From: Microcystaceae cyanobacterium
GTDB lineage: Bacteria; Cyanobacteriota; Cyanobacteriia; Cyanobacteriales; Microcystaceae
Direction of reading: 5' to 3'
DNA: 32,653 nt
Assembly (NCBI GenBank): GCA_041746575.1
Contig: JBGTGT010000034.1
Span: 1 to 32,653, forward strand
A program made the translations under genes and the position numbers. The number at the start of each line of letters is the position of its first letter. Position 1 is the stretch's first letter. The notes under the pieces are model-generated. The model made no database searches. It was not told the DNA's origin and was given only the letters and a program-made list of their open reading frames with translations. Shown here piece by piece: positions 1-32,653 of this stretch.

Positions 1-56
1 ACAAACTCTTGTAGTTGGGCAATCGCTTCTAACTTGAATAGCTGAGAGTCTTCCAT
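1..56 (-). CDS. 5' part of a CDS running off the left edge (MEDSQLFKLEAIAQLQEF...)
   Basis: ATG at 56-54 on the minus strand with GGAG upstream, open to the window edge; only 18 codons visible. Confidence 0.4.
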   Translation of the reverse strand, partial: MEDSQLFKLEAIAQLQEF

Positions 57-266
57 TTTTCTTTTTTCTCCAAGATGGTGAATCTTTTTTGGATTTTATC
101 ATCTCATTCTCATTTATCTAAATGATTTAGACTTGCTATATTGGACCGAAAATTTGGGTACAAGCCCCGTCCTTTAGCGTAGCGGAGAACGGCTTTTTTT
201 AGGATGAGGTTGTTAATTTAATTAATTCTGTGTTAGTATTTCGATACTGATTTAAGCAGTGTCAAA

Positions 267-1583
267 GTGTTTGTACTCGAATATAAAGTCAAGCCAAAGC
301 CATACCAAATAGAAGCCATCAATGAGACTATACGGACAGCCCAATTTGTCCGTAACAAAGTGCTTCGTTATTGGATAGACAATTCTGGAGTTGGTAAGGT
401 CGAGTTATTTCGGTACAACACGGCACTAAGAAAAGAGTTTAAATTTGTGAACGATTTAAACTCTCACGCTTGTCAAACAGCCGTTGAGAGAACGTTACGA
501 GCAATTACTCGCTTTTACGATAACTGCCGTAATAAGATTAAAGGAAAGAAAGGTTATCCCAAGTTCAAAAAACACTCTCGGTCAGTAGAATATAAAGTCT
601 CTGGCTGGAAACTATCGGAAGACAAACGCCACATAACCTTTACTGATAAAAAAGGAATAGGCAAGTTTAAACTGATAGGTTCTAGAGATATTAACTACTA
701 CCAACCTAAACAAATTAAACGGGTCAGGATTCTCAAACGTGCAGATGGATTTTACGTTCAATTCTGCCTCAAATTAGAGCCGAGAGATACCGTCAAACCT
801 TTAACTCCTTCTCAACAAGCCACAGGAATTGATGTAGGTTTAAAATTCTTCTTAGTTGATACACAAGGTAATCAAGTTGATTCGCCTAAGTATTATCGCA
901 AATCAGAAAAGAGACTTAACCGACTCAACAGAAAAAAATCCAAGAAATACCGTAAAGGTAAAAAGCGGAGCGACCCAGCGTCTTTACAAGATGCTAGGGA
1001 ACGCGCTCCAAGACAGCAATCCCGTAATTATCACAAAGCTAGACAACGATATGCCAAAAAGCATTTAAGAGTAAGCAGACAGCGAGAAGAGTTTGTCAAG
1101 AGCGTGGCACTCCGTTTAATCCAATCTAACGATTTGGTGGTTTGTGAAGACTTAAATATTCGAGGCATGGTTAAAAATCGCCGTTTAGCTAAGTCGATAA
1201 CAGATGCAGGATGGGCTACTTTTAGACGATGGTTAGAATATTTTGGGGATAAGTATAGTAAGTTAGTTATCGCAGTTCCCCCTCATAATACTAGCCAGAA
1301 TTGTTCTAATTGTGGTCAAAAAGTAGAGAAGTCGTTATCCACTCGCACTCACGTATGTCAATATTGTAATTTTGTTGAGTGTAGAGATCGCAACACTGCA
1401 TTAAACATTTTGCAGAAAAGATTAAGTATGGTGGGGCGCACCAAATCTCAACGGACAACTCAAGCGGGACGGGAAACCCGTCCCGACGTGTCCTCAGCTT
1501 TAGGAGATTTGCCCTCTAGTTTAGTTGGAGAAACCCTGCTAAATTATGGCGAGTCTGTGAATAAAGAATCTCCGTTGCTTTAG
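267..1583 (+). CDS. tnpB: RNA-guided endonuclease TnpB
   Basis: GYPKFKK motif, RuvC-I GIDVG, RuvC-II VCEDL, Zn finger CSNC/CQYC, RuvC-III RDRNTALN, C-terminal ESP overlapping the right end; GTG start. Confidence 0.95.
   Translation: MFVLEYKVKPKPYQIEAINETIRTAQFVRNKVLRYWIDNSGVGKVELFRYNTALRKEFKFVNDLNSHACQTAVERTLRAITRFYDNCRNKIKGKKGYPKFKKHSRSVEYKVSGWKLSEDKRHITFTDKKGIGKFKLIGSRDINYYQPKQIKRVRILKRADGFYVQFCLKLEPRDTVKPLTPSQQATGIDVGLKFFLVDTQGNQVDSPKYYRKSEKRLNRLNRKKSKKYRKGKKRSDPASLQDARERAPRQQSRNYHKARQRYAKKHLRVSRQREEFVKSVALRLIQSNDLVVCEDLNIRGMVKNRRLAKSITDAGWATFRRWLEYFGDKYSKLVIAVPPHNTSQNCSNCGQKVEKSLSTRTHVCQYCNFVECRDRNTALNILQKRLSMVGRTKSQRTTQAGRETRPDVSSALGDLPSSLVGETLLNYGESVNKESPLL
967..1009. repeat. small palindromic in-frame insertion in tnpB
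   Basis: Nested stems GGAGCG/CGCTCC, CCC/GGG and AGCGTCTT-TAC-AAGATGCT; encodes the atypical segment RSDPASLQDARERAP. Confidence 0.65.
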
Positions 1584-1618
1584 CACGGAGAGCGTCAAAT
1601 GAAAGTGTATCTTCAAGA
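1400..1618 (+). ncRNA. putative TnpB omegaRNA (scaffold overlapping the tnpB 3' end, guide from 1599)
   Basis: Inferred from the established IS200/IS605 architecture; the 5' end cannot be seen in the sequence and is a guess. Confidence 0.5.
1451..1496. repeat. small palindromic in-frame insertion in the tnpB 3' end
   Basis: Perfect 9-bp stem CGGGACGGG-AAA-CCCGTCCCG inside an outer GGACA/TGTCC stem; encodes RTTQAGRETRPDVSS. Confidence 0.7.
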
Positions 1619-1892
1619 CAATATTCTCTATATTCATAAAGACGATTTACCTCAATATAAAAAAGGCGGTTCAGTCGTACGGAATAGTTATTTTTGGGCT
1701 TTAAAATCTATTGCTTGTTATACTGCAAAAGAAAAAGATTGGGAATTTGATGCAGATGTTTGGATTGCCTTAAGTCGTATGTTACTTGCCTTTACAGAAT
1801 CGGGTTATTTAGGCTTTTCGGAAACGGTTTTAGAATTTGATTCAGAAAGCCCTATTCCTGCGGTTTTAAGGTCTGTTTCTACACGACTTTAA
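1599..1892 (+). CDS. conserved cyanobacterial hypothetical protein (97 aa)
   Basis: Clean ORF with protein-like composition (SVVRNSYFWALKSIA, ESGYLG). Confidence 0.8.
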   Translation: MKVYLQDNILYIHKDDLPQYKKGGSVVRNSYFWALKSIACYTAKEKDWEFDADVWIALSRMLLAFTESGYLGFSETVLEFDSESPIPAVLRSVSTRL

Positions 1893-2020
1893 AGGGTTAG
1901 GGGGTTAGGATGGGTATCTGCGAAAACGGACTGATAAAGACGTTTAACGACAGTTGGGGACATTACCGCGAACCGATACAATACAAAAATGTGATTAAAA
2001 TTACCATTGACGGATTTCCC

Positions 2021-3169
2021 ATGACTTCAACCATTCAAGACACCCATCGCCACATTCCTGCCCAATTGGATGTCCCTCCCCGCCTCCTTTTGGGGCCAGG
2101 GCCTTGTAATGCCCATCCGCGCGTTCTTTCTACCCTCAGTTTACCCCTCGTCGGACACCTTGACCCCTATTTTCTCAAACGGATGGAAGAAACCCAAACC
2201 CTGTTACGTTACGCTTGGCAAACGGACAATCAAATGACAATTCCTGTAAGCGGAACAGGTAGTGCGGCGATGGAAGCCACCCTTGCTAACACGGTGGAGC
2301 CGGGAGATGTAGTTTTAGTCGCTGTTAAAGGTTATTTTGGCAATCGTCTAGTCGATATGGCCGGTCGTTATGGGGCAGATGTCCGAACCCTCACTAAACC
2401 TTGGGGAGAAGTCTTTTCTGAAGAAGAAATCAAAACAGCCATCGAAACCCACAAACCAGCTATTTTTGCGATTGTTCACGCTGAAACCTCCACAGGCGTT
2501 CGCCAACCGTTAGAAAACCTCGGACATCTGTGTCATCAACATAATTGTTTATTCTTAGTAGATACGGTGACTAGCTTAGGGGGAGTTCCCCTATTTATTG
2601 ATGATTGGGGTATTGATTTGGCTTATAGTTGCTCTCAAAAAGGGTTAGGTTGTCCTCCCGGTATTGCCCCTTTCACGATGAGTTCTCGCGCCGTGGAAAA
2701 GTTGCAAAATCGCCAAACCCCCGTTAAGAATTGGTATTTGGATATGACTTTATTGTGTCGCTATTGGGGACAAGAACGTACTTATCATCATACCGCCCCT
2801 ATTAATATGAATTATGCCCTATGGGAAGCGTTACGTTTAGTGGCAGAAGAAGGCTTAGAACAACGGTGGCAACGTCATCAAAAGAATGCAGAATTATTAT
2901 GGCAAGGGTTAGAAGAATTAGGCTTAACTTGTCATGTTCCCCTCGAATTTCGTTTACCGACTTTAACCACCGTCCGCATTCCTGAAGGAGTAGAGGGTAA
3001 AGCCGTTTTCCTCAAGTTACTCAACACTTATAATATTGAAATTGGCAACGGTTTAGGGGCATTGGCGGGCAAAGTTTGGCGCATTGGTTTAATGGGTTTC
3101 AATAGTCGCCCTGAAAATGTGCTGCTATTACTCGGAGCGTTAGAAAAAGTCTTAAAAGACTATCGTTAA
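2021..3169 (+). CDS. alanine-glyoxylate / serine-pyruvate aminotransferase (class V PLP enzyme)
   Basis: LLGPGP, SGTGSAAME, VHAETSTG, VDTVTSLGG, SCSQK (PLP lysine), YHHTAP; start placed at ATG 2021 rather than 1910. Confidence 0.93.
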   Translation: MTSTIQDTHRHIPAQLDVPPRLLLGPGPCNAHPRVLSTLSLPLVGHLDPYFLKRMEETQTLLRYAWQTDNQMTIPVSGTGSAAMEATLANTVEPGDVVLVAVKGYFGNRLVDMAGRYGADVRTLTKPWGEVFSEEEIKTAIETHKPAIFAIVHAETSTGVRQPLENLGHLCHQHNCLFLVDTVTSLGGVPLFIDDWGIDLAYSCSQKGLGCPPGIAPFTMSSRAVEKLQNRQTPVKNWYLDMTLLCRYWGQERTYHHTAPINMNYALWEALRLVAEEGLEQRWQRHQKNAELLWQGLEELGLTCHVPLEFRLPTLTTVRIPEGVEGKAVFLKLLNTYNIEIGNGLGALAGKVWRIGLMGFNSRPENVLLLLGALEKVLKDYR

Positions 3170-3202
3170 GATTCGCGCAAAAGTCGCTATCATCATAAAA
3201 AA

Positions 3203-3236
3203 GTTAGGGAGCGATTTTAAAGTCATCTTCCCTAAC
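3203..3236. terminator. hairpin between convergent genes
   Basis: GTTAGGGA...TCCCTAAC inverted repeat preceded by an A-run (U-tail for sigB). Confidence 0.55.
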
Positions 3237-3275
3237 GATAATCATAAATATGGAATTGAAGAAATTAACCCAATG

Positions 3276-4268
3276 CTAACTTGCGGCCATATATTCCTTG
3301 ACGTTATTACGTCTTCTGCGTAAGTGAGCTAACGCTTGATGTTCGAGCTGACGGACTCGCTCGCGGCTAATATTCATTCTTTGCCCGATTTTCGCCAAGG
3401 AAAGTTCTTTTCCATCTTCTAGACCAAATCGTAGGGTTAATACTTTACGTTGTTGCTCGGTTAGCTCAGACATCAGGGTTTGTAAGTCCTGCTTTAGCAA
3501 CTCTTGGGTAATGAAATGATCGGGCGAAACGCCTTGATCTTCCAATAGTTCGGATAATTCCGTATCCTGATTATCCCCCACTCGCACATCCAAAGAGATC
3601 GGCTGACGCGCCACACTGAGATATTCCCGAATTTGGGACGGCTCTAGCTCAAGGGTTTCGGCAATTTCGGCAGGGGTTGCACTACGTCCCAGTTTTTGCG
3701 CCAATTCTCGCTGGGTTTTCTTAATTTTATTGAGTTTTTCGGTAATATGAATAGGCAAACGGATCGTACGAGCTTGCTGAGCGATCGCGCGGGTGATGGC
3801 TTGACGAATCCACCAGTAAGCATAGGTCGAAAATTTGTACCCTTTGGTCGGATCAAATTTTTCTACGCCTCGTTCTAACCCTAAGCTTCCTTCTTGAATC
3901 AAGTCAAGAAATTCCATGTTGCGTTTTTGGTATTTTTTGGCAATTGCTACCACTAAACGCAGGTTCGCCTCGATCATTTTCTGTTTAGCGCGATTTCCCA
4001 ACTTGAGGGCTTTTTGCAGTTCTTCTTCCTTCAGTTGGACGGTCGTCGCCCACTCAGCTAAATGAGGATCTCTTCCCAATTCTTGCGCTAGGTTTTCTTT
4101 TTTTTCGAGAAGACTCATCATTTTTTGGACTTGTTTCCCAAAGACAATCTCTTGCTCATGGGTTAGCAGGGGAACTCGCCCGATTTCATGCAGATAAGTC
4201 CGTACCATATCAGCAGAGTAGGTCGGCGGTTTGGTTTTGGTTTTGGCATTGACGTTGGCAGTGGGCAT
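3276..4268 (-). CDS. sigB: group 2 RNA polymerase sigma factor SigB
   Basis: Sigma70 regions (ANLRLVVAIAKKY, DLIQEG, YKFSTYAYWWIRQAITR, SRERVRQ); MPTAN...ADMVRTYLHEIGRVPLLTHEQE N-terminus recalled as SigB-type; start placed at ATG 4268. Confidence 0.88.
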   Translation of the reverse strand: MPTANVNAKTKTKPPTYSADMVRTYLHEIGRVPLLTHEQEIVFGKQVQKMMSLLEKKENLAQELGRDPHLAEWATTVQLKEEELQKALKLGNRAKQKMIEANLRLVVAIAKKYQKRNMEFLDLIQEGSLGLERGVEKFDPTKGYKFSTYAYWWIRQAITRAIAQQARTIRLPIHITEKLNKIKKTQRELAQKLGRSATPAEIAETLELEPSQIREYLSVARQPISLDVRVGDNQDTELSELLEDQGVSPDHFITQELLKQDLQTLMSELTEQQRKVLTLRFGLEDGKELSLAKIGQRMNISRERVRQLEHQALAHLRRRRNNVKEYMAAS

Positions 4269-4796
4269 GGGTGCTTTCTCGACTCCTTTCGGCAAACGGA
4301 ACGTCTCTCGGTATCTCTATACTTCCCAAAAAAGGTTAAGAGATATACAGGTAGCAAGGGATTCGTTTCAACACGAAGTCATTATGAGTTTACTTATCTC
4401 TAGGTTAACGTATTCTTTGAGACGATAACAACCTTCAAAAAGTTCACTTTTCCCAACAAAGGAAATCCGTTGCGAGGTAAGGGATTGAAGGGCTATAGCG
4501 ACGCTGAGGTTTAGAAAACGCTCTGAATATACTTTCATCATGACTCAAAATTGTCTAAGATGAAAGGTTAGTAAACAGGGCAATCTCCGAACCCCCAAGG
4601 TGAGAGAATACGAAATCGAGGGGCTAATCTGGCGTTTCGACAGAAAATTTTTGGAGCGAACGCTCGTTCTCAAAATGGGGTTTAATTTTTATCATAAGCA
4701 GTACTAATTTTTATCATCAACATTTCTCTAACGGCAGAAACAAGACACAATCATTAAGAAATGTTAAGATCAACGCCAGAGTAACCTATTAAGGAC

Positions 4797-5552
4797 ATGA
4801 CAGCGATTGTGTTTGGTAGTCTTCCCTTCCCCAGCCAAAGTGGCGACCAACTGGTTAGCAAAGCCGTTACCACCGCTATTGCAGCCCTATTCAAGCGTAC
4901 AGAGAAGCTAGAAGCCACCGTAAAGGCCGAACCGGTTGCCAAATTATTGCAAGGCAGTGTCGATGGGTTTGATCTCATCGGCCAAGGAATGCTAATGTAC
5001 AACGGTTTGCGCATTGAAGCGATGGAATTGTATTTGCAGGCCGTTTCCCTTGATTTTGGGGCAATTTTTAGCGGTCAGATTAAATTACGGCAACCGACGC
5101 AAGCCTCCATGCGGGTGGCATTAACAGAAGAGGATTTAACCAATTCTTTTAATACTCCGTTTGTGGTAGAGAAATTGCAACAACTTCAGTACGAAGGGGT
5201 ATCTTTACGGTGCAACAATACGAAAATGCTTATTCATGAGGATCAATCTTTGCAAATTCAATCCATAGTCTGTCTAGGGGAACAATCTGACGAGATTGCT
5301 CTGGATATTACGGCACAATTACAGGTAGAGGAACGTCGTAAGTTACAATTTGTCAATGCGGTTTATCAAGGGACAGAAGAAGCACAGAATTTAGGGAAAG
5401 CGTTGATTGATCATGTGAATCGATTGCTCGATCTCGATAAATTTGCCCTTGAGGGAACGCAATTACGGGTCGATCAGGCTCGAATCCGTAAAAAACAGTT
5501 GATTTTCTATGGAATTGCTCAAATCAATCAATTTCCCAACCGTAAAAAATAA
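4797..5552 (+). CDS. DUF2993 / LmeA-like lipid-binding protein
   Basis: KLLQGSVDGF, LRQPTQASMRVALTEEDLTNSFN motif typical of cyanobacterial DUF2993. Confidence 0.75.
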   Translation: MTAIVFGSLPFPSQSGDQLVSKAVTTAIAALFKRTEKLEATVKAEPVAKLLQGSVDGFDLIGQGMLMYNGLRIEAMELYLQAVSLDFGAIFSGQIKLRQPTQASMRVALTEEDLTNSFNTPFVVEKLQQLQYEGVSLRCNNTKMLIHEDQSLQIQSIVCLGEQSDEIALDITAQLQVEERRKLQFVNAVYQGTEEAQNLGKALIDHVNRLLDLDKFALEGTQLRVDQARIRKKQLIFYGIAQINQFPNRKK

Positions 5553-5564
5553 GCTCCCAAAACG

Positions 5565-6764
5565 ATGATAAAGCTAAGTCTGTGTATGATCGTCAAAAAT
5601 GAAGAAGCCCGTCTTCCAACTTGTTTAGAAAGCGTAAAAGATGGGGTGGATGAGATGGTCGTGTTAGATACGGGATCAAGCGATAAAACCATTGAAATTG
5701 CTCAACAATTGGGGGCAAAGGTTTTTTCCCTAGATTGGCCTAATGACTTTGCAGTAGCTCGTAATGAAGCGTTAAAGTATGTGCAGGGAGAATGGATTTT
5801 GGTATTAGATGCAGATGAGGTTTTAAACCCTAATATTCTGCCAAAAATGAAAACAGCGATTGAGGATAAAGACACCCTAGTCGTGAATTTAATTCGTCGG
5901 GAGGTGGGGGCTATTCAGTCTCCTTATTCTTTAGTTTCTCGTTTATTTCGTCGTCATCCTCAGCTTTATTTTTCTCGTCCTTATCATGCGATTATTGATG
6001 ATTCTGTTAAAGAATTATTGAAGGTAGAATCTCACTGGAAAATTGTCGATTTACCCCAAATTGCCCTGCTTCATTATGGTTACCAAGCACAAGCCATTAC
6101 TGCGCTAAATAAGATTAATCGAGCCAGAGAAGCGATGGAAAGTTATCTGCGGCAACACCCTAATGATTCTTACACTTGTAATAAATTGGGTGCATTGTAT
6201 TTACAAACCGGACAGAAAAAAGAAGGCATCAAATTACTCAAACAAGGGCTAAAACAAAATACTGCAGAGACGATGGTTTTATTTGAATTACACTATCATT
6301 TAGCGAATGCCTATCGCAGTGATAAAAATATTGCTTTAGCCGTTAAGCATTATCAAAAAGCCATTGATCAACCGATTTTGCCGAGTTTAAAATTAGGCGC
6401 ATACAATAATTTAGGCGGCTTATTTCAGTCAATTGGCGACTGGCAAAATGCCCAAAAAGTCTATGAATTCACGATTAAAATCGACCCGACTTTTGCCACA
6501 GGCTATTACAATTTAGGAATGAATTTGAAAGCACGGGGACAACTAAAATCTGCGATCGCTGCTTATCAACAGGCGATTAAACATAATCCAAATTATGCAG
6601 AAGCTTATCAAAATTTAGGGGTTGCTTTATTTAAGCTTGGAGAAATTGTCCAGAGTCAAGAAGCGTTTGAAAGAGCGATCATTTTACATGATAAAGTCAA
6701 TCCTCAAGCGGCAGAAGCATTACGCCAAGGACTAAAAGAAATTGGTTTACAAGAAGTTGGATAA
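5565..6764 (+). CDS. GT2 glycosyltransferase with C-terminal TPR repeats
   Basis: LSLCMIVKNEE, DTGSSD, WILVLDADE, HYGY; TPR repeats (AYNNLG, GYYNLG, AYQNLG). Confidence 0.92.
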   Translation: MIKLSLCMIVKNEEARLPTCLESVKDGVDEMVVLDTGSSDKTIEIAQQLGAKVFSLDWPNDFAVARNEALKYVQGEWILVLDADEVLNPNILPKMKTAIEDKDTLVVNLIRREVGAIQSPYSLVSRLFRRHPQLYFSRPYHAIIDDSVKELLKVESHWKIVDLPQIALLHYGYQAQAITALNKINRAREAMESYLRQHPNDSYTCNKLGALYLQTGQKKEGIKLLKQGLKQNTAETMVLFELHYHLANAYRSDKNIALAVKHYQKAIDQPILPSLKLGAYNNLGGLFQSIGDWQNAQKVYEFTIKIDPTFATGYYNLGMNLKARGQLKSAIAAYQQAIKHNPNYAEAYQNLGVALFKLGEIVQSQEAFERAIILHDKVNPQAAEALRQGLKEIGLQEVG

Positions 6765-6901
6765 ATTAATCAACGAGATACATTGACGTGGTATAACTGT
6801 TTAATTAATTCCTTGAATAATTAGTGTCAAATAACTTCAAGACGTTATTTTGACCTAATTAAAATAGCATAAGAAACAAAAAAATTAAAGAAAATAACCC
6901 A

Positions 6902-7726
6902 ATGATCCCACAAAAAACGACTAGATTTATTGAAAATACACAATCCCGTATCCGACGTCTCTTTCCCAGAACATTTCAAGCCTATTGTGTCGGTGCGCCT
7001 AAAACGGGTTCAACCTCTATCGTCGCAATGTTTAGTTCGTCTTATCGCTCTGCTCATGAACCCTTTCCCCGAAAAACAAATCAGTTAATTATTGATTGGT
7101 TAGACCAAAAAATTGACCGCTCTCAATTACAAAAACAATTAGTCGAACGAGATCATAAGCTTTATCTAGAATTAGAATCCGCTCATCCTTTAGGTTATAT
7201 AAGTGATATTTTAGCAGATACTTTTCCCAGAGCAAAATTTATTATTACGCTGAGAGAACCTTATTCTTGGTTAAGATCGCGCCTTAACTATCAACTTAAA
7301 GGGAAAGGCAATCCTCCTGCTTGGAAAGCCTATCGCGACTATTTCTTGGCATCACGTCACGTCAATTATGCTGAGGAAGAAAAAATATTAGAGACGCTGG
7401 GATTATGCTCCCTTGATACTTTTTTGAATCAATATGCTGATCATTATCATCGTGTTTTAACGCAAATTCCAGAACAAAGATTTCTCCTGATCAAAACTTC
7501 AGACTTAAACGCTTCTATACCAATTCTGGCTGACTTTTTAGGCATTAAACCTAATAAACTTGAGATAGCTCACCGCAAAAAAACGGGCCAAAAAATTGAA
7601 CCTCTAAAAGAAATTAATCCAGACTTTACTAACGCTAGGATATGGTATCATTGCCATGATTTAATTACTCAATATTTTCCCGAAACACTCCCCAATTATC
7701 AGTCAGTAAAGAAGCGAAGTTTTTAA
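6902..7726 (+). CDS. sulfotransferase-family protein
   Basis: 5'-PSB motif GAPKTGSTS, HEP, 3'-PB motif IITLREPYSWLRS. Confidence 0.8.
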   Translation: MIPQKTTRFIENTQSRIRRLFPRTFQAYCVGAPKTGSTSIVAMFSSSYRSAHEPFPRKTNQLIIDWLDQKIDRSQLQKQLVERDHKLYLELESAHPLGYISDILADTFPRAKFIITLREPYSWLRSRLNYQLKGKGNPPAWKAYRDYFLASRHVNYAEEEKILETLGLCSLDTFLNQYADHYHRVLTQIPEQRFLLIKTSDLNASIPILADFLGIKPNKLEIAHRKKTGQKIEPLKEINPDFTNARIWYHCHDLITQYFPETLPNYQSVKKRSF

Positions 7727-7729
7727 GAG

Positions 7730-8587
7730 ATGATGTCATTTTATTTAGGTTGTGCAGTTTGGTCTTATGGAAGATGGGTGGGAGCACTTTATCCCCCCAA
7801 AACACCGTCGAAGGACTTTTTAAAACTTTATAGTCAGCGTCTGACGACGGTTGAAGGAAATACGACTTTTTATGCAGTTCCTTCTGAAGAAACGATTCAA
7901 CGTTGGCGCAATCAAACCTCTTCTTATTTCCGATTTTGTCTCAAATTTCCGAAAATTATTAGCCATCGAGGGTTATTATTACCCCAATTACCAGAAGCGA
8001 TCGCTTTTCTAGAACGGGTGAAGGGGTTAAATTCTCGTTTGGGGGCTGTTTTTGCTCAATTGCCACCGAAATATAGCCCTGATTATTGGGATGATTTACG
8101 CTTTTTTTTAGAAAGTGTAGCCAATTCTTCAATTTGTTTGGCGTTAGAAGTTCGTCATTTAGATTGGTTTAGCGAACCCTATCAATCGCAATTAAATGAA
8201 TTTTTGACAGCTTTAAATATCGCCTGTGTGTTATTAGATACGCGTCCGATTTATAATTGTCCTGATGATCCCCAAATTACCTCAGAAAGACGCAAACCGA
8301 ATGTTCCTTTAATCTATAAAACAACCGCTAATTTTACCCTTATTCGTTTTATTAGTCATCCTCAACAACAATGGAATGAAAAGTATTTACAAGAATGGGT
8401 TAATTCAATCAATCAATGGATAAATCAGGGGGTGACGGTTTATTTTTTTGTGCATTGTCCTATTGAAGATTATTCTCCTTTAACAGCGCGTTATTTTCAA
8501 CAGATCTTAGAAAAGCAGAAAGTCAATATCCCTCCTTTACCTTGGAATCAATTACCGAATAATCCCCAACAATTAAGTTTATTTTAG
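7730..8587 (+). CDS. DUF72 (YecE-like) protein
   Basis: GCAVWSY, VEGNTTFYA, FCLKFP, QLPP, LEVRH, YFFVH; ends in QLSLF. Confidence 0.9.
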   Translation: MMSFYLGCAVWSYGRWVGALYPPKTPSKDFLKLYSQRLTTVEGNTTFYAVPSEETIQRWRNQTSSYFRFCLKFPKIISHRGLLLPQLPEAIAFLERVKGLNSRLGAVFAQLPPKYSPDYWDDLRFFLESVANSSICLALEVRHLDWFSEPYQSQLNEFLTALNIACVLLDTRPIYNCPDDPQITSERRKPNVPLIYKTTANFTLIRFISHPQQQWNEKYLQEWVNSINQWINQGVTVYFFVHCPIEDYSPLTARYFQQILEKQKVNIPPLPWNQLPNNPQQLSLF

Positions 8588-8837
8588 GTAGAGAATTGTC
8601 TGCTCTTCTAGAACATAATGTGATAAATTTACATTTTTTTGAGTATAATTAATGAACATAGGTCTATCTTCTTATTCCTTTACGTTCTTACCTTTTCACG
8701 GTCATCCCTAACCCCCCTCAAGCAAAATTAATATTACCTTAACGCGTCGAAAAGAATAAAACTGTGTAAAGTATATATACATCACTTCCTATTTGGATGC
8801 GTTGTCGTTTATTTAATAAGATTGGTAAAGGAAAGGA

Positions 8838-11144
8838 ATGTCCATCACAGTATCCCCAGAACAAGTTAACCAAATTATCTATAATCTGCATCATGATCCG
8901 TTTGAAGTTTTAGGTTCTCATCCTTTAGAATCAAACGGTCAAGGTCAAAAATGGGTTGTTAGAGCTTATTTGCCGCAAGCAGATTCGGCTTTCGTCATTA
9001 TCCCCTCGGAAAGACAAGAATACGCCATGCAAATGGTGCATCATCCTCATTTTTTTGAATGTATTATTGAAACAACTGAATTAGCGAATTATCAATTAAA
9101 ATTAAAGAAAGATAGCCATGAATGGGTGATTCATGACCCTTATGCTTTTCGTTCTGCCAAATTAACGGATTTTGATATTCAGCTGTTTGGAGAAGGAAAT
9201 CATCATCGGATCTACGAAAAGTTAGGGGCGCATTTAACAGAAGTTGAAGGGATTAAAGGGGTTTATTTTGCCCTTTGGGCACCCAATGCCCGTAACGTCT
9301 CAATTTTAGGCGATTTTAATCAATGGGATGGTCGTTTTCATCAAATGCGGAAACGTAGTAACATGATTTGGGAATTGTTTATCCCCGAAATTGGTGTAGG
9401 AACACAGTATAAATACGAAATTAAGAACTGGGAAGGACATATTTACGAAAAATCTGACCCCTATGGCTTTCAGCAAGAAGTTCGCCCGAAAACGGCTTCA
9501 ATTGTGGCTGATTTAAGTACCTATCAGTGGCAAGATAGGGTATGGATGGAACAACGCCGTAACACTGAGCCCCTATCAAAACCCATCTCGGTTTATGAGG
9601 TACACTTAGGATCGTGGATTCATGCTTCATCTCAAGAAAAGCCTCAGTTATTGTCAGGGGAAGGAGCATCGGTAGAAGTTTCGGAATGGAACACCGACGC
9701 TCGTTTTTTGAGCTATTATGAGTTAGCCCACAAGTTGATTCCTTACGTTAAAGAATTAGGCTACACTCATATTGAATTATTGCCCATCGCCGAACACCCT
9801 TTTGATGGATCATGGGGATATCAAGTCACGGGGTATTATGCACCGACTTCCCGCTATGGTAATCCTGAAGATTTTATGTACTTTGTTGATAAATGCCACG
9901 AAAATGGGATAGGGGTACTGGTTGATTGGGTTCCCGGTCATTTTCCAAAAGATGGTCATGGTTTAGCCTTTTTTGATGGAACACATCTGTATGAACATGA
10001 AGATCCCCGCAAGGGAGAACATAAGGAATGGGGAACGTTAGTTTTTAATTATGGTCGCAATGAAGTGCGCAATTTCCTTGTTGCCAATGTTCTCTTTTGG
10101 TTTGACAAATACCACATCGATGGCATTCGCGTGGATGCAGTGGCGTCGATGCTTTACCTCGATTATTGCCGTAAAGAAGGGGAATGGGTCAGAAATCAGT
10201 ATGGAGGACGGGAAAACCTTGAAGCGGCGGATTTTCTGCGTCAAGTCAACAGTGTCTTATTTAGTTACTACCCCGGGGTTTTATCAATTGCTGAAGAATC
10301 TACCGATTGGCCGATGGTGTCTTGGCCGACTTATGTAGGGGGATTAGGCTTTAATTTGAAGTGGAATATGGGATGGATGCACGATATGCTGGATTATTTT
10401 GGCATTGACCCTTGGTTTCGCCAATTTCATCAAAATAACGTCACCTTTAGTATGTGGTATAACCACAGTGAAAATTATATGTTAGCGCTCTCCCACGATG
10501 AAATCGTACATGGCAAAAGCAATATGTTAGGCAAAATGCCGGGGGATGAATGGCAGAAATACGCTAATGTCAGAGCATTATTTACCTATATGTTCACCCA
10601 TCCGGGCAAGAAAACCATGTTTATGAGTATGGAATTTGGCCAATGGAGTGAATGGAATGTTTGGGGAGATTTAGATTGGCGTTTATTGCAATATCCATCC
10701 CATCAACAGTTGAAGGAATTTTTTACTGAATTAAATGGGTTGTATCAAACACAACCTGCTTTGTATGAGCGGGATTTTGAGACAGAAGGCTTTACTTGGA
10801 TTGACTGTAGCGATAACCGTCATAGCGTCGTGTCTTTTATTCGTCGCAGTAAAGATCCCTCTGAGTTTGTTGTGGTGGTTTGTAATTTTACTCCCCAACC
10901 CCATAGTCATTATCGGGTAGGTGTACCGGAAACAGGGTTTTATACCGAATTATTTAACAGTGATGCGGGACAATTTGGCGGTAGTAATATGGGGAATTTA
11001 GGCGGTAAATGGACAGAAGAATGGTCTTTCCATCGTTATCCTTATTCTCTCGATTTATGTTTGCCACCCTTAGCAGTACTGGTGTTAAAGTTAGATCGAG
11101 AAAAGACGACTCAAGTATTAAGGGGTCAGACAGAAAAAGCTTAG
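8838..11144 (+). CDS. glgB: 1,4-alpha-glucan branching enzyme
   Basis: [50 protein letters not shown]. Confidence 0.98.
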
Positions 11145-11170
11145 GTTTAATTTATTTGTCTATCATAATG

Positions 11171-11196
11171 GAGTGGGTAAGTTGCCCACTTTTTTA
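11171..11196. terminator. rho-independent terminator after glgB
   Basis: GAGTGGGTAA-G-TTGCCCACTT hairpin followed by a T-run. Confidence 0.65.
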
Positions 11197-11703
11197 TTAA
11201 GATTGTTTAGATGAGTCGGGCAAAATACTAGGAATCGCCATAAAAATCAGCATAATCAAATTAAGTAACCAGAAAGCTAGCACTAATCCATATCCGATAA
11301 TCGCTATCCACCCTGAAGAGAGTAGGGAAATTCCTGTCACTAGATGCCATAATCGAAACGTTGTGTAAAGAAAACCAATCAAAACAACGACACTGGGAAC
11401 AAACCAACGACTAAAACGGGCCTCGCTTACGACTTGAATGGTGACAAAGAACAAGTAGATTCCCCAGAATTGTCGAGATGGGGGGTTTTGCCAAGTCATT
11501 ACTAAAAATATCATGGGAATAAGGACACCAATCCCTAATGCAACTTTAACCCATGCGTTCATAAACGTCCATTGTGGTTCGCTAAATTCCATCGTCGGTT
11601 TGAAAGGAAGTTGTTGATTTTTGACTCCCCAACCATACCCAATGCTCAAGGTAGTCGCTAAAATGATAAAGACGAGGAATATTAATCCGTTGTTAGCTGG
11701 CAT
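11197..11703 (-). CDS. hypothetical multi-pass membrane protein
   Basis: 168-aa ORF with about five hydrophobic segments; AAGGA before the ATG. Confidence 0.75.
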   Translation of the reverse strand: MPANNGLIFLVFIILATTLSIGYGWGVKNQQLPFKPTMEFSEPQWTFMNAWVKVALGIGVLIPMIFLVMTWQNPPSRQFWGIYLFFVTIQVVSEARFSRWFVPSVVVLIGFLYTTFRLWHLVTGISLLSSGWIAIIGYGLVLAFWLLNLIMLIFMAIPSILPDSSKQS

Positions 11704-11784
11704 CCTTTTTCTAGCATGAAGTTTAGATTAATTGTAACAATATTTTTTTTTTCAGTAGTGATCGGTTCTTTTTTGAAAGTAAAT

Positions 11785-12156
11785 ATGATATCTTCTTTAA
11801 AACCTTCTCAAATTGTTCGTTCCAGTAGCCAAAATTATCAATTTTATGGGGAAGTTATTGCCGTTCTTCCTGCGCGAGAATCTTGTTGGGTACGCCCGTT
11901 AATCTTGCTCGAAAAAAAGAGGTCATTCGTCAATAATTGGATTGATTTGCGTCAAGCATCAGATTTAATTTTCCCAATGCGCTACTTTGAACCAGCTTTA
12001 GACACTGAAATAATGCCGTTGTTTACGCTTTTAGTTAAGGGAGATAGTGAATCTCATTCCTTTGTAGCTAATCATCCCCAATTAACCCTTTTCCTCAAAG
12101 AGTTACTTATAAATAACCCAAAAACCAAGGATGTAACCACCAAAACAACAACGTAA
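11785..12156 (+). CDS. cyanobacterial hypothetical protein
   Basis: YGEVI...CWVRPL...DLRQASDLIFP...FEPALDTE looks like a conserved family; start placed at ATG 11785; overlaps the convergent gene by 50 bp. Confidence 0.7.
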   Translation: MISSLKPSQIVRSSSQNYQFYGEVIAVLPARESCWVRPLILLEKKRSFVNNWIDLRQASDLIFPMRYFEPALDTEIMPLFTLLVKGDSESHSFVANHPQLTLFLKELLINNPKTKDVTTKTTT

Positions 12157-12805
12157 AAGCAACTACGCCAAGATAAGCAGGTTTGATGAATTCTTTTAAA
12201 TTAAAGGTTTGACGATTTTCTAAAATGGCTAAAAAAGGAATAAGAGAAGTTCGTTCTTTCACTTTTAAAAAGGCATCTCCGTAGCGTTTTTCTAAACGGC
12301 GATCGCCATGCCAAACCGCAAATAGATGATGACCAATTAACCCTAGAGATGTGACAATCATAAAGCTGCTACCGACCCATAAAGTATGAGCAAAACACCA
12401 AAGAATTTGCCCTACCATTTGGGGATGACGACAAACTCGAATAATTCCTGTTTCATATAAATGCACTTGGGGTTTTTGAATGGCCGCTACTTCTAATAAA
12501 TTAAAGGTGGCAGGATAAAGAAAAAGAAATGAAATAAAAGAGAGAACCCAAATAAAAGTTTCAAGGCCTTGTATTTCTCTTAAGTTCCATAAGATTAAAC
12601 CATCATAGCGATGGGGAATAAAATAAGCCAGTAAAATTACCGCAAAAGGAATGCTCACTAGGGCAAATAAGATACGATATGGCCTGGCACCGATTTTGCT
12701 TTCTGCCCAAGGTCGTAGGGCTGCTAAGCCACTATGGGTAATAGCAAATAATAACAGTAAACCGAACATGATGCCGTGACTAGAGGTTAACCACTGAAGA
12801 GCCAT
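12107..12805 (-). CDS. NnrU-family membrane protein (15-cis-zeta-carotene isomerase Z-ISO-like)
   Basis: HSGLAALR, YPATFNLLEVAA, GIIRVCRHPQMVG, HHLFAVWHGDRRL, RTSLIPF. Confidence 0.88.
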   Translation of the reverse strand: MALQWLTSSHGIMFGLLLLFAITHSGLAALRPWAESKIGARPYRILFALVSIPFAVILLAYFIPHRYDGLILWNLREIQGLETFIWVLSFISFLFLYPATFNLLEVAAIQKPQVHLYETGIIRVCRHPQMVGQILWCFAHTLWVGSSFMIVTSLGLIGHHLFAVWHGDRRLEKRYGDAFLKVKERTSLIPFLAILENRQTFNLKEFIKPAYLGVVAFTLLFWWLHPWFLGYL

Positions 12806-12874
12806 AGAGAATGGAAGTAAAATAAATATCTTTTGCCACAATCGTCTTATTTTATCATGGTTTTATTTTCTAAT

Positions 12875-13498
12875 TTACTGATCTTTTACTAAAAGATTAA
12901 CCAATGTATCCACTAAGCGATCGCTTTCCATCGGTACAATCTCTTTACCCTTTAATAATTCCTGAAGAATTACAAAATTAACCAACGTGCCGATAAAAAT
13001 TCGTACCATTGCTTCGGTATCATTTTCGGAATGTTCATCTTGTGCGGTCATATATTGACTTAACTTCTCCATCCCTGGTTTAGCAATACAATGAATATAG
13101 GTTTGGGCAAGGTGAGGAAAACGCCCTGACTCGCCAATAATAATCCGAATAAATCCATGAAACTGCTGATCATTGATGGCATTAGTTAACATCTTCGTCG
13201 CTAAATGTCGCAGTACAATCTTTGGTTCTTCCTGCCTTAATTCGGGTTGTTGAGGATCAAAAATTGTCTGAAATTTTTCCTGCGCCAAGTGCTGAATAAT
13301 CGCGGTGAATAAGCTGTCTTTATCCTGAAAATGACTGTAAACCGTTGCTTTAGAAACGCCTGCTGTTTCCGCAATCCGATCCATCGTTGTCGCCGCATAA
13401 CCGTGGGTTAAAAATTCTTTAACTGCACTATCTAAAATGGCTTCTGCTTTTTTAGCTGACTTTTGACGGTCGTTTTTGCTGTTTACTGGTTTTTTCAT
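12875..13498 (-). CDS. TetR/AcrR-family transcriptional regulator
   Basis: HTH GYAATTMDRIAETAGVSKATVYSHFQDK; start at 13498 or 13531. Confidence 0.93.
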   Translation of the reverse strand: MKKPVNSKNDRQKSAKKAEAILDSAVKEFLTHGYAATTMDRIAETAGVSKATVYSHFQDKDSLFTAIIQHLAQEKFQTIFDPQQPELRQEEPKIVLRHLATKMLTNAINDQQFHGFIRIIIGESGRFPHLAQTYIHCIAKPGMEKLSQYMTAQDEHSENDTEAMVRIFIGTLVNFVILQELLKGKEIVPMESDRLVDTLVNLLVKDQ

Positions 13499-13570
13499 GC
13501 TTTTTTTCCGATCTTGTCCTTTACTTGACATTACTGAATGGTTTGGTTTAGTCTAATTATAGAACAAATT

Positions 13571-13589
13571 AAACTAAACAGTTTAGTTT
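13571..13589. promoter_or_regulatory. putative TetR operator
   Basis: Perfect palindrome AAACTAAAC-A-GTTTAGTTT between tetR and the divergent operon; degenerate copy at 13533-13547; TTGACA at 13525-13530. Confidence 0.7.
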
Positions 13590-13613
13590 TCTCACAACGA
13601 GAGGAAGCGATCT

Positions 13614-14912
13614 ATGCAAGAGGTAACGGCAAATTACCTAAAATCCCCTAAATCTTGGCAACGTCCTATGACGGTTGTGGCGATACTTATCCTCTTAGGA
13701 ATAGGGGGAATCAGCGTTTATCATCTTCGCTCATCATCTCCGCCCAACAGCGAAACCCCTCCCCTTGACAGTATTCCCCAAATTCAGACTGTAACCGCCT
13801 TAGGACGATTAGAACCGAGGGGTGAAGTCGTTGCCATTTCTGCGGCCACAACGACGCCAAGCGATCGCCTCAAAGAATTATTCGTCAAAGAAGGGGATAC
13901 CGTGACAAAAGGGCAAAAAATCGCTCTTTTAGAGAGTTACGATTCGGCATCTGCTACCCTTAAACAAGCACAAGAGAAAGTCAATGTTGCTCAAGCTAAA
14001 TTATCGCAAATTCAAGCAGGCGCAAAACAAGGTGAAATAAACGCCCAGAAAGCGACGATTGAACAATTAAAAGCCGAATTACAAGGCTCTAAAATCACCG
14101 ATCAAGCCAAAATTACTCGTTTGGCAGCACAACTGCAGGGCGAAAAAGCCGAACAAATAGCGACGATTGAGCGATTAAAAGCCGAATTAAGCAATGCCGA
14201 GCGAGAATTCCAACGTTATCAACAATTAGCACAGAATGGGGCTATTTCTGAATCTGATTTAGATGCACGCCGCTTAACCTTAGATCGCTCGAAAACACAA
14301 CTGAGTGAAGCAAAAGCCACCTTTAACAAAACGATTGCCACCTTAACCCAAGAAATCCGCGAAAATCAAGCCCAAGCGAATGAAACCGTTAATACACTCA
14401 CTCAACAAATTCAATCCGCTATGGCCGAATTAAATCGTATTGCGGAAGTTCGTCCCGTGGATGTGGCTGTTGCAGAAGCAGAATTAAAAGAAGCAGAGTC
14501 AGCTGTAGTCAAAGCAAAAGCGGATTTAGACCTTAGTATTATCAATTCTCCTCAAGATGGTCAAATTTTAGATATTTTAACCCTTGAAGGCGAAAAAGTA
14601 GCTAATGATGGTATTATGACAATAGGGCAAACCCATCAAATGGATGTTGTTGCGGAAGTGTATGAAAGCGATATCCAAAAGATCAAAATAGGTCAACAGG
14701 CAAAAATTACCAGTAATGCGATTAACGAAACGCTAGAAGGCACAGTCGAGAAGATTGGGCTAGAAATTCAACGACAACAAGTAATTAACACCGATCCTAC
14801 CGCCAATATTGACGCTAAGGTGGTTGAAGTCCGCATTAATCTCGACGAATCCTCTCGTCAGAAAGTAACCGACTTAACCAATCTTTTAGTAACTGTAACC
14901 ATCAATTTGTAA
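13614..14912 (+). CDS. devB: DevB-family ABC exporter membrane fusion protein
   Basis: N-terminal TM, VTALGRLEP, long coiled coil, VAEVYESDI, VVEVRI. Confidence 0.88.
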   Translation: MQEVTANYLKSPKSWQRPMTVVAILILLGIGGISVYHLRSSSPPNSETPPLDSIPQIQTVTALGRLEPRGEVVAISAATTTPSDRLKELFVKEGDTVTKGQKIALLESYDSASATLKQAQEKVNVAQAKLSQIQAGAKQGEINAQKATIEQLKAELQGSKITDQAKITRLAAQLQGEKAEQIATIERLKAELSNAEREFQRYQQLAQNGAISESDLDARRLTLDRSKTQLSEAKATFNKTIATLTQEIRENQAQANETVNTLTQQIQSAMAELNRIAEVRPVDVAVAEAELKEAESAVVKAKADLDLSIINSPQDGQILDILTLEGEKVANDGIMTIGQTHQMDVVAEVYESDIQKIKIGQQAKITSNAINETLEGTVEKIGLEIQRQQVINTDPTANIDAKVVEVRINLDESSRQKVTDLTNLLVTVTINL

Positions 14913-14978
14913 TTTTTTGCAATATTTCAGGGCATTTACATTTTTCTTGCCTTAAATTTACTGCCTTAAAAAAATACC

Positions 14979-16160
14979 ATGAAAAATATCCTCAAAATCC
15001 TACAAGATCGAACCCCTTTAGGCTTCCTTCAGCTTAAACACGATAAAACAAGGTTAATTACCGCTATTTCAGGAATTGCCTTTGCAGACATCTTAATTTT
15101 TATGCAATTAGGGTTTCTAGGTGCTTTATTTGACAGTAGCGTCCTTTTTCATCGGAGTTTAAAGGCCGATCTCGTAATGATGAATCCTCAAGCCCTAAAT
15201 TGGACGTCCTTATCCACCTTTCCCCGACGACGACTTTATCAAGCGATGGATGTACCGGGGGTGGCTTCGGCAGAAGCGTTGTATATTAATTCTGTTCAGT
15301 GGAAAAATCCCCAAACACAGCAACCTACCTCAATTATGGTGCTTGGCATGGATTTAGATCGTCCTGCCTTTAATTTGCCCGAAATTAATTCCCATTTGAA
15401 CGCGCTTAAACTTCCTGATACCTTCCTTTTTGATCGTAAATCCAGAGGGGAATATCAAAAGGCGATCGCCGCCTATGAAGAAGGACAAACGGTGACAACT
15501 GAAATCGAAAGACGTACGATTAGAATTGCGGGATTGTTTGAAGGAGGAGCTTCTTTTGGAGCAGATGCAACCTTAATTGGCAGTGGTCAAAATTTCTTGC
15601 GATTATTTCCCAAAAAACAAGCAGGAACAGTCAGTTTGGGACTAATACAGTTACAATCTGATGCCGAGATCAATCAAGTCAAAGAGAAACTAAATCGCTA
15701 TTTTGCTGATTTAAAAGATGTCCAGATTCTGACATTAAAAGAGTTTATAGCCTTTGAAAAAACCTATTGGGGCAAAAATCGTCCTGTAGGTGTTGTTTTT
15801 GGCTTTGGCATGGTGATAGGATTCATTGTCGGCGTGGTGATTGTCTATCAAATTCTGTCGACAGATGTCAGCGATCATTTAGCAGAATATGCAACCTTTA
15901 AGGCGATGGGGTATCGTCACGCTTATTTACTCGGCATTGTTTTTGAAGAAGCCTTGATTCTAGCCGTTTGTGGTTTTTTGCCCGGTTTAGGGGTTTCTTG
16001 GGGATTATATCAACTAGCCCGCAAAGCCACTGCCTTACCCCTTTATATCACCCTTGGACGAGCCATCGCTATCTTTTTATTAACCTTAGTCATGTGTACG
16101 CTTTCGGGGATGATTGCTACCCGTAAACTACAATCAGCAGATCCAGCCGATATTTTTTAA
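14979..16160 (+). CDS. devC: DevC-family ABC exporter permease
   Basis: GIAFADILIFMQLGF, VIVYQILSTDV, EYATFKAMGY, C-terminal ADPADIF. Confidence 0.92.
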   Translation: MKNILKILQDRTPLGFLQLKHDKTRLITAISGIAFADILIFMQLGFLGALFDSSVLFHRSLKADLVMMNPQALNWTSLSTFPRRRLYQAMDVPGVASAEALYINSVQWKNPQTQQPTSIMVLGMDLDRPAFNLPEINSHLNALKLPDTFLFDRKSRGEYQKAIAAYEEGQTVTTEIERRTIRIAGLFEGGASFGADATLIGSGQNFLRLFPKKQAGTVSLGLIQLQSDAEINQVKEKLNRYFADLKDVQILTLKEFIAFEKTYWGKNRPVGVVFGFGMVIGFIVGVVIVYQILSTDVSDHLAEYATFKAMGYRHAYLLGIVFEEALILAVCGFLPGLGVSWGLYQLARKATALPLYITLGRAIAIFLLTLVMCTLSGMIATRKLQSADPADIF

Positions 16161-16248
16161 AAATCGTTAAATAACGCCATTTCTACCGAATAAATGAATT
16201 AAAAATGAAAAGGCGTTAAGGGCTTAATCGTTATCATTCATCATTTCT

Positions 16249-16953
16249 ATGAACACCTTTCCTCAACAAGAAGTCGTCATTTCGATTCATGATCTTAACC
16301 ATTATTTTGGTCAAGGAGAACTAAAAAAACAAGTCCTATTTGAAATTAATTTAGAGATTAAAGCCGGAGAAATTGTCTTAATGACTGGACCTTCAGGTTC
16401 AGGAAAAACCACCCTTTTAACCCTTGTTGGCGCATTGCGATCGCCCCAATCCGGTAGTTTATGTCTTTTGGGTAAAGAACTTTGTGGGGCAACCACCGAA
16501 CAATTAGTACAAGCCAGACGACACAATGGTTACATCTTTCAAGCCCATAATTTACATCGCAGTTTAACCGCCTTACAAAATGTTCAAATGGGATTAGAAG
16601 TACAAGGAAAATTCTCTCGGGTTGAGCGCGTAGAACGAGCAACGCTAATGTTAGAAAAGGTGGGTTTAGAGGAGCATCTTCACTATTACCCTGATAACCT
16701 TTCGGGGGGACAAAAACAACGAGTGGCTATTGCTAGAGCATTGGTATCCCATCCAGCGATCGTCTTAGCTGATGAACCAACGGCGGCACTAGATAGTCAT
16801 TCAGGACGAAATATCGTTGATTTAATGCAAAAACTAGCAAAAGAGCAAAAAAGCACCATTTTATTAGTTACCCACGATAATCGTATTTTAGATGTTGCCG
16901 ATCGCATTGTACACATGGAAGATGGCAAATTAGTCATCGGTACGCCGGCTTGA
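16249..16953 (+). CDS. devA: DevA-family ABC exporter ATP-binding protein
   Basis: [42 protein letters not shown]. Confidence 0.92.
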   Translation: MNTFPQQEVVISIHDLNHYFGQGELKKQVLFEINLEIKAGEIVLMTGPSGSGKTTLLTLVGALRSPQSGSLCLLGKELCGATTEQLVQARRHNGYIFQAHNLHRSLTALQNVQMGLEVQGKFSRVERVERATLMLEKVGLEEHLHYYPDNLSGGQKQRVAIARALVSHPAIVLADEPTAALDSHSGRNIVDLMQKLAKEQKSTILLVTHDNRILDVADRIVHMEDGKLVIGTPA

Positions 16954-17171
16954 AAAGTCGGAGCCTGCGATGACTGCATCTCCGCAATGAATAATGCAAC
17001 GGTTAAATAAACTTTCGTCGTTTATCTAAGATAGAGTCGGGAAAACTCCTTTTTTGTAAAATTTTAGACATTTATCTGGGGAGATTACTCTAAAATTGGG
17101 GAACATGAATCAAATCACCACTATCAGCATGATTCGGGTTAATTCCCCCTTCCTCCTAACGTAACCGACTT

Positions 17172-18200
17172 ATGGAACTTAAACTGAAAACCGACGATTT
17201 GTCTAAATCTCCTCTTGTGCTGATTGCGCCCTTTTTCTTCCTCGCGACAGCAATGGTAGTGATGAAATACATTATGCCCGACACTACCCCCCTCTTTTTA
17301 GCATCTTTTCGCTTAGTTCCTGCCGGAATCCTGTTAATTTTACTGTCAAGTGTTTTTAAAGTCCCCCAACCACAAGGATGGAAAGCATGGCTTTGGATTT
17401 TGCTCTTTGCTATTATTGACGGTGCCATGTTTCAAGGATTTTTAACCACTGGGTTAGTGCATACAGGCGCAGGATTAGGAGCAGTTTTAATTGATGCTCA
17501 ACCGTTAGTGGTTGCCCTACTCGCTAACTGGATTTTTGGCGATATCATCGGTTTATGGGGCTGGTTAGGATTAGCGATCGGATTAATCGGGATTTGTCTG
17601 TGTGGATTGCCGACAGAATGGATTACTAGTCTTTTGCAAGGGAATGGCTTGCCTATTTCTGCTTCCAGTTTTACCCTCGAAAATTTTCTCACTAGCGGTG
17701 AATTGTTGATGATTTGCGCGGCCTTATATATGTCTTTTGGAACGATTATTATCCGTATTGTTAAAAAATATGCCGACCCTGTCATGGCAACGGGATGGCA
17801 CTTGTTTTTAGGAGGAATTCCTCTACTTATCCTATCTTTTGTTTGGGAATCAAACCAATGGCAAAACCTTTCTCCTGAGGGATGGTTGGGTATGGGGTAT
17901 GCCACTATATTTGGTACTGCCGTCACCTACGGGTTATTTTTCTTCTTGGCGGCGAATGGCAATTTAACCAGTGTGAGTGCATTGATTTTTTTGGCCCCTG
18001 TTTTTGCGCTTTTATTTAGCAATATCTTCCTCCATGAGCAATTAACGACCTTTCAATGGATAGGAGTGAGTTTAACCCTTGTTAGCGTCTATTTAGTTAA
18101 TCAACGAGTAGAAATCGCTCAACGGTTATCATTACTGGCATCTCAAGCCGAAAAAGTGACCTTAGAATCCCAAAAACCCGAATCTAAAACCACTCCCTAA
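17172..18200 (+). CDS. DMT/EamA-family transporter
   Basis: About 10 TM segments, RLVPAG, DGAMFQGFL, GAGLGAVLIDAQP. Confidence 0.9.
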   Translation: MELKLKTDDLSKSPLVLIAPFFFLATAMVVMKYIMPDTTPLFLASFRLVPAGILLILLSSVFKVPQPQGWKAWLWILLFAIIDGAMFQGFLTTGLVHTGAGLGAVLIDAQPLVVALLANWIFGDIIGLWGWLGLAIGLIGICLCGLPTEWITSLLQGNGLPISASSFTLENFLTSGELLMICAALYMSFGTIIIRIVKKYADPVMATGWHLFLGGIPLLILSFVWESNQWQNLSPEGWLGMGYATIFGTAVTYGLFFFLAANGNLTSVSALIFLAPVFALLFSNIFLHEQLTTFQWIGVSLTLVSVYLVNQRVEIAQRLSLLASQAEKVTLESQKPESKTTP

Positions 18201-18277
18201 AAAAACCTCAATTTTGGTCGTCAGAGCGCAAACTTTACACCTTACGATAAGCGTCAAAGGATTGATGACTTGATCGC

Positions 18278-18598
18278 TTAATTTTCCTCTCTTTTAGGAG
18301 TCGGAATTTCTTTGGCACCCAAATTGTAAGCCTTCGCTAAATAATTACTCAGTTTAATCAATCTTGCCGCATTCCAAGCATTATCCTGCGAAATCGCTGA
18401 TTCTGACGAGCGAGTGAAGTAATTTAACTGATAAGGGAGATACATTTGAGGAGAATCTGCTAGGGATTGTTGTTTTTCTGTATCTATCTCTGAATCACGC
18501 TGGTTATCTATGACCCACTTCCAGTTACCTTTAGCAGACGGCTTTTCGAGAAAAAATCGGAAAACGGGCTGAAGCTTGCGATAAATTTTGGTAAACAT
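18278..18598 (-). CDS. hypothetical protein (106 aa)
   Basis: ORF preceded by AGGAGG; no recognisable domain. Confidence 0.65.
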   Translation of the reverse strand: MFTKIYRKLQPVFRFFLEKPSAKGNWKWVIDNQRDSEIDTEKQQSLADSPQMYLPYQLNYFTRSSESAISQDNAWNAARLIKLSNYLAKAYNLGAKEIPTPKREEN

Positions 18599-18806
18599 TA
18601 GGGACTATCCTCCTTGCGGTATCAATTTATACGGCATTGCATTTAATTTTATTGTAACAGCTAATCCTTTCTGAATTTCAATAGGGTTATCCCCCCTAGA
18701 GAATTGCTCAAATCAGAGAACGCTTAAAATATTTCGGAAGTTTGACCCATTTTTTGAAAGAAGTTGTAGAGTGTATAAAGTAATAACTAATTAGGAGTAT
18801 GACCCA

Positions 18807-19145
18807 GTGAATATTCGTATTTTTATTGGATTGATTTTAAGTCTTTTTTTGACCTTGACAATGATACCTAATATAGCTATCGCCGCCTCACAAAATTCTC
18901 AATATTTTGCTCAAGCAAATCAAGCTTTTCAGCAATCAGAACAGCAATACACTTCGGGTGTTAATCAAGCAAAACAAGGATTTTCTCAAGCACAGGAACA
19001 GCATAAACAAGGGTTAGAGCAAATCAATGGAAGTTTAAAACAAGCACAAGATCAATATGAGCAAACCCTAAAGCAACTCTCTGAAGGATTTCAACAAGCC
19101 CAAGACGCCTTCAAGCAAAAATTTCAAAAGTTTGATCAAAGCTAA
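18807..19145 (+). CDS. secreted Gln-rich protein with four 18-aa amphipathic repeats
   Basis: AGGAG 9 nt before GTG; signal peptide ending AIA-A; repeats in residues 40-111. Confidence 0.8.
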   Translation: MNIRIFIGLILSLFLTLTMIPNIAIAASQNSQYFAQANQAFQQSEQQYTSGVNQAKQGFSQAQEQHKQGLEQINGSLKQAQDQYEQTLKQLSEGFQQAQDAFKQKFQKFDQS

Positions 19146-19306
19146 TTCAGTCTATTTTGCGGTAAATTGCTAATAAGAATTGCAGCAGTTTATCCTATGA
19201 ATCAGGATTATTTTAAGTGAATAGTAGGGTAACTTTTGATGAAATCTTTCCCCTATTTTACTTGGCAATCTCTCTTTTTATTTTTTGTTCTGTACTGAGC
19301 AAAACC

Positions 19307-20230
19307 TCACCTTTTCGATTTAGATTGAAACGGCGAATCTTCATTTTCTTCCTGTTCATTAATGCGAACAGCGTGTTTATTGGGAACAATTTTTGAGCCA
19401 TATCGCTTGGCATAAACTTGAGTAAATTCTGCACCGAAAAAGAGAATTTGTGTTGAATAATAAACCCAAACTAAAATAACAATTAAAGATCCTGCCGCCC
19501 CGTAAGCTGAGCCAAAACTTCCTCGACCAATATAAAGCCCCAGTGCAAATTTGCCAATTGTAAAAAGCAAAGCCGTCATAGCCGCTCCCATCATCACATC
19601 ACGCCAGCTTATTTTCACATCTGGAAGATACTTGTACATCAATGCAAAAAGGAGGGTAATAACCCCAAAAGAAAGAACAAAGTTGAGGATTTGCCATAAG
19701 AAATCAATCCCCGGTACAAGGCTGCTTAAGTAGACATTTAAGGCCGATAAAACTGCACTAATTACTAAAGAAACCAGTAATAAAAAACCGATACCTAAAA
19801 CCGCCGAAAAAGATAAAAGTCGCTTACGAATAAAATTACCCATTCCCTGTCCCGGTTTTGCTTTGACTTCCCAAATTATGTTGAGCGCAGCTTGTAGTTC
19901 TGCAAAAACACCTGATGCCCCAAACAATAAAACAATAATACTAATAATCGAGGCAATGCTACTAATTTTTGGTTTATTTGCGCTTTCGATAGCTGTTTCT
20001 ATGACTTTTGCGCCATCTATACCTACTAATCCTTGAATTTGACTGACAATCTCACCCCTTGCTGCTTCCTCTCCAAAAATTGCTCCTGCGATCGCTAAGA
20101 CAATAATGAGCAAAGGCGCTAAGGAAACACTGGTATAATAAGCTAAAGAGGCAGCTAAACGGGAAGCCTCATCTGTTTGCCATTCTCGAAAAGTTTCAAT
20201 TAGTAGTTTTATTAAAGTTTTGCGGCTCAT
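19307..20230 (-). CDS. YihY / BrkB-family membrane protein
   Basis: AASLAYY, LNIIW, YKYLPD, YGAAGSLIVILVWVYYSTQILFFGAEF. Confidence 0.93.
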   Translation of the reverse strand: MSRKTLIKLLIETFREWQTDEASRLAASLAYYTSVSLAPLLIIVLAIAGAIFGEEAARGEIVSQIQGLVGIDGAKVIETAIESANKPKISSIASIISIIVLLFGASGVFAELQAALNIIWEVKAKPGQGMGNFIRKRLLSFSAVLGIGFLLLVSLVISAVLSALNVYLSSLVPGIDFLWQILNFVLSFGVITLLFALMYKYLPDVKISWRDVMMGAAMTALLFTIGKFALGLYIGRGSFGSAYGAAGSLIVILVWVYYSTQILFFGAEFTQVYAKRYGSKIVPNKHAVRINEQEENEDSPFQSKSKR

Positions 20231-20616
20231 TTTGTAAACGTCTTGAGAAAAAAATTCGCAGTTGGTCGAATTAAACTCATCTTGCAGAATCCTTTCGCTT
20301 ATAGTAACTATCTACAGAATGAAGCCATGCCTATTTTTTGCCTTATTATCTCTTTCTAAAGAGTGATACCTTGAATTTATGCCAATTAGTTAAATTTTAG
20401 AGATTTTATTCCTATCGCTGTGTATACATTGACCCAACTCAAGGGAAATCGTCGTTAGCAGAGGGATAAATAGGGAAGAACTGCTTTGCGTAAAAGTATT
20501 ACCATTTGGCAAAAACCTTAAGTTAATTCAGTTGAAAATATAAAAATCAAGAATATTATTAAAATTTCAAACCAACCATTGATATAATAAGAAACTGTCA
20601 CCTTAATGCGAATTCA

Positions 20617-22623
20617 ATGCCGACTCTCACGTCACAACCCTTAAATTTCCCCCTTACTGCTGTTGTTGGTCAAGAGGCGATCAAACTAGCCTTATTACTG
20701 GTGGCGGTTGACCCTGCTTTAGGCGGTGTGGTCATTGCAGGCCGTAGAGGAACCGCAAAATCCGTCTTAGCAAGGGGAATTCATGCACTATTGCCGCCGA
20801 TTGAGGTTATTAAGGATAATTCCTTTAATTGTGATCCCAGCAACCCCAACACATGGGATGATGCCACAAAGGAACAATATTTGAATCATGCTGATATTCC
20901 AACCGAGGTGATTCCTGCGCCTTTTGTGCAAATTCCGTTAGGCGTGACCGAAGATCGCCTTTTGGGGTCAGTAGATGTAGAGGAATCCGTTAAGCAAGGT
21001 GAACCTATTTTCCAACCCGGATTACTGGCAAAAGCACACCGAGGCGTATTATATATTGACGAAATTAATCTTTTAGATGATCAAATTGCGAATCAATTAT
21101 TAACCGTCATCAGTGACGGGAAAAATCAAATTGAGCGGGAAGGTATTAGTTTTCAACATCCCTGCCAATCCTTACTCATTGCCACTTATAACCCCGAAGA
21201 AGGCGATTTAAGACCTCACTTATTAGATCGAATTGCCATTGCCTTATCTGCCGATGGTGTTTTATCTTTAGATCAAAGGGTTCATGCTGTTGATCAAGCG
21301 ATTAATTATGCACTTTCTCCTCAACAATTTATCAGTCAATATGGTGAAGAATTAGACCAATTGAAAACTGATATTATTTTAGCCAGAGAATGGTTAAAAG
21401 AAGTACAAATTACCCCCGATCAAATTCACTATTTAGTCGAAGAAGCAATTCGAGGAGGAGTAGAAGGCCATCGCGCTGAAATTTTTGCTGTTAAAGTTGC
21501 AAAAGTGGTCGCCGCTTTAGAGGGAAGAGAGCGGGTAAACGCGGACGATTTGCGAAAAGCCGTTGAATTTGTCATTGTTCCTCGGTCTATCTTGATGCCG
21601 CCGCCTCCTGATGAGATGCAACCTCCACCCCCTCCTCCCCCTCAACAACCCCAAGACGAAAATCAACAAGATCAAGAGGAAGAACAGGAAGACGAAGAAA
21701 AACCTGAAGATCAACAGCAAGATCCTCCCAGCTTACCTGAAGAATTTGTTTTTGATGTAGAAGGGGTTATTTTAGACCCTAATGTTCTTTATTTTGCTCA
21801 AATGGCTCAACGTCAAGGCAAATCGGGAGCGCGCAGTCTCATCTTTTCGGCAGACAGAGGCCGTTATATAAAACCCATGTTACCTAAAGGCAAAGTCACC
21901 CGTATTGCTGTCGATGCGACTTTAAGGGCAGCCGCACCCTACCAAAAAGCCCGTCGTTTGCGCCATCCGGGGCGGAATGTCATCGTCGAACAGGGGGATT
22001 TACGGTCAAAACGTCTCGCGAGAAAAGCAGGGGCATTAATTGTCTTTGTCGTGGATGCGTCGGGTTCAATGGCTTTGAATCGAATGCAGTCGGCAAAAGG
22101 TGCAGTGATGCGCTTATTGACGGAAGCCTACGAAAATCGAGACCAAGTGTCGCTAATTCCCTTTAGAGGCGAAAAAGCGGACGTTTTACTGCCGCCTACC
22201 CGTTCAATTGCCTTGGCGAAAAAACGCTTGGAAACTTTACCCTGTGGTGGGGGTTCACCGTTAGCCCATGGCTTAACACAGGCAGTTCATGTGGGGATGA
22301 ATGCAAAACTGTCGGGGGATATCGGGCAAGTGGTGATTGTGGCGATTACGGATGGACGGGGAAATATCCCATTGGGGCGATCTTTGGGGGAACCTTTGCC
22401 TGAAGAAAAACCTGATATTAAGGCAGAATTACTGGAAATTGCGGCAAAAATTCGAGGAGTGGGGATGCAATTGTTGGTGATTGATACAGAGAAAAAGTTT
22501 GTTTCGACGGGGTTTGGCAAGGAATTGGCGCAAAGAGCAGGAGGTACCTATTATCAGCTGCCGAAAGCGACGGACCAGTCCATTGCGGCTATGGCAAGAA
22601 GTGCGATCGCTGATATGAAGTAA
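20617..22623 (+). CDS. chlD: magnesium chelatase subunit D
   Basis: AAA+ module ([17 protein letters not shown]), poly-Pro/acidic linker, vWA domain with DASGS MIDAS. Confidence 0.98.
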
Positions 22624-22743
22624 CCCTTTAGTCATTTATCAATTACACAAAAAACCCCTTGCTTTGCGGATAGTTTAGCAAGGAGTCTGAGAGATTCTGG
22701 CTACTTCTTGACAACAACGGAGGGAATTAGGTTAATGAGTAAA

Positions 22744-22887
22744 TTACATGATTCCTAATTGAGCGAGGATGCCTTTACCTGTTAAAAGCTCGGTCACAAT
22801 ACCGATTACGAAGCCTAACATCGCTAAGCGGCCATTCCAATTTTCAGCAAAGTGGGTAAAGCCAAATTTGGCGCCTTTGGTTTCCAT
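22744..22887 (-). CDS. hli: high-light-inducible protein (CAB/ELIP/HLIP, HliC-like), 47 aa; absent from the ORF track
   Basis: Manual translation METKGAKFGFTHFAENWNGRLAMLGFVIGIVTELLTGKGILAQLGIM with the ExxNGRxAM chlorophyll-binding motif; AAGGAG RBS. Confidence 0.95.
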   Translation of the reverse strand: METKGAKFGFTHFAENWNGRLAMLGFVIGIVTELLTGKGILAQLGIM

Positions 22888-22939
22888 GGGATTTTCTCCT
22901 TATTACAATGAGTGCAGTGAAGTCAAGTACTCTGAACTA

Positions 22940-22980
22940 AATGTAACAATTTTTAGCAAAGATTGCAACATTTCTTTACG
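22940..22980 (-). promoter_or_regulatory. HLR1-like (RpaB) direct repeats upstream of hli
   Basis: Minus strand GCTAAAAA-TT-GTTACATT and GTAAAGAA-AT-GTTGCAAT resemble (G/T)TTACA(T/A)(T/A)-N2 repeats. Confidence 0.5.
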
Positions 22981-23055
22981 TTAAATCAGCCAAAAGACTG
23001 AAACGCTTGTGCCATAAGGAATATAGCGCACTATGTTTATCAAGAGATTGATTGA

Positions 23056-24843
23056 TTATTTTTCTCCCGTTTGAACGCGCCATAAATTGCCATAAATCTG
23101 ATTATTTTGGACTAATTGTGCATGGGTACCTTGTTCAACCACGGTGCCGTTTTCTAAGACATAAATCCAATCGGCATGGCGAATACTGGAGAGACGATGA
23201 GCGATCGCAATAGTGGTACGATTGTGGGTAATTAAATCTAAAGAGCGGGCAATTGCCGCTTCTGTTTCATTATCTACGGCGGACGTGGCTTCATCCAAAA
23301 TTAAGATAGGCGGATTTTTCAGTAAAGCACGAGCGATGGCTAACCGTTGTCGCTGTCCTCCTGATAATTTTTGACCCCTCTCTCCGACAATCGTATCGTA
23401 ACCCTGAGGTAACGTTTCAATAAAAGTGTGCGCTGCAGCTAATTTTGCAACCCGTACAATCTCCATAAAATTGGCATTCGGTGTACCATAAGCAATATTT
23501 TCTCTGACTGTGCCATGAAAAAGATAGACATCTTGACTCACTAAACCGATCCCTTGACGTAAATCCGCTAAGACAATATTGCGTAAATCTAGACCATCAA
23601 GCGTAATCGAACCGTCTTGAATTTCATACAAACGTAACAATAATTTAACTAAAGTACTTTTCCCTGCTCCCGTTGAACCTACAATTGCAATGGTTTGACC
23701 GGCAGGAATTTTTAGGGATAAATGGCGTAAGATAGGAGAACGATTTGGATAGGCAAACGTAACATTGTCAAAAATAATTTCACCTCTAATTTCGTAAGAA
23801 AGTAAAGGAATAGAACCCACATAAGTTTTAACGGGTGTATCCAGTAACTTAAACACGCGTTTACTCGAAGCCATTGCTCGCTGATAAAGGTCTAAAGTTT
23901 GTCCTAATCCCGTTAACGGCCAAAGTAATCTTTGTGTCAAAAAGACTAAAACGCTATATGTTCCTACTGCCAATTGTCCATTGACAACTTTCATGCCGCC
24001 AAAAAGTAAAATGGCAGTAAATCCCAACAAAATAACAATACGAATAAGGGGAACGAAAGCCGCACTAAGTTTAATAGCCTGTTGATTACTGCGACGATAG
24101 GCTTCACTTCTCTGTCTAATTTGTTCAATTTCATATTGTTCTGAAGTAAAGCTTTTAATCGTTACAATTCCACCCAAATTGTTACTGAGTTGACTATTAA
24201 GTTCACTTACTTTTTCCCTAACATTGCCGTAAAAAGGCGCAAGTTTTTTCTGAAAATAGACTGATCCCCATAAAATGAAGGGAATGGGTAAAATAGACAT
24301 CCAAGCAATATCAGGGGTTAGGATAAAAAATGCTCCTCCAATTACCAAAACAGTCGTTAAAACTTGTAATATTTCATTTGCGCCCACATCTAAAAAGCGT
24401 TCGAGCTGATTAATATCATCATTTAAAATAGATAATAATTCCCCTGTACTTTTTTCCTCAAAATAAGAGAGTTCCAAATTTTGGATATGTGTATAAGCAT
24501 CTATTCTTAGATGATGTTGGAGATTTTGGGCTAAATTACGCCACAATTGAGCATATAAATATTCAAAAAGAGATTCCAAACCCCAAATAATAAACGATAG
24601 AAACGTTAAGATTAAAAGTTGTGAAAAAACGTCTTTAACACCCCATCGAGCAATCAAAGAATCTTGTTGTTTGACCACTACATCCACCGCCGCTCCAATT
24701 AAAGCCGGTGGCGCCAGATCAAAAATTTTATTAAGAATCGAACAAAGACCTGCTAAATAGAATTTGTTACGATAATCTTGTCCATATTCTAAAAGTCTTT
24801 TTAGGGGAACAGAGGACGTCTTTCTAGAAGTTGCTTGAATCAT
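23056..24843 (-). CDS. ABC exporter, fused permease/ATP-binding (MsbA-like fold)
   Basis: TM domain plus GSTGAGKST, LSGGQRQR, ILDEATS, IAHRLS; start placed at ATG 24843. Confidence 0.93.
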   Translation of the reverse strand: MIQATSRKTSSVPLKRLLEYGQDYRNKFYLAGLCSILNKIFDLAPPALIGAAVDVVVKQQDSLIARWGVKDVFSQLLILTFLSFIIWGLESLFEYLYAQLWRNLAQNLQHHLRIDAYTHIQNLELSYFEEKSTGELLSILNDDINQLERFLDVGANEILQVLTTVLVIGGAFFILTPDIAWMSILPIPFILWGSVYFQKKLAPFYGNVREKVSELNSQLSNNLGGIVTIKSFTSEQYEIEQIRQRSEAYRRSNQQAIKLSAAFVPLIRIVILLGFTAILLFGGMKVVNGQLAVGTYSVLVFLTQRLLWPLTGLGQTLDLYQRAMASSKRVFKLLDTPVKTYVGSIPLLSYEIRGEIIFDNVTFAYPNRSPILRHLSLKIPAGQTIAIVGSTGAGKSTLVKLLLRLYEIQDGSITLDGLDLRNIVLADLRQGIGLVSQDVYLFHGTVRENIAYGTPNANFMEIVRVAKLAAAHTFIETLPQGYDTIVGERGQKLSGGQRQRLAIARALLKNPPILILDEATSAVDNETEAAIARSLDLITHNRTTIAIAHRLSSIRHADWIYVLENGTVVEQGTHAQLVQNNQIYGNLWRVQTGEK

Positions 24844-24861
24844 CGCAATAAGTAAGCGTAC

Positions 24862-25060
24862 TGTACTGTGGCACATTATATGACATAATGACAAGTTGGT
24901 GTTGCCCTTTAAAAGTCTCGCTAACCATAGCTTATCGCAATTTTAGAAGCCTTTCTACCATTTGAATTCGCTCAAATTAAACCTCGTCTTTTGGATATCA
25001 TTCTCCGCAAGTTGATCAATATTGAGCCATTACCGATGACCTATAATTAGTCACTGTACA
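24862..25060. mobile_element. 199-bp remnant with Tn7-like / type V-K CAST-like terminal inverted repeats
   Basis: Inward-reading ends TGTACTGTGGCACATTATATGACAT (+) and TGTACAGTGACTAATTATAGGTCAT (-), 19/25 identical; 11 bp from the tRNA-Pro 3' end; no 5-bp TSD. Confidence 0.75.
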
Positions 25061-25071
25061 TTTAAAGATAA

Positions 25072-25145
25072 TCGGGATGACAGGATTTGAACCTGCGACA
25101 TCCTGCTCCCAAAGCAGGCGCGCTACCAAGCTGCGCTACATCCCG
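25072..25145 (-). tRNA. trnP: tRNA-Pro(UGG)
   Basis: CGGGATG acceptor stem, D-loop CTTGGTA, anticodon arm CCTGC-TTTGGGA-GCAGG, T-loop GTTCAAATC; CCA not encoded. Confidence 0.98.
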
Positions 25146-25213
25146 TAATGTTCGACTAATAGTATAACCTAAAATTAACGACAATTGTAGATGTCGAATT
25201 TGGCAGTAAGAAT

Positions 25214-26068
25214 CTACAATTTTGTGTCGGAGTCGCCTTGTTGTTGTAAAAATTGAGCAACAATTCGATTGAATTCTGCGGAATGTTCTAGAAATACCCA
25301 ATGATTTCCAGAAACTTCCAGAATTTGTAGGTTTTTAAAATATTGGCAAAAGGATCTTAATTGCCATGCTGTGCGATTGAGTCCTTGCTCAGGTTTAATC
25401 AACAAGGTAGGGATTGTTATTTCTTCCGTTAATCCATCGTATAACATCACTTCATTAAAAATTTCGTTCCGAGCGGCAATCGTAAATTTGCTACCCCATG
25501 TTCCCTCTTTTTTTCGTTCTATTCCCGCTTTAAAGACTTGTTCTTGTAAAGGACTCCATCCCCGATATTGTTTTAATCGACGAGCAAACTTTTCAGCCGT
25601 TTCATAACGATTAAACGGCCCCATTGCCCGCAAAAAAGGCAGTCCCTTATAAAAGATAGGAAAAGTGATCTTAAACCATCGGGGAAACCGTTGAATAAAA
25701 ACAGGATCAACGAATATTAAACTCTTAAACAATTGAGGACTTTGCTTAATCCAAAGAGTGAGAATTTTGACCGCCCAAGAATGACCGAGAAAATGAGCAG
25801 ATGTCCAACCTAAATGCGCCATTAATGCCGTCAAATCTTCGATATAATCCTCAAAACGATAGCCACTTTCCGGCTTACTACTGTCTCCATGACCCCGTAA
25901 ATCTGGGGCAATAATATGATATTGGGATTGTAAATCGTCTCCCAAATTAGACCAAACTAGGGCATGATCCGCCATGCCGTGTAATAATAACAAGGGTTCA
26001 CTTCCTTGGTTCCATTCTAAATAAGATAAGTTAAGGGAAGCGCGTTGAAAATTTTGACGGGTAACCAT
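25214..26068 (-). CDS. alpha/beta fold hydrolase
   Basis: LLLHG, APDLRGHGDS, nucleophile elbow GHSWA, C-terminal GNHW. Confidence 0.9.
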   Translation of the reverse strand: MVTRQNFQRASLNLSYLEWNQGSEPLLLLHGMADHALVWSNLGDDLQSQYHIIAPDLRGHGDSSKPESGYRFEDYIEDLTALMAHLGWTSAHFLGHSWAVKILTLWIKQSPQLFKSLIFVDPVFIQRFPRWFKITFPIFYKGLPFLRAMGPFNRYETAEKFARRLKQYRGWSPLQEQVFKAGIERKKEGTWGSKFTIAARNEIFNEVMLYDGLTEEITIPTLLIKPEQGLNRTAWQLRSFCQYFKNLQILEVSGNHWVFLEHSAEFNRIVAQFLQQQGDSDTKL

Positions 26069-26184
26069 AAAAAAGTTTGAAAAAACAATTTTTTTCTTGA
26101 TTCTAAGTTAACTTCCTCGGCCGAAAGCGGCATTTTAAGATAGGATATGTCAAAATGTAAAAATACAGAGATGTTAACTTTAGA

Positions 26185-26757
26185 ATGTCTATGATTCATT
26201 TGACAGTAAATAATCTTTATTTGGGAGCATTTTTGCCAATAGATAGCCTTTTTTCGACGCAAGGGATCATGGTAATGCTCTTGGGGGCTTATGCTTTAGC
26301 CATGTGGATGTTTTTAACCAGTGCGCCTAAGGTTTATACGATTATGGTATCGGATTTAGAAGTCGCTAAACAATTCTATGAAGGATTGTTGAATCTAGCG
26401 ATCGCAGATGTTCCCCTGCAATATTATTACAACTATGAACAAAGTCTGGGAACAGCCGGAGTTGATCCTTTATATTATTCCAATCTAAGCCCAACGGGAA
26501 CAACTCCCTTACAAGGAACAGAGGGTTTATGGTATCAATTGAAGAAAAATACTCAATTACACATCATTTCGGGGGCTAAATATGGACAAAAAAATGTACA
26601 ACGCCATGTTTGTTTTGATCACGACTGCTTAGAAGAAATTTTATTACGAGTCCAGTCAAGACGCTTAAAATATAAAATCCGGCGCAGTAAACCCCTCAAT
26701 TTCTTGGTAAAAGATATTGATAATCGGGTGATTGAATTAACAGAAGCGCAAAGTTAA
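26185..26757 (+). CDS. membrane-anchored glyoxalase/VOC-like protein
   Basis: TM segment then VSDLEVAKQFYEGLL, QLHII, RHVCF, VKDIDNRVIEL; start uncertain. Confidence 0.78.
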   Translation: MSMIHLTVNNLYLGAFLPIDSLFSTQGIMVMLLGAYALAMWMFLTSAPKVYTIMVSDLEVAKQFYEGLLNLAIADVPLQYYYNYEQSLGTAGVDPLYYSNLSPTGTTPLQGTEGLWYQLKKNTQLHIISGAKYGQKNVQRHVCFDHDCLEEILLRVQSRRLKYKIRRSKPLNFLVKDIDNRVIELTEAQS

Positions 26758-26771
26758 GCGGGAAACAAGCA

Positions 26772-26795
26772 AAGGTGGGCAACATTGCTCATCTT
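26772..26795. terminator. hairpin between convergent genes
   Basis: AAGGTGGGCAA-CA-TTGCTCATCTT. Confidence 0.55.
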
Positions 26796-26801
26796 ACGCC
26801 T

Positions 26802-26915
26802 TTAGTGGGAGAAGAACCCCGCTAACAATAAGGGAATTAGCAAAAGTGCGATAATAATCACCAAAGCCGTTTGAGGACTCACAGGAATAATGTTTTTTTC
26901 TTCAGGTTCTGCCAT
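26802..26915 (-). CDS. 37-aa single-TM small protein; absent from the ORF track
   Basis: Manual translation MAEPEEKNIIPVSPQTALVIIIALLLIPLLLAGFFSH; fills the gap and stops just before the hairpin. Confidence 0.7.
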   Translation of the reverse strand: MAEPEEKNIIPVSPQTALVIIIALLLIPLLLAGFFSH

Positions 26916-27004
26916 AAGACCCGTTTTACCATACAGCAACAATAGATCTCCATTTTAAGCAAATAAAGATCGATCTGGCCACCCATTGCACTGACTTCTT
27001 AATT

Positions 27005-27751
27005 TTAATGATTAATCCGACTTAAGAAGGCTTTTAGGCGATCGCTTTTCGGATTATAAAAAACCGTTTCAGGGTGACCGTCTTCTTCGATAATCCCCTC
27101 ATTAAAGAATAAGACTCGATTAGATACCTCACGGGCGAACTGCATCTCATGGGTAACCACAACCATGGTCATGCCTTCTTCAGCTAACTGTTTCATTACG
27201 CTTAAGACTTCTCCGACCAATTCTGGATCTAAGGCACTGGTGGGTTCATCAAATAAAATCGCTTCCGGTTTCATGCAGAGACTTCGGGCGATCGCTACTC
27301 GTTGTTTTTGTCCTCCTGAAAGCTGATCGGGGTAAAAATCCGCTTTAGCTCCTAATCCTACTTTTTCTAAGTAATTTATGCCCCGTTCTCTCGATTCCGC
27401 TTCAGATAGATGTAAGACTTTACAGGGAGCTAACATTAAATTCTGTAAGACTGTCAGATGGGGAAACAAGTTAAAATGCTGAAACACCATGCTGACCTTA
27501 CTGCGCATTTTTCTTAACGCCGTCTGACTGAGTTTCGGGGCAGACATATCCATGCCCATCACCGTCAATTTGCCACCGCTAATAGCTTCTAAACGATTCA
27601 AACAACGAATAAAAGTCGTTTTTCCACAACCCGATGGGCCAATGACCGAAACCACGTCTCCCTTATGAAGTGTTCCTGTCACACCCTTGAGAACTTTGAG
27701 AGATCCAAAATTTTTCTGTAAATTGTCACAGACAATGATGGGGTCAGACAT
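27005..27751 (-). CDS. bgtA: polar amino acid ABC transporter ATP-binding protein (BgtA/GlnQ-like)
   Basis: [52 protein letters not shown]. Confidence 0.85.
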
Positions 27752-27812
27752 AGCTTAAATTCACGAGATTTTTTAGTTTTCCATCAAGTTATTCTAATTT
27801 TTTAAAGTTTAT

Positions 27813-27828
27813 TGTATCGCCTACTACA
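27813..27828. promoter_or_regulatory. NtcA binding site
   Basis: TGTA-TCGCCTAC-TACA matches the GTA-N8-TAC consensus, between divergent amino acid uptake genes. Confidence 0.75.
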
Positions 27829-27907
27829 TTTCACCTTAGCTTTACCCTTGATACTTAAACAAAATAATTTATTGCTTGTTACACAAAGGTGAGGAGTACA
27901 ATTTACG

Positions 27908-29473
27908 GTGATTTTAGCTAAATTACGACGTTTTAGAGGATTCAGTCTGCTCAGTTTAGCCCTAATTAGTTTTTGGTTTATCTTATCCCTTGGGGCAATC
28001 CCCGTTAACTCTCAAACCCCCACTGTGGCGGTGTGGAAAGTGGCAACTGAACCGACCTTTCCCCCTTTTGAAATGCAATCAGATGACGGTAGTGGCCTGC
28101 AAGGGTTTGATATTGACGTAATGAACGCTATTGGCAAAGCCGCCGGGGTTACAGTAGAATTTGAAGGATTACCCTTTGATGGCATTATTCCTGCTCTTCA
28201 GTCCAATACAATTGATGCGGCTATCAGCGGCATAACCATTACCTCAGAACGCGCTCAATCGGTGGGTTTTTCCAGTCCCTATTTTAAAGCCGGTTTAGCG
28301 ATCGCTGTTCGGGAAGATAATACTACCATTGAAAGTTTTGAAGATCTTAAAAATAAGAAAATTGCCGTACAAATCGGCACAACGGGGGCAATTGAAGCAA
28401 AAAAAATCCCCAGTGCCGCAATTACTGAATTTGACTCTGCGGTTCTTGCACTTCAAGAATTAGTCAACGGCAAGGTTGATGCGGTAGTCAATGACGGGCC
28501 GGTAACGCTTTACGCTATTAAAGAGGCAGGACTAAAAGGGGTAAAAGTGGTTGGGGAATTGGTGACCGAAGAATTCTACGGTATTGCCTTACCTCAAAGT
28601 TCCGAAAATCGGCAATTGATTAACTATGGTTTATTCAAAATCTTAGAAAGTGGGCAATATAAATCCATTTATCAGAAATGGTTCGCTGGTGAGCCGCCTC
28701 AGTTGCCTTTAATTGCCCCTGCAATGGAAGGGTTAACCAGTAGCTTTATTAAAGAGTCTGGCGCAGTAACCGCAACCCCAAATGGTCAGACAGAATCCGT
28801 ATTCGTCCAACTGCTTCGCCGTTTACCTCAAGGAGCGTTATTAACCGTACTTCTAACGGCATTTTCCGTGTTTTTTGGGATGATCGGTGGATCTTTGGTG
28901 GCGTTGGCTTTGATTTCATCCAATAAAATTCTCAGCACAATTTGCCGTTTTTATGTGGAATTTTTCCGTGGCACACCGATGTTGGTGCAGTTATTTATCA
29001 TTTATTTCGGCTTACCGGCTTTATTTCAGCAGTTGGGCATACAATGGAGCTTAGATCGCTTTCCTGCCGCCATTATCGCCTTAAGTCTCAACGTTGCCGC
29101 CTATTTAGCGGAAATTATTCGAGGGGGGATTCAATCAATTGACAGAGGGCAATGGGAAGCCTGTGAATCGCTGGGAATGAGTCCCCTACAAACGATGAAA
29201 GAAGTCGTCTTTCCCCAAGCTTTTCGCCGTATTTTACCCCCTTTGGGCAATGAATTCATTACTTTGATCAAAGATACGAGTTTGACGGCAGTTATCGGTT
29301 TTGTGGAGTTATTCCGTCAAGGACAGCTGATTGTAGCGAGTACTTATCAAGCGTTTGAGGTTTATATTGTGGTTGCCTTGTTTTACCTTATTTTAACCAG
29401 TTTGTCCTCCCTATTGTTTAAATACTTAGAGAGACAAATGGATCCTTTAAGTAGAGCAAAAAAAGCCGCTTGA
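27908..29473 (+). CDS. bgtB: fused substrate-binding/permease amino acid ABC transporter (BgtB-like)
   Basis: SBP family 3 (ATEPTFPPFE, GFDID, VQIGTTG) fused to a permease (FRGTPMLVQL, AEIIRGGIQS, LIKDTSL). Confidence 0.88.
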   Translation: MILAKLRRFRGFSLLSLALISFWFILSLGAIPVNSQTPTVAVWKVATEPTFPPFEMQSDDGSGLQGFDIDVMNAIGKAAGVTVEFEGLPFDGIIPALQSNTIDAAISGITITSERAQSVGFSSPYFKAGLAIAVREDNTTIESFEDLKNKKIAVQIGTTGAIEAKKIPSAAITEFDSAVLALQELVNGKVDAVVNDGPVTLYAIKEAGLKGVKVVGELVTEEFYGIALPQSSENRQLINYGLFKILESGQYKSIYQKWFAGEPPQLPLIAPAMEGLTSSFIKESGAVTATPNGQTESVFVQLLRRLPQGALLTVLLTAFSVFFGMIGGSLVALALISSNKILSTICRFYVEFFRGTPMLVQLFIIYFGLPALFQQLGIQWSLDRFPAAIIALSLNVAAYLAEIIRGGIQSIDRGQWEACESLGMSPLQTMKEVVFPQAFRRILPPLGNEFITLIKDTSLTAVIGFVELFRQGQLIVASTYQAFEVYIVVALFYLILTSLSSLLFKYLERQMDPLSRAKKAA

Positions 29474-29620
29474 TCTGAGAGATGAGGGATAAGGTTAATG
29501 ATGATTTTCCATTCCCTCTTGCCTTTCTAGATGAATGCGTCAAAGCAAGTTAGTACCGAGTTTTTAGGGTTTATTCGGCGATATTTGGGGCTAATTCTCA
29601 TTTAAGTAGGTGATAGCGAG

Positions 29621-29902
29621 TTATCGCTTCTGATAAAAGGGACAATCTTCACAGGGGCCACTCGGATTAACAGCACAGCGAAGATAGGCAGAATGAGCAT
29701 TGTAACAACAAGTAGTATCTCCGATCGCTTTTTGATATCTATCCAATGAGGATAAAGGGGGATTTACCGGCTGATAATATTGATACCGTCGTCGGATTCG
29801 CCTCATTCTTTCGTTAAACCGTTGTTTTTCACGACGGACTAAAATAAAAGCGACTAAGGAAGGGACTAACGCCAATAAAAAGATAAAAATCAACCATTCC
29901 AC
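29621..29902 (-). CDS. DUF6464-like membrane-anchored Cys-rich protein
   Basis: N-terminal TM; IGDTTCCYNAHSAYLRCAVNPSGPCEDC. Confidence 0.78.
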   Translation of the reverse strand: MEWLIFIFLLALVPSLVAFILVRREKQRFNERMRRIRRRYQYYQPVNPPLSSLDRYQKAIGDTTCCYNAHSAYLRCAVNPSGPCEDCPFYQKR

Positions 29903-30204
29903 GATTTTACAAGCTTGTTAGCAACTATTTAGCAAAAAATTTTTAGTTATTCTCTAATCTAGTATAGACACAAAATATTTAAAGGGAAATTAAAGCTTTC
30001 AGGATTTTATGAATTTTTCCCCCTTAGAGGTCTCTGTCTCCTCCTCTTCTTATGATACCTATCAGAATTCAGAACAGGTACAGCAGTTACTACGCAAGGC
30101 AATGATAATCTTAAACAAGGGATTCGTCGTTAGGCGGGAGGCATTGAGTATCTTACGTTTGATTAGGAGTCCTAAAATAAGATAATTCTTGATAAAAATA
30201 AAAG

Positions 30205-30732
30205 ATGAATTTACCGACTTGGATCACCTTTTCTCGTTTAATGGTACTGCCTTTTTTGTTTGTTTTACTGCAAAATCCTACTTTTAATCATCGCTGGATC
30301 AGCGTTATCCTCTTTCTCGTCGCTTGTTTGACAGATTGGTTAGATGGATACTTAGCGCGCAAACTCAATCAAGTAACTGACTTAGGAAAATTTCTAGATC
30401 CTTTGGTGGATAAACTCTTAATTCTAGCTCCTCTTTTGATTTTAATTCAGTTAAAACAAGTTCCTGCTTGGGGGGTTTTCTTAATTCTTCTGCGGGAATT
30501 AGCGATCGCCGGTTGGCGAGTTAATCCGCAATTAAGTGGAGAGTCAACCATTCAGGGCGCAAACATCTGGGGAAAAGCCAAAACCGTCAGTCAAATGGCC
30601 GCTATTGCTTTATTAATTGCCCCCCTTACTTCTCAGTGGAATTTACTCACTTTAATAAGCTTCTGGTTATCGGTCATTTTAACCCTTGTTTCTGGATTAA
30701 TTTATGTTTTACCTCAGCCCAAATCTGAGTAA
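30205..30732 (+). CDS. pgsA: CDP-diacylglycerol--glycerol-3-phosphate 3-phosphatidyltransferase
   Basis: NLPTWITFSR, TDWLDGYLAR...GKFLDPLVDK CDP-alcohol phosphotransferase motif, GKAKTVSQ. Confidence 0.95.
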   Translation: MNLPTWITFSRLMVLPFLFVLLQNPTFNHRWISVILFLVACLTDWLDGYLARKLNQVTDLGKFLDPLVDKLLILAPLLILIQLKQVPAWGVFLILLRELAIAGWRVNPQLSGESTIQGANIWGKAKTVSQMAAIALLIAPLTSQWNLLTLISFWLSVILTLVSGLIYVLPQPKSE

Positions 30733-30801
30733 ACTTTAAATACCTTTTACTTTCAAAGTGCTAAAGCGTACTGAATTGCCGAGAAAGCATGACAATTTGA
30801 T

Positions 30802-30829
30802 CTGACTTTTTACTGACTTTTTACCGACT
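30802..30829 (+). repeat. short tandem repeat, 11-bp unit
   Basis: CTGACTTTTTA CTGACTTTTTA CCGACT. Confidence 0.6.
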
Positions 30830-31117
30830 GACAAAGCAAGGTCGTCGTAGTTAATCTATATATATTCTCTAGATGACACACAATTCTGCTTAGTCTTCAA
30901 AGATTTAAACCCAAACTAAAGGTCAAATCTTTTAGCTTTATCAATTGTACAATTTCAAGACTCACTGTTGATAGTAATTTCCAACGTGAGGGATTAAAAT
31001 GCCAATTGAAAACGAAAAAACTAATTTTCCTATCAATCCTTATCTTCTGGAATTTGTTGTGTCTGAAGAGGATGTCAACCATGATGGCATTAATAACAAC
31101 ATACCTGTAAGAGAGAA

Positions 31118-32035
31118 ATGATCATGTTTGTGAAGCAACCTGTAGTGATTGATTATTTGGATTGGACAAAGTTGATGCCAAATCCACCTATGCTAAGCAG
31201 TTTTCAAGCAAATTGGAGTAACATTCAGCTAGCCCATTACCGTCTCCCCACTCTCGATTTTTCGGAAATATCTAACTCTCAAAACCTTATCATCATTCCG
31301 CTGGGGCATCAGACGGTTGATTTTGACTTGGTTGCAGATGGTTGTGCGCAGACGGTTTCTTATCAAGAAAAAGATTTTGCCAGTGGCTGCATTGAAATCT
31401 ATCCTGCTGACTTATCGATTAGCCTCCATTCCCATCCAACTGTTAAAGCAATGGAATTGATTCAGTGCTATCTTGAACCGACCTTTCTCGCTCAAATTGC
31501 CCATGAATCGGTGAACCCTGATCGCATTGAACTATTACTAACACCGAAAAAAGTCGATGGATTAATCTGCCAAATGGGTTTAGCACTCAAGTTAAGTTTA
31601 GAAATGGATGGAGTTGGCAGTCGCTTCTACGCCGATTCGATTGCAACGGCACTGTCGGCTCATCTACTACGTTATTATTCTACTCGCAAGCATCATTTTC
31701 AAGACTATGAAGATGGCTTATCCAAACAAAAGTTAAAACAAGCTCTGGAGTATATACAGGAGCATTTAGGTGAAGATTTATCTTTGAATGACATCGCCAC
31801 CGAACTGAAAATGAGTCAATATTATTTCTGTCATTTATTTAAACGCTCTACTGGATTATCTCCCCATCAATACTTAATTCGTCAACGAATAGAACAAGCC
31901 AAACACTTACTAAAAAACCCAGAACGAACCATTACTTTCGTCGCGATGGAGTGTGGTTTTGCTAATCCGAGTCATTTTGCCAAGTGTTTTCGCCAAGTCA
32001 CGAGGATGAACCCTAAACAGTTTCGTAAGTCATAG
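31118..32035 (+). CDS. AraC-family transcriptional regulator
   Basis: C-terminal double HTH (LSLNDIA...YYFCHLFKRSTGLSPHQY...CGFANPSHFAKCFR). Confidence 0.95.
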   Translation: MIMFVKQPVVIDYLDWTKLMPNPPMLSSFQANWSNIQLAHYRLPTLDFSEISNSQNLIIIPLGHQTVDFDLVADGCAQTVSYQEKDFASGCIEIYPADLSISLHSHPTVKAMELIQCYLEPTFLAQIAHESVNPDRIELLLTPKKVDGLICQMGLALKLSLEMDGVGSRFYADSIATALSAHLLRYYSTRKHHFQDYEDGLSKQKLKQALEYIQEHLGEDLSLNDIATELKMSQYYFCHLFKRSTGLSPHQYLIRQRIEQAKHLLKNPERTITFVAMECGFANPSHFAKCFRQVTRMNPKQFRKS

Positions 32036-32062
32036 CAAGATTTTGTTCAAAGTCGCAAGAAT
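32035..32062 (+). promoter_or_regulatory. putative AraC binding direct repeat
   Basis: GCAAGA at 32035 and 32055 (20-bp period); TAGAGT -10-like hexamer at 32090-32095. Confidence 0.55.
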
Positions 32063-32167
32063 ATAGGCGACTGAATAGAAAAGGTCGGCTAGAGTAAGAG
32101 GATATCGAGGCAGTGTATTTACTGATCTTTATCGTAACTCATATAACTTTTTGGGGGACTTTTTATC

Positions 32168-32389
32168 ATGTATGATCCCTTAACGGAAGGGGGACTAAAT
32201 CCCGCTAACTTGCAGAAAATTTCCAGCTTTTCAAGAAGTTTTGTTTTAGGCTCTCAGTTCGTTCGATTGCCAGAAGATCCCGTCTTACCAACTATTCCCA
32301 ACATTGGCAGTTTCGTCTTAGGCTCTCAGTTTGTTCGATTGCCAGGAGATCCCGTCTTACCAACTACACCTAACGGCTTTGATTTTTAA
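32168..32389 (+). CDS. 73-aa peptide: 23-aa leader-like segment plus two 24-aa tandem repeats
   Basis: GGGGGA RBS-like sequence; repeat differences are mostly synonymous. Confidence 0.75.
   Translation: MYDPLTEGGLNPANLQKISSFSRSFVLGSQFVRLPEDPVLPTIPNIGSFVLGSQFVRLPGDPVLPTTPNGFDF
32237..32374 (+). repeat. 72-bp coding tandem repeat (about 1.9 copies)
   Basis: Units start at 32237 and 32309; 7 nucleotide differences over 66 aligned bases. Confidence 0.95.
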
Positions 32390-32597
32390 GTAGTTTGATT
32401 GGGTAAGTACATCAAGAAAATTTTAATTATAAATTAATGTGGATTAGGGCTAAATAATAAGACTTGAATGACAAGACTTTTAGGAGCAAAACCCATCTCT
32501 ACAATTTTTTAGATAATTAGTTTTTGTACTTATTTATCCAAAATTAACTTTTGTGATACTTAGCAGTTAAAAATAATATCTACAAAGAGGTAGTAAC

Positions 32598-32653
32598 ATG
32601 ACCCCTAAAAACGCCAGAATCAATACCCATATTAACGCTTATCTTCTTGAAGT
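32598..32653 (+). CDS. 5' part of a CDS running off the right edge (MTPKNARINTHINAYLLE...)
   Basis: GAGG RBS at 32587-32590, ATG at 32598, open to the window edge. Confidence 0.55.
   Translation, partial: MTPKNARINTHINAYLLE

Follow-up and report, generated by a model that had tools for sequence, protein, structure and literature searches.

A 199-bp gene-less segment beside tRNA-Pro(UGG) in a Microcystaceae cyanobacterium is very probably the collapsed remnant of a type V-K CAST

The window analysed here, a stretch of 32,653 nucleotides, is contig C34 (JBGTGT010000034.1) of a Microcystaceae cyanobacterium assembly (GCA_041746575.1; 4.2 Mb, 40% G+C, 99.78% complete, 134 contigs). A short segment with two inverted ends lies there between an ABC transporter gene and a tRNA-Pro(UGG) gene. 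The features of the locus, numbered from the first nucleotide of the window, are as follows.

23056-24843, minus strand: ABC transporter gene with fused membrane and ATPase domains (Pfam ABC_membrane 1.3e-40, ABC_tran 1.4e-35)
24862-25060, 199 bp: gene-less segment with two inverted ends beside tRNA-Pro(UGG), interpreted below as a V-K-derived relic
24862-24914, plus strand: putative tnsB-side end (RE), consisting of the 8-nt terminal TGTACTGT and the adjacent TnsB-site homologues R1 and R2 (match to relative G080)
24973-24996, plus strand: third TnsB-site homologue, R3-like, with a degenerate 5' half-site (19/24 to the third site of G080)
24997-25010, no strand: junction of about 14 nt between the RE-derived and LE-derived parts, without significant match to either end
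25011-25060, minus strand: putative tRNA/CRISPR-side end (LE), consisting of the terminal TGTACAGT, a good site L1 and a degenerate site L2 (matches to relatives G007, G080 and G028)
25061-25071, no strand: spacer from the end to the tRNA; 25061-25065 is the expected site of one copy of a 5-bp duplication
25072-25145, minus strand: tRNA-Pro(UGG), the attachment site (ARAGORN; Rfam RF00005, 69.5 bits, E = 6.6e-15)
25107-25123, minus strand: 17-nt protospacer GCGCGCCTGCTTTGGGA within the tRNA (16/17 to the homing spacer of G007)
25124-25127, minus strand: GGTA, including the GTN PAM (read from the sequence)

The first-pass annotation had described the layout of the 199-bp segment, and this description proved correct in every element. 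The inward-facing ends comprise two arms of 25 nt each (24862-24886 and 25036-25060), which are complementary at 19 of 25 positions (76%) and enclose 149 nt, and the second site described in the left end, TGACAAGTTGGTGT, is present at 24889-24902. As had been stated, 11 nt (25061-25071) separate the right arm from the 3' end of the tRNA, and GGTA is read on the minus strand from 25127 to 25124, with exactly 63 nt between PAM and terminus. According to published descriptions, the homing guides of V-K CASTs use a GTN PAM (PMC9938897; bioRxiv 10.1101/2021.02.06.429022), and the distance from PAM to element end in cyanobacterial V-K CASTs is given as 46-82 nt (PMC9938897). The CRISPR-side end of the segment, 63 nt downstream of a GTN PAM, falls within this range, and the 17-nt protospacer sits in the tRNA gene pointing at the element. 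Measured at nine tRNA-Pro loci, of which the window is one, PAM and terminus are in every case 57-64 nt apart. An Rfam search over 24400-25400 returned the tRNA alone and no other RNA family.

Reference ends for the comparison of the two arms were taken from the elements of the relatives G007 and G080, in place of the ShCAST and AcCAST ends; the Cas12k of the G007 element matches ShCas12k with E = 1.6e-231 and its TnsC matches ShTnsC with E = 4.6e-125. The arm distal to the tRNA corresponds to the tnsB-side end of the G080 CAST, with 42 of 53 positions identical in an ungapped alignment that starts at nucleotide 1 and preserves the site spacing. When this 215-nt end of G080 was compared by BLASTN with the 4.2-Mb genome, positions 24862-24914 formed the top match (E = 8.9e-6; next best 0.056). 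A MAFFT alignment placed the arm collinear with ten other ends of the same subtype, nine of which come from a pattern scan of public genomes. Its layout is that of real ends, in which about 60 nt separate two abutting sites from a third. This third, R3-like site is offset from the terminus by 111 nt, versus 113 nt in G080; taken alone the match is marginal, its score being reached by 11 of 300 shuffles, and in the alignment it shares a column block with the third sites of the other ends. R2 carries four changes relative to G080, and the 5' half-site of R3 is gone. The RE-derived part thus delimited measures about 135 nt and holds three TnsB-site homologues.

Positions 24966-24996 were also considered as the decayed remains of a homing guide, a truncated repeat with its spacer, and this reading was rejected, the third RE TnsB site being the better fit. 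The 149-nt interior aligned with the tRNA-side regions of G007, G017, G080, G001 and G002, in both orientations, no better than shuffled sequence (the observed local-alignment scores were matched by 24 to 169 of 200 shuffles), and its stretch 24915-24972 has no significant match among all sequences searched. A TTGATCAA palindrome adjoining the junction can be assigned either to an R4-like site or to an L2-like one.

The tRNA-proximal arm resembles the opposite type of end. It is identical at 27 of 29 positions to the terminus of G007 and at 26 of 29 to that of G080, and it shares 82% identity with the relic of G028 across 50 aligned columns with one gap. Searched against the whole genome by BLASTN, the tRNA-side ends of G007, G080 and G028 each gave their top match from 25060 down to 25032 or 25011 (E = 1.7e-5, 7e-4 and 1.4e-6, respectively; next best 0.11-0.37). 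Two end profiles were compiled from other genomes, one from 13 ends and one from 14, with the window sequence left out. In both, the right arm is the top-ranking match of the genome (E = 8.4e-7 with the 13 tRNA-side ends and 0.084 with the other) and the left arm comes fifth (E = 1.2 and 2.2), 199 nt from the right-arm match and inverted. The LE-derived part spans about 50 nt and contains L1 and a degenerate L2. The claim that the tRNA-proximal end keeps only a single TnsB-like site holds for the one good site, and not for the word "only", as the alignment with G028 reveals a degenerate second site. This L2 aligns with G028 only by means of indels, and L1 reads GGTC where 13 of 13 compared ends read TGTC.

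Judged by these alignments, both arms are true V-K CAST ends, of two different kinds. The segment displays a TGTACA-type 8-nt terminus, multiple TnsB sites and layouts that differ between the two ends, in agreement with the ShCAST ends as described in the literature, which are asymmetric, with four sites and an 8-bp terminal sequence (PMC9371665, PMC9876797). Since the two ends of the G080 element share one duplication and the arms match both of them, the arms resemble the two ends of a single element type. No parent element with exactly these ends was found, the best match to the RE arm being 79%.

A 1.4-kb query around the site was run across 40 relatives. Matches joining the tRNA to the right arm (the last 18-29 nt of the arm) occur in at least 11 of the 40 among the matches listed. 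All ten relative loci that were inspected carry a TGTACA-type terminus 8-20 nt past the tRNA 3' end, in some cases with one to three changes; eight are at tRNA-Pro, and two at a tRNA whose anticodon loop reads UAC in the sequence. A full CAST stands at the tRNA-Pro(UGG) of G007. Its contig begins with tnsC and tniQ, followed by cargo, a MerR-type regulator gene and a Cas12k of 680 residues; beyond cas12k, a tracrRNA-like region and CRISPR repeats lead to a truncated repeat carrying a 17-nt spacer, and five TnsB sites and the terminus stand between this unit and the tRNA. The homing spacer that had been predicted for the segment is borne out by this element, which carries GGATGGATTGAAAG followed by GCGCGCCTGTTTTGGGA, 16 of 17 positions agreeing with the prediction. 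The guide unit lies about 180 nt inside the tRNA-side end, which is 62 nt from the PAM, and protospacer and PAM are the same as in the window. G017 and G276 hold an equivalent guide unit for another tRNA-Pro, while G080, with one cas12k match and one tnsB match, has its element at tRNA-Thr and a Cas12k 84% identical to that of G007. This arrangement follows the published V-K layout, as described, in which the left end lies downstream of the tRNA pointing at the element, the array reads toward the left end, and a truncated repeat with a 17-nt spacer follows the array (PMC9938897; 10.1101/2021.02.06.429022).

The relatives can be arranged as a decay series. It runs from full elements (G007, G017) through a cas12k stub of residues ~88-142 fused close to the end (G004) and ends with internal deletions between TnsB sites (G001, G002) to end-only relics beside housekeeping genes (G022, G018 and G021, with G001 and G002 also listed as end-only). 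At the tRNA-Pro(UGG) genes of G002 (L045) and G001 (L047), the tRNA-side ends jump from the first or second TnsB site to the last, which looks like deletion between repeated sites; behind the jump, about 30 nt are conserved between both of them and the full element of G007. In the three species of the genus, the distance from PAM to end is 58, 63 and 64 nt. Synteny allowed neither an ancestral nor an empty allele to be rebuilt: the tRNA neighbours differ among all three species, and in every relative inspected the ABC, tRNA and hydrolase genes are spread over different contigs or stand next to differing neighbours, so that no ancestral arrangement emerges.

More complex arrangements of V-K ends were also seen elsewhere. 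In G393 (L100, 780-1530), a perfect 51-nt palindrome (850-900) made of two V-K termini back to back lies in the CRISPR array region of a CAST located at tRNA-Val; the palindrome comes directly after the apparent tnsB-side end of a second element. Xenococcus sp. PCC 7305 (L107) has two V-K termini of opposite polarity 2 nt apart, within about 20 nt around 701-723, which from their arrangement indicates tandem elements. On one 2.7-kb contig of Phormidesmis priestleyi BC1401 (L103, L104), two identical tnsB-side ends face apart; two elements may lie side by side here, or a repeated element may have been assembled in this form.

Further copies of the segment were sought in the host genome and beyond. 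A 236-nt query (24840-25075) holding the 199-bp unit gave one full match in the host, the window itself, and neither the whole unit nor its interior was found in the 400 other genomes of the order searched. Partial matches occur in 68 of these 400 genomes, nearly all of them to the terminal 24-32 nt of the LE arm. At C46:22834-22848, on the minus strand, there is an exact 15-nt copy of the LE terminus, TGTACAGTGACTAAT, with neither site structure nor a nearby tRNA, which may be a further end scar or chance. TGTACAGTGAC-like sites at C11:121823 and C107:38106 fall within coding sequence and, lacking any site structure, were dismissed as chance matches.

V-K machinery was likewise absent from the host searches, consistent with the suggestion of the first-pass annotation that the element had lost its genes. 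The Cas12k of G007, which is positive in 80 of 301 genomes of the order, has no match in the host, nor did tblastn with two Cas12k proteins (E<=0.01) detect a cas12k gene; V-K tnsC and tnsB were not found with the G007 TnsC or by tblastn with eight V-K proteins, and no tnsB-tnsC-tniQ operon devoid of tnsA was found in this genome. The truncated-repeat motif occurs zero times in the host genome, where outside the tRNA the 17-nt spacer is nowhere preceded by a repeat, and the segment itself contains no tracrRNA, CRISPR array or truncated repeat with homing spacer. Hence none of the hallmarks of a functional V-K element (cas12k; the tnsB-tnsC-tniQ operon; tracrRNA, array and guide) was seen. The sole TnsB-like gene of the host is that of a Tn7-like element with tnsA, next to glmS on contig C126.

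Other mobile-element genes were noted in the assembly. Contig C27 (3.4 kb) carries at 718-1151 a frameshifted V-K tniQ fragment (46% over 52 residues, E = 2.5e-7), with a weak match to the C-terminus of TnsC ahead of it; by its similarity, the fragment would be a second scrap of a lost Cas12k transposon. The element on C126 (8855-16668) lies directly downstream of glmS and comprises tnsA, tnsB, tnsC and a tniQ split into two frames, continuing with an integrase gene, an Eco47II-type restriction-modification pair and an IS66 transposase gene. Contig C104 (1550-8522) holds cas6, an unassigned gene of 590 residues, a cas7-like gene, a cas5-like gene and tnsD, and the genes of C126 and C104 together look like a type I-B-like CAST in their predicted content. 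A psaD gene is present on another contig of the assembly.

At the outer flank, the tnsB-side end abuts an intact gene. The ATG of the ABC transporter gene lies 18 nt outside the RE terminus, and the N-terminus of the protein belongs to the same length class as its orthologue in G001. The longest open reading frame called for this gene begins at a TTG (24894) inside the transposon end; since the G001 orthologue favours the ATG at 24843, automatic annotation may extend the ABC gene across 24844-24894 into the relic. The lack of a 5-bp target duplication, already pointed out in the first-pass annotation, holds: the left flank CGTAC (24857-24861) and the right flank TTTAA (25061-25065) agree at two of five positions. 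In the control element of G080, TGGGT stands at both ends (5/5), the two ends being on two contigs. As the duplication is missing, one clean insertion followed by internal deletion is not sufficient alone, and either an added change of the flank or two insertions must be assumed.

Taken together, we consider it very probable that the segment is the dead shell of a V-K (Cas12k) CAST of the G007/G080 type, collapsed in place by deletion, with an outer flank that changed later. That a CAST here lost tnsBC, tniQ, cas12k and cargo, as had been proposed, is supported by the homology of both ends, the 57-64 nt geometry and the guide of G007. We infer the order and mechanism of the deletions as follows. 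A full element would have homed to tRNA-Pro(UGG) by means of a truncated-repeat guide, its 17-nt spacer pairing with GCGCGCCTGCTTTGGGA next to the GTN PAM, and its CRISPR-side end would have inserted 63 nt downstream of the PAM. An internal deletion between R3 or R4 in the RE and L2 in the LE may then have removed tnsB, tnsC, tniQ, cargo, regulator, cas12k, tracrRNA, array and homing guide. The missing duplication calls for a change of the flank at this point: beyond the tnsB-side end, DNA would have been replaced or deleted, so that the end now abuts the ABC gene and the duplication is gone. Later point mutations would have eroded the remaining TnsB sites, and these mutated sites, along with the missing proteins, suggest that the relic is now inert. 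A plausible mechanism is adjacent deletion by a TnsA-less, replicative, cointegrate-forming transposon, the replicative behaviour of V-K CASTs being discussed in the literature (10.1101/2021.02.06.429022, PMC11406308); the collapse of a tandem pair is a possible alternative route. Decay of this kind has precedent, for in one survey only 152 of 282 cas12k genes are reported with a nearby tnsBCQ operon, a figure that the authors ascribe to degradation (10.1101/2021.02.06.429022).

In a variant of this history, two CASTs inserted successively or in tandem, and a deletion joined the LE of the younger element to the RE of the older one. We regard this variant as unlikely. It would account both for the lack of a duplication and for the different degrees of decay in the two arms, the LE arm being nearer to its best relatives (27/29) than the RE arm (42/53). 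Tandem or abutting elements do exist, as illustrated by the L107 termini, by the second-element end that abuts the CAST array at L100, and by the two cas12k genes 10 kb apart in G276; moreover, the ends at 58, 63 and 64 nt within the genus suggest repeated independent colonisation. Against it, both arms match the ends of a single element type, that of G080, whose ends share their duplication; re-insertion at a fixed distance would recreate the same 5-bp duplication; and the unequal similarity of the arms possibly reflects the sampling of relatives.

A natural minimal V-K CAST still recognised by TnsB, whether a mini-element movable in trans or an immunity scar shielding tRNA-Pro, is improbable. 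Retention of the relic for a function, either TnsB binding that confers immunity on the site or tRNA transcription carried into the ABC gene, appears to us quite improbable as well. Several TnsB-site homologues are retained right at the insertion point, and V-K CASTs reportedly seem to have target immunity (PMC11406308). Furthermore, tRNA, relic and ABC gene lie on the same strand, and no sigma-70-type promoter was found on that strand within the relic toward the ABC gene. The allele is also identical in contigs of four hot-spring metagenome runs, which carry 23800-25100 without differences and end within the tRNA; none of the contigs in these four runs skips 24862-25060. However, all four runs come from a single study, the source sample may be among them, and rare variants do not show in contigs, so that the runs say little about polymorphism. 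Conservation is lacking, sister species differing in both relics and neighbours, and the sites are mutated. In RNA runs, only about 6% of the sampled words were present, probably those of the tRNA.

The first-pass annotation had offered as a second possibility a non-autonomous mini-CAST, two-ended and gene-less, which a full V-K CAST would have mobilised in trans and homed with its guide. Such an element would show both end types in the correct inversion and at the right distance and orientation to the PAM, as observed here; engineered ShCAST donors consist of such end pairs, with complexes described as forming on the first two sites of each end (PMC9876797), and the V-K tniQ scrap on C27 shows that V-K genes were once in the genome. 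Nevertheless, the proposal found no support and we judge it very unlikely. The segment exists in one genomic copy, its interior was not found in the 400 other genomes of the order, and it lacks the duplication present in the intact G080 element. Its LE has one good site, with GGTC in place of the otherwise invariant TGTC, and V-K proteins and guide are missing from the genome. Among 31 termini examined, an inverted terminus within 3 kb was found at one other place only (L100). The segment also lacks the features by which a MITE is recognised, namely dispersed copies with duplications and a transposase acting in trans. A chance inverted repeat in AT-rich intergenic DNA, which the short arms, the AT-rich region and the E-value of about 1-2 for the left arm alone with generic profiles might suggest, is refuted for practical purposes, given that the matches start at nucleotide 1 of real ends with genome-wide E-values of 1e-5 to 1e-6 and that site, orientation, distance and the guide in relatives are all as expected.

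As a collapsed CAST, the relic would represent an end-point of V-K decay, with about 135 nt of RE fused to about 50 nt of LE still at the homing site. Gene-less scars occur at tRNA genes in related cyanobacteria, and cas12k is found in only some of the at least 11 of 40 relatives that bear a terminus; counting such scars would sharpen estimates of V-K colonisation and loss at attachment sites. If TnsB still binds scars, they could affect re-invasion via target immunity, and were that reading true, the many end-only scars at the tRNA genes of cyanobacteria would influence which landing sites are open to CASTs. For genome engineering the relic offers nothing new, the mechanism being already established.

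In comparison with known systems, the relic shares with full V-K CASTs the 8-nt TGTACA-type terminus, the TnsB sites of about 20 nt and the asymmetry of the ends, as these are described (PMC9371665, PMC9876797), the left, CRISPR-side end that faces the tRNA about 60 nt from a GTN PAM (as reported in PMC9938897), and the 17-nt homing protospacer inside the tRNA. Unlike them, it measures 199 bp instead of tens of kilobases, is without genes, guide, cargo or duplication, and has mutated sites. The CASTs of G007 at tRNA-Pro(UGG) and of G080 at tRNA-Thr are nearest to both arms, but are complete or near-complete. With MITEs and engineered mini-transposon donors the relic has in common two inverted ends with no genes between them; it differs from both in its single copy, the missing duplication, the want of a cognate transposase and one end with about one usable site. 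A limited literature search brought up no relevant paper on gene-less or mini V-K elements, which may already be in print. The closest parallel is offered by the degraded Cas12k elements of two surveys (Hsieh and Peters, 10.1101/2021.02.06.429022; Ziemann et al., PMC9938897), which, as described there, decayed in place at a tRNA with end and tRNA still recognisable. By their description, both surveys start from a cas12k or regulator gene and their elements keep a cas12k remnant, so that a gene-less relic would escape such a search, although the supplementary tables may list gene-less scars. The decay of V-K CASTs is thus already documented, and the relic is an unusually compact decayed member of this group that involves no new mechanism.
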